This document shows, piece by piece, positions 1 through 61,974 of a DNA stretch of 61,974 bases (positions are counted from its first letter, which is position 1; every line of letters starts with the position of its first letter). Made by a program: the position numbers and the translations under genes. This stretch comes from an uncultured Candidatus Actinomarina sp. (GTDB lineage: Bacteria; Actinomycetota; Acidimicrobiia; Actinomarinales; Actinomarinaceae). The notes below the pieces were generated by a model, which was given only the letters and a program-made list of their open reading frames with translations, did not search any database and had not been told where the DNA came from. The DNA lies in assembly GCA_902510965.1 (NCBI GenBank), contig CABXDM010000003.1:1-61974 (forward strand), read 5' to 3'.

Positions 1-1
1 A

Positions 2-463
2 GCTGGAGAATGTGATCTTGTAACTACAGATGGTTCCGGTCTTGTTGGTAACAGAGCTAAAGAGGATAAGATGAATGACTGGGCAATTTTCCCAGCTACA
101 CCAATCTCTAAAGAACCTCTTGGACCTGTTTATCGTTCAAACGATAGCCAATGGGCAGACATTGTTAACTGGACAGTATATGCTACATTCATCGCTGATG
201 AATATGGTGTAACACGTGCAAACGTCGATTCATTTGACTATGAGGCTAATCCAGAAATGGGACGTCTTACAGGAAAAAATGATGGCGAACTTCAAACAAG
301 CATGGGCTTAAGTGCAGATGCTTACTATAACGTTATCAAGCAAGTTGGTAACTACGACGAGATTTATTCAAAGAACTTAAATCCAGTCGGACTTTATAGA
401 GAAGGTTCAGCTAACGCACCTTGGACAGATGGCGGATTAATTTACGCACCACCTGCAAGGTAA
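2..463 (+). CDS. aapJ: Amino-acid ABC transporter substrate-binding protein (AapJ/BztA family), 5'-truncated by window edge
   Basis: Frame open from base 2 (AGECDLVTTDGSGL...). Contains EPLGP, WADIVNW, VGNYDEIY and the C-terminal GGLIYAPP motif. Followed by permease and ATPase genes. Confidence 0.9.
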   Translation, partial: AGECDLVTTDGSGLVGNRAKEDKMNDWAIFPATPISKEPLGPVYRSNDSQWADIVNWTVYATFIADEYGVTRANVDSFDYEANPEMGRLTGKNDGELQTSMGLSADAYYNVIKQVGNYDEIYSKNLNPVGLYREGSANAPWTDGGLIYAPPAR

Positions 464-477
464 AAACTTAAATGTTT

Positions 478-508
478 TAAAAAAGGGGTCTCAGGACCCC
501 TTTTTTTT
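478..508 (+). terminator. Intrinsic terminator / intercistronic stem-loop after the binding-protein gene
   Basis: AAAAGGGGTC-TCAG-GACCCCTTTT hairpin followed by a T run. Confidence 0.85.
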
Positions 509-582
509 ATTCTTTGAAAACTGCCTAGAAATGTAGTTACTCGGGTGCTATCCTTTTCTAATACTGATGACTGAAAAAAAAT

Positions 583-2121
583 ATGAAATTTAACAAAGCT
601 TTTTGGAGAGATGTACGATTCCTTAAATGGGCAGGACAAATTGCCTTCTTGCTCTTTATTTTTAACTTAATTAGTAATTTTGTATCTCAAGCAATTGAAA
701 ACCTAAATGCAACTAATTTGCCCTTTTCTTGGAGATTTCTTGGTACCACTCCCGGCGTTCTTATTTCCGAAGGCTTCGTCACATACCCTGAGTCAGGTTT
801 ACAGGCTCTACAGGTTGGAATGGCTAATATGTTACGTATTGCTATATCCGGTATTTTTGTAGCAACCATACTTGGAACAGTAATTGGTGTTGCACGACTT
901 TCTAAAAACTGGGTCGTACAAAGATCGTCTTCAGGGCTTGTAGAAACAGTCAGAAATATACCTTTGTTAGTCCAGATATTTTTTTGGCAAGCTGTCATTT
1001 TATCTTTCCCAAGACCAGAAGAGATTGACCGTGGAGAAATGATATTTGATATTAGTGCAAAGGGTATTGCTTTTCCTTGGCTAGATGCTCAGGAAACTAG
1101 CTGGCTATTTGGTGTTTGGTTTATTTTATCCTTTATTGCAGCTAGGAGAATTTTTAAATGGAGAGTTTCCGTAATGGAGTCTGAAGGAAGAGAAGCTTAT
1201 CCAGGCATAGCCTCATTTATAACGTTTATTGCATGGAACGTTGGAGGGTGGTTTGGTGGTTATAAAGCTGTAGGAGTTATAGGATTTGTGGCATCACTGT
1301 TGTCCGATGGTTTTGAATTATTACCCAGAATTGGAATACAGTCACTAATAATATTTATTGGCTTTTATTATTCATATAAATATATTTCAAAGGAAATTAA
1401 GAGAACTAGAAGTGCAGAAAATAGAGGAATTCTTACAGATGATGACATTTTTAAAATCATCATGGCGGGCTTACTAGTTCTAATCCTTGCGATAGGTCTA
1501 TTCCTACCTTTCGGTATTACAATTTCAGATTTTCTTGTAGGAGATGAACCTTTCTTTAAAGCAGATTGGGGAATACCTCAATTTCTAGATGGTGTTCAAA
1601 ATAGACTTAACTGGGAACTTACTGGAGAACCATTTACGTTAAGCTATCCAGAAATAATACAAGCTGGACAATCAAAATTTAGTAGATATTCACCCGATGT
1701 AGGAAAAGTGATGAGCGTAGGCTATTTTGCAACCTGGATGGGTGTAATTATCTATACTTCAGTTTTTATTTCAGAAGTTGTAAGATCTGGAATCATGGCA
1801 GTTGCAAAAGGGCAATCAGAAGCTGGATTATCATTGGGTTTAAAAAGAAGCACACTTCTAAGGTTAATAGTATTACCTCAGGCACTCAGGATTATGTTGC
1901 CACCAATGGGAAATCAATATCTCAATCTAGCTAAGAATACATCATTAGGAATTGCTGTAGCATTTCCTGAAATTGTTGCTGTAGGGCAAACGATATATAA
2001 TCAAGAAGGTCAAACAGTGGCTGTTTTCTTAATATGGATGGCATTCTATTCAACCGTAAGTCTTGTCTTATCCTCAATAATTAATTATTACAATAGAAAA
2101 ATGAAGATGGTGGAAAGGTAA
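583..2121 (+). CDS. aapQ: Amino-acid ABC transporter permease (AapQ/BztB family), enlarged
   Basis: ETVRNIPLLVQIFFW and the EAA motif SEVVRSGIMAVAKGQSEAGLSLGL; many hydrophobic segments. Confidence 0.88.
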   Translation: MKFNKAFWRDVRFLKWAGQIAFLLFIFNLISNFVSQAIENLNATNLPFSWRFLGTTPGVLISEGFVTYPESGLQALQVGMANMLRIAISGIFVATILGTVIGVARLSKNWVVQRSSSGLVETVRNIPLLVQIFFWQAVILSFPRPEEIDRGEMIFDISAKGIAFPWLDAQETSWLFGVWFILSFIAARRIFKWRVSVMESEGREAYPGIASFITFIAWNVGGWFGGYKAVGVIGFVASLLSDGFELLPRIGIQSLIIFIGFYYSYKYISKEIKRTRSAENRGILTDDDIFKIIMAGLLVLILAIGLFLPFGITISDFLVGDEPFFKADWGIPQFLDGVQNRLNWELTGEPFTLSYPEIIQAGQSKFSRYSPDVGKVMSVGYFATWMGVIIYTSVFISEVVRSGIMAVAKGQSEAGLSLGLKRSTLLRLIVLPQALRIMLPPMGNQYLNLAKNTSLGIAVAFPEIVAVGQTIYNQEGQTVAVFLIWMAFYSTVSLVLSSIINYYNRKMKMVER

Positions 2122-3945
2122 TGCAAGATAACAAAACACTAGAAAGTCCACCAGAAGTACAGTTTGCTGGAGTATCAAGATGGCTTAAAGAAAATTTATT
2201 TTCAAGCCTAAGCTCCTCTATTTTGACTGTACTTTCCATCGCTGCTGTAGTGAGTGTATTTCGAGCGATAATTGGATTTTTCATCTCTCCAGAGAGAGAG
2301 TGGACTGCAGTTACTTATAATTTACAATTATATATGGTGCAGGCGTATCCAGAATCAGACTTTATAAGGGTATGGATAACTGTTGGATTATTAATATTTT
2401 TATTAGGACTTAGTTGGGGGTTCAACTCTCTCAAAGAAAAAGTAATAATAAAAGAATGGTGTGACGGATTACTAAAAGGGATAAGTAGCTTCCTGTTCAT
2501 TGTTTTAATTGCACCGACTTCCGTAGATGTTGAGGGAACTACCGTTGAAGTCTTTAGCAACAATACTAGATATATTTGTCTTGCTGTTGGTGTTGGTTTA
2601 ATTCTTACCGTGTATTTATTAAGAAAAACCTATCCAAAAAATGAGATTGTAAGAGACAGAATTAGCTTTTTATACTTATCTTTGCTTGTTGGTTCGATTT
2701 GGATCATAAAAGTTCCAACTGTAACTTTTACATCATCAAACGAAAGAGTAGATCCAGACCCATTCCTACCGTTAGCCAACACAACAACCATTCCTTGGAC
2801 AATTATTTTTGGCTTTATGATTTTTGCATACCTAATAGGAAGCTTCTTAAAAGCAAAAGGTAAAAATTCTATGAGTAGATTAATTCTTTCCTCATGGGTT
2901 CTTGCTCCATTAGTGATAGTGTCTTGGATATATAGAAAACCAGATTTTGGAATGTCAAACATCCTAACACTAGATATACCTATTGCAGTGACATTCTCAA
3001 TACTGGGTATTCTTGCAATAAGGACGTTAAATAGTGAGAAAATAGTTCCCTATCAAAGATATATCACTTATGGAATGTTGGTTCTATCAATAGTGATATT
3101 CTTTTTACCAGTACTAAGACAATTAAAAATATTATTTTTCATTACATGGCTTTTAGTTTCTGTAGCTCCAACAATTGCTAACTCCAAAGAGTCGGCAAAA
3201 AATCTTTCTATTGTATGGAGCGTAACAGTCTTTATTCTCGTACTGCTGATGAGAGGAGCATCATCTGAATCCTTAATAGTAGTTCCTGGATCTTCAATCT
3301 ATGGTGGATTTACACTAACTTGGTTAATAGCATTTTTTGGAATTGCTATCTCTTTTCCTTTTGGAGTTATTTTAGCTCTAGGAAGAACTTCCAAACTTCC
3401 AGTGATAAGAATAATCTGTACTGCAGTAATTGAATTAGTAAGATCCGTTCCGTTCATTACGTGGCTATTTTTTTGGAAGCGTTATGCTCACACTCTTTCT
3501 ACCTAAAGGAGTAGAGTTTGATGAAGTGTTAAGAGCAATAGTTGTTACTGCTATCTTTAGCTCAGCTTACTTAGCGGAGAATGTGAGAGGTGGACTACAG
3601 TCGATAAGTAATGGTCAATTTGAAGCAGCCGATGCTGTGGGATTAAGCACCCTACAGAGAATTACATTAATAATTATGCCACAAGCATTAAGAGCCGTTA
3701 TCCCTCCAATTGTGAGCCAGGTTATAAGTCTTTTTAAAGATACAAGTTTGGTAGCTATCGTGGGATTATTTGACCTTCTATATATTGGATCTAAAGTTAT
3801 TCCTAACCAATCACAAGGTGCTAACTTTTTAGGAACTATACAGGAGAATATACTTTTTTGTGCAATATTTTACTGGATATTTACATACAGCTTCGCAAGA
3901 AGAAGCATGAAAATTGAGAAACGATTAGGATTAGGAGAGAGATAA
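2121..3945 (+). pseudogene. aapM: Amino-acid ABC transporter permease (AapM/BztC family) split by a +1 frameshift at a T7 run (3468-3474); may be a sequencing error
   Basis: Removing one T joins ORFs 2121..3506 and 3484..3945 into RSVPFITWLFFGSVMLTLFLP, matching the AapM segment. The EAA motif AENVRGGLQSISNGQFEAA is in the second piece. Confidence 0.85.
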
Positions 3946-3947
3946 TT

Positions 3948-4676
3948 ATGAGCATAATCAAATCAGTTGACGTTAAAAAATGGTACGGTGACTTTCAAGC
4001 GCTTAAAGGTATAAGCATGGATGTTGCTGAGGGAGAAGTTTTAGTCATTGCAGGACCTTCAGGCTCGGGTAAGTCAACTTTCATAAGGTGCATAAACAGA
4101 CTCGAACAACATCAAGATGGGCAGATATTCGTTGATGGTATTGAGTTAACGAATGACTTAAAAAACATAGAAGCTATTCGTTCAGAGGTAGGAATGGTAT
4201 TTCAGAGTTTTAACTTATTCCCACACCTAACTGTTTTACAAAACATAACGCTTGCTCCTATTTGGGTAAGAAAAAAGAGCAAAACTGAAGCTGAAGAAAA
4301 AGCTATGGAATTACTCGAACGTGTGGGAATTCCAGAACAAGCAGATAAGTTTCCAGGACAACTTTCAGGTGGACAGCAACAACGAGTAGCTATAGCAAGA
4401 GCTTTAGCTATGGAACCAAAGATAATGTTGTTCGATGAACCAACATCAGCTTTAGATCCTGAGATGATTAAAGAAGTATTAGATGTTATGAAAGAATTGG
4501 CTAAATCAGGTATGACAATGATTGTTGTTACTCATGAAATGGGTTTCGCAAAAGAGGTTGCTGATAGAGTAATGCTTTTTGATGACGGTCAGCTTGTTGA
4601 AGAGAACACACCAGAAGAGTTTTTCAACAATCCAAAGAGTGATAGAACAAAGCTATTCTTGAGCCAGATTCTTTAA
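3948..4676 (+). CDS. aapP: Polar amino-acid ABC transporter ATP-binding protein
   Basis: Walker [22 protein letters not shown], Walker [21 protein letters not shown]. Confidence 0.95.
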
Positions 4677-5815
4677 AGCTCACTCCAAAGATTTTTTTCA
4701 GCTAAATCAATAATTGTTGAACCCATTGCATATGCACCATCATATATTGCTTTATGCCCTCCTGGGGTTAACGTAGCGGCTGCATACTCAGGTTGGTGAT
4801 TAACAGCATCACCAGAATCTATTGATAGCATAGGATGGATAGAAGGCATCGCTAAAGATACATTCCCCATATCCGTTGATCCAAGTCCCGGTCTAGACGC
4901 CTCGCTTTGTAAGATCATCTTTCTATCAACTGATAAAGAGTTTTCCTTGTACAGATCATACATGGTTTTATTATTATCAATTTCCGTATACCTATAATCT
5001 GGTGACTCTATCTTCACTTCACACTTTGTAGACATCGCAGCTGCATTTACAAAGTTTTTAAAATCACTTTCGATTTTTAATAAATCACCTTCATTTAATG
5101 CTCTAAGATACCATTCTGAACTTGTATATGAGGGGATAATATTTGGCTTAAAGCCCCCGTTAGTAATCACACCATGCATTCTATTTGTTGACACCATTTG
5201 TTGCCTGTAGGTTGATGCATTGACAAAAAGTTGGATTTGAGCATCTAGTGCATTTATACCCTGCTCCGGTGCTCCCGCAGCATGAGCATCTTTACCAAAA
5301 AATTCAACTTTGTATTGTTGTATTGTTGTAAAAGTGGGGTTAACAACATCTTCAACTCCTGGATGGATCATCATAGAACATACAGCATCTTCAAAATTTC
5401 CATTTTCTAAGAGTATAATTTTTCCTCCACCTCCTTCTTCTGCAGGTGTACCAAGTAATTTAACTCTGATACCTAACTCATCTACAAGTCCTTTAATAGC
5501 TAGACCAGCACCAATTGATGCAGTTGCAATTATATTATGACCACATGCATGACCAATTTCGGGTAAAGCATCATACTCAACACAGAGAACGATAAGAGGC
5601 CCTTCATTGCCATATGTAACCTCAAAAGCAGTATCAAGACCTCCAGTAGGGTAGGCAACCTTTTCATCGAAAGATTCAATAAACTTAACTAAATATTCTG
5701 AGGTTTTAAACTCTTTGAATCCGAGTTCAGGATTTTCGTACATCCAGTCGCTAACTTCTGTAAGTTGTTTATGTATGGAATCTAGATTTTTTTTAAAGGT
5801 ATTTTTTATTGTCAT
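4673..5815 (-). CDS. M20 family amidohydrolase (PM20D2/AbgB-like)
   Basis: [40 protein letters not shown]. Confidence 0.9.
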
Positions 5816-7098
5816 TCACTTAGTTTAGTAAATGAATCTAATTCATACACGGATAATATGTTCCAAATCAACCAGTCCATCTCCAGGTCTGAAGCAGCTT
5901 TAATATTGTTTCTTATATCTTCGTTACTATGCCAAAAACCCTGCAAGAATGGCCTAATTTTATCCTTGTCCACACCCCTATCCAAAGCATCTGTTAGAGC
6001 AGCGGTTATTACTTCATAAGGATGCTTATTAGGGTTCTGATAACCAAAAGAACCATTTGTATAGTGCGATGGGTAGACCATTGGAGATATAAAATCTACA
6101 TTTTCAACAATAGTTTCAAGATTCTGACCAATTCCGCCGTCCTGTTTATTCGTAAGAATAAAACCAAAAGTATCTGCTGAAAGTAAACAACCCTCACTAT
6201 GGAGAAGTTGCCTAGATTTTGAGAGAAAAGAATTTATATTATTAACTCTGTTTTCAAAATCATTTTTAGTATCAAATTGCATAAATTTACTACTTGAATC
6301 TGGGTATCTGATGTAATCATATTGTATTTCGTCAAAACCAAGTCTGCAGGATTCTATTGCAATATTGATAATGTAATCTTGAGCCTTTTTGCTTGAGGGG
6401 TCTAAAAAGAATTGTCCATTTTGCGAATATGGTTTATTTAATCGTGAGTCAAATACTGCTTCATCTGGAAATACTTTTGCAAATAAAGGATCTTGAAAAA
6501 CAACTAATCGACCAACTAAATAAATGTCTTTAATTTCTCTAAGTTCTTGCAGGTCATTTTTAGTAAATTTAACTCGTTCATTATTTAAATATATAATTTC
6601 ATCTATTTCAGTATCAAAAAGTATATGACCATTGTCGGTCTTCACATCAATTACAAGTGTGTTTACATCAGTGTTGGTCAAAATCTTTTCTATACTCTCT
6701 CTTTTACTAGGGTTGTTAAATAAATATCCATTTAAGTAGATCCCTCTAATCTGATCATTCTCTTTTTTAAATTTATTAATTTTCATAGATGCGTATATTG
6801 TTGCATTTTTTAGAGCTATTTCCTGCAACTGAACTTCTATATCACTAAAAAGAATTTCACTATATGCATTTAGATTTGATGACAATAAAGACATATCATA
6901 ATTTTCCATAACGTGCTTAATTGTTTTTATATGATCTTTTTGAGAGAGTACATAGATTGTTGTCTCTGTAGTCTTTAATTGAGAAATTGCTACTTCTTCA
7001 TTTTCCATTTCTTCACTCAATTTCTGAGGATGTAAAAAAATTATTAAGAATAACATAATTGCAGTAACTAAAAATATATTAAACAATATTTTCCTCAT
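5812..7098 (-). CDS. Putative glycoside hydrolase (DUF4015-like TIM barrel) with N-terminal membrane anchor
   Basis: RGIYL, VIDVKTDNG, GRLVVFQD, GFDEIQYDYIRYP, DFISPMVYPSHY, RPFLQGF. Confidence 0.75.
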   Translation of the reverse strand: MRKILFNIFLVTAIMLFLIIFLHPQKLSEEMENEEVAISQLKTTETTIYVLSQKDHIKTIKHVMENYDMSLLSSNLNAYSEILFSDIEVQLQEIALKNATIYASMKINKFKKENDQIRGIYLNGYLFNNPSKRESIEKILTNTDVNTLVIDVKTDNGHILFDTEIDEIIYLNNERVKFTKNDLQELREIKDIYLVGRLVVFQDPLFAKVFPDEAVFDSRLNKPYSQNGQFFLDPSSKKAQDYIINIAIESCRLGFDEIQYDYIRYPDSSSKFMQFDTKNDFENRVNNINSFLSKSRQLLHSEGCLLSADTFGFILTNKQDGGIGQNLETIVENVDFISPMVYPSHYTNGSFGYQNPNKHPYEVITAALTDALDRGVDKDKIRPFLQGFWHSNEDIRNNIKAASDLEMDWLIWNILSVYELDSFTKLSE

Positions 7099-7160
7099 GT
7101 AATCAATTTAAATAGAACAGTTTCTTATTAAAAGCTTTTAAATTAGTTTTATAATGCTTT

Positions 7161-7910
7161 ATGTCGAATAGTTCATTCCAAAAAGCAGAAAAGTTTTTCG
7201 AAGTTCCTGTGATGATTTCTGTTTTAATGCTGATACCTGTTCTAGTAATTGAATACACACAACAGACCCTTGAGCCAGTAGCTTTATATTTAAACTGGGG
7301 AATATGGGCTGTTTTTTTAGTTGAGTATGTCGTTTTATTCTATTTTTCTGAAAATAAGATAGATTTCATCAAATCTCACAAAATAGAGTTAATCATTGTT
7401 ATTTTCTCATTTCCAATTGTTCCAGAGGGGTTGGAGTCTTCCGGATTTTTAAGATTTGCTCGACTTCCAAGACTTTTAAATGCCTTAAGATTTTTTAGAC
7501 TGGCAGCTCTATTAAATAGATTTGCGGCAACTGTTAAAGCTATATTTAACTCAAAAGGGTTGAGATTTATTGTTTACGCAACCGTAGCCATTGTCCTATT
7601 CTTTGGTTTTCTTTTTTACATATCAGAACCAGATGTGCAGACCTATAGTGATGGCTTATGGTGGGCTCTTGTGACAATTACCACAGTTGGTTATGGAGAT
7701 ATCACTCCACTCACAAATCTTGGTCGTATTATTGCAAGCGCCTTGATGGTTATGGGCATAGGTTTCATTGCTACGATTACAGCAGCAGTTTCTTCTTATT
7801 TTATTTCAAGCTTTGGAGACAAAGATATGACCATGAACGATTTAGCAAAAAAACTGGATAAACTAGAGGTAGAAATTCAGAATTTAAAAAGGGAAAACAA
7901 TGGCAAATGA
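7161..7910 (+). CDS. Voltage-gated (KvAP-like 6TM) potassium channel
   Basis: Selectivity filter TTVGYGD, Arg-rich S4 (LRFARLPRLLNALRFFR), C-terminal coiled coil. Confidence 0.9.
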   Translation: MSNSSFQKAEKFFEVPVMISVLMLIPVLVIEYTQQTLEPVALYLNWGIWAVFLVEYVVLFYFSENKIDFIKSHKIELIIVIFSFPIVPEGLESSGFLRFARLPRLLNALRFFRLAALLNRFAATVKAIFNSKGLRFIVYATVAIVLFFGFLFYISEPDVQTYSDGLWWALVTITTVGYGDITPLTNLGRIIASALMVMGIGFIATITAAVSSYFISSFGDKDMTMNDLAKKLDKLEVEIQNLKRENNGK

Positions 7911-9591
7911 ACAGTTAGTAAAGTTATCAGATGATTTTTTTCAACACTCTTTAGATTCTTCACCTACTTCAGCAATTATGCGAGGACATAAGAGTTATTT
8001 TGATAAAATTGAAGAACTCACAGAAGAGAAATTTGACCAAGAATCACAATCGGTAAACGAAGCAACAGCTAGATTAACTGCAATTGATTTTGACTCTCTT
8101 ACCGATAGAGAAAAAGTCACGCATGGAATGCTTGAGTTTGCACTTAGCTCACAAAAAGATTCTTTATTAGACAGGGGTTGGGAATTTTCTGCTGGTGTTG
8201 CAGGTTTCACTGGTTTTCTAATTGATTACAATCAGCAAATGTTCGTACCAGACCAAGAATCAGCAGATTTACTTTTAAAAAGATTAGAACTTTACAAGCG
8301 ATTATTTAATCAAATAGCAGATGTTCAGAAATTAGGATTAGATAATAATAGAGTAGCTACCGAAAGAAATATTTTAAGAACTATCGATCAACTAGAAAAC
8401 TACTTAGATACAAGTCTCGAAGCGGATCCATTACTTATGGTTAATTTCGCGCCATCGATTTCAGATTCTGAAGTTTCTATCTGGAAAGATAAAGCAAAGG
8501 GAATTATTGAAACCAATATAAGACCAAGTGTCTTAGCTTATTTAGAACTCTTAAAAACAGAGCATCTTCCAAGAGGTAGGTCTGATGACAAGTCAGGGAT
8601 TATGTGGATTGAAGGAGGAGAAGACACATATTTAAGGAGTCTAAGAAAATTTACAGGACATAAAGACATAACGGTAAAAGAAGTACATGAAGTTGGTATG
8701 TCTGAAATTGAAAGACTAAAAAAAGAGTTTTTTCAGATAGGAAAGGGTGTATTTGATGAAGTCAGTACACCAGAAGATGTCATCCATAAAATGCAAACTG
8801 ACCCATCCATGAGGTATGAAAGTAAAGAACAAATGCTGAAACTCGCTGTTGATACTATAGAGAGGGCCTATAAACCATTAGGAGAATGGTTTACTGTGTT
8901 TCCAAAGTCTCCCTGCAAAGTCCTTCCAGTACCTGCAGAGGCTGAACAACATGCCCCACCTGCTTATTACTATCCACCATTACCTGATGGATCCAGAGAT
9001 GGAACTTACTTTCTAAACACTTATAAAGCTGAAACTAAAAGTATTTTTGAGGCTGAATCTGTTGCTTTCCATGAAGCAATACCGGGACACCATTTGGATA
9101 GGACTATAGCTGTAGAGTTACAAGATGTTCCGAACTTTCAGAGATATGTTGCTTCAACTGCTTTTGTTGAAGGTTGGGGTTTATATTCGGAACAACTAGC
9201 TAATGAAATGGGCCTTTACTCCAATGATGTACAACAACTGGGAAGACTTGGTAACGATGCCTGGAGGGCATGTCGTTTAGTACTAGATACAGGAATGCAT
9301 GGTATGGGCTGGTCTCGAGACAAGGCTGTAGAATTCTTTAGAGCAAATTCACCTATTGAGGAGCTAAATGCGAATGTTGAAACTGACAGGTATATTGCTT
9401 GGCCAGGACAAGCTTGCTCCTATAAGATGGGTCAGTTAAAAATAGAAGAACAAAGAAGAAAAGCGGAAGACGCCCTAGGTGAAAAATTTGACATTAGACA
9501 TTTTCATGATGAAGTTTTATGTGATGGGGGAATAACACTTCCAATTTTAGAAAATAAAATTGACGCTTTTATCACAAAGCATAAAAATTAA
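7900..9591 (+). CDS. DUF885 family protein (putative metallopeptidase)
   Basis: FHEAIPGHH, AFVEGWGLYSE, WRACRLVLDTG, ETDRYIAWPGQACSYKMG. Confidence 0.88.
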   Translation: MANEQLVKLSDDFFQHSLDSSPTSAIMRGHKSYFDKIEELTEEKFDQESQSVNEATARLTAIDFDSLTDREKVTHGMLEFALSSQKDSLLDRGWEFSAGVAGFTGFLIDYNQQMFVPDQESADLLLKRLELYKRLFNQIADVQKLGLDNNRVATERNILRTIDQLENYLDTSLEADPLLMVNFAPSISDSEVSIWKDKAKGIIETNIRPSVLAYLELLKTEHLPRGRSDDKSGIMWIEGGEDTYLRSLRKFTGHKDITVKEVHEVGMSEIERLKKEFFQIGKGVFDEVSTPEDVIHKMQTDPSMRYESKEQMLKLAVDTIERAYKPLGEWFTVFPKSPCKVLPVPAEAEQHAPPAYYYPPLPDGSRDGTYFLNTYKAETKSIFEAESVAFHEAIPGHHLDRTIAVELQDVPNFQRYVASTAFVEGWGLYSEQLANEMGLYSNDVQQLGRLGNDAWRACRLVLDTGMHGMGWSRDKAVEFFRANSPIEELNANVETDRYIAWPGQACSYKMGQLKIEEQRRKAEDALGEKFDIRHFHDEVLCDGGITLPILENKIDAFITKHKN

Positions 9592-9605
9592 ATAAAAAAG
9601 ATAAG

Positions 9606-9821
9606 TTAGTTTTCTTCAGAATAGCTTTTATTAAACATCCAAAGGATTGTGTAAGCCAAAGCAAGGCCGAATACATAAAAATTAAAGTTTGGAAGTTCGT
9701 TAATTTCTAATCCAAAAATACCATCAACTATAGCAATTACAACTCTGAGAAATATTCCAGAAACAATTAACCTACCGAAGCTAAATTTTTTCAAGAGTGA
9801 GATAAAGTTACCAGTGTCCAT
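9606..9821 (-). CDS. Small hypothetical membrane protein (2 TM), possibly last gene of the heat-shock operon
   Basis: 71-aa hydrophobic ORF filling the gap, 8 bp after the hspR stop on the same strand. Confidence 0.55.
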   Translation of the reverse strand: MDTGNFISLLKKFSFGRLIVSGIFLRVVIAIVDGIFGLEINELPNFNFYVFGLALAYTILWMFNKSYSEEN

Positions 9822-9829
9822 TGAGGTTA

Positions 9830-10219
9830 TTATATATTTTTCTTTATCGACTTGTCTGTTTTTTTAACAATTTCGTTCTTGTAGCTTTGGTGAATATCTT
9901 TCTCATTTCTTGAATATTGAATTTTTTCTTGGCTCAATTCATCCTGCAACAAAACAATAGTTTCTTGCAACTCTTCAATTTTATCTCTCATTTCATAAAT
10001 TATTTTTATTCCGTCCAGATTGATTCCTCTTTGAGATAAATCCTGTATCTGAATGAGTTTATCTATATCACTTTGAGAATATCTTCTAGTTCCTCCACCT
10101 GTTCTGTATGGCTTGATGAGACCTTTTTCTTCATAACTTCTTATGGTTTGCTGATGTATGCCAGAAAGTGTAGAAGCTACAGATATAAAATAAATTGCAG
10201 TAGAACTCTCTCTATTCAT
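9830..10219 (-). CDS. hspR: Heat-shock repressor HspR (MerR family)
   Basis: YFISVASTLSGIHQQTIRSYE...RTGGGTRRYS...GINLDGI; follows dnaJ. Start moved to the ATG at 10219, overlapping the dnaJ stop. Confidence 0.9.
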   Translation of the reverse strand: MNRESSTAIYFISVASTLSGIHQQTIRSYEEKGLIKPYRTGGGTRRYSQSDIDKLIQIQDLSQRGINLDGIKIIYEMRDKIEELQETIVLLQDELSQEKIQYSRNEKDIHQSYKNEIVKKTDKSIKKNI

Positions 10220-11291
10220 ATAAATAATCTCTAGGAGTATCTCCAGATTCAAATTGATCCCTGAAGCTTTCCAAATGTTTTTTTGCTGACCTTGAAAGAT
10301 TCTGTGGAGGATTTAAATAAACTTTTACATACAGGTCTCCAGATCTTCTTCCCTGAGGGGTTATCCCTTCACCCTTAACTTTAAAAGTTTTACCGCTCGG
10401 TGTTCCTGAAGGAATTTTTAGTGATATTTGTTTTTCAAGTGTTGGAATTTTAATTGTTGCACCCAATGCAGCTTCTGTGAAAAGAAGAGGAACTTCCAAT
10501 ACTAGGTCACTACCGCTTCTTTTAAAGTATTGATGTGGCTCAACAGCTATTTGGACAAGTAAGTCTCCATCAGGTGCACCATTGTCACCTGTACCCCCAT
10601 ACCCTCGGAGTCTAATAACTGTTCCATTGTCTACACCAGCAGGAATCTTTACTTTGATTGTTTCACTCTTGATTACAACACCTTGTGCTTTACAGGTCTT
10701 ACACTGCTTATCTATAACACTTCCCTGACCTCTACATGCTTGGCATGGCTGTGCAAAAGAGAAGAAACCTTGATTTGAAGCAGTTTGACCTGAGCCTCCA
10801 CAAATATTACATGTATGGTACGCATTTCCATTTTCCGAACCATTCCCTCTGCAGTCTGAACATGAAACTTCTTTCCTTAATGGAACATTTGTTTCTAAAC
10901 CTGAGGCAGATTCTACAAATGAAATAGTTAAATTAGTTTGATAGCTCTGACCTTTCCTTCTTCCAGCTCCACCAAAACCAAAAATATCCCCTAAATTACC
11001 AAATATATCTCCAAGATCTTCTGCATTAAATCCACCACCTTGACCACTAAAAGCAGATGGACCCATGGCTCTTACTTGATCATATTCTTGTCGCTTTTTA
11101 TCATCAGCAAGAACAGAACTAGCTTCAGATATATCTTTAAATCTTTTCTCGGCTTCTGGATCACCTGGATTAAGGTCCGGATGATTTTCTCTAGCAAGTT
11201 TTTTGTAGTTTTTCTTTATTTCATCTATTGATGCATTTTGAGATACACCAAGGACTTTATAAAAATCTTTTTCTAACCAGTCCCTATTCAC
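10212..11291 (-). CDS. dnaJ: Chaperone DnaJ
   Basis: J-domain with HPD motif, G/F region and four CxxCxGxG-type repeats; GTG start. Confidence 0.97.
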   Translation of the reverse strand: MNRDWLEKDFYKVLGVSQNASIDEIKKNYKKLARENHPDLNPGDPEAEKRFKDISEASSVLADDKKRQEYDQVRAMGPSAFSGQGGGFNAEDLGDIFGNLGDIFGFGGAGRRKGQSYQTNLTISFVESASGLETNVPLRKEVSCSDCRGNGSENGNAYHTCNICGGSGQTASNQGFFSFAQPCQACRGQGSVIDKQCKTCKAQGVVIKSETIKVKIPAGVDNGTVIRLRGYGGTGDNGAPDGDLLVQIAVEPHQYFKRSGSDLVLEVPLLFTEAALGATIKIPTLEKQISLKIPSGTPSGKTFKVKGEGITPQGRRSGDLYVKVYLNPPQNLSRSAKKHLESFRDQFESGDTPRDYLYE

Positions 11292-11814
11292 TATGGACTT
11301 TTACCATAGCCGGTCGTAGTAATCGACCGTCTATTTCATAACCTTTTCTGAGGACTTCTCCAACCAATTCTTTATCACCTTCACCTGATTGCTCAACAGC
11401 TTCATGATAGGAAGGGTCAAAAGGTTCCCCAATGCCAGGTACTTCTTTTACATTGAATGTATCTAGAAAGACTTGAGTCATTTTATAAAGAGCTTCTATT
11501 TCCGTTGGGGTGCCATCTTGGTTCATTGCAATCTCAAAATTATCTATTAGAGGTAGCAGTGTAGAGATGATCATTGAAAGAGAAGTAACAGTACTCATAC
11601 TTTTTTCTTTTTCAGCTCTTTTTTTAAAATTCTCAAAATCTGCTGCAAGTCTTAAGTAATCATCCTTAATTTTCTCATACTGCTCAAGGGGAACTGAATG
11701 AGCTTCTTCATTATCGGAAGTCTCTTCAGGAACCTCTTCAGAAGTCTCTATATCTTCAGGAACCTCTTCAGAAGTCTCTATATCTTCAGGATCAGTACTT
11801 TCATTTTTATTCAT
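11284..11814 (-). CDS. grpE: Nucleotide exchange factor GrpE
   Basis: [45 protein letters not shown]. Start set at ATG 11814, overlapping the dnaK stop. Confidence 0.95.
11723..11790. repeat. In-frame 30-bp tandem repeat in grpE N-terminus ([10 protein letters not shown] x2)
   Basis: AACCTCTTCAGAAGTCTCTATATCTTCAGG at 11731-11760 and 11761-11790, plus a partial copy at 11723-11730. Confidence 0.95.
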
Positions 11815-13624
11815 CTTCTTCCACAACTTCGCCGTCTACAACATCTTCACTTTCTGCATCATCAGAAGATGTGTTTTCTGCATCTTGTTGGGCTTCAGCA
11901 TATAGCTTCTCTGCGAATGATTGACTTGCTTTTGTTAGTTCCTCAATGGAATTTTTGATTTCATCGAGAGTAGCTTCATCATTCTCAAGCACCTTAGAAA
12001 GTGCATCTTTTCCATCAGTCATAGCTGTAACTTCTTCTTCAGTAGCTTTATCTTTATTTTCCTCAAGCATTTTTTCAGTAGAAGTAACCATACCTTCAGC
12101 TAAATTCCTAGTTTCAATAAGTTCTTTCTTTTGAGCATCTTCATTTGCATGGGTCTCAGCATCCTTGATCATTCTTTCTATTTCATCGTCCTCAAGGGCA
12201 GTTCCACCAGTGATGGTAATGTTCTGCTCTTTGCCAGTACCAAGGTCTTTTGCATTCACATTAACAATTCCATTTGCATCAATGTCAAATGTAACTTCAA
12301 TTTGAGGAGTACCCTGTTTAGCAGACGGTATCTCAGTTAGTTTAAATTTACCCAACGATTTATTACCTGAAGCCATCTCCCTTTCGCCTTGAAGAACATG
12401 GATTTCAACTTCTGTTTGACCATCTTCAGCTGTAGTAAACGTTTCAGATCTCTTAGTAGGAATAGTTGTATTTCTCTCAATCATCTTTGCAACGATTCCA
12501 CCTTTAGTCTCAACTCCGAGGGTCAATGGAGTAACATCAAGAAGTAAGACATCTTTAACATCACCTTTTAATACTCCAGCTTGAATAGCTGCGCCAGATG
12601 CGACAACTTCATCAGGATTAACTCCTTTGTGAGGATCTTTTCCTGTCATAGTTTTAACTAGAGCTTGGATTGAAGGTATTCTTGTTGATCCACCAACTAA
12701 AATAATATGATCAATATCTGAAAATGACAGACCTGCATCATCAATAGCTTTATTTACTGGATCTTTTGTTCTATCAACTAAATCAGAAGTAATTTTTTCA
12801 AATTCACTTCTAGATAACTTTTCTAGTAAATGCTGGGGGCCAGCATCATTTGCAGTAATAAATGGTAAATTGATTTCTGTCTCGCTAGTTGAGGAAAGTT
12901 CAATTTTTGCTTTCTCAGCACCCTCTTTTATTCTTTGCATAGCCATCTTGTCATTTGAGATATCAATACCGGTTGATGATTTAAACTTTTCAACCAACCA
13001 ATCCATTACTTTCTCATCCCAATCATCCCCGCCAAGTTTAGAATCACCAGCTGTTGACTTAACTTCGAAAACACCTTCTGAAATTTCTAATACTGACACA
13101 TCAAATGTTCCACCACCTAGGTCATAAACTAATATTTTCTGATCTTCGCTATTTTCTAAACCATAAGCTAAAGATGCAGCAGTAGGTTCATTGATAATTC
13201 TTAATACATTTAGGCCTGCTATTTTCCCAGCCTCTTTTGTAGCCTGACGTTCAGCATCATTAAAATATGCTGGAACAGTAATTACAGCTTCGGTTACATC
13301 TTCACCAAGATATGCTTCTGCATCTCGCTTTAGTTTCTGTAAAATTCTTGCTGATATTTCTTGAGGCGTGTAATCACTACCTTCAAATTTTTGCTTCCAG
13401 GTAGTTCCTATCTCTCTTTTAATTGATCTTATAGTGTTATCAGGATTTGTTATTGCCTGCCTTTTAGCAAGTTCACCAACAAGAACTTCTTCACCTTTAA
13501 AAGCTACTATTGATGGTGTAGTTCTATTTCCTTCTGCATTTGCGACTACGGCAGGTTCTCCACCTTCTAACACTGCGACTACACTATTGGTTGTTCCTAG
13601 GTCAATTCCTACTGCTTTTCCCAT
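11807..13624 (-). CDS. dnaK: Chaperone DnaK (Hsp70)
   Basis: [32 protein letters not shown]; SD AAAGGA upstream. Confidence 0.98.
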
Positions 13625-13657
13625 TTATAATTCCTTTCTAAAAAATATGTATATTAA

Positions 13658-13861
13658 TTAAATGTTTGGTTCTTGATCTCTTGATATATGTCCTCTAACC
13701 CTTGGATAGGAGACTGGTGAGTGCAAGAAACAATACTTTTTCTTGTTGTAAATGCTTATTTGAGTCTCACAAGATGAAAACTCACAAACGCGACCAGATG
13801 TATATTTTTTTGATCGTCTAACTCCAGGTTTTACTGAAGAAGCTGTTAATGTACTACTCAT
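13658..13861 (-). CDS. Small basic CCCH zinc-finger-like protein of unknown function
   Basis: 67 aa with C26-x4-C31-x12-C44-x2-H47, strong SD (GAAAGGA) before the ATG, ends 33 bp before dnaK. Confidence 0.75.
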   Translation of the reverse strand: MSSTLTASSVKPGVRRSKKYTSGRVCEFSSCETQISIYNKKKYCFLHSPVSYPRVRGHISRDQEPNI

Positions 13862-13897
13862 TATTATCCTTTCTTATCTATACCTTATTATATATAT

Positions 13898-13921
13898 AAT
13901 CTAAGTATATACACTTAGATT
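13898..13921. promoter_or_regulatory. Operator-like palindrome upstream of the heat-shock operon (candidate HspR site)
   Basis: AATCTAAGT-ATATAC-ACTTAGATT; 22 of 24 positions self-complementary. Confidence 0.55.
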
Positions 13922-14024
13922 TATATAAAATATAATATAGTTATAAAATTATGCAAACTTTTCATTAATTTTTTCTATAAATCATAGTGATATACATTTC
14001 TTCTAATAGTGATAATATTAAATA

Positions 14025-14804
14025 ATGGTTAATTTGGATATTCACATTGTTGGTGTTGGCAACCTTGGTTCATCATTATCAAATGGTTTAAATAATCTTA
14101 AAAATGATTTAAACATATACCTTTATGATCAAAATCCTGAATCTTCCCCGTTAAAAAAATCACATATTATGAGTGAAATTAACAATATCAATGAAGGTGT
14201 TTTAGTTCTTTGTATAAAGCCTAAAGATGTGGAACAGTTTGTTTCATTAAACTCCGATAAAATTTCAGAAAATGTTCTAATATGTACAGTCTTAGCAGGT
14301 GTCGAAATGGCCTACTTCCAAAGGCACTTTAACAATAAAATAATTAGGTTGATGCCAAATTTATCAATTAAGGAAAACAATGGCTTTATTCCGTATACCA
14401 AAAATTATGAAGAAGATTATTTATCCTTTCTTGAAGTTCTGGGGGGTCTTGGGACTATTGCAGAATATGATGAAAGTCTTTTTCATATAATAACTTCAAT
14501 TTTTGGAAGTGGTCCAGCTTGGTATTTGGAATTGTCATCAAAAATAGTTGAGGCAGCAGAGCGCTTAGGTTTAGAAAAATCAGAAGCAAATAAAATAATT
14601 AAAGAATTGGTAAGATCACTCCCGTCATTTCTTTCTGATGATGAATTTAGTTCAACAGTGGATAAAATAAAGTCTCCTAATGGAACTACTGAAGCTGGCC
14701 TGAATTCGCTTGTTGAGGATTCTTTTGATAAAATTATTTACAATGCAATTGAGTCTGCCACAAATAAATCACAACAAATTTCAAAAGAAATAAATAATGA
14801 TTAA
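14025..14804 (+). CDS. proC: Pyrroline-5-carboxylate reductase
   Basis: IVGVGNLG, LCIKPKD, IIRLMPN, FGSGPAW, SPNGTTEAGL. Confidence 0.9.
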   Translation: MVNLDIHIVGVGNLGSSLSNGLNNLKNDLNIYLYDQNPESSPLKKSHIMSEINNINEGVLVLCIKPKDVEQFVSLNSDKISENVLICTVLAGVEMAYFQRHFNNKIIRLMPNLSIKENNGFIPYTKNYEEDYLSFLEVLGGLGTIAEYDESLFHIITSIFGSGPAWYLELSSKIVEAAERLGLEKSEANKIIKELVRSLPSFLSDDEFSSTVDKIKSPNGTTEAGLNSLVEDSFDKIIYNAIESATNKSQQISKEINND

Positions 14805-16956
14805 TCAAAAAAAGCCAAAGCAAGTTAACGATTACGTCCTTTTATTTTCTGCTGGAAGTGCTGTTGGCACTTTATTCCTGTGGGCTGCAAGCTATCTATT
14901 CCCCGAAGGAGATATCGTTGAAGGAAGAAGAGTATTTGAGAATATTCCTAAATATTTACAATATGCTTTTTATCTATTAAGTGCATCCTCCGTATTTATA
15001 AGCGGATATCTTTTTTCACTGAGAGCAAAAAATTGGACACGTGGCACAAGTGAAAAAAGAAAAACCACTCTTGTATCCAAACTTAAAAACTTCTTTGATG
15101 GGATACTTATGCGAACTGTTCTGAGATTCCGTGCAGCAGGAATAATGCACTCAATGATCTATGTTGGCTTTTTGGGTTTATTTGCAGGAACTATCACGCT
15201 AGAGATCCATCATTTAATGCCTCCCTCTATGAAGTTTTTACAAGGTACAACTTATTTTGCATATTCTTTTTCACTAGAAATAGCGTCTCTAATATATCTA
15301 GCTGGCATTGGTTGGGCTTTATTCAGAAGAATTTTTGGAACTGAATTCAGAATTAAAACTAAAACAAAAATGGATGATTTTTTAACACTTGGTCTCCTAG
15401 GTTTTATGGGTATTTCTGGACTAACAACGGAAGCCGGGAGAATAATTGTTGAGGGTTTTCCTGAGTATGAAAAATGGAGCTTTGTTGGATACTTCATCGC
15501 TGATATTTTACCAATCGAAAATGGTGTTCTCTTCCACAGAACATCCTGGATACTTCATGTTATTTCATTCTTTGTCTTTTTAATCTCCTTACCTCAATCA
15601 AAGCTCAGACATATCATTACTTCTCCAGTAAATATGTTCCTTAGTCCAAAAGATAGACCTAAAGGAGCAATGAAAGACATAGGAAATCTTCTTGAGGCTG
15701 AGGATATAGATACGGTTGGCGTAGAAGTTATTGAAAATTTCTCATGGAAGCAACTTGTTGATCTTGATGCTTGTACTGTCTGTGGAAGATGTACCTCTGT
15801 TTGTCCAGCAAACTTAACAGGGAAGCCTTTAGACCCCAGAGAAATTATTCTTAAAGTTGGACAAGTAATGTCTGAATCTGGCTCTCCAGCTGTTCCAGCA
15901 ACAGTGACAACACCTATTGACTTACAGGTTAAGACTTCAAATGTATTTGAAAGAATTACATCCGAAGAACTTTGGGCTTGTACGTCATGTCGAGCTTGCG
16001 ACGAAGTCTGTCCTGTAAACATTGAAATCTTAGACAAAATACTTGATATGAGAAGACATCTTGCACTAATGGCTTCAGATTTTCCATCAGAACTTGGAAA
16101 GGCTTATGTAGCAATGGAAAATTCATCTAATCCTTGGGGTGCATCTCAAAACGACAGAATGAAATGGTCTGAGGGTTTAGAGTTTGAAGTTCCCATGCTG
16201 GAAGAAGAAAACAAAGAAGAAGTCGAATACCTGTACTGGGTTGGTTGCGCAGGAGCGTTTGACGACAGAAATGTTCCAGTCACAAAAGCAGTTGCAACCT
16301 TGTTGAAACGAGCAGGTGTTTCCTATGCAGTCTTAGGTCCAAAAGAAGTGTGTACTGGGGATTCAGCCAGAAGAACTGGAAATGAATTTGTATTTCAGCA
16401 ATTAGCCATTCAAAATATTGAGAATATGAATAATCTAAATGTTAAAAAAGTTATTACACAATGCCCACATTGTTTTAATACTATTGCTAATGAGTATCCT
16501 CAGCTCGGCGGTAATTTTGAAGTTATCCATCACAGTCAATTATTAACAGAACTCGTCCAGTCAGGAAAAATTGATGTTGGTACAAGTGAAGACCCTTATG
16601 TAATTACTTATCATGACTCTTGTTATCTGGGGAGACATAATGACATATACACTGCACCCAGGGAGATTCTCGGGGCAATAGGGGGTATAGAAGTTCGTGA
16701 AATGAAGAGACAGGGTACTAATAGTTTCTGCTGTGGAGCTGGTGGAGGAAGAATGTGGATGGAGGAGTCTACAGGAAAAAAAGTAAATATTGAGAGATCT
16801 GAAGAAGCCATAGAAACAGGAGCCGATGAAGTCGCCGTAGCTTGTCCATTTTGTTACATCATGATGGACGATGGAGTCAAAGAACTTGGCAGAGGCGAAT
16901 CTATAAAAGTAAGAGACGTTTCCTTAATACTCTTAGATAATCTAAAAAAAGATTAA
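14797..16956 (+). CDS. Membrane-bound Fe-S oxidoreductase (FadF / HdrD-like, CCG domains)
   Basis: N-terminal TM block, two CxxCxxCxxxCP clusters (CTVCGRCTSVCP, CTSCRACDEVCP), YWVGC, CPHC, YHDSCYLGR, CCGAGGG, ACPFC. Confidence 0.88.
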   Translation: MINQKKPKQVNDYVLLFSAGSAVGTLFLWAASYLFPEGDIVEGRRVFENIPKYLQYAFYLLSASSVFISGYLFSLRAKNWTRGTSEKRKTTLVSKLKNFFDGILMRTVLRFRAAGIMHSMIYVGFLGLFAGTITLEIHHLMPPSMKFLQGTTYFAYSFSLEIASLIYLAGIGWALFRRIFGTEFRIKTKTKMDDFLTLGLLGFMGISGLTTEAGRIIVEGFPEYEKWSFVGYFIADILPIENGVLFHRTSWILHVISFFVFLISLPQSKLRHIITSPVNMFLSPKDRPKGAMKDIGNLLEAEDIDTVGVEVIENFSWKQLVDLDACTVCGRCTSVCPANLTGKPLDPREIILKVGQVMSESGSPAVPATVTTPIDLQVKTSNVFERITSEELWACTSCRACDEVCPVNIEILDKILDMRRHLALMASDFPSELGKAYVAMENSSNPWGASQNDRMKWSEGLEFEVPMLEEENKEEVEYLYWVGCAGAFDDRNVPVTKAVATLLKRAGVSYAVLGPKEVCTGDSARRTGNEFVFQQLAIQNIENMNNLNVKKVITQCPHCFNTIANEYPQLGGNFEVIHHSQLLTELVQSGKIDVGTSEDPYVITYHDSCYLGRHNDIYTAPREILGAIGGIEVREMKRQGTNSFCCGAGGGRMWMEESTGKKVNIERSEEAIETGADEVAVACPFCYIMMDDGVKELGRGESIKVRDVSLILLDNLKKD

Positions 16957-17270
16957 ATATTATCCCCCAAAAAGAAAACTTTCATATCTCCGTTGGCTTT
17001 ATTGATACTATAAATCACATAAAGAGCAGTTGTAAAATTCCCCAATACGATTAATCCAATAATCCAAAAAAATGTTTTTAACATAGTTTCTTTATAGGCA
17101 ATCCATAAACCAAAAAGAGTAAATCCTGCGTAGAGATCTACCAGAGATACGACCCCCCAGGGAAGTTGAGGAATAGGGGAATCAAGTAAAGATACTTGAG
17201 TTTGTGCCCAATAAATAACGATTGCCATTGCTACTGCAATACAATATGAAATTAACTTTGCTATAGTCAT
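16953..17270 (-). CDS. DUF1475-like small membrane protein
   Basis: PWGVVSLVDLYAGF...WIAYKE...LGNFTTALY. Confidence 0.7.
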   Translation of the reverse strand: MTIAKLISYCIAVAMAIVIYWAQTQVSLLDSPIPQLPWGVVSLVDLYAGFTLFGLWIAYKETMLKTFFWIIGLIVLGNFTTALYVIYSINKANGDMKVFFLGDNI

Positions 17271-17300
17271 ACACTGGATTCTAAGGTATAAATAAAGAAA

Positions 17301-17909
17301 ATGAGAAACAATACAATTTTTTATAGAGTGTTAAAACTTGATAGGTATATTTATGGTGAGCTTGTCACAGAAAAATCATCACTTCAAAAAGGGATAGCTA
17401 TTTGGCTCTCAGGCTCAATAATCAGTACTTTAGCGGTAACAACCTTTCTTAAGAATCTTGTAATTTACGTGAAGGAGATTATTTCTGTATCTAGTGCGGA
17501 GCTTCCGCAAGAAGCTGTTTTAGAATTCCAGACACTAATAATTGAAATTGAAGAAAGTTTTGAGTCAATAAATAATGTAAGTACATTAATTTCAAGTCAA
17601 CTCTTTGGTTTTATTAATGTATTTATTTCAGTAGCGATAATTTATGCAGCATTGAAGTACTTCTTCAAGAAAGAACCCAATCTAATTTTTATAGGGATTA
17701 TTTATGGGTTCTCATCTGTTCCAATATTATTGAACATACCAATTCTGTTTTTTAATTCAATTGCGCTTCAGGGAATAGTTTTAGTTGTAACAAGTATATT
17801 TTCATTAGTATGCTTGGGTTCAGGTTTAAAACAGGTTTATATGTTAAGAAATATTGAAGCGATTTTATTAATTCTTTTTTCAGGATTTTCTAGTCTGGTT
17901 GTTTTATGA
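17301..17909 (+). CDS. Yip1-like hypothetical membrane protein
   Basis: About 5 hydrophobic segments; ATGA-coupled to the next gene. Confidence 0.55.
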   Translation: MRNNTIFYRVLKLDRYIYGELVTEKSSLQKGIAIWLSGSIISTLAVTTFLKNLVIYVKEIISVSSAELPQEAVLEFQTLIIEIEESFESINNVSTLISSQLFGFINVFISVAIIYAALKYFFKKEPNLIFIGIIYGFSSVPILLNIPILFFNSIALQGIVLVVTSIFSLVCLGSGLKQVYMLRNIEAILLILFSGFSSLVVL

Positions 17910-18502
17910 ATGCTGCAATAATATTGGCTGCAGGCGAATCATTAAGAATGGGGTTTCCCAAACAACTTGCTGAGTACAAGGGAAGTACAATTCTTGAAAC
18001 AACAATCAAAACAGTTTCGACTTACTTTGAAGATGCTGTTGTAGTTCTCGGTTACGACAGTGAGACAATAATTGAAAAGGTTGATTTCAAATCATCAGCG
18101 ATACTAATAAATGAAAACTGGGACGAGGGAATAATTTCTTCGATCAGAACTGGTTTACACCACTTGAATCAAAATAAAAATTTTGAGAATGTTTTTATCT
18201 TTCTCGGAGATCAACCATCTGTGGATGGTAAGGTAATTCAACGACTTCTAAATACAAAGCATGATTTTGACGAGGTAATGATTCCAAAGTATAGGTACAA
18301 GTATGGCTATCCAGTAGTTGTACCAAAATATTTTTGGAATAAGCTTGAACTGATTACCCAAGATAATTCCTCTGATGAGATTGATTCTGTCTTTGGAGAG
18401 TTTGATCTAATTAATTTTTTTGAATCCTCTGAATTCAAAACTAAAAGTATAAACTTCAATTTTTTAAGACCTACGGATTTCGACGAACAGAAAGATTTTT
18501 AG
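17906..18502 (+). CDS. Nucleotidyltransferase, MocA/YgfJ-like
   Basis: IILAAGESLRMGFPKQL, NENWDEGIISSI, IFLGDQP. Confidence 0.8.
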   Translation: MNAAIILAAGESLRMGFPKQLAEYKGSTILETTIKTVSTYFEDAVVVLGYDSETIIEKVDFKSSAILINENWDEGIISSIRTGLHHLNQNKNFENVFIFLGDQPSVDGKVIQRLLNTKHDFDEVMIPKYRYKYGYPVVVPKYFWNKLELITQDNSSDEIDSVFGEFDLINFFESSEFKTKSINFNFLRPTDFDEQKDF

Positions 18503-18563
18503 AGTGGGAAAAACTCTTCAAATTTTTACTTAATTTATATTAATTTTTTTGTAAAATCTAATA

Positions 18564-18968
18564 ATGACTTCAATAGATTCTATAAATGGGATGACACACA
18601 TCGAGGCTACCAAGCTAAGAAGAGCCAGGGTTCGAACAACAGTAACTTTTTTACAAATCGCATCAACCAGGTCAGGAAGAGCCCTACTTACTAAGGAGAC
18701 AGGTATAACATCTCCTAAACTTTTACACTGGGCTAAGAGAGCCGAGCTAATGAAAATAAATAATCTTGGACGAGACTATGCTGACCTCTTAGAAGCAGCC
18801 GGTGTAGAGAGTATTGCTGAACTGAAAAGAAGAAATCCAGAATCTCTTCATGAAACAATGGATCTAATCAATAAAAAGAAAAAAATAGTAGATCGAATGC
18901 CATCCATTAAACGAGTTTCAAAGTGGATTGAAGAGTCGAAAGATATAAAAATTACAGTATCTTCTTAG
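18564..18968 (+). CDS. DUF4332 domain protein (helix-hairpin-helix)
   Basis: ELMKINNLGRDYADLLEAAGVESIAELKRRNPESL...RMPS. Confidence 0.85.
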   Translation: MTSIDSINGMTHIEATKLRRARVRTTVTFLQIASTRSGRALLTKETGITSPKLLHWAKRAELMKINNLGRDYADLLEAAGVESIAELKRRNPESLHETMDLINKKKKIVDRMPSIKRVSKWIEESKDIKITVSS

Positions 18969-18993
18969 TTAATCAACAATCTATCATTGTATT

Positions 18994-20703
18994 GTGAATA
19001 CAAAAACCATAAGATTAACCGGTGCCCAACTTTCTTTCTCTGTGGGAGCTATTCAGGAAAACAAAGCTAAAATTCTAAATACTCTAGAGGAATCTGAAAA
19101 AATACAATCTGACATTGTTATTTTTCCTGAACTTTCAATAACTGGATATCCGCCTGAAGATTTACTCCTAAGAGAGAGTTTTGTGGGTAAAAACTTTGCA
19201 GTATTAGAAGAAATAGCAGAATTCTCAGGTGCTACCAGTGCAATAATAGGTTTTGTTGATAGAAGTTTAGATGAAAATTCTACGGACAATTTTAAAAGAA
19301 AAATCTCAAATGCCGCGGCTATTGTTCAAAATGGAGATGTGAAAGGTATTTACCATAAGTGCTTTCTTCCAAATTACTCAGTTTTTGATGAAGCAAGATA
19401 TTTCTCAAAAGGAAGTAAACCAGCAGATTTATTTTGGTATGACGATGTAGCTATTGGAATCAATATTTGTGAAGATATTTGGATTAATAATGGCCCAGCA
19501 GACCTTCAAGTTAATGCTGGTGCATCAATAATTGTCAATATTAATGCTTCACCATTCGATATTAATAAATCTAATTCACGAAGAAAACAAGTAGCAGAAA
19601 AAGCCAAGAAGTTAAATGTTCCAATAATATACTTAAATATGGTTGGAGGACAAGATGAACTTGTTTTTGATGGCGGTTCTTTTGTTGTAAATGCATCAGG
19701 TGAAATTATTTATCAAGCGAGTCAATTTCAGGAAGAAGTGTTTTCATTCGATCTAGAAGTACAGGTTAAAGATATAATTTCTGATTCAAAACTTACTTTG
19801 AACACAAAAAAAGATGCTCTTCCAGAATTAGAGTCTCATGAAACTTTTAATGAACTTGAATCAATGTATGAGGCTCTTAAATTAGGTGTAGCTGATTATG
19901 TACAAAAAAATAATTTTCAAAAAGTTCTAGTTGGGCTTTCAGGAGGAATAGACTCGGCTCTTACAGCTACAATTGCGGTCGATGCACTGAGTTCAGAAAA
20001 TGTTATAGGAATAGCAATGCCTTCAAAATATAATCCAGACAGCTCACTTGAGGATGCAAAAAATCTGGCTACAAACTTGGGTATAGAATTTAAAATTATT
20101 GAAATTGAGGATACTGTAGAAACACTAAGAACTCTTTTAAAAACTACACTTGAGGAACCACTTGCTGGTGTTACTGATGAAAATATTCAATCAAGGATAA
20201 GGGGAAATATAATTATGGGTCTCTCAAATCAACTAGGAGCAATGGTATTATCAACTGGGAATAAATCTGAGATGGCTGTTGGGTATTCCACATTGTATGG
20301 CGACCTAGCAGGAGGATTTGCACTACTTAAAGATGTATATAAAACTGAAGTATATAAACTTTCCGAATTTCGAAATGAAGAATCAATCGTAATTCCAGTA
20401 AATTCTATTAGTAAAGAACCTAGCGCAGAACTAAGCGACAATCAATTTGATTCCGACTCCCTTCCTGATTATGAATTACTGGACAAAATATTAAAAATGT
20501 ATATTGAATCTGACTTTTCTTCTGAAAAAATAATCGCTTCAGGAATTGAAAGCAACATTGTATATGACGTGTTAGAAAAAGTTGACAAAAATGAATATAA
20601 AAGGAAACAAGTTGCACCTGGAGTAAAATTAACAGAAAGAGCTTTTGGCAAAGATAGAAGAATGCCAATTACTAATACGTATATAAGAGAAAGATATTTA
20701 TAA
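18994..20703 (+). CDS. nadE: Glutamine-dependent NAD+ synthetase
   Basis: Nitrilase domain (FPELSITGYPPEDL, LPNYSVFDEARYF, ICEDIW) plus GLSGGIDS, ENIQSRIRG, STGNKSE, PSAEL. Confidence 0.95.
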   Translation: MNTKTIRLTGAQLSFSVGAIQENKAKILNTLEESEKIQSDIVIFPELSITGYPPEDLLLRESFVGKNFAVLEEIAEFSGATSAIIGFVDRSLDENSTDNFKRKISNAAAIVQNGDVKGIYHKCFLPNYSVFDEARYFSKGSKPADLFWYDDVAIGINICEDIWINNGPADLQVNAGASIIVNINASPFDINKSNSRRKQVAEKAKKLNVPIIYLNMVGGQDELVFDGGSFVVNASGEIIYQASQFQEEVFSFDLEVQVKDIISDSKLTLNTKKDALPELESHETFNELESMYEALKLGVADYVQKNNFQKVLVGLSGGIDSALTATIAVDALSSENVIGIAMPSKYNPDSSLEDAKNLATNLGIEFKIIEIEDTVETLRTLLKTTLEEPLAGVTDENIQSRIRGNIIMGLSNQLGAMVLSTGNKSEMAVGYSTLYGDLAGGFALLKDVYKTEVYKLSEFRNEESIVIPVNSISKEPSAELSDNQFDSDSLPDYELLDKILKMYIESDFSSEKIIASGIESNIVYDVLEKVDKNEYKRKQVAPGVKLTERAFGKDRRMPITNTYIRERYL

Positions 20704-20706
20704 AAA

Positions 20707-21534
20707 GTGTATCTAATTAATGGTATAGAAGTTAGTAAGGATAACTTTAATACGCCAATAGAAAGCCTCTCTTTTTGGAGAGGAGATGGTATTTTTGAAG
20801 CTATCCGTATTCATAATGGTTTTCTTTTTGCATTAGACAGACACCTTAAACGTTTTGAAAGATCCGCTAATAAGATGTTATTCAAGAATATTGATTTTAA
20901 CTCTATAAAGAAGGATCTTATAAAATTAGCCTCAAACTTTACCGAGGGTTACGTAAGGGTAATAATAAGCCGATCCGAGACTGTTGAAAGTTATGATGTT
21001 TATATGTTCCATCAAAAACCGGTAGACATTCCAGAAAACTATTCCCTACAGACACAATTAAGCCCATGGCATCCTGGGGGTGATTTTCTTCTAGAGGAAA
21101 ATCAGATTATTGGCACAAAGTCAACTTCCTATGCTTTGAATGTTACTCAGACACGCTTAGCTGAACAAAATGGCTTTACAGATGCCTTACTCTTAAATCG
21201 AAACAATATAATCCTTGAAGGCCCCACATTTTCTCTTGGGTGGATAAAGGATGATACAGTTTATATTCCTGATTTAAACTTAGGAATACTTGATTCGATA
21301 ACAAGACAATACATCAATCTTTTTGGAGCTAAAGGACAGTTAAACGTCATAGAAAGTCGGATAACTGCTGATGAGATTTATGAAATGGATACAGTTTTTG
21401 TGTTATCCACAGCTAAACATGGAAAATTTGTAAATAAAATCGATGAAAAAGTTTATGAACAAAGCCCGGTATTGAAACTAATACAAGAATGTTTTATAGA
21501 AGAAATAGAAGCTGAAAAGCAAATTAGTAATTAG
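20707..21534 (+). CDS. Aminotransferase class IV (ADC lyase / branched-chain aminotransferase-like)
   Basis: GDGIFEAIR, HLKRFERSA, TKSTSY, DALLLN, ILEGPT, LGILDSITR. Confidence 0.85.
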   Translation: MYLINGIEVSKDNFNTPIESLSFWRGDGIFEAIRIHNGFLFALDRHLKRFERSANKMLFKNIDFNSIKKDLIKLASNFTEGYVRVIISRSETVESYDVYMFHQKPVDIPENYSLQTQLSPWHPGGDFLLEENQIIGTKSTSYALNVTQTRLAEQNGFTDALLLNRNNIILEGPTFSLGWIKDDTVYIPDLNLGILDSITRQYINLFGAKGQLNVIESRITADEIYEMDTVFVLSTAKHGKFVNKIDEKVYEQSPVLKLIQECFIEEIEAEKQISN

Positions 21535-21546
21535 GTGGGAGGTGTG

Positions 21547-22575
21547 ATGAGACTGACTGAGTATTCTCGTGGATCTGGTTGAGCTTGTAAACTATCACCT
21601 AGTGAGCTTGCACAAGTTTTGTCGCAATTTAAAAATCATAAAGCCTTATCTGCCAGCAGTGTATCTGTAGGTTTAAACAACCCCGATGACGCCGGAGTCG
21701 TAAGAACTAGTGGTGAAAATCTTATCCAATCTATAGATTTCTTTACTCCAATTTTAGATAATCCTTATGACTGGGGCAGAGTAGCAGCTGCAAATGCATT
21801 ATCCGACATCTATGCCATGGGTGGAGAGCCTCTGTCGGCTTTACAGTTAGTTTGTTGGCCTAGAGACCATATTAGTTTTGATATTCTAGGAGAGGTTATT
21901 AGAGGTGGATTAGATGTCATGGAGCAAGCTAAATGCTCGGTGATAGGAGGACACAGTATTGATGATAATGAACCTAAGTACGGCTTTTCTGTAACAGGAG
22001 TAGCAAAAGAAAGAGTCTTTCTAAACAATACAATTAAAGATGGCGATAAGTTATTTTTATCTAAACCACTGGGTACTGGTGTAATATCAACCGCAATTAA
22101 AAAAGATAAAGCTAGCTCTGAGATAATTAATAAAGCTACAACAGTAATGACGACTTTGAACAATTCTGCTGCTGACGTTGCCCATAAATATAAAGCAAAT
22201 GCAGTAACTGACATTACAGGATTTGGGTTATTCGGTCATTTAAGTGAGATGTTAAAAAATACAAATCTTGGAGCAAACATTTATAGTAAAAACATCCCTG
22301 CAATTGAAGGAGCTCAAGAACTAATTCTGAACGGCTTCTTTTCATCAGGAAGCCAAAGAAACCTTGACCATGTTAAAGAATTGATAATTGACAACGCATC
22401 AGACCAAAACCTTATAAAGCTTTGTTGTGATGCTCAGACAAGTGGGGGTCTACTTATTGCTGTACCAAAAGACCAAAATATTGACATTGTAGAGATTAAA
22501 GAAAGTATGGGTTTGGAACTTTGGGAAATAGGTGAAATAAATACTGACTATATCGAAAAGATAAATATTATTTAG
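21547..22575 (+). CDS. selD: Selenide, water dikinase, selenocysteine-containing (UGA at codon 12, 21580-21582)
   Basis: ATG 21547 reads MRLTEYSRGSG-U-ACKLSP, in frame with ORF 21619..22575 (DDAGV, DFFTP, AAANALSDIYAMGG, DITGFG, QTSGGLL). Aligns with SelD RLTQYSHGAGCGCK. SD-like AGGTGGGAGGT upstream. Confidence 0.93.
21583..21617 (+). promoter_or_regulatory. Candidate bacterial SECIS hairpin
   Basis: GCTTGT (21583-88) pairs with ACAAGT (21612-17), enclosing TCAC-CTA-GTGA, immediately 3' of the UGA. Confidence 0.55.
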
Positions 22576-22580
22576 TAATA

Positions 22581-23501
22581 ATGATTAAAAAATTAACAAA
22601 ATATTTTGCTTTCGCTACTTTGTTGAAAAATTTAATTGGCACTAAAAAAGCTCAGACCGAGGGCTTAACTCAAATTCACCCAACAAAAATACCTGGGAGA
22701 ACAGTTTTTGTGCGAGAAAAAGAATACTTTATTCGTGAATCTTACGTAGGTAACACAATCCCAATTATCTTTCTACACAGTTGGGGCTCTGACTCACTAG
22801 GAAGTTGGTTTAAAATTCTCCCTTTCTATGAAGAAAAAAATTCTTTTGTAACAATCGATATGAAAAATCACGGAAAATCCGACTCAAGTTGGAAGAGGTG
22901 GGATGTTGATGAAAACGCAGATGTAGTAATCAGCATATTAGATCAACTAGACATAGAGAAATGCAATATAGTTGGATGGTCAATGGGAAGTGCGGTAGGA
23001 CTTAGCATTTCAAGGAAGAAGAGAGAGCTTGTAAATAAAATGGTTCTCATCACACCATTTAGTTGGCTCGGAGGTGCTGTATATAAAGATAAACCCCTCT
23101 TTAAATTTTTTGTAGCAACGGTGAGAATCAGAGAGAGATTATTTCCAAATATGAATCCAAAATCTAAATATTCACATTTACGTAAAACTGGTGCATTAGG
23201 AAATGAATACACTGACTGGGCCTGGAATAATTTACATAAATCTAAAGATGACTTCATATATGAGGATGGTGGAAGATATGTTGTGCCATACGATGCAAGA
23301 CCCTGGTTAAAAGAAATTGATACAGAAACATTAGTCATCACGGGTGGAAAAGATAATTTAGTGCCTGAGGAGACTTCTCAAGAAGTTATAAAAGATCTAG
23401 CAAATGTAAATGAAATAATCTTTGATAATGCAGCTCACTCAATTCCATGGACACATGACGAACAATTATTAATTGAATTAGACTCTTTTTTTAAAGAATG
23501 A
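22581..23501 (+). CDS. Alpha/beta fold hydrolase
   Basis: FLHSWG, IDMKNHGKS, nucleophile GWSMG, GGKDNLV, AAHSIPW. Confidence 0.85.
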   Translation: MIKKLTKYFAFATLLKNLIGTKKAQTEGLTQIHPTKIPGRTVFVREKEYFIRESYVGNTIPIIFLHSWGSDSLGSWFKILPFYEEKNSFVTIDMKNHGKSDSSWKRWDVDENADVVISILDQLDIEKCNIVGWSMGSAVGLSISRKKRELVNKMVLITPFSWLGGAVYKDKPLFKFFVATVRIRERLFPNMNPKSKYSHLRKTGALGNEYTDWAWNNLHKSKDDFIYEDGGRYVVPYDARPWLKEIDTETLVITGGKDNLVPEETSQEVIKDLANVNEIIFDNAAHSIPWTHDEQLLIELDSFFKE

Positions 23502-24628
23502 AGAATGTACTTTTCATAGCTCCTACAACTTACAAACTTCCTCTTGATAAGAATATGCGTAAAAAGTTTGAGTACTTGTCAGAAATTTCCAATCTAAATG
23601 TAATTGCATTTGCAAATGAAAAAAAAGAAATGAATTTGGAGAATGCGAACCTTTACTTTTTCAAGAAAACAAAAAGCCGATTTTATAATTATTTAAAGAT
23701 AATGGTAGTTTCTTTGATTTCTATGAGGAAAATTATAAAAGATAACAATATAGAAATAGTCTGTTTTCAAGATCCAGTATCAAGCTTTCTTTCAATGCTG
23801 ATTGTGAAAAAGAGATATAAAAGCATCAAAGTAATTGTAGAAACACATGGGGATTTTATAGAAACTCTTGGCTTAGAAAAAAACTTATTATTCCCGAGTC
23901 TATACAAATATATCTTCCAAAGGTTGTCAAGATATACGATTCATAATGCAGATATTATTAGGGCGGTGTCATCCTCAACTGAAGCTCAGGTAAGAAAAAT
24001 AAATAAGTCAAAAACTATCGTACGCTTTCCGGCTTGGGTCGATTTTGATGACTTTAAAGATATTAAAATTAATAGAGATAAAGATTCAAAATTTCGAATC
24101 TTATTCATAGGAAGTGTGACAGATAGAAAAAAGCCTCATTTAATTGTTGAAGCATTAAATTCTATTAAAAAAGAAAATGTTGAACTTTTAATTGTAGGGC
24201 CAACACCTAATTCTAAATATTTAGAAACTTTAAAAAACTTAATAAGTGAATATGCCTTAGACGACAATGTTAAATTCTTTGGAGAAGTAGACAGGGAAAG
24301 GGTAAAAAGTTTTTATTCTGAAATTAACTTAATGATTTTACCCTCTGTATCAGAGGGTCTTGCAAGGGTTATATTTGAATCACAAGCTACGGCCTGCCCC
24401 GTTCTAGTAACCGATGCACCCGGCATGGGGGATATTGTTATAGAAGGTCAGACTGGCTATATCTTTGAAAGCAATAGTATCGAAAGTTTAGCTACAAAGA
24501 TAAACCAAGTCGAAGAAAATTATGAAGAGGCGATACATATAGGCACTAACGCAAAAGATTTTATTCTAAAAAACTATTCAGCAGAAAACTTTAAGTTTAG
24601 TTTTAAAAAGATTTTCGATAGCGTTTAA
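23498..24628 (+). CDS. Glycosyltransferase family 4
   Basis: ILFIGSVTDRKK, LPSVSEGLARVIFESQA, VLVTDAPG. Confidence 0.88.
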   Translation: MKNVLFIAPTTYKLPLDKNMRKKFEYLSEISNLNVIAFANEKKEMNLENANLYFFKKTKSRFYNYLKIMVVSLISMRKIIKDNNIEIVCFQDPVSSFLSMLIVKKRYKSIKVIVETHGDFIETLGLEKNLLFPSLYKYIFQRLSRYTIHNADIIRAVSSSTEAQVRKINKSKTIVRFPAWVDFDDFKDIKINRDKDSKFRILFIGSVTDRKKPHLIVEALNSIKKENVELLIVGPTPNSKYLETLKNLISEYALDDNVKFFGEVDRERVKSFYSEINLMILPSVSEGLARVIFESQATACPVLVTDAPGMGDIVIEGQTGYIFESNSIESLATKINQVEENYEEAIHIGTNAKDFILKNYSAENFKFSFKKIFDSV

Positions 24629-24684
24629 GACATCTAACAGCCAATTTTATAAAAATTGTCCACTGTTATTGCTATTCTTGAATC

Positions 24685-25707
24685 ATGGACATTGTGCTTT
24701 ATATAGTAAATATTATTCTTATGGCTACGGTTGTGTATTTTGTTACACGAAAAGAAGAGGTGCCGGAAAAAGATGATGAGTATCTAATAAAGGGAATAGT
24801 CAGTGAGTTAATTGAAAATGAAGAATCTCAGATTTATAAGCTGTTAGATAAATCAGATAAAACTGTAAAAGATTTTTTAGAAAAAACAGGTGAGATTAAA
24901 AGTTCAATATCTGGTGTTGATCAACAAACTAGAAACCTTATATCTGTACTAAATAACAACCAGAGCAGGGGACAGTGGGCTGAATTCCAAGTTGAAGACT
25001 TATTAGGAATCATGGAATATAAAGATGGAATACATTACGAATCCCAAAAAATTATGAATAGTGGAACAAAGCCGGACTTCACATTTTATTTACCAGATAA
25101 CAAAACAATCAATATGGATTCAAAGTTTCCATTAAATCTATACATGCAGCTCTCTAAGCTAAATTTAGATTTAGAAGATGAGACCCTTGATGAGATATCA
25201 CGCAAGCAAATCACTGAAAGCATAAAAACAAAAAACCGAGAATTTATTGATAAAGCAATTAAAACAAAAATTGATGAAACTTCAGGTAGAGAGGGATATA
25301 TTTCAGCCGAAGAGGACACTGTCGACTTCGTCCTGATGTACATTCCTCTTGAAAACTTATACCACTTTTTACTTACTTCTGAAATCGGAGCAGCTAGAAC
25401 TCCAGTCATACAATATGCCTTTTCAAAAAAAGTAATCCTAGTGAGCCCTCAAACACTCATGGCTTATCTAGAGACTATTAGGCATTCGATGAAGCTATTC
25501 AGTCTTCAAACTGACACAAAAAATATCCTTCTTGCGCATGAAAAAGTTAAAAGTGAAGTCAATAAATTTATCGATTCATTTGATGAAGTTACAAAACGGT
25601 TAGATCAAACAGTTGACTCATTTGAGAAACTAAAAACTACGAGGAAAAATAAATTAGAAAAATCTTTCGACGAATTAAATCAAGTTAATAAAAATAGCGA
25701 GGGCTAG
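24685..25707 (+). CDS. rmuC: DNA recombination protein RmuC
   Basis: RGQWAEFQVE, KPDFTFYLP, MDSKFPL, DFVLMYIP, VSPQTLMAYL. Confidence 0.88.
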   Translation: MDIVLYIVNIILMATVVYFVTRKEEVPEKDDEYLIKGIVSELIENEESQIYKLLDKSDKTVKDFLEKTGEIKSSISGVDQQTRNLISVLNNNQSRGQWAEFQVEDLLGIMEYKDGIHYESQKIMNSGTKPDFTFYLPDNKTINMDSKFPLNLYMQLSKLNLDLEDETLDEISRKQITESIKTKNREFIDKAIKTKIDETSGREGYISAEEDTVDFVLMYIPLENLYHFLLTSEIGAARTPVIQYAFSKKVILVSPQTLMAYLETIRHSMKLFSLQTDTKNILLAHEKVKSEVNKFIDSFDEVTKRLDQTVDSFEKLKTTRKNKLEKSFDELNQVNKNSEG

Positions 25708-25715
25708 TAGAGCTA

Positions 25716-26108
25716 TTAGTAATTATCTATTAAATTACTGACGACCATTATGCATTTATCATCAATGTAATTCTTTTTATTAGAATCTAAATATTCTGAA
25801 ATTTCAGCACTTTCTGCTCCAGGTTGGTACCAAAAGTTATCATAACCCTTTTCAACCAAGTCCTTAGTAATTTTGAATCCAATACTTGGAGGCACTACAA
25901 AATTTATAATTGAGGGACAGTCTGATATTTCCTGGACAGTTTTAAATACTTTTCTACCCTCTATTTCTACTTCTTTGTTGTTTACAGGAATTACGTCATA
26001 ATCCTTACTAACAAGATCTATAAGTATTTTGTATCCAAACTTATTTTTATTTGTACTGGCACCTATTAGGGCAATGGAATTATTTTTATCTTTTAGAAGC
26101 TCAATCAA
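25716..26108 (-). CDS. CoA-binding protein (YccU-like)
   Basis: IALIGASTNKNKFG, VIPVN, FWYQPGAES, CIMV. Confidence 0.85.
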   Translation of the reverse strand: MIELLKDKNNSIALIGASTNKNKFGYKILIDLVSKDYDVIPVNNKEVEIEGRKVFKTVQEISDCPSIINFVVPPSIGFKITKDLVEKGYDNFWYQPGAESAEISEYLDSNKKNYIDDKCIMVVSNLIDNY

Positions 26109-27908
26109 TTAAAAGTTTTCAGATTTAATACTATAAAGAGTATCCTTGCCAGCTTTTACAGATGAAGTATACCCAGATGCTAAAGGCAATAACTGTTCCA
26201 TGTAAAACTTGGAGAGAGTAATCTTGTCAGCATAAAATTCATCTTTTGTTTCTTCTAATTTTTGTTTTGCTAATATTGCTGCCTTTGCCATGTAATATCC
26301 TCCAATTACCTGGCCAAACATTTTCATATAAGGTGTTGCTGCTGAGCTAGCGTCTACAAGCTCTCCCTCGAGCATTTTCCCACCAAGCCAAAGTGTCACT
26401 TCAGATAGATTATTTACTTCAACCTCTAGCAATGATGCCATATTTTGTAATTCCTCATCGCCATTTTTCATCGTTTCAACGGTTTCATTTACCTCAGCGA
26501 GCAAACGCTGCATGGCTTGACCTCCATCTAAAGGTAATTTTCTAAACATTAAATCTAGTGCTTGAATTCCATTTGTTCCTTCATAGATAGGTGCAATTCT
26601 TGAATCTCTTAAGTATTGAGCAACTCCAGTCTCTTCTACATAGCCCATTCCACCATAGACTTGTATTGCTATAGAACTTAGCTCAACTCCCAAATCTGAA
26701 ACCCAGGCTTTAGTTACAGGAGTGAGAAGTCCACACCTTTCTTCACCAAAAGCTTTAGTTTCCTCATCCTCTGCAAAATATTCTAAATCCATCATTAACT
26801 GGTTGTCATACATAAGGTATCTCATTGCATCGGTGTAGGACTTCATTGTCATTAACATTCTTCTAACATCTGCATGATCAATAATTGTTGAATTTTTTGC
26901 ATCTTCTTTACTCATCCCAACAGGACGGCCCTGCACTCGATCTCGAGCATATTGAGCAGCTCCCTGGAAGGCAGGTACAGCACAAGATAAGCCTTGTCCA
27001 CCCACCCAGACTCTTGCTTCATTCATCATTGTGAACATGTAAGTTAAACCTCTATTTTCTTCACCAACCAAGTAACCCACGGCACCTTCATTACCTCCAT
27101 ACTCCATAACACAGGTAGGGCTGGCGTGTATTCCTAGTTTTTCTTCGATTGAGAGACACTTAACTTCGTTTCTATCTCCAAGTGAGCCATCATCATTTAC
27201 TATGAACTTAGGAACAATAAACATTGAAATTCCCTTAGTTCCTTCTGGCGAACCGGGAATCTTTGCAAGAACAAGATGTATTATATTTTCAGTCATGTCA
27301 TGCTCTCCAAAAGTAATCCATACTTTTGTACCTGTAATTCTATAGCTTCCATCTTCGCTTTTTTCAGCTTTAGTTGTAATAGTTCCAAGGTCTGAACCTG
27401 CTTGTGGTTCGCTGAGGTTCATTGTTCCAGTCCATTCACCAGAAACTAGTTTTGGAAGAAATTTATCTTTTTGTTCTTGGCTTCCATGAAAATTAAGAGC
27501 TGAAATTGCTCCTGCACTTAGTCCGGGAGCCAAGCCAAATGCCAAATTTGCAGAGCTTAGAATTTCTAGTGTTCCACCAGATAGAACGACAGGCATACCA
27601 CCACCACCTATCTCAGAAGGAAGTGAAATAGATGACCAACCTGCTTCAGCAAATTTCTTATAGGCATCAACAAATCCTTCGGGCATAGTTACAACAGAAT
27701 CATTTATTGTTGCGCCCTTTTCATCGCCTACTGCATTAATTGGCGCTAAGACTTCTTCTGCAAACTTTCCACACTCTTCCATTGTTGGGATAACAATATC
27801 TTCTGAAAAATCGCTAAATTGACTAATTTTTGAAAGAACGTCGTAGGAATTAATAACTTGATACCCGAATACGATGTCTTTTACTGGAGCTTTATAATTT
27901 ACAGCCAT
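26109..27908 (-). CDS. Acyl-CoA dehydrogenase (long, DmdC-like subfamily)
   Basis: GTMNLSEPQAGSDLG, GTKVWITFGEHD, KLGIHASPT, MMNEAR, QVYGGMGY, IYEGTNGIQALDL. Confidence 0.9.
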   Translation of the reverse strand: MAVNYKAPVKDIVFGYQVINSYDVLSKISQFSDFSEDIVIPTMEECGKFAEEVLAPINAVGDEKGATINDSVVTMPEGFVDAYKKFAEAGWSSISLPSEIGGGGMPVVLSGGTLEILSSANLAFGLAPGLSAGAISALNFHGSQEQKDKFLPKLVSGEWTGTMNLSEPQAGSDLGTITTKAEKSEDGSYRITGTKVWITFGEHDMTENIIHLVLAKIPGSPEGTKGISMFIVPKFIVNDDGSLGDRNEVKCLSIEEKLGIHASPTCVMEYGGNEGAVGYLVGEENRGLTYMFTMMNEARVWVGGQGLSCAVPAFQGAAQYARDRVQGRPVGMSKEDAKNSTIIDHADVRRMLMTMKSYTDAMRYLMYDNQLMMDLEYFAEDEETKAFGEERCGLLTPVTKAWVSDLGVELSSIAIQVYGGMGYVEETGVAQYLRDSRIAPIYEGTNGIQALDLMFRKLPLDGGQAMQRLLAEVNETVETMKNGDEELQNMASLLEVEVNNLSEVTLWLGGKMLEGELVDASSAATPYMKMFGQVIGGYYMAKAAILAKQKLEETKDEFYADKITLSKFYMEQLLPLASGYTSSVKAGKDTLYSIKSENF

Positions 27909-27947
27909 TATTAAATTTTACTATAAAGTAAAGAAAACGCCCAATTT

Positions 27948-28796
27948 TTATCTTGGACTAACATCTACAAGTTCTGATATTTCAGCTATTTTTTCAAGGG
28001 TAGGTAGTTCACCTGTACCCGCTAAGATGGCCCCCGCAGCACATGCATTTTTTATAGTTGAAATGATATCCTCAACTCCATTTGCGGCAATATAAGCAGC
28101 TGTTACATCTCCTGCCCCTGTTGCATTAATAGTTTTAAAGTCAGGTGGTGTAATCTCTATAGCACCTTCCGAGCTGATTAATCTTGCAGGCAAGTTGGAG
28201 TGTGTTAACAATATTCTTGATACAAGTTCGTTATTCAATAAATTTTCAGCTTCTATTACGTCTATCTCATCTTTACTAACAACCAAAAAATCAATTTCAT
28301 AATCAATTGGATATTCGTATCCTGCTTGGACAACGAAAACACCACTTTTTTTAATTTCAGTTATTGAGTTCTTAATGTTAGGTATGGAGTACCTGTCAAC
28401 AAGAAGAGACTGAAAGTTTTTTACTTCAGAGAGCTTATTCCAGGTGCAGTTTGAATAACCCGAAGACACAATAGTTCTTTCACCATCTCTATCAACAAAG
28501 ATAGAGCATGTCGGAGTTGGACTATCATTCAAGATTATTTCTTCATGTAAAATATTTTTATCTCTCAGCTCACTCAGCAAATATTCACCTAGAGCATCTT
28601 TACCAATACTGTTACCTAGAACAGAAACAGACATTCCCCAGTTGGCAATATTTTCAGCACAGTTTATTGCAGTTCCACCAGCTCTGATATTGTAATTATT
28701 ACTTCTAACATCTCCTCCAGCCTCAGGAAGATCGTCAATAAAATATATAAGATCAGGATTTAAAGTTCCGTAACATAAAGTTTTTTCATAAACCAT
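27948..28796 (-). CDS. PfkB/ribokinase family sugar kinase
   Basis: AGGTAINCA, IGKDALG, DRDGERTIV, NATGAGD. Start set at ATG 28796. Confidence 0.82.
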   Translation of the reverse strand: MVYEKTLCYGTLNPDLIYFIDDLPEAGGDVRSNNYNIRAGGTAINCAENIANWGMSVSVLGNSIGKDALGEYLLSELRDKNILHEEIILNDSPTPTCSIFVDRDGERTIVSSGYSNCTWNKLSEVKNFQSLLVDRYSIPNIKNSITEIKKSGVFVVQAGYEYPIDYEIDFLVVSKDEIDVIEAENLLNNELVSRILLTHSNLPARLISSEGAIEITPPDFKTINATGAGDVTAAYIAANGVEDIISTIKNACAAGAILAGTGELPTLEKIAEISELVDVSPR

Positions 28797-28839
28797 AGCC
28801 CTTTTATAATATATCAAAACAACATGAAAGGTATTAAAA

Positions 28840-29205
28840 ATGAAAGTTGCTTACGTTCTTAATTCGCCAAATGCGGCTAATTACAAAGTTGGAGAGATGA
28901 TACTTCCACAACTAGAAGCTGATAACCATGGTGTTGAAGTAGTAGGTATTTTCTTTTTTGACGACAATACAATGTTGCTTCAGAAAGGAAATCCTAAAGG
29001 AGAAAGACTAGCAAAAGTTGCTTCCGAAAAAGGAATGCTATTGATGATGTGTGATCAATGTGCAAACCAACGAGGTCTTGCATCTAAAAATGCAGAGGGT
29101 GGTTATACCCCTGAAGGAACAGTTGAGGGAGTAGCCGCAGGTTGTTTCCCAGACTTGTACCAAGCCTTATCTGGCAACATGCCTGATCAAGTTATATCTT
29201 TATAA
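28840..29205 (+). CDS. DsrE-family sulfur/selenium-transfer protein (SaoD-like)
   Basis: ILPQLE..HGVEVVGIFFFDDN, MMCDQC, GCFPDLY..LSGNMPDQVISL; SD GAAAGG. Confidence 0.7.
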   Translation: MKVAYVLNSPNAANYKVGEMILPQLEADNHGVEVVGIFFFDDNTMLLQKGNPKGERLAKVASEKGMLLMMCDQCANQRGLASKNAEGGYTPEGTVEGVAAGCFPDLYQALSGNMPDQVISL

Positions 29206-31170
29206 CTAAACTAGACCACTTATAACAGCTGTAAGGATGAGGATTAGTAAGTAACTTATTAGTCCTCCTCCAATAGCTGCGTATTTCATTGTTCTCGATA
29301 TAGAGCTTGGTCCAATCAAATGGTATGCAAGAACTCCGAAGAATGGTACTAAAAATACAACAGCTAACCATATATATTTTTTTGCACCTTCAACTTGCTT
29401 GTTAGTGTTTAAATCATACAACGCAAGAGCTGTCCATGCTGAATAAAGCACAAACGGCATCAAGTATCCATATAACTGAAACAATAACTGCCAAATACTT
29501 GGACTTGAAATGGGCACTCCACTCATTATTATCTCCTTTTTTGCTTCATATAAATTATCTAAATTTTGGTCATCCATTAGGTCATAGGGAAGTGTTATTG
29601 CCTCTAAATCTGGAACATAAAAAAGATTCACAGCCGGATTAGGTAGATTGATATTCTGAAATGTCATATTTGTTTGTTCTTTTGGCCACGGGTACTCTTT
29701 GTATCTATTTTTATCAAGTTCTTGATTTTGTGCATCTGCAAAAAATCCGGCAAGCATCATTAGCCCTGAAACATCACCTTGAAGAGGAAATCTTGATAAA
29801 AGACCACCCTCTTCAATAGATGAACAATTATGTAGCTGTTCAAGAAGAGGTGGTGTCGAAGTTTGATAGACATTACCCTCATAGCAATTCCCCGGACCCC
29901 AAGGTCCTGCCAGTGCCAAATCTGTGTAGCCTGAATCAAGAACAACATTATCTTTTACTTGAACATGTTGCGAAAAATATAATTTCGCATCAAGCATAGG
30001 ACTAGCAACTATTCCATATTTATCATGATTAATGACAATATTCTTTTCTATAATGTCGCCAACTCTTCCAGGTACAACTATTCCCATCCCTTTTGCTACT
30101 AAGCCGAAACGGTTGGTAGGAGCATTGTAATTATTATTATCGATAACTAAATTACCTATTATTGTTGTCTCTCTACCTGGAGGATTTAGTTCAGAATCTA
30201 ATGTATTTGGTACAATTCCTGACATATTATTTTGCCAAATATTATTGTATAAATAAAGATGGCCTCCGGCGTTGGTTCCAGAGTACCCAAGAGCATTTCC
30301 TTCAATTACATTATCGTAAATTAATGAATTACAAGGATAACATTGTCCAATGTAAATTCCACTGTCAGGGTGACCAGAGGCGTATATATTATCAAATATT
30401 CCATCTGTTGAGTCAAATGCATAAACACCGTAATCGCCATTATTGTAAACCGTTAAATATGATCCCTTGAAACCCTTTGATCCGTTCCAGTAAACACCAT
30501 TCAGGGAAAAATTCCGCACTGATAGATTTTCAACACTTACACCATCTGTGTCATAAATTTGAATTCCATTTTCCCTCATAAATTCACCATCAATGATTAC
30601 TGAGTTTCTATCAGTACCTCTAATTGTTAAATAAGGGGTAGTTACTGTGACACTTTCGTTATAAACACCTGGACTTATCAGTATTAAATCTCCAGTAAAA
30701 GCATCATCTACTGCATCTTGGATAGTCTCAAAACTCTTACCTGCACCAACTTCTAATACATTTGTACTCATCACATAATCAACTTCTTCAACAGGAGCTG
30801 TATATTCAACATCGCCTACAATTATTGTCCCAACCATGCCTTTGTTATTTGTTCCATGATACGGGCAGTAGTATTCATAAATACCAGGTTCATCAAATGT
30901 ATATTCATATTGATCACCTTTGGTAATAATTCCGTATTCAAAATAATCTGAAGAAATTGCCTGCCAAGAACCATCACTTGCGATTACATTATGATTATTA
31001 GAACCACCGGACTCCCAAACCACAGTTGAACCTACAGGTACATTGATGACTTTTGGCGAAAACTCATCATCAACTATCCTAATTACTAGCGAACCCTCAG
31101 AAGACGCATCTCCATTGCCACATGCAGCCAAAAAGATTATTAAAAGGGTTAATTTAAAATGCTTAATCAC
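29206..31170 (-). CDS. Lipoprotein with cupredoxin domain, right-handed beta-helix and C-terminal PLDc_N-like membrane anchor
   Basis: Lipobox FLAAC; type-1 Cu ligands HNV and YYCPYHG..GM; TIQDAVD..GDLILISPGVY start of beta-helix; WLAVVFLVPFFGVLAYHLIG tail. Confidence 0.8.
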   Translation of the reverse strand: MIKHFKLTLLIIFLAACGNGDASSEGSLVIRIVDDEFSPKVINVPVGSTVVWESGGSNNHNVIASDGSWQAISSDYFEYGIITKGDQYEYTFDEPGIYEYYCPYHGTNNKGMVGTIIVGDVEYTAPVEEVDYVMSTNVLEVGAGKSFETIQDAVDDAFTGDLILISPGVYNESVTVTTPYLTIRGTDRNSVIIDGEFMRENGIQIYDTDGVSVENLSVRNFSLNGVYWNGSKGFKGSYLTVYNNGDYGVYAFDSTDGIFDNIYASGHPDSGIYIGQCYPCNSLIYDNVIEGNALGYSGTNAGGHLYLYNNIWQNNMSGIVPNTLDSELNPPGRETTIIGNLVIDNNNYNAPTNRFGLVAKGMGIVVPGRVGDIIEKNIVINHDKYGIVASPMLDAKLYFSQHVQVKDNVVLDSGYTDLALAGPWGPGNCYEGNVYQTSTPPLLEQLHNCSSIEEGGLLSRFPLQGDVSGLMMLAGFFADAQNQELDKNRYKEYPWPKEQTNMTFQNINLPNPAVNLFYVPDLEAITLPYDLMDDQNLDNLYEAKKEIIMSGVPISSPSIWQLLFQLYGYLMPFVLYSAWTALALYDLNTNKQVEGAKKYIWLAVVFLVPFFGVLAYHLIGPSSISRTMKYAAIGGGLISYLLILILTAVISGLV

Positions 31171-31199
31171 GTCACTATTTTAGCAAGTAATATGATGGC

Positions 31200-31463
31200 A
31201 TGGATAGCAAAGTATGGGTTTGCCCAAAATGTAGTACCTCTGGTTCAATTCAGGACAAGAAAGATAAAACACGCAACAAAGAATTCGTCTCGACATCACA
31301 CACAAGAGAGAAAGTCTCAATGACTAGTGGTGGACTATCAAAATTTTTTAATGTTCAAAATCAGAAATTTTATGTAATTACTTGCAGTAAGTGTTCATAT
31401 TCAGAGTTTTATAGAGTTGATGTAAAAGCTTGGGAAAATATTATCGACTTTTTTGGAAATTAG
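31200..31463 (+). CDS. Zinc-ribbon domain protein (DUF2082-like)
   Basis: CPKC...GGLSKFFNVQNQKF.VITCSKCSYSEFY. Confidence 0.8.
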   Translation: MDSKVWVCPKCSTSGSIQDKKDKTRNKEFVSTSHTREKVSMTSGGLSKFFNVQNQKFYVITCSKCSYSEFYRVDVKAWENIIDFFGN

Positions 31464-31526
31464 ACTAGTTTTAAATAAAAAATCAAAAATATTTATAAAA
31501 TATAACAACCCTATACTTACTTCCTT

Positions 31527-33350
31527 ATGGCAAAAGAAACAATTAGAAATATTGCAATCATCGCACACGTTGACCATGGAAAAACAACTTTAGTTGACGG
31601 ACTTCTACAGCAAAGTGGGACATTTAGCGACCATCAAGTATTAGAAGATAGAGTAATGGACTCAGGAGATCTTGAAAAAGAAAGAGGCATTACCATAACC
31701 TCAAAAAATACGGCAATTCACTATAACGATATAAAAATTAATATTGTAGACACCCCAGGCCATGCTGATTTTGGTGGAGAGGTCGAAAGAAGTCTCAATT
31801 TAGTAGATGGAGTACTTCTCTTGGTTGACTCCAGTGAAGGTCCGTTACCCCAAACAAGATTTGTTTTGAAAAAAGCACTAGAAAGAGATTTACCTGTAAT
31901 TTTGGTCATTAATAAAATTGACAGACCAGATGCTCGAATTGATGAGGTAGTAGAAGAAGTATATGATTTGTTTATTGATTTAGACGCAAACGATAAACAG
32001 ATAGAATTTCCAATCATCTACACGAATGCAAAAGATGGTATTGCTCATGAGTCTTTAAGTGACGAGTCAAACGATCTAATCCCATTATTAAATCTAATAA
32101 CCACTTTTTTTAGTGGGCCCAATACGGACGACTCCCTTAATCCACAATTTTTAGTAACTAACCTTTCTTATGACTCCTATGTCGGTCAGGTTGCCATAGG
32201 GAGGTTGGACAACGGAATACTTGAGATGAATAAACAATATAGTTTATGTGGAAAAGAGCAAACAGTAAATAATCAAAAGTTTTCAGCTATGTACACATTT
32301 AAAGGCCTTGAAAAGGTAAAAGTCGACACACTTGAATCAGGAGACATTATTGCTATTGCCGGTATAGATAATGTACAGATTGGCGACACCATTTCTAGTA
32401 ATGAGGATCCAAATCCTCTTCCAAGAATTGAAATTGATGAACCAACAGTCTCAATTTTTTTCCATGTAAACAATGGACCATTTGCGGGTAGAGAAGGTAA
32501 ATATGTAACCTCAAGAAATATCAGTGATAGGTTACAGAAAGAAATCTTAAGTAATGTATCTTTGCAAATTATCCCAAGTGAGAAAACAGATGTTTTTGAG
32601 GTTAGGGGTCGAGGAGAGCTTCAAATGGCAGTACTAATTGAAACCATGAGAAGAGAAGGGTACGAGTTTATGGTTTCTAGACCTGAAGTCATCGTTAAAG
32701 AAATTGATGGAAAAAAAAGTGAACCCATGGAAAAAGTTTTTATTGATACACCCGAAGACTATGTAGGCGTAGTTACAGAAAAGCTTTCTAAGAGAAAAGG
32801 CAAAATGACAAATCTCATGAATAATGGTTTTGGAAGAGCAACTCTTGAATTCTCAATTCCCTCTAGGGGTTTAATTGGTTTTAGGAATCAATTCTTAACA
32901 GATACAAGAGGTTCAGGCATAATGAACTCTTTATTTGATGGATACTCACCATGGGCTGGTGAAATACCTCAAAGAACAAATGGAGTATTGATTTCTGATA
33001 GAAATGGAAAGGTCACCCCTTACGCAAGTCTTGCAATGGTTGACAGAGGTATTCTTTTCATCCCTCCAGGTACAGAAGTATTTGAGGGAATGATTATCGG
33101 AGAAAGAAATAATGAAGGCGATTTAGAGGTAAATATTACAAAAGAAAAGAAACTTACAAACCATCGCGCGTCAGGATCAGATGAAACAATCCCACTTAGA
33201 CCCCCACAACTAATGTCTTTAGATCAATGCATAGAATTTATTTCAGAGGGTGAGTTTGTAGAAGTCACACCAGAGTCAATAAGGTTAAGAAAATCTGAAC
33301 TTAATGCTACCCAACGTGCATTAAATAAAAAGAAAGAGAAAACCAGATAA
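31527..33350 (+). CDS. typA: Translational GTPase TypA/BipA
   Basis: RNIAIIAHVDHGKTTLVD, ERGITI, DTPGHADFGGEVER, GRGELQ, EVTPESIRLRK. Confidence 0.97.
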   Translation: MAKETIRNIAIIAHVDHGKTTLVDGLLQQSGTFSDHQVLEDRVMDSGDLEKERGITITSKNTAIHYNDIKINIVDTPGHADFGGEVERSLNLVDGVLLLVDSSEGPLPQTRFVLKKALERDLPVILVINKIDRPDARIDEVVEEVYDLFIDLDANDKQIEFPIIYTNAKDGIAHESLSDESNDLIPLLNLITTFFSGPNTDDSLNPQFLVTNLSYDSYVGQVAIGRLDNGILEMNKQYSLCGKEQTVNNQKFSAMYTFKGLEKVKVDTLESGDIIAIAGIDNVQIGDTISSNEDPNPLPRIEIDEPTVSIFFHVNNGPFAGREGKYVTSRNISDRLQKEILSNVSLQIIPSEKTDVFEVRGRGELQMAVLIETMRREGYEFMVSRPEVIVKEIDGKKSEPMEKVFIDTPEDYVGVVTEKLSKRKGKMTNLMNNGFGRATLEFSIPSRGLIGFRNQFLTDTRGSGIMNSLFDGYSPWAGEIPQRTNGVLISDRNGKVTPYASLAMVDRGILFIPPGTEVFEGMIIGERNNEGDLEVNITKEKKLTNHRASGSDETIPLRPPQLMSLDQCIEFISEGEFVEVTPESIRLRKSELNATQRALNKKKEKTR

Positions 33351-33413
33351 CTCAGTCTGTAGAGCACTTGTCTGAAAAACAAGGGGTCGGGAGTTCGATT
33401 CTGCCTCTGGCCA
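33341..33413 (+). pseudogene. Degenerate tRNA-Phe(GAA), overlapping the last codons of typA
   Basis: Cloverleaf with perfect anticodon arm CTTGT-CTGAAAA-ACAAG and T-loop TTCGATT, but A1:C72, A2:C71, A10:C25 and G51:G63 mismatches and T instead of G18. Confidence 0.8.
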
Positions 33414-33504
33414 CAATAAAAATAGGCTCTATTAGTCTTTACAAACAAACTTAATGATTTGATACGAATTCTGTTATTGCTGATGGTTTATTATTATTGT
33501 CATT

Positions 33505-34134
33505 ATGGAAAGACAAAAACCATTACTTCGAGGGACTTTTCACCAGGCTATGTTTTTTATTGCTGTCGGGGCGTGCCCACCCCTAATTATTAAGAGTAGT
33601 AATGCATCTGAGTATGTTGCTACAGCAATTTATTCGGCTGCTGTAATGATGATGTTTGGATTTAGTGCCCTCTACCACAAATTCGACTGGAATAAATTAA
33701 CAAAAAAAAGAATGAGAAAGTTGGATCATATTGGAATCTTCATAATGATTGCTGGAACAGCGACACCTTTAGCACTTTTAATCACTCCGTGGCCAGATGG
33801 ATTAATCTTACTGATTTTAATTTGGTGTGTTGCTTTGTTGGGTGCTTTACAAATTATTTATTTCCCGAATATTAATACATTTGTAAATGTAGCTGTATAT
33901 GTATGTATGAGTCTTATCCTCCTACCTTATCTATTGAGGATGTTTGATATGTTTACTACAGCTAACAGCATTCTGATGATTTTAGGCATTTTACTTTACA
34001 TTATTGGTGCAACTAGTTTTGGTCTACAGTATCCAAAACTAGCACCAAAAATTTTTGGATATCATGAAGTTTGGCATTCTTTTGTTTCAGTGGCTGCAAT
34101 TCTACATTTTATTGTTATCTATTCGATAATTTAA
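33505..34134 (+). CDS. Hemolysin III / PAQR family membrane protein
   Basis: KPLLRGTFH, SALYH, RKLDHIGIFIMIAGTATP, FGYHEVWH. Confidence 0.9.
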   Translation: MERQKPLLRGTFHQAMFFIAVGACPPLIIKSSNASEYVATAIYSAAVMMMFGFSALYHKFDWNKLTKKRMRKLDHIGIFIMIAGTATPLALLITPWPDGLILLILIWCVALLGALQIIYFPNINTFVNVAVYVCMSLILLPYLLRMFDMFTTANSILMILGILLYIIGATSFGLQYPKLAPKIFGYHEVWHSFVSVAAILHFIVIYSII

Positions 34135-34173
34135 TTATTCAGGATTCAAAATCTAGTAAAACATAATTTCGCC

Positions 34174-34207
34174 CTTATCTGAAAAACAAGGGGTGGGCAG
34201 TTTCATT
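34174..34207 (+). repeat. Second, decayed copy of the tRNA-Phe anticodon/T-arm segment
   Basis: CTTATCTGAAAAACAAGGGGTGGGCAGTTTCATT matches 33367-33400 at 29 of 34 positions without gaps. Confidence 0.85.
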
Positions 34208-34237
34208 TAGGTTACCAAATATGCCTGAAAGACAATA

Positions 34238-35089
34238 CTATAAAGCTTGAATCCAGTCTTCAGGATTATCATCAACAAAAAAGTCTGAAACCAGTGTCGC
34301 ATCTGAATCAATAGCATATTGATCAAAGTCCGTAACACCCTCTTCTTCTAAAACATCTTGGTCTAAAAAGAAATTTCCTGTACAGGTTGAGGAATCTCTT
34401 TTTAGTACTGCATATGCAGCGTCTGCGTATATAGATGGTTTTCTAGACCCTTTTACCAATTCTGCACCAATAACATTTCTAACGGCTGCTGTATCTAAAG
34501 ATGTCCTTGGCCACAAGCAATTTGAAGCAATACCATCTTTTTGAAATTCTTCAGCAAGTCCGTGGGCTACCAAAGACATTCCATATTTAGCTGTTGTGTA
34601 AGCCAAGGTAATCCCAAACCATTTTCTAGAAATATCCAAAGGTGGTGATAAAGTCAAAATATGTGCGTTTTCACTTTTCTTTAGATGCGGAATACATTGT
34701 TGACTTAATAGAAATGTTCCACGTACATTAATATTATGCATTAGGTCATATCTTTTCATAGGAGTGTTTACAGTATCAGACAAGTGAATTGCACTTGCAT
34801 TATTTATGCAAATATCGATTCCTCCAAATTTTTCTACACCTTGGGCAACAGCTGAAGCAACTTGTTCTTCGAATCTTATATCACAAACCACAGGTAAGGC
34901 ATTTCCTCCGACTGCCTCGATTTCTTCGGCAGCTGTATAAATAGTTCCAGGCAGGGTTGGATGAGGTTCAGTAGTTTTTGCTAATATGATTACATTTGCT
35001 CCATCTTTACCCAATGTTTTTGCAATCTCTAGACCTACACCTCTAGAGCCACCACTCATGATTATTGTTTTATTTTTAAAATTTTCCAT
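34238..35089 (-). CDS. Short-chain dehydrogenase (HSDL2-like NAD(P)-dependent oxidoreductase)
   Basis: SGGSRGVG, KTTEPHPTLPGTI, INNASAI, YTTAK, NCLWPRT. Confidence 0.9.
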   Translation of the reverse strand: MENFKNKTIIMSGGSRGVGLEIAKTLGKDGANVIILAKTTEPHPTLPGTIYTAAEEIEAVGGNALPVVCDIRFEEQVASAVAQGVEKFGGIDICINNASAIHLSDTVNTPMKRYDLMHNINVRGTFLLSQQCIPHLKKSENAHILTLSPPLDISRKWFGITLAYTTAKYGMSLVAHGLAEEFQKDGIASNCLWPRTSLDTAAVRNVIGAELVKGSRKPSIYADAAYAVLKRDSSTCTGNFFLDQDVLEEEGVTDFDQYAIDSDATLVSDFFVDDNPEDWIQAL

Positions 35090-35101
35090 AGATGTATTCT
35101 A

Positions 35102-36364
35102 TTAAAATTGGGTCTCTTCTGTGGAGTTTTTCTTAGAAAGAAGTTCTGAATCATTACCCATAACTATTTCCCCAATAGATTCGAAATAATCTCCACCAAC
35201 TTCTTGCTGGTGTTTAATAGCTGTATATCCTTCTTTGGAGAGTTTTAATTCATACTCTTGCAAGTCAACAATTGCCTTCATGTTTCCACCTTTATAATTA
35301 TTTGCCAGGTTATACATAGAGCTAGACATTGAATGAAAACCAGCTAAAGAAACAAATTGCAGTCTATAACCAAATTCAGAGAGATTCTTTTGAAAATTTG
35401 TTATCTCTATATCTGTAAATTTATCTGTCCAGTTAAAAGACGGAGAGCAGTTATAGGCAAGAATTTTGTCAGGGTAATGTTTTTTTATTTCTGATGCAAA
35501 TTCTTGCGCAAATCCAAGATCAGGGGTGTTTGTTTCACACCAAATAACATCAGCATATTTTGCATAAGCTAAAGATTTTGTGATTGCCATTTCTTCATTT
35601 TTCACAATTGGGTAATAACCATCAGATGATCTTTTATTACTTAAAAAGGGTCTATCAGTTTCATCAAAATCAGAAGTCATTAGTTTTGCATTTAATGAAT
35701 CTGTTCTTGCTATAAGAACAATCGGAGATCCAAGAACATCTGAAGCAAGTCTTGCCGAAGTTAATTTGTTTATATATTCATGGGTTGGAATCACTACTTT
35801 TCCACCCATGTGCCCACACTTTTTTTCAGAAGCTAGCTGGTCTTCAAAATGTAATCCCGATACTCCTGATTTAATAAATTGAGAAGTTAATTCAAAGACA
35901 TTGTAGACGCCACCAAAACCTGATTCAGCGTCAGCGATAACTGGAGGTACAGCTTTTTTTTCTAATTCAACCATTTTTCTTAATAGCGTGTTATTAATTT
36001 TTTCTACAAAATTTGGACCACTGTTTGAAGGGTATAGAGATAGATCTGGATATGTGTTCGTTCCGCCGTTACTTTCTGCAGCTACCTGCCACCCACTTAC
36101 ATAAATAAATTCATAATCTAGGTTGAACATTTGTAGTGCTTGTTGAGTTGTTATCGCACCTAGCCCAGAAATAAATTGATCATCTCTGTTTAAAAGTGAC
36201 CAGAGCTTTTCAGCTCCAGTTTTTGATATGGGGCTAATTGTTTCAAAAGGAGCTCTTAATTTTTTTATGTCATTTGACGAATATCTTCTAGAGATATTTT
36301 TCCAACGATCTGATTCAATATAGCTTTTTATACTTTCAAGTTCATCAAAAGCTTCATTCATCAT
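35102..36364 (-). CDS. aceA: Isocitrate lyase
   Basis: YVSGWQVAA, ADAESGFGG, catalytic KKCGHMGGK, AYNCSPSFNW, KHQQEVG. Confidence 0.95.
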   Translation of the reverse strand: MMNEAFDELESIKSYIESDRWKNISRRYSSNDIKKLRAPFETISPISKTGAEKLWSLLNRDDQFISGLGAITTQQALQMFNLDYEFIYVSGWQVAAESNGGTNTYPDLSLYPSNSGPNFVEKINNTLLRKMVELEKKAVPPVIADAESGFGGVYNVFELTSQFIKSGVSGLHFEDQLASEKKCGHMGGKVVIPTHEYINKLTSARLASDVLGSPIVLIARTDSLNAKLMTSDFDETDRPFLSNKRSSDGYYPIVKNEEMAITKSLAYAKYADVIWCETNTPDLGFAQEFASEIKKHYPDKILAYNCSPSFNWTDKFTDIEITNFQKNLSEFGYRLQFVSLAGFHSMSSSMYNLANNYKGGNMKAIVDLQEYELKLSKEGYTAIKHQQEVGGDYFESIGEIVMGNDSELLSKKNSTEETQF

Positions 36365-36370
36365 AAAAAG

Positions 36371-37417
36371 TTAAAGTTGACTAGCAGCAACAGAGGCGAT
36401 GATGACCGTAAGTGTGATTATTCCAAGGGCAGTAATAAGTACTTCATTTTTTGTAATTTTTATTTTTGGACCAGCACTCATCACAGCAGAAAATGTCAAT
36501 ATTGCTGCTGAGATTATCAATGCAAAGAGCGGTGCGTAATCATGAAAGTTTATGAAAACTTGTGCAATTAAAAATGCTATTAAACCACCAACCATGATTG
36601 CGCTTAAAGGTATGACAGCGGAACCCGTAATTCTATTTCTTATAATTTGTGCTTCCTCTTCTTCAAAAACGTCAAGTCCCTTGGGTACTCCCAAAACCAC
36701 TGAAAGCATGGAAATTAGAGCCTGAAATATAGTAGAAAGCAAAAGTATCCTCCAGAAGGAGCCGAAAACTGGTAATAGGAAAACAGTAGGATCTTCAGGA
36801 AGGATTGGTTCAATAGTTTGCCCAATCGAAGAAGTTATAAAGAATCCGGAGATGGATCCAAAAATAAGTCCCAAACCAATTCCTTGAAAAATAGACTCTC
36901 TATCTGTTGTTTTTATCCCGTGTCCAATAAAATTTGACTCTAATAATTTTTTAATGTTTACAGTATTGAGAACTCCAAAAAATGTTGTTAATGCAGTAAG
37001 GGCAGCAATATAAGTAGTTTTTTGATAGTCGGTTATAAGGTTAAAAGTTTCGGATTCGAGGATTAACCCATCATAAAGATAAGTGCTAATGGCAATTGCT
37101 TGTATGAATCCAGTTACAACTCCAAAGAGCGCACCATATTGGACTGCACGGCCAATTTTTGAAAATAGGTCTGCAGGAGGTTCAATAGCTTCTTCGATAA
37201 CAGGTGCTACCACAGCTTCTTCGATAACAGGTGCTACCACAGCTTCTTCGATAACAGGTGTAGGGGCAACTTCTGTGGGTGTACCACCTGACCAGCTAGA
37301 TAGAACTGCATTTACATCTGTACCATTTGCTTCTGCTCTTGCCTGCGCTGACCTAGAGACAAGCATTTGAGGAACACCAGTAGTGTTGCTAATCTCTTCT
37401 ATAAGTTTTTCATCCAT
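36371..37417 (-). CDS. Unknown multi-pass membrane protein at end of cox operon
   Basis: Soluble N-terminal domain, Pro/Glu/Ala linker, about 7 hydrophobic segments; 17 bp after ctaG and 6 bp before aceA. Confidence 0.75.
   Translation of the reverse strand: MDEKLIEEISNTTGVPQMLVSRSAQARAEANGTDVNAVLSSWSGGTPTEVAPTPVIEEAVVAPVIEEAVVAPVIEEAIEPPADLFSKIGRAVQYGALFGVVTGFIQAIAISTYLYDGLILESETFNLITDYQKTTYIAALTALTTFFGVLNTVNIKKLLESNFIGHGIKTTDRESIFQGIGLGLIFGSISGFFITSSIGQTIEPILPEDPTVFLLPVFGSFWRILLLSTIFQALISMLSVVLGVPKGLDVFEEEEAQIIRNRITGSAVIPLSAIMVGGLIAFLIAQVFINFHDYAPLFALIISAAILTFSAVMSAGPKIKITKNEVLITALGIITLTVIIASVAASQL
37187..37260. repeat. In-frame 27-bp tandem repeat (about 2.7 copies; APVIEEAVV linker)
   Basis: AGCTTCTTCGATAACAGGTGCTACCAC at 37187 and 37214, plus a 20-bp partial copy at 37241. 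Confidence 0.95.
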
Positions 37418-37434
37418 AATGTTCTTATCAAATT

Positions 37435-38214
37435 TTAGTCGTTAGTGGAAGTTCTAACTACATCATCAAAGGTTTTTTCAGTTTTGTACCATTTCATCCA
37501 AGTTATAAGTATAAAGATCCAGAGTATCAATCCTCCGCCAAGTTTCAGAACAAGACCAGCCATGGTTTGATCGTTAATTACGGAAACATTAAAAATATTA
37601 TCAACTTCGAGGTATGCAGAATAAAGTGGTTCAGTTCCAAAAGCTAAAAAGCTAGCGGGAATTGTTGGTAGTAATGATTGCATAAAAAGGTAAGCTATTT
37701 TTCCAGGATTACTTAATTGTTTAATCTCTTTGGTGAGACCAATAACAGGAATCCACATATTTAGAGAGACTAAAAGCATTACACCATGAATAAAAAAATG
37801 AAAAATAGTATTTGTAACCATAAGGTTTATAACCGTTGTCCAATGCATTCCAACCATGACGAAATTAAATAAGAAAAATGCAACAACAGGTTTGGTAGTA
37901 ATTTGCAATAAGGCAATTAAAGGTCTGATCGAAATAAGTTTCTTTTGAGCACTATTTAAACCATTAAGCAAAAGAGGGGGAGCAATCAATGCTAAAACTA
38001 AGTGTTCAGCTGAGTGAACCGAAAACAAGTATTTTTCACCAATATCATGAATTGGCCAATCCGTAAAAAGCCATAAGATAAAAAGACCAGAATACCATGA
38101 TTTTCTTTTGCTCTTTTTTATTGAAGAACTATCAGTGGAGTATTCAAAAAAAATTATTAATGTAACAATAAGTGCCCAGACATCATAATGAGGGTGCCAA
38201 ACTAGATTTTCCAT
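37435..38214 (-). CDS. ctaG: Cytochrome c oxidase caa3 assembly factor CtaG
   Basis: DWPIHDIGEKYLFSVHSAEH, APPLLL, GMHW, DQTMAGLVLK; located in the cox operon. Confidence 0.85.
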   Translation of the reverse strand: MENLVWHPHYDVWALIVTLIIFFEYSTDSSSIKKSKRKSWYSGLFILWLFTDWPIHDIGEKYLFSVHSAEHLVLALIAPPLLLNGLNSAQKKLISIRPLIALLQITTKPVVAFFLFNFVMVGMHWTTVINLMVTNTIFHFFIHGVMLLVSLNMWIPVIGLTKEIKQLSNPGKIAYLFMQSLLPTIPASFLAFGTEPLYSAYLEVDNIFNVSVINDQTMAGLVLKLGGGLILWIFILITWMKWYKTEKTFDDVVRTSTND

Positions 38215-38513
38215 TAAATAAAGTTTGCTGCTGCTCTTTCAAACATAACAATAGCAAATAGAATAAGAGCTAAAATCATTCCACCTGTAAAAAATTTATT
38301 AATTAATGAATCTTCAAATCTCAAGTGCATAAACCAGCCAACTACAATCACAAATTTTCCAACAGCTAAAATTATAAGCAACGGATCAGTAAACACTCCA
38401 ACTACGTCTTCGGTGTAATATAAGGCAACTTCGATAGCTGTTAATACACCTAAAACTAGAGCTATTTGAACATACTGAACTGGCTTTGGATGGGGTTTGT
38501 GATCAACAGACAT
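38214..38513 (-). CDS. Cytochrome c oxidase subunit IV family protein
   Basis: YVQIALVLGVLTAIEV, KFVIVVGWFMHLRFE. Start set at ATG 38513 (TAATG coupling). Confidence 0.85.
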   Translation of the reverse strand: MSVDHKPHPKPVQYVQIALVLGVLTAIEVALYYTEDVVGVFTDPLLIILAVGKFVIVVGWFMHLRFEDSLINKFFTGGMILALILFAIVMFERAAANFI

Positions 38514-39097
38514 TATATTAAGTACACAACTGTAAAAAGTACAATCCAAACGATGTCAACAAAATGCCAATACAAGGCTACAAATTCTAGATTCATACCA
38601 CCATCTAAAGAGAGTCCATTTTGTCTTTGACCTATGCTCCAGAGGGCGATAAGAAGAACTACGCCTATAAATACATGAAGACCATGAAAACCCGTCAAAA
38701 CATAAAAAGTCGAGCTGAATATGTTTGAAGAAAGCACGAATCCTTCATGATAGAACTCTGTAAACTCATAGATTTGTCCAGCTAAAAAAACAGCACCCAA
38801 CATTGCAGTGGAGAGCAACCAGACTCTTGTCTTTTCCTGATCACCATTCTCTAAAGCATTATGAGCAAGAACCATAGTCAAAGAGCTCATTAACAATACG
38901 AAAGAGCTAACAGATGTAAAAGGTATGTCGTAAACATCAGAAAGTTTAATCCCTGGAAAGTCTCTCCCTTTAAAAATCATAAATGTGGTTATTAACGTTC
39001 CAAAGAATAATATTTCGGTAGAAAGAAATACCCACATCCCAAGTTTTCTCGTCTCAACCCCTGTAGGTTCGTGCGGGTAAGAGTGAGAATCACTCAT
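38513..39097 (-). CDS. ctaE: Heme-copper oxidase subunit III
   Basis: LGMWVFLSTEILFF, FLAGQIYEF, TGFHGLHV, YWHFVDIVW. Confidence 0.93.
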   Translation of the reverse strand: MSDSHSYPHEPTGVETRKLGMWVFLSTEILFFGTLITTFMIFKGRDFPGIKLSDVYDIPFTSVSSFVLLMSSLTMVLAHNALENGDQEKTRVWLLSTAMLGAVFLAGQIYEFTEFYHEGFVLSSNIFSSTFYVLTGFHGLHVFIGVVLLIALWSIGQRQNGLSLDGGMNLEFVALYWHFVDIVWIVLFTVVYLI

Positions 39098-41051
39098 TTT
39101 CAGTATCTTCTGTAAACTCTTCTTCTAGAGGTTCTGTGCCCCAACCAAAACTACCTATAAGTATTAATAAGACACCTACTATTGCTAAAGGAAGGGACTT
39201 ATAAATAACGGCATATCCGAGAAATGGTAAGCCAGACGCCAAAATTATAGGAAAATATGATGGGTTTGGAAGTTCTATATCTTCTTTTGGATTCAACCCT
39301 TCTTCTTCTAGTTCAAGCAAAAGAGCATCAGCGGTGTCTCTTTTAACAGGTCGGCCCTCTTCATCTTCGTCATATTTCATGTGCCAGAAATCATCAAGAG
39401 ACTTTACTTCTGGAGCTTTTGAGAAGTTCCATACGGGTGTAGGGGAAGGTATACTCCACTCAATTGTCCTTGCATCCCAGGGATCAAAACCAGCTTCAGG
39501 ACCTTTTCTTCTAGAATAAATCCAGTTTGCCATGAATACTAAAATTGAAAGAGCAATTATGAATGCACCTATAGAAACTATTAAGTTCCAGAATGCTAAA
39601 TTTGTTTCTTCTGCATAAACCCAGGTTCTTCTAACTTGACCCTGTAGTCCAAGCCAATGCATTGGCCCGAAAGTAAGATTAAACCCAATCATCATCAACC
39701 AAAAATGTATTTTTCCAAGGGTCTCGTTATACATCTTCCCCCAAACTTTTGGAAACCAATAATAAAGACCCGAAAAGATACCAAACATTGCACCGCCAAA
39801 TAAAACATAGTGAAAGTGGGCAACTACATAGTAGGTATCTGTCTGTTGTGTGTCAGCTGGAACAATAGCGTGAGTCACACCACTTAAACCACCAATTAAA
39901 AACATTCCAATAAATCCTAAAGAGAAAAGCATAGGAGTTTTCATACTTAACTTGCCACCCCATATAGTTCCAAGCCAATTAAATATCTTAACACCTGTTG
40001 GCACAGCAATAACCATAGTAGACAGACCAAACCCAGCTTGCGCCACTGGACTTATTGCTGAAGCAAACATATGATGTGCCCAGACTCCAAATCCAATAAA
40101 TGCAATTCCGAAACCAGCAAATACTATTGCAGGATAACCAAAGAGTGGTTTTCTGGAAAATGTAGGGAGTACTTCAGAAACAATACCAAAGGCAGGAAGT
40201 ATTAGGATATAAACCTCAGGATGGCCAAAGAGCCAGAATAAATGTTGCCAGAGTATTGGGTCTCCTCCACCTTCTGTTAAAAAGAAAGTTGTTCCAAATT
40301 GTCTATCGAAAGTTACATAGAATAAAGCTATTGCAATTATTGGTAGAGAGAATGCTAGTAAAAAAGAAACGGCAAAGGTCATCCAAGTGAAAACTGGCAT
40401 CCTCATGAATCGCATCCCCTTTGTCCTCATATTAAGAATTGTTGTTATGAAGTTAAAAGCTGAAACTAAAGAAGCAATACCAAGTATTTGTAATCCAATC
40501 GCCCAATAATCCATAGCTGTACCGGGAGAGTACTTCATTCCGGCATTAGGTTGATAGCCAAACCAACCTCCGTTCGGAGCAGAGCCAAGGCGACTTACCT
40601 CTTCTGCTAGATAACCACCTTCTGGTGCTCCAGCAGTTCCAAATAGAAAAGTTGAGTATAGAAACACACCACCAAATATAAAAATCCAGAAAGAAAGTGC
40701 ATTCAATCTTGGAAAAGCGACATCTCTGGCTCCAATTTGTAAAGGAAGTAAGTAGTTAAAAAATGCTGCACTAATTGGCATGATCGCAAGAAATATCATG
40801 GTTGTTCCATGCATGGTGAACATTGCATTATATTCAGCCGCACTTAAAAAGTTATTATCAGGTGATGCAAGCTGTATTCTCAACAAAAGAGCTTCAATTC
40901 CTCCAACTAATAAAAAGAAAAATGCTGCATAGCCGTACATTATTCCTATACGTTTGTGGTCTACAGTAGTAATCCAGCTCCAGATACCTGTTTCAGAAGA
41001 GGGTCTTTTAAAAATATTAGATTGTTTCTTAGGTTGTATAATCTTTGTCAT
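39090..41051 (-). CDS. ctaD: Cytochrome c oxidase subunit I (A1 type)
   Basis: DHKRIG, FTMHGTTM, WLFGHPEVY, WAHHMF, VAHFHYV. Confidence 0.97.
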   Translation of the reverse strand: MTKIIQPKKQSNIFKRPSSETGIWSWITTVDHKRIGIMYGYAAFFFLLVGGIEALLLRIQLASPDNNFLSAAEYNAMFTMHGTTMIFLAIMPISAAFFNYLLPLQIGARDVAFPRLNALSFWIFIFGGVFLYSTFLFGTAGAPEGGYLAEEVSRLGSAPNGGWFGYQPNAGMKYSPGTAMDYWAIGLQILGIASLVSAFNFITTILNMRTKGMRFMRMPVFTWMTFAVSFLLAFSLPIIAIALFYVTFDRQFGTTFFLTEGGGDPILWQHLFWLFGHPEVYILILPAFGIVSEVLPTFSRKPLFGYPAIVFAGFGIAFIGFGVWAHHMFASAISPVAQAGFGLSTMVIAVPTGVKIFNWLGTIWGGKLSMKTPMLFSLGFIGMFLIGGLSGVTHAIVPADTQQTDTYYVVAHFHYVLFGGAMFGIFSGLYYWFPKVWGKMYNETLGKIHFWLMMIGFNLTFGPMHWLGLQGQVRRTWVYAEETNLAFWNLIVSIGAFIIALSILVFMANWIYSRRKGPEAGFDPWDARTIEWSIPSPTPVWNFSKAPEVKSLDDFWHMKYDEDEEGRPVKRDTADALLLELEEEGLNPKEDIELPNPSYFPIILASGLPFLGYAVIYKSLPLAIVGVLLILIGSFGWGTEPLEEEFTEDTENE

Positions 41052-42064
41052 TTAAGTGTTCCTAAATATGCAATTAGTGCATTTATTTCTTTCTCAGTTA
41101 ATTCTAGATTAGGCATGAAAGTACCGGGTTTTATCTCGGCAGGATTTGCAAGCCATTTTGTTAGATTTTCTCGATTGTTTTTTAATGCTGCACCAGCAAA
41201 TACATTTCTATTTGCAAAGTGAGTCAAGTTTGGAGCAATTCTATCTCCTTGGACATCCCATACACCATCAATTACATGACACTGTGTACAACCTGCATTT
41301 AGATAAACAAGTTGCCCCTCAGCGGCCAATGAGGACTCAGGTAATTCTTTCTCAGCATAAGACTGTTCATTTTCAACCCAAGATGCAAAATCCGCTTCAG
41401 TCATAGAAATTACACGCCCGCGCATTTTTGAATGACTTAAACCACAATACTCTCCACACTGAGCCCAAAATTCTTCAGGAGAATCTGCCTGAAGATTAAG
41501 ATAAGTTTTTTGTCCTGGTACTAAGTATTTCTTCCCATTTAACTTTGGAACCCAATAGTTGTGTAATACATCATTTGACCACATCTCAAGTCTGACAGGT
41601 TGATCTTCTGGTATCACTAAAACATTGGCAGTTGTAATACCAAAGTCTGGATATTTGTATTCAAACCACCACTGATGTCCTATAACTTCAATTTTTAATG
41701 CATCTTCAGGTTCTCGAGCTAGATCAAAAATAGTTTGTACGGTTGGGACAGCTATGGCAGCTAAGATCATAACTGGAATTATGGTCCAAAGTATTTCTAA
41801 AAAGTTATTTCCATGAATTTGTTTTGGTTCAGGGCTTCCTTCCCTTTCTTTAAAATAAAATACCGAAAAAAGTAATGCACCTTGAACGATTACGAAAACG
41901 CCTACAGCAATCCAAAAGGTGAGCCAAAAAAGTTCATCTATACTCCTTGAATAAGGACCCGCTGGACTCAATGAATCAAGTGGAGCATCTTCTATACACG
42001 AGGATAGAAAGATAAAACTCAACCAATAAATTTTCTTATGTCTAAACATTTTATTCACAAACAA
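41048..42064 (-). CDS. ctaC: Cytochrome c oxidase subunit II with fused cytochrome c (caa3 type)
   Basis: GHQWWF, DVLHNYW, CuA CGEYCGLSHSKM, C-terminal heme motif CTQCH and MPN. Exact start uncertain (42064/42058/42049). Confidence 0.93.
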   Translation of the reverse strand: MFVNKMFRHKKIYWLSFIFLSSCIEDAPLDSLSPAGPYSRSIDELFWLTFWIAVGVFVIVQGALLFSVFYFKEREGSPEPKQIHGNNFLEILWTIIPVMILAAIAVPTVQTIFDLAREPEDALKIEVIGHQWWFEYKYPDFGITTANVLVIPEDQPVRLEMWSNDVLHNYWVPKLNGKKYLVPGQKTYLNLQADSPEEFWAQCGEYCGLSHSKMRGRVISMTEADFASWVENEQSYAEKELPESSLAAEGQLVYLNAGCTQCHVIDGVWDVQGDRIAPNLTHFANRNVFAGAALKNNRENLTKWLANPAEIKPGTFMPNLELTEKEINALIAYLGTLK

Positions 42065-42119
42065 CCCTTTAGGATAGCGTTCAAACTATATATAGTGTAA
42101 TCATAAGTAGTATGAGTTA

Positions 42120-43007
42120 ATGTTATCAAACAAAATTTCTTTGGTAAAAAAATATATAAAACTCTCTAAATTAAGAGTTGTAGAGCTGCTACTTGTTACT
42201 ACTGTCCCAAGCATGATTGTTTCTCTCTACTCTATGCCCCCGTTAAATCTGGTTGCTTACACTTTAATCGGAGGAACATTGCTAGCAGTAAGCGCAAATG
42301 TGATGAATCAGGTATTCGAAATAGATAGAGATAAACTTATGACAAGAACTTCAGATAGACCCCTCGTTACCGGAGATCTTAAAAAGTCTAGTGCCATAAT
42401 TTACTCTATAGTGATGGGTGTAATTGGTTTTATGGTTTTATATTTCTTGACTACCCCAACAGCAGCATTAATAGGTCTTATTGCAAATCAGTTTTATATA
42501 TTTGTTTATACATTGATTTTAAAGCCCAGAACAAATCAAAATATTGTAATAGGTGGAGCGGCAGGAGCAGCTCCAGTATTAATTGGATGGACGGCAACAG
42601 GAAGTACACTTGACGTAGGAGCTTGGTTACTATTTCTACTTGTTTTCATGTGGACACCGGCACATTTTTGGGCACTCTCTATAGAAAATGAGTCTGACTA
42701 CAAAAATGCAGATTTTCCAATGCTCCCCACCCAAGAAACTCACGAAAGGTCATCTATATATATTGCAATTTATTCCTGTGCTACAGTTTTGATATCAATA
42801 GCTGCAGCCCCGGTTTTACAATTAGGTATTGTGTATTTGTTAATATCGATTTCATTAGGAACAAATCTTATGTATAAATCTTTTAGCCTTTATAAAAAAA
42901 ATATACAACCAATTAAATATTTTGTCTTTTCAAATACTTATCTAGCTGTTATATTTTTAGGAATAGTTGCAGACATAATGTGGACTTTAAGAGGTGTTGT
43001 TACATGA
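42120..43007 (+). CDS. ctaB: Protoheme IX farnesyltransferase
   Basis: DRDKLMTRTSDRPL, LKPRTNQNIVIGGAAGA, WTPAHFWAL. Confidence 0.95.
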   Translation: MLSNKISLVKKYIKLSKLRVVELLLVTTVPSMIVSLYSMPPLNLVAYTLIGGTLLAVSANVMNQVFEIDRDKLMTRTSDRPLVTGDLKKSSAIIYSIVMGVIGFMVLYFLTTPTAALIGLIANQFYIFVYTLILKPRTNQNIVIGGAAGAAPVLIGWTATGSTLDVGAWLLFLLVFMWTPAHFWALSIENESDYKNADFPMLPTQETHERSSIYIAIYSCATVLISIAAAPVLQLGIVYLLISISLGTNLMYKSFSLYKKNIQPIKYFVFSNTYLAVIFLGIVADIMWTLRGVVT

Positions 43008-43834
43008 ACGAAATATTCCTTGCCATTACATACCCTCCAATCCCAATTACACAGCTAGGGCCAGTGGCATTTTCGCTGCACGGAGTATTTGCTGCAGTAG
43101 GATTTTATTTTGGATCTACATATGCCATCAAGTTGTGTGAAAAGGATGGACATGATGATCAGTTGTTTTCAGATGCGTTTACTTGGGCAATCTTTGGTGC
43201 AATTATTGGCGCTAGGTTTTTCACTATTCCCGCTCATATTGGAGATCCGGGATACGGTTTAGATGATGTATTTTCTGTGGCCGGTAGCTATTCAATAATG
43301 GGAGGCATGTCGGGAGGTATCATTGCAGCATATTTAAGAATTGTAATAATAGGTAAAGCAGAATTTAATACTTATAGTGATTATGCTGCCCCAGCTTTAA
43401 TTATGGGCATTGCAATTGGAAGAATAGGAGATCTTGCAATCGTAGAGCATCTTGGTAGAGCAACTGATTTTGTTTTTGGATATGAGATTAAACCCGGTTA
43501 TGATGTTGCCCCCCAACACAATGCACTCGAGTGCGTAGCACCAGAAGTTTCATGTGGTACTTTTCATCATGTTGCCATGTATGATTTAATTCTTGCAACA
43601 ATTTTCTTTTTCATATTTAGGTATTTACAAAAAAATCTAAATTTAGGAAGTGGTTCATGGATAGGTCTTTGGGCAATATGGTATGGGGTACAGCGAATGA
43701 TATTAGACACTTTAAGATTTGGAATGGGTGATGCAACAATTGGTAGCTTTACATGGAATCAAATCGGAGGAGCAACCCTGGCTACTATAGGATTGATTGT
43801 CTTTTTAAGATTTAAGAATATTAGAACAGGCTGA
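43004..43834 (+). CDS. lgt: Prolipoprotein diacylglyceryl transferase
   Basis: GAIIGARFF, SIMGGMSGG, AIGRIGD, H..AMYD; ATGA-coupled to ctaB. Confidence 0.8.
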   Translation: MNEIFLAITYPPIPITQLGPVAFSLHGVFAAVGFYFGSTYAIKLCEKDGHDDQLFSDAFTWAIFGAIIGARFFTIPAHIGDPGYGLDDVFSVAGSYSIMGGMSGGIIAAYLRIVIIGKAEFNTYSDYAAPALIMGIAIGRIGDLAIVEHLGRATDFVFGYEIKPGYDVAPQHNALECVAPEVSCGTFHHVAMYDLILATIFFFIFRYLQKNLNLGSGSWIGLWAIWYGVQRMILDTLRFGMGDATIGSFTWNQIGGATLATIGLIVFLRFKNIRTG

Positions 43835-44744
43835 CTATAAACAAAGCATAAGCCGCCAACATAGAGTAACCCACCAATGGACTTCTTTTAACGGTACCCC
43901 TTGAAACTATAATTACTACTAGAGAGATAAAGTACATCATAAACATCTGAATAGTTACATCAGATTCTATGTTTCCTGGTTGAATTATTATAGAAGCACC
44001 TCCAACAAGCCCAATGTTAAATAAATTAGATCCAAAAATATTTCCAAAAACTAAATCAGGTTTTTTTAATCTCGCAGCAGAAATAGTTCCAGCCACCTCC
44101 GGAAGGCTGGTTCCGAGTGCGACCACTGTAACGCCAATAACTATCGATGAAATGCCAAATAATTCAGCTAGTTGTATTGCATTATCAACAACCAATGAGC
44201 TTCCATATATTGTTGCAGTCAGAGATAGCAATGCTTTTGGCCACACATTAGCAATAACCTCATCTAAATATTCCTCTTCGTCAATAGCTTCTTCATTTAC
44301 CAATTTGTAAGTTATCGCACATACGAGTACTAACAAAGTAACACCAAGAACTAGTGGAAATTCATTAATCAACATGTAACTAGATACAAAAACTGTTGTA
44401 ACAATCATCATCCAGAAGGATGAAGTAGGATTTAGCTTAATTTTTTTGTTGTAAGACTTATCGATAAAAAGATACAATACAGCAACCACTAGTAGTGAAT
44501 TCGCAATATTTGAACCGATTATATTTCCTATACCAAGTGATAAATTTCCATTCAAAGCAGCACCTGTACTTGCAAAAAGTTCAGGTGCTGAAGTACCAAA
44601 ACCAATAAAAGTTGCACCAATTATAGATTGGGGAATGTTAAGCTTCACCGCAATTTGAACAGCAGACTTAACCATTACATCAGCACCTTTTACTAAAAGG
44701 ATGAAACCTACAGCAAGGCCAAGGAGAATAATTAAAATATCCAT
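43821..44744 (-). CDS. Calcium/sodium antiporter (YrbG family)
   Basis: Two alpha repeats GTSAPELF...GNIIGSNIAN and GTSLPEV...GNIFGSNLFN. Confidence 0.92.
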   Translation of the reverse strand: MDILIILLGLAVGFILLVKGADVMVKSAVQIAVKLNIPQSIIGATFIGFGTSAPELFASTGAALNGNLSLGIGNIIGSNIANSLLVVAVLYLFIDKSYNKKIKLNPTSSFWMMIVTTVFVSSYMLINEFPLVLGVTLLVLVCAITYKLVNEEAIDEEEYLDEVIANVWPKALLSLTATIYGSSLVVDNAIQLAELFGISSIVIGVTVVALGTSLPEVAGTISAARLKKPDLVFGNIFGSNLFNIGLVGGASIIIQPGNIESDVTIQMFMMYFISLVVIIVSRGTVKRSPLVGYSMLAAYALFIVSLF

Positions 44745-44750
44745 TTATTT

Positions 44751-45569
44751 TTAATTCTTGGAGTCTCTCCAGGCTATCCACTCTTTAACGTCAGTTAAAT
44801 CATATCCAGGACCATTTACCGCAAGAGTTACTTCTGTTGCTCCAGCTTCAATAAGTTCATCAGCTAAATCAATTCTTTTTATATCAATACCAATCGATCT
44901 CTTAATCTCTTTGGGATCTCTACCAATTTCTTTACACCAATTATCTAGGACTTTATTCTTATGAGCCACAGTTTCTATACCTGATCTTTCTTCAGTTTTT
45001 GTAGCAAAACCATGCCAGATATCAGCGTATTGAGCAGTGATTCTAAGGGTAACTTTTTCACCACCACCACCAATTAATATTGGTATTTTTCTCTTAGGCT
45101 GGGGATTAAGCTCCTTCATTCTCTTAACAATTCTTTCAAGAGATCTTTCGAGTGCATGAAGTCGGGAAATTGCAGTACCAAACTCATAACCGTATTCCTC
45201 ATAATCTTGTTCAAACCAACCTGAACCAATACCCAATATTGCTCGTCCGTTTGAGATATGATCGACAGTTCTTGCCATATCTGCAAGTAGTTCAGGATTT
45301 CTATAAGAGTTACAAGTTACAAGTGGCCCTATATCAACTTTACTTGTGACCTCTCCCCAGCTGGATAGCATTGTCCAACATTCAAAGTGTTTTCCTTCTC
45401 TTCTTTCGCCTTCACCCCACTGAGTACCATCTTCTTTGTAGAGAGGGTAGAAATGATCCCAATTATAAATAGCATCTGCTCCTATTTCCTCAGCCTCTAT
45501 TGCAGCCTGTCTAATCTGATCATATTCAGCGTGCTGAGGTTGTAAAAATACGGCTATTCTAGGTTTCAT
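44751..45569 (-). CDS. LLM-class F420-dependent oxidoreductase (MSMEG_2906-like)
   Basis: LQPQHA, NWDHFYPL, HFECWT, VTCNSYRNPELLADMARTVDHIS, GSGWFE. Confidence 0.88.
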   Translation of the reverse strand: MKPRIAVFLQPQHAEYDQIRQAAIEAEEIGADAIYNWDHFYPLYKEDGTQWGEGERREGKHFECWTMLSSWGEVTSKVDIGPLVTCNSYRNPELLADMARTVDHISNGRAILGIGSGWFEQDYEEYGYEFGTAISRLHALERSLERIVKRMKELNPQPKRKIPILIGGGGEKVTLRITAQYADIWHGFATKTEERSGIETVAHKNKVLDNWCKEIGRDPKEIKRSIGIDIKRIDLADELIEAGATEVTLAVNGPGYDLTDVKEWIAWRDSKN

Positions 45570-45590
45570 TTCTTATCTCCTATTCTTATA

Positions 45591-48113
45591 TTATTTTTCA
45601 AGGATACTTTCATCCAAAGTACTATTTATATGTATCACTAGATTCATATTAGCTTCAAGCTTTTCTAATTTTTGCGCCATAAGTTTTTCTGCTGACGGTA
45701 AAGGATTTGCCATTATGAATGATCTTATATCATCTCCCAGCTCGCGGTCAAAAATCGCATCAAGACCAGAAAGTATTCTAGAGGCTGTCCATTCTGGCAT
45801 AACCCCTAATAAACCTGAATAATTATCTTTAATCTCATTCCAAGAGTCTTTCCCCGTAACTTTATTTGCAATCATTGATGCCAAGATATACGGACAATCG
45901 GCCCCTCTTATTGTGCCATCTAGCATTGACTGAACAATGATTTTGCCAGCATTAGGGTCTCTAACTACTCCTAGAATTGCCCTATACCTTCCTTCAATCT
46001 GTGGTGATCCTGCATTTAAGAATTTCTCCAAAAAATGTTCAATTTTTATTTCTGGATCTAGTGCAGAGATGTATAAGGTAGTGTTGTAGAGGCTGCCATC
46101 TTCAATACTTTCGATACTTCCATCTTTGAATTTACTGCTATAGAAATCTACAAAAGATTCATCATTTTCTATTGTTCCTATTAATTTATTAATAGTTGCC
46201 CTTAATTCTTTAATTTCCATAGAATCAGAATCTTTTATTTCTTTACCTAAATCATTTTTAATCGAATCAATAAGTTCATTGAAATAATTAACAAAGGATA
46301 CATTACTCTCATTTGGAAGGATTTTAGACAAAGAGGAAATTATACCAGCTACATAAGCCCAAATATTAGGGTCTCTTTCTGACTTATAAATTGGTAAAAA
46401 TTCTAAGAATTCATTAATTGAAAACTTTCCAATAGTTACTGATTTCCAAGTGTCTTCTAGAAGTCTATATTTTTCTAATGAATTAAGCTCATTAAAGCTT
46501 TCTTTTATCTTTGTAAATATTTCGGCATCATAAACAACATGATAAAAAGCCCAGCCACCATTATTGATAAAAGGTATTTCGCCCAATGCGTCTAATTCAA
46601 TTGTTTTTGAGTTTTGTACAAGTGTATGAACTTTTCCTGTATCTAAAAACCTGACATTAACAGGTATTTCCCAAAGTGAATCATCAGTTGAGCCATCAAT
46701 CAAAAATTTTGACTGTTCCAGAATAAATTTACCACCTGATTTACTTACTTTAATAATTGGAAATCCTGGTTGCTTAATCCAGGTTGGCAGCATTTTATTT
46801 AAAGGAAGTTTACTTGCTTCACTTAAAGATTCCCATAAATCCGAAGAATGAGTGTTTTCAAATTTATATTTGTTTAGATATTGCTGCACACCTTTTTGAA
46901 AAACCTCTTCTCCAACAAACATCTCAAACATCCTTAATACAGTCGATCCTTTTTCATATGTAAGAACATCAAACATTTCTTCAGCTTGTTCTGGAGTCTC
47001 TACTTCAAACTCAACAGGTCGAGAGTTTTTTAATGAGTCAACTCCAAATCCTGCACTTCTAGAAAGGTTCATTTCACTCCACTGATCGAATTCGGGATAG
47101 GTTCCATTAGCTGCAATTGCTTCCATCAAACTTGCAAAAGCTTCATTAAGCCATATACCATCCCACCATTTCATCGTAACTAAATCTCCAAACCACATAT
47201 GTGCAAGCTCGTGTGCAATAACACTTACGGACCTTGAAAGTTCCTGGCGAGTAGCCTTGGACTCATCAATAAGAAGCAAGCTTTCACGAAATGTTACCGC
47301 CCCAACATTTTCCATAGCTCCCATGGCAAAATCAGGTATAGCAATGAGATCAAGCTTTGAACCGGGATAAGGTATTTGGTAATAATTTTCAAAAAACTCT
47401 AAGATCTTCATACCAGCAGTACCCGCAAAACTAGTTTGATGAGAAAAACCAGGTCTGTGAATTATTCTTATTTGTGTATCACCAATGCTGCCTACCTCGG
47501 TAACCTCAAGTTCACCTATAACAAAAGCTACAAGATAGGTTGACATTTTCATTGAATCTACAAATAATGTTTCAACCCTACCATCCTCTAATTTATTTTC
47601 TCTGAGCACTTTTTCATTAGATACCCTCAGGTACTTTTCGTCTGATGTCAAGGATATGGAAAATACTGCTTTATATTCAGGCTCATCCCAGCAGGGAAAA
47701 GCATTTCTTGCTGAAGTCGGTTCAAACTGAGTTGTGGCAATCCATTTTTCATTATCATTTAAATCTAAAAACTGGCTTTTATAAAATCCTTTTAAATCAT
47801 TAGTAATGGTTGAATTGAATTCAAGCTGTAGTGAGTATTTCCCAACAGGTATATTTTCACTTGCAGTAAAAGATATTCTCTCTAGGTCTCTTAAGTATTC
47901 AAAAGTAAGATCAAATTCTTTTTCATCTTCATTAAAAAGTAATGCGCTGATTATTTCAATATCTATGGCGTTAACTTCAAAAGATTTAGTCTCTTTTATT
48001 ATCTCAAGTTCAACATCTTGAGAACCAGTATATTTAAAGTTGGATAAGTCGATGTCAAGTTTGACTTCGTAGCGTACAGGTTTTGCCACCTTTGGTAATA
48101 TTGCTTTATTCAT
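45591..48113 (-). CDS. pepN: M1 family aminopeptidase N
   Basis: TQFEPTSAR.AFPCWDEP, GAMEN, AHELAHMWFGDLVT..WW..IWLNEAFA, YEKG. Start set at ATG 48113. Confidence 0.95.
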   Translation of the reverse strand: MNKAILPKVAKPVRYEVKLDIDLSNFKYTGSQDVELEIIKETKSFEVNAIDIEIISALLFNEDEKEFDLTFEYLRDLERISFTASENIPVGKYSLQLEFNSTITNDLKGFYKSQFLDLNDNEKWIATTQFEPTSARNAFPCWDEPEYKAVFSISLTSDEKYLRVSNEKVLRENKLEDGRVETLFVDSMKMSTYLVAFVIGELEVTEVGSIGDTQIRIIHRPGFSHQTSFAGTAGMKILEFFENYYQIPYPGSKLDLIAIPDFAMGAMENVGAVTFRESLLLIDESKATRQELSRSVSVIAHELAHMWFGDLVTMKWWDGIWLNEAFASLMEAIAANGTYPEFDQWSEMNLSRSAGFGVDSLKNSRPVEFEVETPEQAEEMFDVLTYEKGSTVLRMFEMFVGEEVFQKGVQQYLNKYKFENTHSSDLWESLSEASKLPLNKMLPTWIKQPGFPIIKVSKSGGKFILEQSKFLIDGSTDDSLWEIPVNVRFLDTGKVHTLVQNSKTIELDALGEIPFINNGGWAFYHVVYDAEIFTKIKESFNELNSLEKYRLLEDTWKSVTIGKFSINEFLEFLPIYKSERDPNIWAYVAGIISSLSKILPNESNVSFVNYFNELIDSIKNDLGKEIKDSDSMEIKELRATINKLIGTIENDESFVDFYSSKFKDGSIESIEDGSLYNTTLYISALDPEIKIEHFLEKFLNAGSPQIEGRYRAILGVVRDPNAGKIIVQSMLDGTIRGADCPYILASMIANKVTGKDSWNEIKDNYSGLLGVMPEWTASRILSGLDAIFDRELGDDIRSFIMANPLPSAEKLMAQKLEKLEANMNLVIHINSTLDESILEK

Positions 48114-49497
48114 TCTCTCTCCAATCAATGTGTATGTATTCTTCCGAATCTAATAGCTGTACAGTATGGCTTCCAAAGTAATCTCTTTGTGCCTGAATTA
48201 AGTTAGAAGGATTACTGTCAGAGCTTAAGTTCAAATACCAACTTAGACTGGATGATAATACTGGTAGAGAAATATTATTTAATATTGAGCTGCTGACTAC
48301 ATCTTTGACAACACTTAAGTTATCTTTCAACAAATTATGTAAAGATTCTGATTTTAAGAAATCTTCAGCTGTTTTATTAATCTCCAACAACTCATCAAGC
48401 ATCTGAGATCTAATAATGCATCCTCCACTCCAGTTATTAAAAATATCCGAATAGTTAATAGATAAATCGTTAACTTCACTGTATTTATGAATTATTTTAA
48501 GCCCCTGAACCATTGCAGCTACTCTCCCAAAATAAAGAGCCTTGCTGAGGTTTGATTCATTAATAACTTTATTAAATGAATAGTCGACTTCTAACATGGT
48601 ATCTTCATTTTGATTAGCAGTTTTTTTCCAAGTGTCAGCAGCATTACTTTGGACTCTTGCATCGTAGGCAGCGTATATTGAGGGCGCTGAAATACCTAAT
48701 TCGAATGAAGTTTCTATGGTTAGTTTTCCGGTTCCCTTATTGTTAGCAAAAGGTTTTATCAAATCTAAAGTAAAGACTTCACCATCTTTCTTTCTTAGTA
48801 TTTCACTTGTGATTTCAATTAAATAGGATGATTGATTCATCCCTTTTAGGGATTCAAAAAACTCTGCAATCTCAATATTGCTGTATTCAGCGTACTTTAA
48901 GAGATAGTAAGCCTCTGTAATTAGCTGCATTTCTGCATATTCAATACCATTGTGTACCATTTTTATAAAATGACCAGATCCGTGGCCTTTGTAAAGCCCT
49001 ATGCAATCATTAGGTGCTTTTGCAGAAATTGCGGTCAGTAGTTCAACCAATTCATCACTGAGATTATTAGCTGAGCCTATCATGATAGCTGGTCCATGTC
49101 TGGCACCTTCTTCTCCACCAGAAACACCCATACCAACAAATTCGATGGACTTTGATGAAAGAATATTTCCATGGTTCTCACTTTCTTGATAAAACGAATT
49201 GCCACCATCAATAATTACATCGCCCTCATCTAGTAGATTTGAAAGTTGGTTTATGACGGAGTGAGTAGGCTGTCCAGAGGGAATCATTAATAAGATATTG
49301 CGGGGGCGTTCAAGATTATCTATGAGCTCTTCTAACTTTGTGAATCCAGCAAACATGCCACCAAATTCTTCACTAATTACATCTATTTTTTCCCGAGAGC
49401 CATTGAATGCTTTTACAAAGGTACCCTTTTCAGCAATATTAAGGGCAATATTTTTCCCCATAACACCAAGGCCAATCAAACCAATTTCACTTAACAT
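48106..49497 (-). CDS. gnd: 6-phosphogluconate dehydrogenase (decarboxylating)
   Basis: GLIGLGVMG, IIDGGNS, GVSGGEEGAR, KMVHNGIEY, NKGTG, QAQRDYFGSH. Confidence 0.95.
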   Translation of the reverse strand: MLSEIGLIGLGVMGKNIALNIAEKGTFVKAFNGSREKIDVISEEFGGMFAGFTKLEELIDNLERPRNILLMIPSGQPTHSVINQLSNLLDEGDVIIDGGNSFYQESENHGNILSSKSIEFVGMGVSGGEEGARHGPAIMIGSANNLSDELVELLTAISAKAPNDCIGLYKGHGSGHFIKMVHNGIEYAEMQLITEAYYLLKYAEYSNIEIAEFFESLKGMNQSSYLIEITSEILRKKDGEVFTLDLIKPFANNKGTGKLTIETSFELGISAPSIYAAYDARVQSNAADTWKKTANQNEDTMLEVDYSFNKVINESNLSKALYFGRVAAMVQGLKIIHKYSEVNDLSINYSDIFNNWSGGCIIRSQMLDELLEINKTAEDFLKSESLHNLLKDNLSVVKDVVSSSILNNISLPVLSSSLSWYLNLSSDSNPSNLIQAQRDYFGSHTVQLLDSEEYIHIDWRENE

Positions 49498-50818
49498 TTT
49501 TGAATTCCTTCATAAGTTTCAAATCTAATAATTTGTGTATTAATTTACTTCTCATTCTTATTTCTAATAGTAATAAATCAGAACTATTTGTAACTTCTAA
49601 AATTTCACCAAATCTATTAACTTTTTCTAAATCTTTTGGCTCCACCAAAAACCAATCTTGTTGAACCTCTCCATATATTTCGCTCGAAATTCTTTCTACA
49701 AGTTCTTCAATTCCAGTATTTTTCAGAGATGAGATAAAAAGAGCCTGAGGATACCTCTCAGTTAGGTCATTTAACGAAGCTCTGTCAAGCCTGTCTATTT
49801 TATTGAATACCATTATTTCATTTGCACTAACATTTATTTGTTCAAGAATATTTCTAACAGTACCTATGTGCATCTGAGGTATAGCAGTTGCTGCATCAAC
49901 TACATGTATTAATAGGTCTGCACTAGTTGCTACTAAAAGGGTAGATTTAAAAGACTCTATTAAGGTTGTTGGAAGATTTTGTATAAAACCAACGGTATCT
50001 GACAAAATTAACGGTTCTTGTACATTTTTTATTGGAAGCTCTCTTTGCAGTGAATCCACAGTAGCAAAAAGTTCATCTGCTATGTAAGCCTCTGAATTTG
50101 TTAACGATCTTAATAATGTAGATTTACCGGCGTTGGTGTATCCAACGATTGAGACTAAAGGTGTATTATTTTTTTCTCTAGAACTAGCCTGAAGAACTCT
50201 TTGTTTTTCAATTTTTCTTAATTCTTTACGAAGCTTATTTATACGATTATCAATTAACCTGCTGTCTGTTTCTAGCTTGGCCTCACCTGGCCCCCTAGTG
50301 CCAATACCGCCACCCTGTTGATTTAATGTTTTACCTAATCCTGCAAGTCTAGGTTTTAGGTACACAGACATTGCAAGTTCTACTTGGAGGTTTGCTTCTT
50401 TAGACTGTGCATGTAAAGCAAAAATATCAAGAATTAAACCAGTTCTATCTACTACGTCACATTGAAATATTGCTCGCAACTCTTTTTGCTGATTGGGGCT
50501 AAGTTCGCAATCAAAAACTACCACATCAATATCATTGGCCTTTGAAAGTTCTTCTAGTTCATTAATAGAGCCCTTACCAATGAATGTCTTTGGATCAATT
50601 CGATCTATTCTTTTTGTTTGAATTATTGTTGGATTAGATCCAGCAGTTTTTACAAGACTTGTTAACTCTTTTAAAGACTCTTCACGGTCAGCTCTAGTTT
50701 GATTTTTAAGAATTATTCCAACAAGTAAGGCTTTTTGTACTGTTACAAAAATATCTTTATCAGATACTGTTAATAAGCGTCTATCAGTTTGATTTGGATT
50801 GTTATTTCTTTGATTCAA
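49487..50818 (-). CDS. hflX: Ribosome-splitting GTPase HflX
   Basis: VVDRTGLILDIFA, GGIGTRGPGE, GYTNAGKS, LFATVD, DTVGF, NKID. TTG start approximate. Confidence 0.95.
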   Translation of the reverse strand: MNQRNNNPNQTDRRLLTVSDKDIFVTVQKALLVGIILKNQTRADREESLKELTSLVKTAGSNPTIIQTKRIDRIDPKTFIGKGSINELEELSKANDIDVVVFDCELSPNQQKELRAIFQCDVVDRTGLILDIFALHAQSKEANLQVELAMSVYLKPRLAGLGKTLNQQGGGIGTRGPGEAKLETDSRLIDNRINKLRKELRKIEKQRVLQASSREKNNTPLVSIVGYTNAGKSTLLRSLTNSEAYIADELFATVDSLQRELPIKNVQEPLILSDTVGFIQNLPTTLIESFKSTLLVATSADLLIHVVDAATAIPQMHIGTVRNILEQINVSANEIMVFNKIDRLDRASLNDLTERYPQALFISSLKNTGIEELVERISSEIYGEVQQDWFLVEPKDLEKVNRFGEILEVTNSSDLLLLEIRMRSKLIHKLLDLKLMKEFKNVK

Positions 50819-50871
50819 TTATTTAAGATTATCCACGATTTTGATATATCAAACATATATTTTTTATATGT

Positions 50872-50966
50872 TGGCGGAGGTGGACGGGAATCGAACCCGC
50901 CAAAGACTTTTACACCTTTCACCAGTTTTGAAGACCGGGGAGCCCACCAGGCGCTCATTCACCTCC
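50872..50966 (-). tRNA. selC: tRNA-Sec (anticodon TCA)
   Basis: 95 nt: GGAGGTGA..., 6-bp D stem with TGGT loop, CCGGT-CTTCAAA-ACTGG anticodon arm, long variable arm, 13-bp acceptor+T helix, G discriminator, encoded CCA. Confidence 0.95.
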
Positions 50967-51018
50967 ATTATTAAGACTAATTGTATAAAAAATTATATAT
51001 TGAATAGAATTACTTTAT

Positions 51019-51615
51019 ATGGAAAATTTTTCAACTTTATTCATGAGGCTAAAAAAGGAAAGAGGACTGTCTAATAAGCAGATAGCCTCTTTTACAGGTG
51101 CAAATCTTAAAGAGGTAAAAAAATGGGATGCAGGAGTTAGTTTTCCAACTGATAAGAAAATTATAGTCGCCCTTGAGGGACTTCTTGGCAGAGAAGTTAT
51201 GGATACACTTGAACATCTCACTATTAACAATCAGAGAACTATAAACCCAGAAAATATTGAAGATTCACTTTTTACAATTGATAGAGATAAAAATGTCGAG
51301 CTAAAATCAGGCATTTTTAATAAGTTTAAATCAGAGAAACAAAAAATTAAGGATGTTCCACAACCCGAGCTATTTACCTATGAAAATATTAGTGATACAC
51401 AAGACCTAGAAGACTTCGATATGCAAAACCAAATAAGTAACTTTGAAACTGCTTTAGATGAAAAACCATATATTGCTGATTCAAAACAATTGGGGTTTTA
51501 TCTTTCGAGAAATATTAAAACATCACTAAGCCTTCTTTTTATCTTGATATTAATCACAAGAGGATTTCAATTATTTTTAGACTCTATAAAAATTATTATT
51601 GAAAATTTATTGTGA
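51019..51615 (+). CDS. XRE-like helix-turn-helix protein with C-terminal membrane segment
   Basis: LKKERGLSNKQIASFTGANLKEVKKWDAGVSFP, acidic linker, hydrophobic tail; GTGA-coupled to ctaA. Confidence 0.65.
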   Translation: MENFSTLFMRLKKERGLSNKQIASFTGANLKEVKKWDAGVSFPTDKKIIVALEGLLGREVMDTLEHLTINNQRTINPENIEDSLFTIDRDKNVELKSGIFNKFKSEKQKIKDVPQPELFTYENISDTQDLEDFDMQNQISNFETALDEKPYIADSKQLGFYLSRNIKTSLSLLFILILITRGFQLFLDSIKIIIENLL

Positions 51616-52499
51616 CACTTTTTAATTTATCTAAGACAGGTTTGATCCTCTCAATTTTATCTATTATTGCTGGTGCTGTAGTTAGGGCAACCGGTTCAGG
51701 AAATGGATGTGGCTCTTCTTGGCCAAGCTGTAATGGACAAGTTATACCATCTCTAAATTCTGCTTCCGAACAGATTGAATTTTCGCATAGATCTATCAGC
51801 GGGTTACTACTTATCGTAACATTAGTTATTTTTATAAAATCTTTTCATCCCTCAGTTCCAAATATTCAAAAAAAAGTTATTAAATACCTGACTTTTTTTG
51901 TACTTTTCGAGGCATTGATAGGAGCGGTAATAGTTTTATATGAATGGGTTGGAATGAATAGTTCTCTTCCTAGAGTAGCAGCCGTCCCACTTCATTTAGT
52001 TAACACTTTTGGGCTGCTTGCTATGTACACTGTAATATTTAAATTAACCAGAAATCCAGAAATTGATATAAATAACCTCATAGACCGAAATTTTAAAATA
52101 ATTACACTCCTGTTTATCCTGACCGGAGCAACAGGATCAATTGCGGCACTTGCTGATGTTTTGTTTCCAAGTGAGTCTTTTATAGCTGGTTTAGTTGAAG
52201 ACTTTGATAGCACCTCAGAATTACTTACAAGGCTAAGAATCTTGCACCCAATTGCTTCTACAATTCTTTCTGTTGAACTATTTAGGGAGTCAAGAAGACT
52301 AAAAAAAAGCTTTGAATTAATAACATTTCAAATAGATACACTCGTTATTGTCGGAGTAACACTTGGTGTCCTAAATGTTCTTATAAATATAAATATTTTC
52401 CTTAGTGTTGTGCATTTATTGGTTGCAGATTTACTTTGGATTACATATATATACATAAGTATGGAGAAAAACTCTAAAAAAATTCTCAAAAACAAATAA
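51612..52499 (+). CDS. ctaA: Heme A synthase (COX15/CtaA)
   Basis: TGSGNGCGSSWPSCNG, IEFSHR, EALIGA, HLVNT, HP, HLLVA. Confidence 0.85.
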   Translation: MTLFNLSKTGLILSILSIIAGAVVRATGSGNGCGSSWPSCNGQVIPSLNSASEQIEFSHRSISGLLLIVTLVIFIKSFHPSVPNIQKKVIKYLTFFVLFEALIGAVIVLYEWVGMNSSLPRVAAVPLHLVNTFGLLAMYTVIFKLTRNPEIDINNLIDRNFKIITLLFILTGATGSIAALADVLFPSESFIAGLVEDFDSTSELLTRLRILHPIASTILSVELFRESRRLKKSFELITFQIDTLVIVGVTLGVLNVLININIFLSVVHLLVADLLWITYIYISMEKNSKKILKNK

Positions 52500-52585
52500 T
52501 TCATGTATTGATTAGGTTTATATCAATAATATGTTTATGCTTACATTTCTGTAACTAGAAATGAAAATTAAAGGTCAAATTACTA

Positions 52586-53641
52586 ATGGTAACTAAAACA
52601 ATACCGGCAAAGCCAAAAACTTCAAAAATAGAAGAGCAGATTGCTTCAGATGAAGACAGCTTAACGCCCGAACAAGAAGCAGCAGCTAAAGAAAAAGCAA
52701 AATCTCTTGTTAAGAAGCTAGCCGATGATAAAGGTAAGCTAACCACTGATCTAGTGAGTCAATATTTAACTGCAATAGGAAACTTCGATTTATTAACCGC
52801 TGAACAAGAAGTGGAGTTAGCCCAAAAAATTGAATCTGGTGAGAAAGCTTCTATAAAGCTAGAAAAAAAACAGTTCAAAGATAAAAAAGGTGAAATTAGG
52901 CTTAAAAGAGACAGAAAAAAAGGTGCTGAAGCTAAAGATGCTTTTTTAACAGCTAACCTCCGTCTTGTAGTTGCTAACGCCAGAAGATATGCAAACACCT
53001 CAGGTATTGACTTCCTTGATTTAATTCAAGAAGGAAATCTTGGCCTCATAAGAGCTGTCGAGAAATTCGACTGGAGAAAAGGGTTTAAATTTTCTACATA
53101 TGCTACGTGGTGGATTAGACAAGCTATAACAAGAGCTATTGCAGACAAATCCAGAACCGTCAGAATTCCAGTTCACCTTCATGATACGATGGCAGCTGTC
53201 AGGGCCGCTCAAGCACAACTAAAAGCTGAACTGGGTAGAGATCCGAAACCGCAAGAAATTGCTAAAGAAGCTGGAGTCGGTGTCGATAAGGTGGAATTAG
53301 CACTGAGTGTAGCTGACACAGTATCACTTGAGCAACCAGTTGGAGAAGATGGAGCACAGTTGGGAGATTTTATTCAAGATGAAGACGCTAGCGACCCATC
53401 ATTGATTGTCCAAGATTTAGACGTTGCTGAAAGTTTGAGGGACAGTATCAGTAGACTTCCTGAGAGAGAAGGAAGAATTTTAGCCTTAAGATATGGATTT
53501 TATGACGGCGTACCAAGAACTCTCGAAGAAATTGGAGAAGAATTCGACTTAACTAGAGAAAGAATTAGGCAGTTAGAAAAATTAGCACTTTGTAGACTTA
53601 GACATCCATCATTTGGAATCAGAGAACAAGACTTAGTTTAA
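52586..53641 (+). CDS. RNA polymerase sigma-70 factor, RpoD/SigA-SigB group
   Basis: Region 1.2 [64 protein letters not shown]. Confidence 0.92.
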
Positions 53642-53690
53642 ATTAAACAAACAGTTTCTAACTTTCTTAAACAATTGTTAATCTATATAC

Positions 53691-55127
53691 ATGTTTGATT
53701 TACTTAAGATTGCTATTGATTCAGCAACAAGTTCAGGTGCAAAATATTCAGATGCAAGAATACTCATTTCCAAATCTAGAAGTATTGCAGCTAAAAATGG
53801 TGAGGTCGAAAATTTTAATGAGTCTGAAAAAATTGGCCTAGGAATAAGAGCATTAGTAGGATCTTCATGGGGGTTTTATTCAACCTACGACTTATCGACA
53901 GAATCCTTAATTTTATCTGGAAAAAAGGCATTTGATATTGCCAAAGCATCCGCAGTAGTCTCAGGAAACGAAACTCCCTTTGCAGATGTTCCTGTCGTAA
54001 AAGATGAATATACAACTCCTCACGATGAAAACCCATTTAAAGTATCAACAACAGAGCAGATAGATTTATTAGTTAATTCAACAGAACAAATGAAAAAGTT
54101 GGGTAGTTCAAGATCGTCAGGTCGTCTTGATTTTTGGGATACAGAAAAATGGTTTTGCTCGAGTCAAGGTCATGAAATTTTTCAGAATATAATTGAGTCT
54201 GGCGGAGGCATATCTTCATTATCAGTGGGAGATGGGGAAACTCAAATAAGATCTTACCCCCAGTCTTTTGGTGAATACAGGACTGGTGGATGGGAAGTTA
54301 TAAAATCATTTGAATTCGAAAATCACACTCAGAGATTGGCTGAAGAGTCACAACGTCTCTTGGTTGCCCCTCAATGTCCTGAAGGTTCAATGGATCTTAT
54401 TTTAGAAGGTAGTCAATTAGCCTTACAAATCCATGAGTCAGTTGGACATGCAATTGAGTTAGATAGAATTCTTGGTTGGGAGGCAGCATACGCAGGAACA
54501 TCTCACTTAGAGTTGGGAAATCTGAACAAGCATAAGTATGGTTCTGAGCTAATGAATATAGTTGCTGATGCAACTCTTCCTGGAGCCTTAGCAACATTTA
54601 AGTATGATGACGAAGGAACACCAGCACAACGGGTTGATATTGTTAAAGAAGGAATTTGGACAGGTGTTTTATCGGGAAGAGACAGTGCAGCAATCGCAGG
54701 AGTAAAGCCAGGTGGTATGGTCAGAGCTGATGGGTTTTCAAGACTACCAATGGTGAGAATGACAAATGTAGGGTTACTACCAGGTGAATCTAGTTTAGAA
54801 GAAATTATTGAATCTACAGAAAATGGAATTTATATGGAGACTAATAGATCTTGGTCTATTGATGATTTGAGATTAAATTTTCAGTTTGGGTGTGAGGCTG
54901 GTTGGGTAGTTAAAAATGGAAAAATTATCGATATGGTCAAAAATCCAACTTATACAGGTATAACCCCTGAATTCTGGGGAAATATGGACATGCTTGCAAA
55001 TGAAGATGAATGGGTATTTTGGGGTACTCCAAATTGTGGAAAAGGTCAACCAAGTCAAATTGGCCATACTGGACACCCTGCGTCACCAGCTAGATTTAAG
55101 AACACAAGAATTGGGGTTAGAGGATGA
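53691..55127 (+). CDS. tldD: TldD family metalloprotease
   Basis: HESVGHAIELDR, DATLPG...YDDEG, VRMTNV, CGKGQP..GH. Confidence 0.92.
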   Translation: MFDLLKIAIDSATSSGAKYSDARILISKSRSIAAKNGEVENFNESEKIGLGIRALVGSSWGFYSTYDLSTESLILSGKKAFDIAKASAVVSGNETPFADVPVVKDEYTTPHDENPFKVSTTEQIDLLVNSTEQMKKLGSSRSSGRLDFWDTEKWFCSSQGHEIFQNIIESGGGISSLSVGDGETQIRSYPQSFGEYRTGGWEVIKSFEFENHTQRLAEESQRLLVAPQCPEGSMDLILEGSQLALQIHESVGHAIELDRILGWEAAYAGTSHLELGNLNKHKYGSELMNIVADATLPGALATFKYDDEGTPAQRVDIVKEGIWTGVLSGRDSAAIAGVKPGGMVRADGFSRLPMVRMTNVGLLPGESSLEEIIESTENGIYMETNRSWSIDDLRLNFQFGCEAGWVVKNGKIIDMVKNPTYTGITPEFWGNMDMLANEDEWVFWGTPNCGKGQPSQIGHTGHPASPARFKNTRIGVRG

Positions 55128-56449
55128 TTATTTGGAGGGAGTTTCTTGATGACTTACAAAAAAACATTCCAAGTAATGTTGAGTGTGAATTAAAAATGAT
55201 GCACTCTAAAAGTGCACTTACTAGGTTCGCGAATTCACAAATACATCAAAATGTCGATGAAGAGTCTGCAGATATTTATTTAACAATCCATAAAGATGGT
55301 AAAACTATATCTAGGACAAAAAATATTACAGCAGTTAAGAATTCAAAAGAATTTATGAAAGAAGCCTTGGAGTCATTAGAAGAAAGTCCAAAGGATACAA
55401 CTTGGGCTGGGCTAACGAGCAAGACAGACACTTACGAAGGCTTTCAAGAAACTCAAGAAGTCAACCCTGACGAAAGGGCAAATTTAGTAAAAGATTTCGT
55501 TAAAGAAGGTAGAGACATGAATGCTGCTGGATATTGCTCAACATATTTAAATAATTTTTTTGTTTGGAATACAAATGGACTCAATTCATCTGATACTTCA
55601 TCAAGCGCATTCATAGATGGAATATTTAGAACTGATACCTCTGCCGGATCATCCCACAGAGGAGCTGTAGATATAAAAGATTTAGATGCATCACAAACAG
55701 GAAAGGAAGCAGCTAAGTTAGCAGTTGATAGTCAAAATCCAGTAGATATCGATCCTGGAAAGTATGAGGTCATTCTTGGACATGAGGCAGTAAGTACAAT
55801 CTTGGTATTTTTATCTGTATATGGGCTAAACGCAAAAAGTAAAATTGATGGAATGAGTCCAATTTTATTAAATGAAAATCAATTTGATGAGAAAATTAAT
55901 TTAATAGACACACCTGAAGATGATAAATCTATTGGATTCAAAATTGATGCATCTGGCGCTAAAAAATACAATCTTGACGTTATTAAAAATGGTGTCCCAA
56001 AAACTTATTTTCACACCAGAAGAACATCAAAAGAACTGAATATGGAAAATACCCAACACGAAGCTTTTGGAGTAGATGAGTATTTTGGGGGGATAGGTAC
56101 AAACTTAAATTTAAGTCAGGGTGACACCAGTCAGGAAGATATGATATCAAGTATTAAAAATGGAATTTACATTAATGAATTTTGGTACTGCAGAGTATTA
56201 GATCCAATTACACAGGTAGTTACGGGTTTAAATAGAAATGGCTCATTTCTTATTGAGGATGGGAAAATTACAAAACCAATTGGACGACTTAGGTTTACTC
56301 AAAGTTTTATTACATCTTTAGGACAAGGGAATGTAATTTCTGTAGGAGATACAGCTAGGTACGCAGACTCAGAGTTTGGTGAAGGGATGTTAAAAGTTCC
56401 AAAACTACATCTGAGAGAATTTAATTTTACAGGAGGTGTTTCTGGTTAA
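55124..56449 (+). CDS. TldE/PmbA family partner
   Basis: LTRFANSQIHQN, PGKYEVIL, FWYCRVLDP, TGLNRNGSFLIEDG; coupled to tldD. Confidence 0.88.
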   Translation: MIIWREFLDDLQKNIPSNVECELKMMHSKSALTRFANSQIHQNVDEESADIYLTIHKDGKTISRTKNITAVKNSKEFMKEALESLEESPKDTTWAGLTSKTDTYEGFQETQEVNPDERANLVKDFVKEGRDMNAAGYCSTYLNNFFVWNTNGLNSSDTSSSAFIDGIFRTDTSAGSSHRGAVDIKDLDASQTGKEAAKLAVDSQNPVDIDPGKYEVILGHEAVSTILVFLSVYGLNAKSKIDGMSPILLNENQFDEKINLIDTPEDDKSIGFKIDASGAKKYNLDVIKNGVPKTYFHTRRTSKELNMENTQHEAFGVDEYFGGIGTNLNLSQGDTSQEDMISSIKNGIYINEFWYCRVLDPITQVVTGLNRNGSFLIEDGKITKPIGRLRFTQSFITSLGQGNVISVGDTARYADSEFGEGMLKVPKLHLREFNFTGGVSG

Positions 56450-57215
56450 TCTTGAATATTTTCATGGGAACAAACCATTAATAATTCCACATAGAGGTGG
56501 ATCCCACCTTGTTCCAGAAAATACAAAACATGGACTTGAATTCACAACAAAAGAAGGCTTTACACATTTTGAAACAGACTTAAGAATGTCTAAAGACGGA
56601 GAAATATTCTTACATCACGATGACTCTTTTGATAGAACAACGGAAATTAGTGGCAAAGTGAGAGATTTCAATTGGCATGATATCTCAAAAATAAATGCTG
56701 GATATAAATTTTACAAAAGAAAAGGTCTTCACGACATGAAAACAAACTTTATACGTTTAGTCGATGCTCTTGAGTTTAATAAAGATATGAAATTTAATTT
56801 AGATTTGAAACAATCTGGCATGGCAAAACAGATTGCTGAAATTATATTTTCACTTAAAGCTGAAAAAAGAGTATTAGTTTCCTCTTTTAGTCCAAGAAGA
56901 CTTGATGAATTTTTAAAAGTAACTAAGGGAAAAATTTTATCTTCTGGAACTTTTAGAGAAAATGCTATCGCTAAGTTTCTACCAAACAAAGTAAGAAATC
57001 TTAAAGTTCAAGCTTTACAGGCTCCATATAACTGGAAGGGATTTCAAATACATTCAAAAAAATTGTCGGACTATTGCTTACTGAACAATCTTCAGCTTCA
57101 TCTCTGGACTATAAATACAGTTGAAAAATTTCAACATTGCCTGGATATTGGTTGTGATGGGGTTATAACAGATGAGCCAATATTGCTGAGAGATTATTTG
57201 AGCTCAAATAGCTAG
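56436..57215 (+). CDS. Glycerophosphodiester phosphodiesterase
   Basis: HRGG, PENT, ETDLRMSKDG.IFLHHD, WTIN, DGVITD. Confidence 0.9.
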   Translation: MFLVNLEYFHGNKPLIIPHRGGSHLVPENTKHGLEFTTKEGFTHFETDLRMSKDGEIFLHHDDSFDRTTEISGKVRDFNWHDISKINAGYKFYKRKGLHDMKTNFIRLVDALEFNKDMKFNLDLKQSGMAKQIAEIIFSLKAEKRVLVSSFSPRRLDEFLKVTKGKILSSGTFRENAIAKFLPNKVRNLKVQALQAPYNWKGFQIHSKKLSDYCLLNNLQLHLWTINTVEKFQHCLDIGCDGVITDEPILLRDYLSSNS

Positions 57216-58705
57216 ATAGTATTATTTTTAATAAACTTCTTTGCTTCTGAAAATATATATTTTTTTCTTTCTGGGTCAAGTCTATCTAGAGAACGAGTCA
57301 GAAGTGACAATCTTGGATTTGATTGGTAAAACTCACGGTTACTTTCAGTAAAACTCCAATACAATCCATCTAAAGTGTCACACCAATCACCTCTTTTATA
57401 GTTGCTCATTTTAAGAATATAATTGGATCCACAAGTGTAGGGTTTTGTTGACATTAACCCTCCATCAGCGTAAGTTGCCATTCCAAATACATTAGGGACC
57501 ATTACCCATTCTGAGGAATCAATATACATTTCCATAAACCATTTATAAATTTCTTTTGGATCTACTCCACTGAGGTTCATAATATTACTGATCACCATAA
57601 GTCTTGGGATGTGGTGAATATAGCCATCTTTGATTGTTGTTTTGATACAGTCATCGAGCGGAGCAATTCCTGTTGTTCCGTCATACCAAGATGGGGCTAG
57701 CTTTTTTTTATTATTCCAATAATTGCTTTTTATTTGATTTTGACCCTCTTCTTGATAAATACCTCTAACAAATTCTCTCCAGCCAATAATCTGACGAATA
57801 AATCCTTCAAGGGAATTTATTGGTATCGAATGTTTTTCGGCATAGCTCACAGATTTATCAATAACTTCTTTTGGTGTCAAAAGTCCAATATTTAGAAATG
57901 GACTTATACAGCTGTGGAATAAAAAATTTTCTCCTTCGAGCATTGCATCTTCATATCTACCAAAATTTTCAAATCTAACTTTTAGGAACTGATTAAGTTG
58001 TTTCAGAGCACCCTTTCTGTTGACGGGAAACCATATTTTTTCTAAAGTCCCCGGATGGTCAGGAAATTCATTAAAAATTAGGTTTGTTACGTCGCTATGG
58101 TGCGGTGACACCTCGGGCTGAAGAAGAGTGGGAATTAATGTATTTTTAGGAATTTTCTTTCTGTTGTCTTCATCATACGACCATTTTCCACCAGTAGGTT
58201 TATTATCTTCATCCATTAATAGACCAAGTTGCTTTCTGCCTTTTTGATAAAAAGAAGCCATCCGATATACCTTCTTTCCTTTAGCCATGGGTACAAAATC
58301 ATCCCTAGCAAACAGGAACATAGGAGTTTTATGTGTTTCGATTTCAATATTTGCTTTTGATAGAGTGTCAATGAAGACTTTCTCAAAAGACTTATCCTCT
58401 ATTTCAAAAATATGTATTTTGTTTATGTTTTTGGAATTTAAAAATTTAATTAAAAATGTAGTGTACTCATCTGAATCATTTCGACTTTCTAGCTTAAAGT
58501 AATTAGTTTTAATTGAATTATTTATAAGTTCATCATTATATTCCCGCATTGCGGCCAGAAATAAATATAGTTTTGATTTATGATATTTGAAGTTTGTACA
58601 TAAACCAATATCTTCAGCCATGAACACTTCTTTGCAACCAATTTTAGTTAAATAATTTGGTTCAAAAAGCTGATTTCCAAGTATTACAAAAAAATTGCTC
58701 TCCAT
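57212..58705 (-). CDS. Cryptochrome/(6-4) photolyase, PhrB/COG3046 family, lacking Fe-S cysteines
   Basis: ILGNQLF, HKSKL..F.AAMR, GGKWSYDEDNRK, FGRYEDAM, EGFIRQIIGWRE, HHIPRLM, WV..PNVFGM, KPY..GSNYILKMSNY. Confidence 0.9.
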   Translation of the reverse strand: MESNFFVILGNQLFEPNYLTKIGCKEVFMAEDIGLCTNFKYHKSKLYLFLAAMREYNDELINNSIKTNYFKLESRNDSDEYTTFLIKFLNSKNINKIHIFEIEDKSFEKVFIDTLSKANIEIETHKTPMFLFARDDFVPMAKGKKVYRMASFYQKGRKQLGLLMDEDNKPTGGKWSYDEDNRKKIPKNTLIPTLLQPEVSPHHSDVTNLIFNEFPDHPGTLEKIWFPVNRKGALKQLNQFLKVRFENFGRYEDAMLEGENFLFHSCISPFLNIGLLTPKEVIDKSVSYAEKHSIPINSLEGFIRQIIGWREFVRGIYQEEGQNQIKSNYWNNKKKLAPSWYDGTTGIAPLDDCIKTTIKDGYIHHIPRLMVISNIMNLSGVDPKEIYKWFMEMYIDSSEWVMVPNVFGMATYADGGLMSTKPYTCGSNYILKMSNYKRGDWCDTLDGLYWSFTESNREFYQSNPRLSLLTRSLDRLDPERKKYIFSEAKKFIKNNTI

Positions 58706-58773
58706 GTATATAAGTTAGTTAACATTGAAAGTAATAAGAAAGTAATTTTTAATCTAAACCTGGAGGAAAAATA

Positions 58774-59892
58774 ATGAACTTAGACCTACTTGATCAAGGA
58801 TTTATACCAGAAGAAATCTGTTTAAAACTTCCGGATACTTTTTCAGATATAGAAAAACTTGCCTCTGAATTACCTAAAGTACTAGCTAATGAACAGATTG
58901 AAAAAAGGGTTTCACAGCTAGAGATTGAGAAAAATATTGATACTTTGACTACCCCTCAGCTAGAAAGGGCCATGCTGGTTTATTCCTATATTGGCCATGC
59001 TTTTATGTGGGGTAAAAAGAATGAGGTGAATATGATTCCAGCTCAGCTTGCTAAGACCTGGCACAAAATTTCAACAAAACTAGAGAGACCTCCCATTCTT
59101 TCTTATGCTTCTTATGCTTTAAATAATTGGAAAATGCTAGATTCTTCAGAATCATTTGATCTTGAAAATATAGTTATTGAGCAAAACTTCCTGGGTGGGG
59201 TTGATGAAGATTGGTTTATCATGATTCACGTAGCTATTGAGTACGAGGCCAAGGAAATATTGTCAGCTTTAAAAAAATATTTCTTCGAATCAGGAAATCA
59301 ATCTAATTTAGAGGATGCCTTAAAGAGTATGAAAAAAATCAATCAGCTCATGAATCGTATGCCTGAAAAGTGTGATCCATTTATTTACTACAATCGTGTT
59401 AGACCTTATATTTTTGGATGGAAAAACAACCCAACAACACCTGAAGGTGTTGTTTACGAGGGAGTTGAAGAATATGAAAACAAGCCACAAATATTTAGAG
59501 GTGAGACGGGTGCCCAAAGTTCTATTGTTCCTATGTTGGATGCCTTATTAGGAGTTACGCACTCAGACGATCCACTTAAAGAATATCTTGATGAAATGAG
59601 ACTCTATATGCCGAAAGAACATAGAGATTTACTGAATGCTTTAGATTCTTGGTCACAAACTGAAAGATCTTCAGTGGTAGAGTCAATCAGCATCGAAGAT
59701 CAAAACATAATTGATGAAACGATTAAAGAGGTTCATATTTTTAGAAATAAGCACTTGGAATATGCAAGAATATATATCTACGAACAGTCCTTAACAAATG
59801 ACTCAAATTCAAATATTGTTGGAACCGGTGGTACACCATTCATGAAATATCTTGATAAACATCTTCAGGAGACAGTCCCCTCAGATGATTAA
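58774..59892 (+). CDS. Indoleamine 2,3-dioxygenase family heme protein
   Basis: RPPILSYASY, FLGGVDEDWF..IH..IE, FYNRVRPY-like YYNRVRPYIFGW, GETGAQSS, RLYMP..HR, FRNKH, GTGGTPF; SD GGAGG. Confidence 0.88.
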   Translation: MNLDLLDQGFIPEEICLKLPDTFSDIEKLASELPKVLANEQIEKRVSQLEIEKNIDTLTTPQLERAMLVYSYIGHAFMWGKKNEVNMIPAQLAKTWHKISTKLERPPILSYASYALNNWKMLDSSESFDLENIVIEQNFLGGVDEDWFIMIHVAIEYEAKEILSALKKYFFESGNQSNLEDALKSMKKINQLMNRMPEKCDPFIYYNRVRPYIFGWKNNPTTPEGVVYEGVEEYENKPQIFRGETGAQSSIVPMLDALLGVTHSDDPLKEYLDEMRLYMPKEHRDLLNALDSWSQTERSSVVESISIEDQNIIDETIKEVHIFRNKHLEYARIYIYEQSLTNDSNSNIVGTGGTPFMKYLDKHLQETVPSDD

Positions 59893-60988
59893 GAAACTGG
59901 GGATTCCTAAAGAAGTAAAAAAAGACGAAGGAAGAGTTAGCTTAATACCTGAACATATTTCTCAGTTCACTGGAATTGCAGATATTTTCATTGAGACTAG
60001 TGCGGGAATAGGATCTGGTTTTTCCGATGAGGATTATATCAAAGCAGGGGCAAAAATAGTAGATACTCCAGAAGAGCTTTATGGTATCAGTGAGATCATA
60101 TGTAAGGTAAAAGAACCACAATCTCAAGAATATGATTTATTAAAACCCAATCACGTTTTATTTGGCTATCTACATTTGGCATCAAATTTACAGTTAACCA
60201 AAAAGTTATTGGATAAAAAGCTATCCGCAATAGCCACAGAAATGATTATGGACAATGGTGTATATCCACTCTTAATTCCTATGTCAAAAATTGCTGGCAA
60301 CCTAGCTATTCAAAAAGGAATGCAGTTTTTAGAATATTCCTCAGGAGGCAAGGGGATTTTACTATCATCAATTTCTGATAGCAATAATGCCAAAGTCACT
60401 GTTGTTGGATGTGGAGAGGTGGGAAAAAGTTCTATACATAAAGCTATTAGTGTTGGTGCAAAAGTTACCGCTATAGATATAAACGAAGAAGTTCTTAACA
60501 TCCTTAAGAGTAAGTACGGTGAATTAATCGAAGTCTGTAAAACTCAAACAGAGGAAGCAATTGCAGCTATTAGATCTGCAGATTTAGTAGTTGGTGCAGT
60601 ACTTATTCCCGGCAAGAAACCTCCTATTGTAATTTCAAATGAAGATATCTCAGCAATGGCAAAAGGAAGTGTTGTAGTGGATGTAGCCATCGATCAAGGA
60701 GGATGTGTAGAAGGTGTAAATGCAAATACTCATTCCGACCCTTTTGAAATCAGAGATGGAGTGCTAGTCTCCGCCATTGCTAACTTACCTGGAGCAGTTC
60801 CAAAAACCTCATCAATAGAGCTTTCAACTGGTTTACAAAAGTATTTAAATTTTCTCTTAGAAGAAGATTGGTTAAAGGGTTATAAGGAAAACAAGAATCT
60901 TTCACCTTCTTTACAAATTCACAATGGATTACTTTTGTCACAAGAGGTAGCAGAAAGTTTAAGCCTAAGTGTCAGTCAGTTAGTCTAG
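59885..60988 (+). CDS. ald: Alanine dehydrogenase
   Basis: GIPKEVK.DEGRV, KVKEP, FGYLHLA, PMSKIAG, GAVLIPG, VDVAIDQGGC, NLPGAVP. Start set at ATG 59885. Confidence 0.88.
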   Translation: MIKKLGIPKEVKKDEGRVSLIPEHISQFTGIADIFIETSAGIGSGFSDEDYIKAGAKIVDTPEELYGISEIICKVKEPQSQEYDLLKPNHVLFGYLHLASNLQLTKKLLDKKLSAIATEMIMDNGVYPLLIPMSKIAGNLAIQKGMQFLEYSSGGKGILLSSISDSNNAKVTVVGCGEVGKSSIHKAISVGAKVTAIDINEEVLNILKSKYGELIEVCKTQTEEAIAAIRSADLVVGAVLIPGKKPPIVISNEDISAMAKGSVVVDVAIDQGGCVEGVNANTHSDPFEIRDGVLVSAIANLPGAVPKTSSIELSTGLQKYLNFLLEEDWLKGYKENKNLSPSLQIHNGLLLSQEVAESLSLSVSQLV

Positions 60989-61562
60989 GCATCCACGTAC
61001 TTCTATTCTCTTTAAATTCCTCAATCATATTTGAGTAATCTAAAGAAATATCAATCTTATCAATTCCATTAAGAATTCGATTTTGAGAAAAGTTATCTAT
61101 AACGAATTCAAACTCCAGTTCTTCACAGATGACCTTTTTTTCGTTAATAGAAATATTTATTTCAACCTTAGAGTTTGAGTTCACTTTATCAAAAAGAATA
61201 TCCATGTTCTCCTCAGTTGTTTCAATAGGGACCAAGCCAATATTTATTGAATTTAGTTTAAATATATCGGCAAATTTGGAAGAAATTATTGCGTCAAAAC
61301 CCCAGTCTTGTAAACCCCATGGTGCATGTTCTCTTGAGGAGCCGGTCCCAAAATTTGTTCCTGCAAGAAGCACCTTCGCATTTGAATAAGCTGGATTGTT
61401 TAGTGGAAATCCCTCTTCTTTTTTCCAGTCATGGAATAAATACTGTCCATAGCCAGATCTCTCTACTCTTTTAAGAAATTGCTTAGGCATTATTTGATCC
61501 GTATCAATATTTGACATTGGCAATGGAAGCATCGTTGATAGGAAATTATTAAGTTTTTTCAT
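60972..61562 (-). CDS. leuD: 3-isopropylmalate dehydratase small subunit
   Basis: [33 protein letters not shown]. Confidence 0.96.
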
Positions 61563-61974
61563 AATTTAACTTCCTAACATCAACAAAATGACCATGAATC
61601 GCGGCTGCGGCAGCCATCTCTGGACTTACTAGATGAGTTCTACCACCAACACCTTGTCTACCTTCGTAGTTTCTATTCGAAGTTGAAGCACATCTGTCAC
61701 CGGGAGCAAGAATATCTGGATTCATTCCGAGACACATTGAACAACCAGCTTCCCTCCAGTCGAATCCAGCATTTTTAAAGATTACATCAAGACCTTCTGA
61801 CTCAGCTTGCTTTTTTACTAGAGTTGAGCCGGGAACAACCATTGCTTCAATATTCTTATCAACATTATGCCCCTTCACTACAGCAGCAGCATTTCTTAAA
61901 TCTTCGATTCTTCCATTAGTGCAACTTCCAATGAAAACTCTATCAAGTTTTATTTCGCTAATTTTTTGACCCGG
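61549..61974 (-). CDS. leuC: 3-isopropylmalate dehydratase large subunit, 3' part (truncated by window edge)
   Basis: Open frame to the window end: [47 protein letters not shown]. Confidence 0.96.

Follow-up and report, generated by a model that had tools for sequence, protein, structure and literature searches.

The stretch of DNA analysed here, referred to as the window, comprises 61,974 nucleotides of a Candidatus Actinomarina MAG (810 kb in 37 contigs, 66.7% complete, 34% GC), in keeping with the AT-rich, streamlined actinobacterial host that a preliminary description of the sequence had named. On its forward strand lies a predicted full-length selD gene (21547..22575), a coding sequence of 342 amino acids plus stop in which codon 12 is a TGA (21580..21582) that would be read as selenocysteine (Sec). 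Translated through this codon, the frame runs from the ATG at 21547 as MRLTEYSRGSG, TGA, ACKLSPSELAQVL..., to the TAG at 22573–22575. The ATG lies 12 nt past the stop codon of an upstream aminotransferase-like gene and is preceded, with a spacing of 4 nt, by the Shine-Dalgarno motif GGGAGG, read from the sequence at 21537..21542 of the same strand; GGAGG-type motifs are found in the same place in congeners. In the list of open reading frames selD begins instead at a forward-strand TTG (21619..21621), the false start chosen by automated gene callers, which falls within the 3′ arm of a hairpin described below (hairpin 2), and the resulting protein of 318 amino acids is without the Gly-rich loop. 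The preliminary description had already pointed out both that the listed start loses the active site and that an upstream ATG with a Shine-Dalgarno motif opens the frame MRLTEYSRGSG-TGA-ACK, and both observations stand. Two genes downstream of selD, also on the forward strand, is a GT4 glycosyltransferase (23498–24628). A link to selenoneine via this gene was considered and rejected: it scores only 49 bits with the SenB profile TIGR04348 (cut-off 300), other GT4 families score better, and we judge the match to SenB to be ordinary GT4 similarity.

The read-through product is recognised by the selD profile TIGR00476 at 370.8 bits (cut-off 125), with residues 2–310 aligned to profile positions 1–310, and by NF002098 at 332.1 bits (cut-off 299). 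Both AIRS domains of the PurM-like fold, N- and C-terminal, are found (PF00586, 84.9 bits; PF02769, 66 bits). In a phmmer search of solved structures, alignment with E. coli SelD (3u0o, E-value 4e-74) places residue 12 on Cys17, C14 on Cys19 and K15 on Lys20, so that the loop G-S-G-U12-A-C14-K15 stands opposite G-A-G-C17-G-C19-K20; residue 12 also falls on the site at which Sec was engineered to Cys in Aquifex aeolicus SelD (2yye/2zod, E-value 1e-69). The equivalents of D51, D68, N87, D91 and D227 of E. coli SelD, which we take to be metal/ATP ligands, are kept in the 3u0o alignment. Given these profile scores and structure alignments, homology to SelD is already unambiguous, and the earlier assignments of the gene to selD and of the UGA to the position of Cys17, with the Cys19 and Lys20 equivalents intact, are borne out. 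The E. coli protein belongs to the same family and has the same fold, but carries Cys at position 17 instead of Sec and hence needs no recoding. The A. aeolicus chain, by contrast, reads S-S-G-C-A-A-K with C at the natural Sec site, whereas the Actinomarina sequence G-S-G-U-A-C-K keeps the Cys19 equivalent. These comparisons show that without decoding of UGA-12 the gene yields no complete SelD.

In the alignment of SelD homologues around the UGA that had been proposed at the outset, codon 12 is TGA in all 63 related loci from two genome collections (64 of 64 with the genome G009 added) and a Cys codon, TGT or TGC, in none. Neither TAA nor TAG ever takes its place in the 63 loci, over which the Cys codon beside the TGA alternates between TGT and TGC, and every congeneric selD found carries exactly one in-frame TGA. 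Among relatives at the level of the class, five SelD homologues are free of in-frame stops and a further two contain a TGA. Start codons are variable over the 63 loci (ATG in 23, TTG in 23 and GTG in 17, i.e. non-ATG in 40). In the ten codons upstream of the TGA the amino acids are preserved, although each is spelled by two to five synonymous codons (Leu, for example, by five, and Thr, Ser and Gly by three each), and purifying selection is seen over the 33 nt before and the 36 nt after the TGA. Since the changes in the upstream codons are mostly synonymous, this stretch appears to be translated and selected. With the TGA fixed and preceded by selected codons, it can be put down neither to chance or an error in sequencing nor to a nonsense mutation of recent date, and truncation of the gene is likewise excluded. 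The same pattern suggests a Sec-SelD fixed across the genus Actinomarina rather than polymorphic.

Two stem-loops can be drawn downstream of the UGA. The preliminary description had stated that a hairpin follows immediately, which holds to the extent that a fold including the UGA can be drawn: a long stem (21581–21620) with an apical stem-loop nearest the UGA (hairpin 1, 21592..21606, forward strand) is the minimum free energy (MFE) structure of nucleotides 21580–21622 of the window, at −9.9 kcal/mol. The statement fails in that this fold has a z-score of −1.18, with 24 of 200 shuffles equally stable, and that the conserved, covarying hairpin lies further on, 29–48 nt downstream. Hairpin 1 itself is weakly supported: 82–84% of cells are paired, the register shifts between clades, covariation is weak, and one position is unpaired in 11 of 20 sequences.

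The structure chosen by RNAalifold is the second stem-loop (hairpin 2, UUGCACA-AGUUU-UGU(C)GCAA, 21608..21627, forward strand), a probable bacterial SECIS with its loop at 21615–21619 and a bulged C at 21623. The stem has 7–8 bp with the one bulged C (4+4 bp), and the loop starts 32–33 nt after the UGA. Across 20 distinct sequences 97.5% of cells are paired, compared with values down to 25–51% in slid controls. Pair 33–43 occurs as U-A in 15 sequences and as A-U in five; at pair 36–40, 14 sequences have A-U and five have G-C, the G-C pair being reached via two synonymous changes (CAA to CAG and TTG to CTG). The covariation score is matched by none of 500 shuffles, and reflects a few clade-level events within a coding region. 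Loop positions G37 and U38 are invariant, although a conserved Val codon begins with these same bases. The published bSECIS consensus has a stem-loop 16–37 nt downstream with a loop of 3–9 nt, G[G/U] in the first loop positions and an upper stem of at least 4 bp, and the bSECISearch model sets an energy of at most −7.5 kcal/mol (PMC13188914). Hairpin 2 agrees with this consensus in spacing, loop G[G/U] and stem; taken by itself it folds weakly in this AT-rich gene (−5.9 kcal/mol for the 42 nt 21589–21630, z-score −0.48), at an energy above the published limit. No Rfam family matched the region around the UGA as a SECIS at either gathering or permissive thresholds, a result that carries no weight given that bacterial SECIS elements are poorly modelled. 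The functional SECIS is probably hairpin 2 rather than the hairpin abutting the UGA.

The window also carries a selC gene on the reverse strand (50872..50966), a tRNA-Sec with anticodon UCA found by ARAGORN and by Rfam RF01852 (75.3 bits, gathering score 47). It lies 29 kb from selD and adjoins hflX (49487–50818), near gnd (48106–49497) and pepN (45591–48128), rather than selA or selB. This tRNA-Sec gene, and the role of hairpin 2 as the probable SECIS, were overlooked in the first reading of the sequence. Beyond the window, tRNA-Sec passes 70 bits in 20 of 24 congeners, selA exceeds its cut-off in 21 of 24, and selB is adjacent to selA in 48 of 61. Actinomarina SelB is divergent, with about 200–216 bits on TIGR00475 (cut-off 242), and contains the SECIS-binding winged-helix domain PF09107.

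The preliminary description had looked to the rest of the genome for selA and selB, and had named their absence from a complete genome as a result that would count against it. Nothing above the cut-off was found for either in the 37 contigs of the 66.7%-complete MAG. In the nearest relative, G003, whose SelD is 85% identical, the two genes overlap by 4 nt, and all 15 genes in their vicinity are missing from the MAG assembly. Because the assembly is 67% complete and the whole G003-type selAB neighbourhood is missing along with the two genes, their absence from the MAG is uninformative, and we rejected it as a true absence. Three genomes are 97.6–98.7% identical to the window over 6 kb and hence conspecific; one of these (G077, 98.7% nucleotide identity) encodes selA followed directly by selB. 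A similar gap concerns three assemblies with long contigs, G009 (one contig of 1,012,864 nt), G010 and the conspecific G078, in which no match to selA was found, all three having a TGA-containing selD. In G009 and G010 selB was likewise not found, and a tRNA-Sec gene is present in both. The whole of G009 also lacks every one of some 30 genes lying around selAB in G003 and G008, and a recent preprint places selA at the boundary of a hypervariable region (bioRxiv 10.64898/2026.04.03.716425). For these reasons we read the selA gap in the three genomes as probably due to a break in the assembly at the hypervariable region rather than to loss of the trait. Together, the surveys show that tRNA-Sec, selA and selB are retained by the lineage.

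Further UGA-containing genes were sought by comparing the MAG with G009 and then G080 with G009 (the last two having contigs of about 1.0 Mb), requiring an in-frame TGA aligned to TGA or Cys, conservation on both sides of it, and no longer open reading frame in another frame. Unfiltered matches were mostly shadow frames of conserved genes and rRNA/tRNA regions; boundary matches at infA, rpmA, rpsB and a umuC-like gene, tRNA/rRNA DNA and contig-edge shadows were filtered out as artefacts. Four genes are left, namely selD, two thioredoxin-like genes (Trx-1 and Trx-2) and a SelW-like gene, and this count of four selenoproteins is a conservative one. The third family of the preprint, K07090, was not recovered by the scan for TGA conservation.

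Trx-1 is a membrane-anchored protein of the thioredoxin fold (PF00085, 25.2 bits) with a U-x-x-C motif in the context YSDY-U-LGC. It was found in the MAG, as a second predicted selenoprotein gene, on contig C4 (locus L193, TGA at 28805), with orthologues in G009 (355664) and G080 (312652), and occurs in 52 of 61 congeners, with one TGA in each copy. Its hairpin, AAUUCAU-AGUUA-AUGAAUU, pairs throughout (100% of cells), one position being occupied variously by U-A, U-G and C-G. Trx-2 (G080 630916, G009 686348) is a secreted or lipoprotein-type, AhpC/TSA-Redoxin-like protein with the motif FWADY-U-GIC/SIC, and its hairpin, GAGAGG-AGUUG-CCUCUC, shows a flip from G-C to C-G between the two genomes. 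The SelW-like gene (G080 88373, G009 131060; loci L223–L252) encodes a CxxU protein of 78 amino acids (EFC-V-V-U-NYTPRA) that matches Rdx (PF10262, 66.1 bits). It is present in 56 of 61 congeners, again with one TGA per copy; all cells of its stem (100%) are paired, the outer pair being U-A in nine sequences and C-G in ten and another pair alternating between G-U and G-C. Neither Trx-2 nor the SelW-like gene was found in the 66.7%-complete MAG assembly.

Common to the four UGA genes is a 6–8 bp hairpin capped by an AGUUN loop, whose G, counted from the U of the UGA, stands at +21, +22, +31 and +37. Such a hairpin follows, in G080, four of the 60 eligible in-frame TGAs, and these are exactly the four conserved genes; the background frequency is 0.27% of TGA triplets. 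The hairpins of Trx-1, Trx-2 and the SelW-like gene also fit the bSECIS description in loop, stem and spacing, and compared with that consensus the Actinomarina loop is strikingly uniform across unrelated genes. In all four genes the UGA occupies a Cys-equivalent redox or catalytic position (UxxC, CxxU and GU-x-CK). Elsewhere in the MAG, a TGA-joined open reading frame of 41 amino acids on contig C12 (TGA at 11992, reverse strand) has an all-A/U hairpin with an AGUUU loop at +41; this frame is without a conserved counterpart in G009 and probably reflects chance.

The reading that we consider very probable, on comparative sequence evidence, is that the locus holds a genuine full-length selD translated from the ATG at 21547, in which the UGA at 21580–21582 is decoded as Sec, the SECIS most likely being 21608–21627. 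Sec would take the position of E. coli Cys17, within the Gly-rich loop G-S-G-U-A-C-K near the N-terminus, and the UGA would be decoded by the Sec-tRNA(Sec) encoded by selC (50872–50966) and delivered by the divergent SelB. SelB-GTP-Sec-tRNA(Sec) would bind the hairpin at 21608–21627 and insert Sec, and the resulting Sec enzyme would make the selenophosphate that SelA uses to convert Ser-tRNA(Sec) to Sec-tRNA(Sec). As the selenium donor from which Sec-tRNA is made comes from SelD, the synthesis of SelD would then depend on its own activity. Each daughter cell presumably inherits SelD protein, enough to keep this loop going.

That the UGA is a true stop, and selD an N-terminally truncated gene or pseudogene starting at TTG 21619, is the reading taken by gene callers, which pick this frame, and it would accord with a MAG without selA and selB. 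We regard it as exceedingly unlikely, since the truncated product would be without the Gly-rich loop, Cys/Sec17 and Lys20, and since selection acts on both sides of a TGA that never becomes TAA or TAG. The Shine-Dalgarno motif ahead of ATG 21547, the position of the TTG inside a conserved hairpin and the presence of a tRNA-Sec gene count against it as well. Decoding of the UGA as Trp, Gly or Cys, whether by genome-wide recoding or by near-cognate suppression, would also leave the selD frame open. It is nevertheless very unlikely: TGA is an ordinary stop elsewhere in the genome (closing infA and rpmA, for example), the conserved in-frame TGAs found number only four per genome, each at a Cys-equivalent site with the same hairpin after it, and the genus as a whole keeps a dedicated tRNA-Sec together with selA and selB.

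A different doubt accepts Sec insertion and concerns only which hairpin directs it. If the SECIS were the stem-loop abutting the UGA (21581–21620, apical 21592–21606) rather than hairpin 2, this would suit the MFE fold of the window's own 43 nt, a loop that begins 15–17 nt after the UGA, and pair 16–24, which shows UA, GC and GU types. Yet that fold is no better than its shuffles and is incompletely paired in a clade-dependent register; its loops (CUA, ACCAA and CAA) have no conserved G/U and lack the G required by the bSECIS consensus, and the other three UGA genes have no similar hairpin, whereas the AGUUN hairpin is present in all. We consider this alternative rather unlikely. Returning to decoding with hairpin 2, we lean slightly towards a broader proposal, in which a lineage-wide SECIS (6–8 bp stem, AGUUN loop, G at +21 to +37), a fixed four-member selenoproteome and a fixed Sec-SelD would characterise Actinomarina, making it a possible major source of such proteins in the ocean. 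If this is true, the divergent SelB would read one compact SECIS design on all four selenoproteins.

In practice the finding bears on annotation. The exact SelD of 318 amino acids (21619–22575) occurs on 135 public contigs, as had been foreseen when a truncated selD was predicted to be what automated annotation records, and in a cluster of 207 members the members listed all have 318–320 amino acids. The truncated SelD is thus a systematic annotation error for this lineage, which leaves hundreds of public SelD records N-terminally truncated and without the active site. Pathway reconstructions of Actinomarina built on such records carry a SelD without active site and miss the other selenoproteins. 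Actinomarina is one of the ocean's most abundant bacteria, and its genome of about 1.1 Mb keeps selA, selB, selC and selD for about three client proteins plus SelD itself. That four dedicated genes are kept for so few clients speaks for Sec being strongly beneficial in the redox chemistry of the surface ocean. Both the annotation point and the argument from Sec benefit have already been made in the 2026 preprint (bioRxiv 10.64898/2026.04.03.716425).

That preprint, "Actinomarina, resolved" by Nielsen and Lui (April 2026; bioRxiv 10.64898/2026.04.03.716425), describes a selenoprotein form of selD with the prefix MRLT* and 342–346 amino acids, and reports that each of 84 complete Actinomarina genomes carries selC, selA, selD and a divergent selB, with YbbB absent and about five selenoproteins per genome. 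Our conclusion of an active-site Sec is the one reached there for the same gene in the same genus, and the sense of novelty in the preliminary description was overestimated. Its remark that a self-dependent Sec-SelD is a known arrangement was correct, a Sec-containing SelD from Haemophilus influenzae having been described by Guimaraes et al. in 1996, as cited in the preprint. Sec-SelD is therefore already known, since 1996 in general and in the genus itself since the preprint. As in H. influenzae and A. aeolicus, Sec would replace the catalytic Cys of the Gly-rich loop in Actinomarina, with the same dependence on the enzyme's own product, but in a different phylum and a streamlined 1.1-Mb genome.

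In other respects the two studies differ. The preprint inferred Sec-SelD in about half of the Actinomarina genomes and presumed Cys in the rest, in contrast to TGA in 63 of 63 loci here; the high proportion of non-ATG starts (40 of 63) may explain an undercount based on the prefix. It found no SECIS and called its most abundant family, of 78 amino acids, uncharacterized (bioRxiv 10.64898/2026.04.03.716425), whereas we propose a covarying hairpin with a G-U loop and, by the match in size, assign that family to the Rdx/SelW-like proteins. The additions of the present analysis would then be a candidate SECIS consensus with covariation in four genes, an apparently fixed Sec form, and the proposed SelW-like name for the 78-amino-acid family.

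The four families also match families that are among the most abundant in ocean metagenomes. In the GOS survey of Zhang and Gladyshev (2008), the most widespread marine selenoproteins were SelW-like (CxxU), SelD and Trx-like 1 (UxxC), and GOS surface-ocean samples held 357 Sec-SelD sequences (PMC2398784). The Actinomarina set consists of these same families; the GOS sequences carry no assignment to Actinomarina, and the link between the two is one that we infer, such that this abundant genus may be a major source of them.

Follow-up and report, generated by a model that had tools for sequence, protein, structure and literature searches.

The stretch of DNA analysed here, a window of 61,974 nt, carries a selC gene for tRNA-Sec at 50872..50966 (-), with a UCA anticodon and a 3' end reading ...CCUCC-G-CCA, so that the G73 discriminator and the CCA (50874-50872) are both encoded. 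ARAGORN, which reported two tRNAs within the window, called a tRNA-SeC with anticodon tca at position 36 at 50872-50966 (-), and the Rfam model RF01852 matched 50876-50966(-) over its full length (model positions 1-91 of 91), with 75.3 bits against a gathering threshold of 47 and an E value of 1.2e-13, the CUUCAAA loop aligning to the model. This is the single above-cut-off RF01852 match in the whole assembly, a Candidatus Actinomarina MAG of 810 kb in 37 contigs that is 67% complete and belongs to the order Actinomarinales in the class Acidimicrobiia. Among 24 congeners, 20 have a tRNA-Sec scoring above 70 bits with the same model. We analysed covariation in a gap-free alignment of 11 distinct tRNA-Sec, 10 of them Actinomarina sequences and the eleventh that of a class relative. 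The 8/5-type cloverleaf places 96.4% of cells in standard pairs, versus 42-53% when partners are slid by 1-3 columns, nine of the 30 pairs show a compensatory change, and none of 500 shuffles reaches the covariation score. On the combined strength of the ARAGORN call, the full-length Rfam match above gathering and the covariation among relatives, this is, as judged from sequence, a genuine tRNA-Sec gene, as the earlier note had proposed, and the anticodon, long variable arm and encoded CCA described there are all present.

In its overall design this tRNA resembles bacterial selC (RF01852; E. coli type), with which it shares the UCA anticodon, G73, a long variable arm with a 6-bp stem (four pairs covarying here), an extended D stem with a 4-nt loop and the full-length covariance-model match, and it also has the 5-bp T stem opening with G.U seen in E. 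coli. The D stem, of 6 bp with two covarying pairs, is closed by a UGGU loop; both the T stem and the anticodon stem are supported by the alignment. The Actinomarina tRNA differs from the bacterial type in a bulged G in the D stem, in a C.U mismatch where the anticodon stem would have its outermost (sixth) pair and in the acceptor, where seven Watson-Crick pairs are followed at position 8:84 by A.C, unpaired in 11/11 distinct sequences (U.C in the class relative). The 13-bp acceptor plus T helix previously described for this gene is thus correct as 8+5 geometry but not as 13 standard pairs, there being 12 and one conserved mismatch. The other difference is at the 3' end, where most congeners have CTA for CCA: in a comparison with the congener selC loci L016-L036, an encoded CCA is confined to this genome and its nearest relative, and most of the others read GCTA, so that in those genomes CCA must be added post-transcriptionally. 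Apparent second selC copies in congeners were rejected, since these RF01852 matches of 48-49 bits, barely above the gathering threshold, are tRNA-Ser(GCU). Such tRNA-Ser(GCU) genes occur at 48-49 bits in many Actinomarina genomes (for example at ~1497-1588 in loci L043 and L044, from congeners G019 and G003), and annotation by Rfam only would call false second selC genes in the genus.

The surroundings of selC are those reported before, both positions and Pfam matches agreeing that it lies 53 bp upstream of hflX-gnd-pepN and divergent from an HTH-ctaA pair. On the same strand, hflX (49487-50818 (-); Pfam GTP-bdg_N/M and MMR_HSR1) starts 53 nt past the tRNA 3' end and is followed by gnd (48106-49497) and pepN (45591-48128). 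On the other side, the divergent pair consists of an ORF of 198 aa at 51019-51615 (+), with a weak match to an RstR-type HTH (phage-repressor type), and ctaA at 51612-52499 (+) (PF02628 COX15-CtaA). The adjacency of selC and hflX is found in 20 congeners and the HTH-ctaA pair upstream of selC in 18-19, the order ctaA-HTH-selC-hflX being kept in ~20. Of these, hflX is a conserved neighbour outside the Sec system, and the HTH ORF and ctaA are context only. About half of the congeners carry, between selC and hflX, a conserved ORF of ~110 aa (MAEEKSLLDEV...FKVSPGWRVGHLKEE...; loci L020, L023, L025-L028 and L032-L034), which is absent from this genome's clade. A sequence scan around selC found no sigma-70-like promoter and no intrinsic terminator. 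Elsewhere in the window, at 28840-29205 (+), lies a stand-alone DsrE/DsrF-like protein of 121 aa (PF02635, 24.9 bits), which none of our results connects with Sec use.

The second Sec gene of the window is selD, for a selenophosphate synthetase with Sec, which lies 29 kb from selC at 21535..22575 (+) and matches TIGR00476 with 370.8 bits (cut-off 125). The frame in the ORF list opens at GTG 21535, but the likely start is ATG 21547, and an in-frame TGA at 21580-21582 falls in the active-site motif GSGUACK. Of 24 congeners, 23 have selD, each with exactly one TGA, the same as here, and among class relatives forms with and without the TGA both exist. Behind the UGA are two short hairpins, at 21592-21606 and 21608-21627 (+), which covariation marks as a candidate SECIS: over 14 distinct sequences 89.6% of cells are paired, with five compensatory pairs and a score reached by 0/500 shuffles. 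The second of these, with an apical GUU loop, is the best conserved of the post-UGA hairpins and persists in class relatives with a loop of GUC or GUU. The profile match, the single TGA in 23/24 congeners and the covarying hairpins together bear out the recoding of this UGA suggested earlier, whereas the single helix then drawn at 21583-21617 has to be replaced by the hairpin at 21608-21627, preceded by that at 21592-21606. No selenouridine synthase (TIGR03167) was found in 31 genus genomes, from which it follows that SelD serves the Sec pathway.

The two remaining genes of the pathway have to be sought in relatives, because neither selA (TIGR00474) nor selB (TIGR00475) rises above noise in this 810-kb, 67%-complete assembly. 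Among congeners, selA is above the TIGR00474 cut-off in 19 of 24, and in the selA-containing ones (4 of 6 searched) a selB ORF of 560-565 aa lies directly beside it. In these four genomes selB scores 189-213 bits over TIGR00475 model positions 2-572, against a curated cut-off of 242. In congener G008 the protein combines GTP_EFTU with SelB-wing_3, the domain that binds SECIS (PF09107, 48 bits), and the gene beside it encodes SelA (PF03841, 320 bits). A genus-wide absence of selB, seen at a strict threshold of E<=1e-65 set against EF-Tu, proved an artefact, the relaxed search giving selB beside selA. In tblastn searches with the neighbourhoods of two congeners, none of the ~15 genes of the 14-kb selAB neighbourhood was matched in our assembly; the lack of selA and selB here is therefore most probably a gap in the assembly, the whole neighbourhood being unassembled, and does not count as evidence of loss. 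Two other congeners, G009 (one contig, 1.01 Mb) and G010 (five contigs), are likewise without selA and selB. The genes flanking selAB are also all missing from G009, which fits the boundary of a hypervariable region failing to assemble or bin: selA has been reported to sit at the boundary of such a region in Actinomarina (10.64898/2026.04.03.716425), and hypervariable regions presumably assemble poorly in MAGs. The earlier note had held that a genome without selA/selB and with no selenoprotein beyond SelD would speak against the system; the assembly does lack selA and selB, but with the flanking genes missing and the MAG 67% complete this is uninformative, and it is from the congeners that we infer selAB to be present in this strain too. 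The note's further point that selC is not clustered with selA, selB or selD is upheld, selD being 29 kb off and selA and selB, in congeners, lying side by side at another place in the genome.

Which proteins would use this machinery is answered in part by the assembly itself. UGA is an ordinary stop here, ending 131 of 564 long ORFs, and recoding is therefore local to particular genes. We searched every contig for TGA codons lying in frame between two coding stretches, set aside those overlapped by a better ORF in a different frame, and complemented this with a gap-based scan. The whole-assembly scan recovers selD and two further genes, both on other contigs. The masked and gap-based scans agree that the 61,974-nt window holds no other credible in-frame-UGA gene besides selD, so that the earlier expectation of clients outside the window was correct. 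The first of these clients is an AhpD-like protein (contig C9, 22743-23303 (-)) with a TGA at 23058 in the context CEYU-VRSH. It matches TIGR01926 ('peroxidase-related enzyme') with 126.6 bits (cut-off 81.8) across the TGA, and Pfam CMD too. All 12 Actinomarina loci found have ECEY-TGA and the four distant homologues, with Thermoplasmata and Woeseiaceae among their sources, have ECEYC, which reads as a classic Sec/Cys pair. The second client is a predicted membrane-anchored thioredoxin-like protein (contig C4, 28559-29032) with a TGA at 28805 in the motif YULGC (UxxC), a hydrophobic N-terminal region and a PF00085 domain spanning the TGA. Of 61 genus genomes, 52 have an orthologue, which in every case contains a single TGA, and it is this conservation at 47-99% identity, together with the UxxC motif, that points to Sec, no Cys form being found among 50 database matches. 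Its database copies either end at ...YSDY or run to 157 aa with a Trp in place of Sec, the latter evidently predicted under code 4 (TGA=Trp) from short contigs of metagenomes. Head-to-head with this gene, ~33 nt apart, is an ORF of 138 aa (C4, 28109-28525 (-)) that by eye resembles a Fur-family (PerR/Zur-like) regulator, the next genes resembling an ECF/cobalt-type transporter.

Several other read-through frames were discarded: one at C1 29947-30933 overlaps a tRNA, one runs into the likely start of ribosomal protein L28, a C-terminal 'NC-U-G' candidate of G009 was dropped, and the remainder are normal stop codons, frames derived from tRNA genes or meaningless upstream sequence. Neither of two simpler filters was adequate. 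With codon-usage log-odds alone, antisense shadow frames outranked real candidates and selD was missed, and tblastn of G009 UGA read-through peptides against the present genome (G000) returned 950 spanning matches, shadow frames being conserved between congeners.

The same scan of the 1.01-Mb contig of G009 added two families. One is a SelW-like/Rdx protein of 78 aa with a CVVU motif (CxxU; PF10262, 57 bits), found in 56/61 genus genomes with one TGA in every copy; the other is a Prx/TlpA-like, lipoprotein-like protein with the motif WADYUSIC (PF00578, 26.4 bits), found in 53/61 with one TGA in 52. In our assembly the flanks of both loci are missing or at the very end of contig C12, and both genes are therefore probably present in this strain but unassembled. 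The suggestion of unannotated or new client families is accordingly right in its first part, the proteins being truncated or mistranslated in databases, and wrong in its second, since all the families are known from ocean metagenomes (PMC2398784).

Like selD, the client genes carry a hairpin behind the UGA. That of the AhpD-like gene, UCUCC-GGUC-GGAGA, starts 20 nt past the UGA and hardly varies: one of its five third codon positions is variable, as against 67 of 75 outside (Fisher p=0.0014). Its counterpart in the thioredoxin-like gene, AAUUCAU-AGUUA-AUGAAUU, starts 19 nt after the UGA, the corresponding counts being 2/6 and 68/74 (p=0.0017), and one of its pairs appears among relatives as U-A, U.G and C-G. 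Synonymous change is scarce within both hairpins. Folding of the SelW-like and Prx-like genes of G009 gives hairpins whose loop, AGUUA, is that of the thioredoxin-like gene.

In the bacterial Sec pathway, tRNA-Sec is serylated by SerRS and converted by SelA with selenophosphate from SelD, and SelB brings the resulting Sec-tRNA(Sec) to an in-frame UGA with a short hairpin (SECIS) behind it. We infer that the Actinomarina system follows the same steps. SerRS would charge the selC product with serine, SelA would turn the charged tRNA into Sec-tRNA(Sec) with selenophosphate supplied by SelD, which here would be a selenoprotein itself, and SelB would deliver it to UGA codons trailed by a short hairpin. 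In this assembly selC would serve at least three genes, selD, the AhpD-like gene (CEYU) and the thioredoxin-like gene (YULGC), and almost certainly also those for the SelW-like/Rdx and Prx/TlpA-like proteins, both in unassembled parts. That selC is functional and serves these genes is the reading we favour on the sequence evidence, with a probability of about 94%. The working, dispersed Sec system envisaged in the earlier note agrees with the layout found, with selC and selD 29 kb apart, the selAB of congeners elsewhere and two selenoprotein genes on other contigs.

Three other explanations were weighed. That selC is a relic, left with its UGA genes as decaying remnants in a strain that has lost selA and selB, would account for the lack of either gene above noise in the 810-kb assembly and for the same lack in G009 and G010. 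We consider it very unlikely, because the ~15 genes flanking selAB are missing with them here and in G009, as expected of a region merely unassembled, the three UGA genes of this assembly are intact on either side of the TGA, and their hairpins are under nucleotide-level constraint. A related proposal is that the gene encodes a tRNA-Sec-like tRNA inserting Cys or Ser at UGA independently of selenium (an allo-tRNA or recoded selC), which could explain two mild departures from the textbook 8/5 fold, the A.C at the eighth position of the acceptor and the G bulging from the D stem. G73 is a SerRS-type identity element, whereas Cys-type tRNAs have U73. Unlike Cys-inserting tRNA-Sec-like and allo-tRNAs, the selC product has G73 rather than U73, and selA, selB and a selD with Sec all occur in its lineage. 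Given also the 75-bit full-length match to RF01852 and UGA positions that coincide with redox-active Cys positions of known Sec/Cys families, selenium-independent insertion seems extremely improbable.

Finally, the real point of interest could be a genomic island integrated at the tRNA gene, as the E. coli selC is the integration site of a genomic island. The neighbouring 198-aa ORF, with its weak phage-repressor-type HTH match, would suit such an origin, and selC has been placed inside a hypervariable region in 32/84 Actinomarina genomes (10.64898/2026.04.03.716425). Yet the order ctaA-HTH-selC-hflX is constant in ~20 congeners, an island would not fit into the 53 nt between selC and hflX, relatives lack a direct repeat of tRNA origin downstream of selC, and there is neither an integrase nor an att repeat beside selC within the window, which together leave an island scarcely credible. 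A functional tRNA-Sec gene in a dispersed system thus remains our preferred reading.

There is nothing unusual about the selC gene as such, and the use of Sec by Actinomarina has already been reported in a preprint of April 2026 (bioRxiv 10.64898/2026.04.03.716425), according to which each of the 84 complete genomes of the genus has selC, selA, selD and a divergent selB below the KofamScan threshold, and no selenouridine synthase is present. It predicted ~5 selenoproteins per genome by deep-Sep, mostly 'uncharacterized' and including a dominant 78-aa family, and obtained no SECIS matches with Rfam models. Our findings agree with this system in the genus, in selC, selA, a Sec-containing selD and a sub-threshold selB, in the lack of a selenouridine synthase and in the figure of ~5 selenoproteins. 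What we add is the assignment of the clients as SelW-like/Rdx (PF10262), AhpD-like (TIGR01926), membrane thioredoxin-like and Prx/TlpA-like proteins, and the lineage hairpins after the UGA. The 78-aa SelW-like protein may be the 78-aa family of the preprint, going only by length and prevalence. Where the preprint has selC in a hypervariable region in 32 of 84 genomes, we find its neighbourhood conserved in the GTDB representatives examined. The families are also those of an older metagenomic survey (GOS; Zhang & Gladyshev 2008, PMC2398784), in which SelW-like, SelD, Trx-like, AhpD-like 1 and Prx-like 1 were the most abundant marine selenoprotein families. The likeness extends to CxxU in the SelW-like and AhpD-like proteins, to UxxC in the Trx-like and Prx-like proteins and to the same Pfam/COG families, but that survey assigned no organism, unlike the Actinomarina genes described here. 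A wider reading, tentative and in our judgement somewhat short of an even chance, is that Actinomarina is an unrecognised source of these five abundant ocean families, that its below-threshold SelB reads a minimal lineage-specific SECIS (a 5-7-bp stem under an AGUUA-type loop, which in the AhpD-like gene is replaced by GGUC), and that the YULGC thioredoxin-like protein is a lineage-restricted subfamily.

Since tRNA-Sec genes are textbook material, the finding carries little weight as a discovery and more for annotation. Standard gene callers truncate or mistranslate four to five redox proteins in Actinomarina, an abundant ocean lineage with genomes of ~1 Mb, and curated profiles miss its SelB. 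What remains of interest is the pairing of a possibly lineage-specific minimal SECIS with a divergent SelB, besides a thioredoxin-like selenoprotein whose database copies are all broken. For the biology of the organism, the clients that can now be named, namely an AhpD-like protein, two thioredoxin-fold extracytoplasmic or membrane proteins, a SelW-like protein and SelD itself, support one reading, that the cell bears the cost of the Sec machinery for the sake of thiol-based redox chemistry and protection from peroxides in sunlit surface water.
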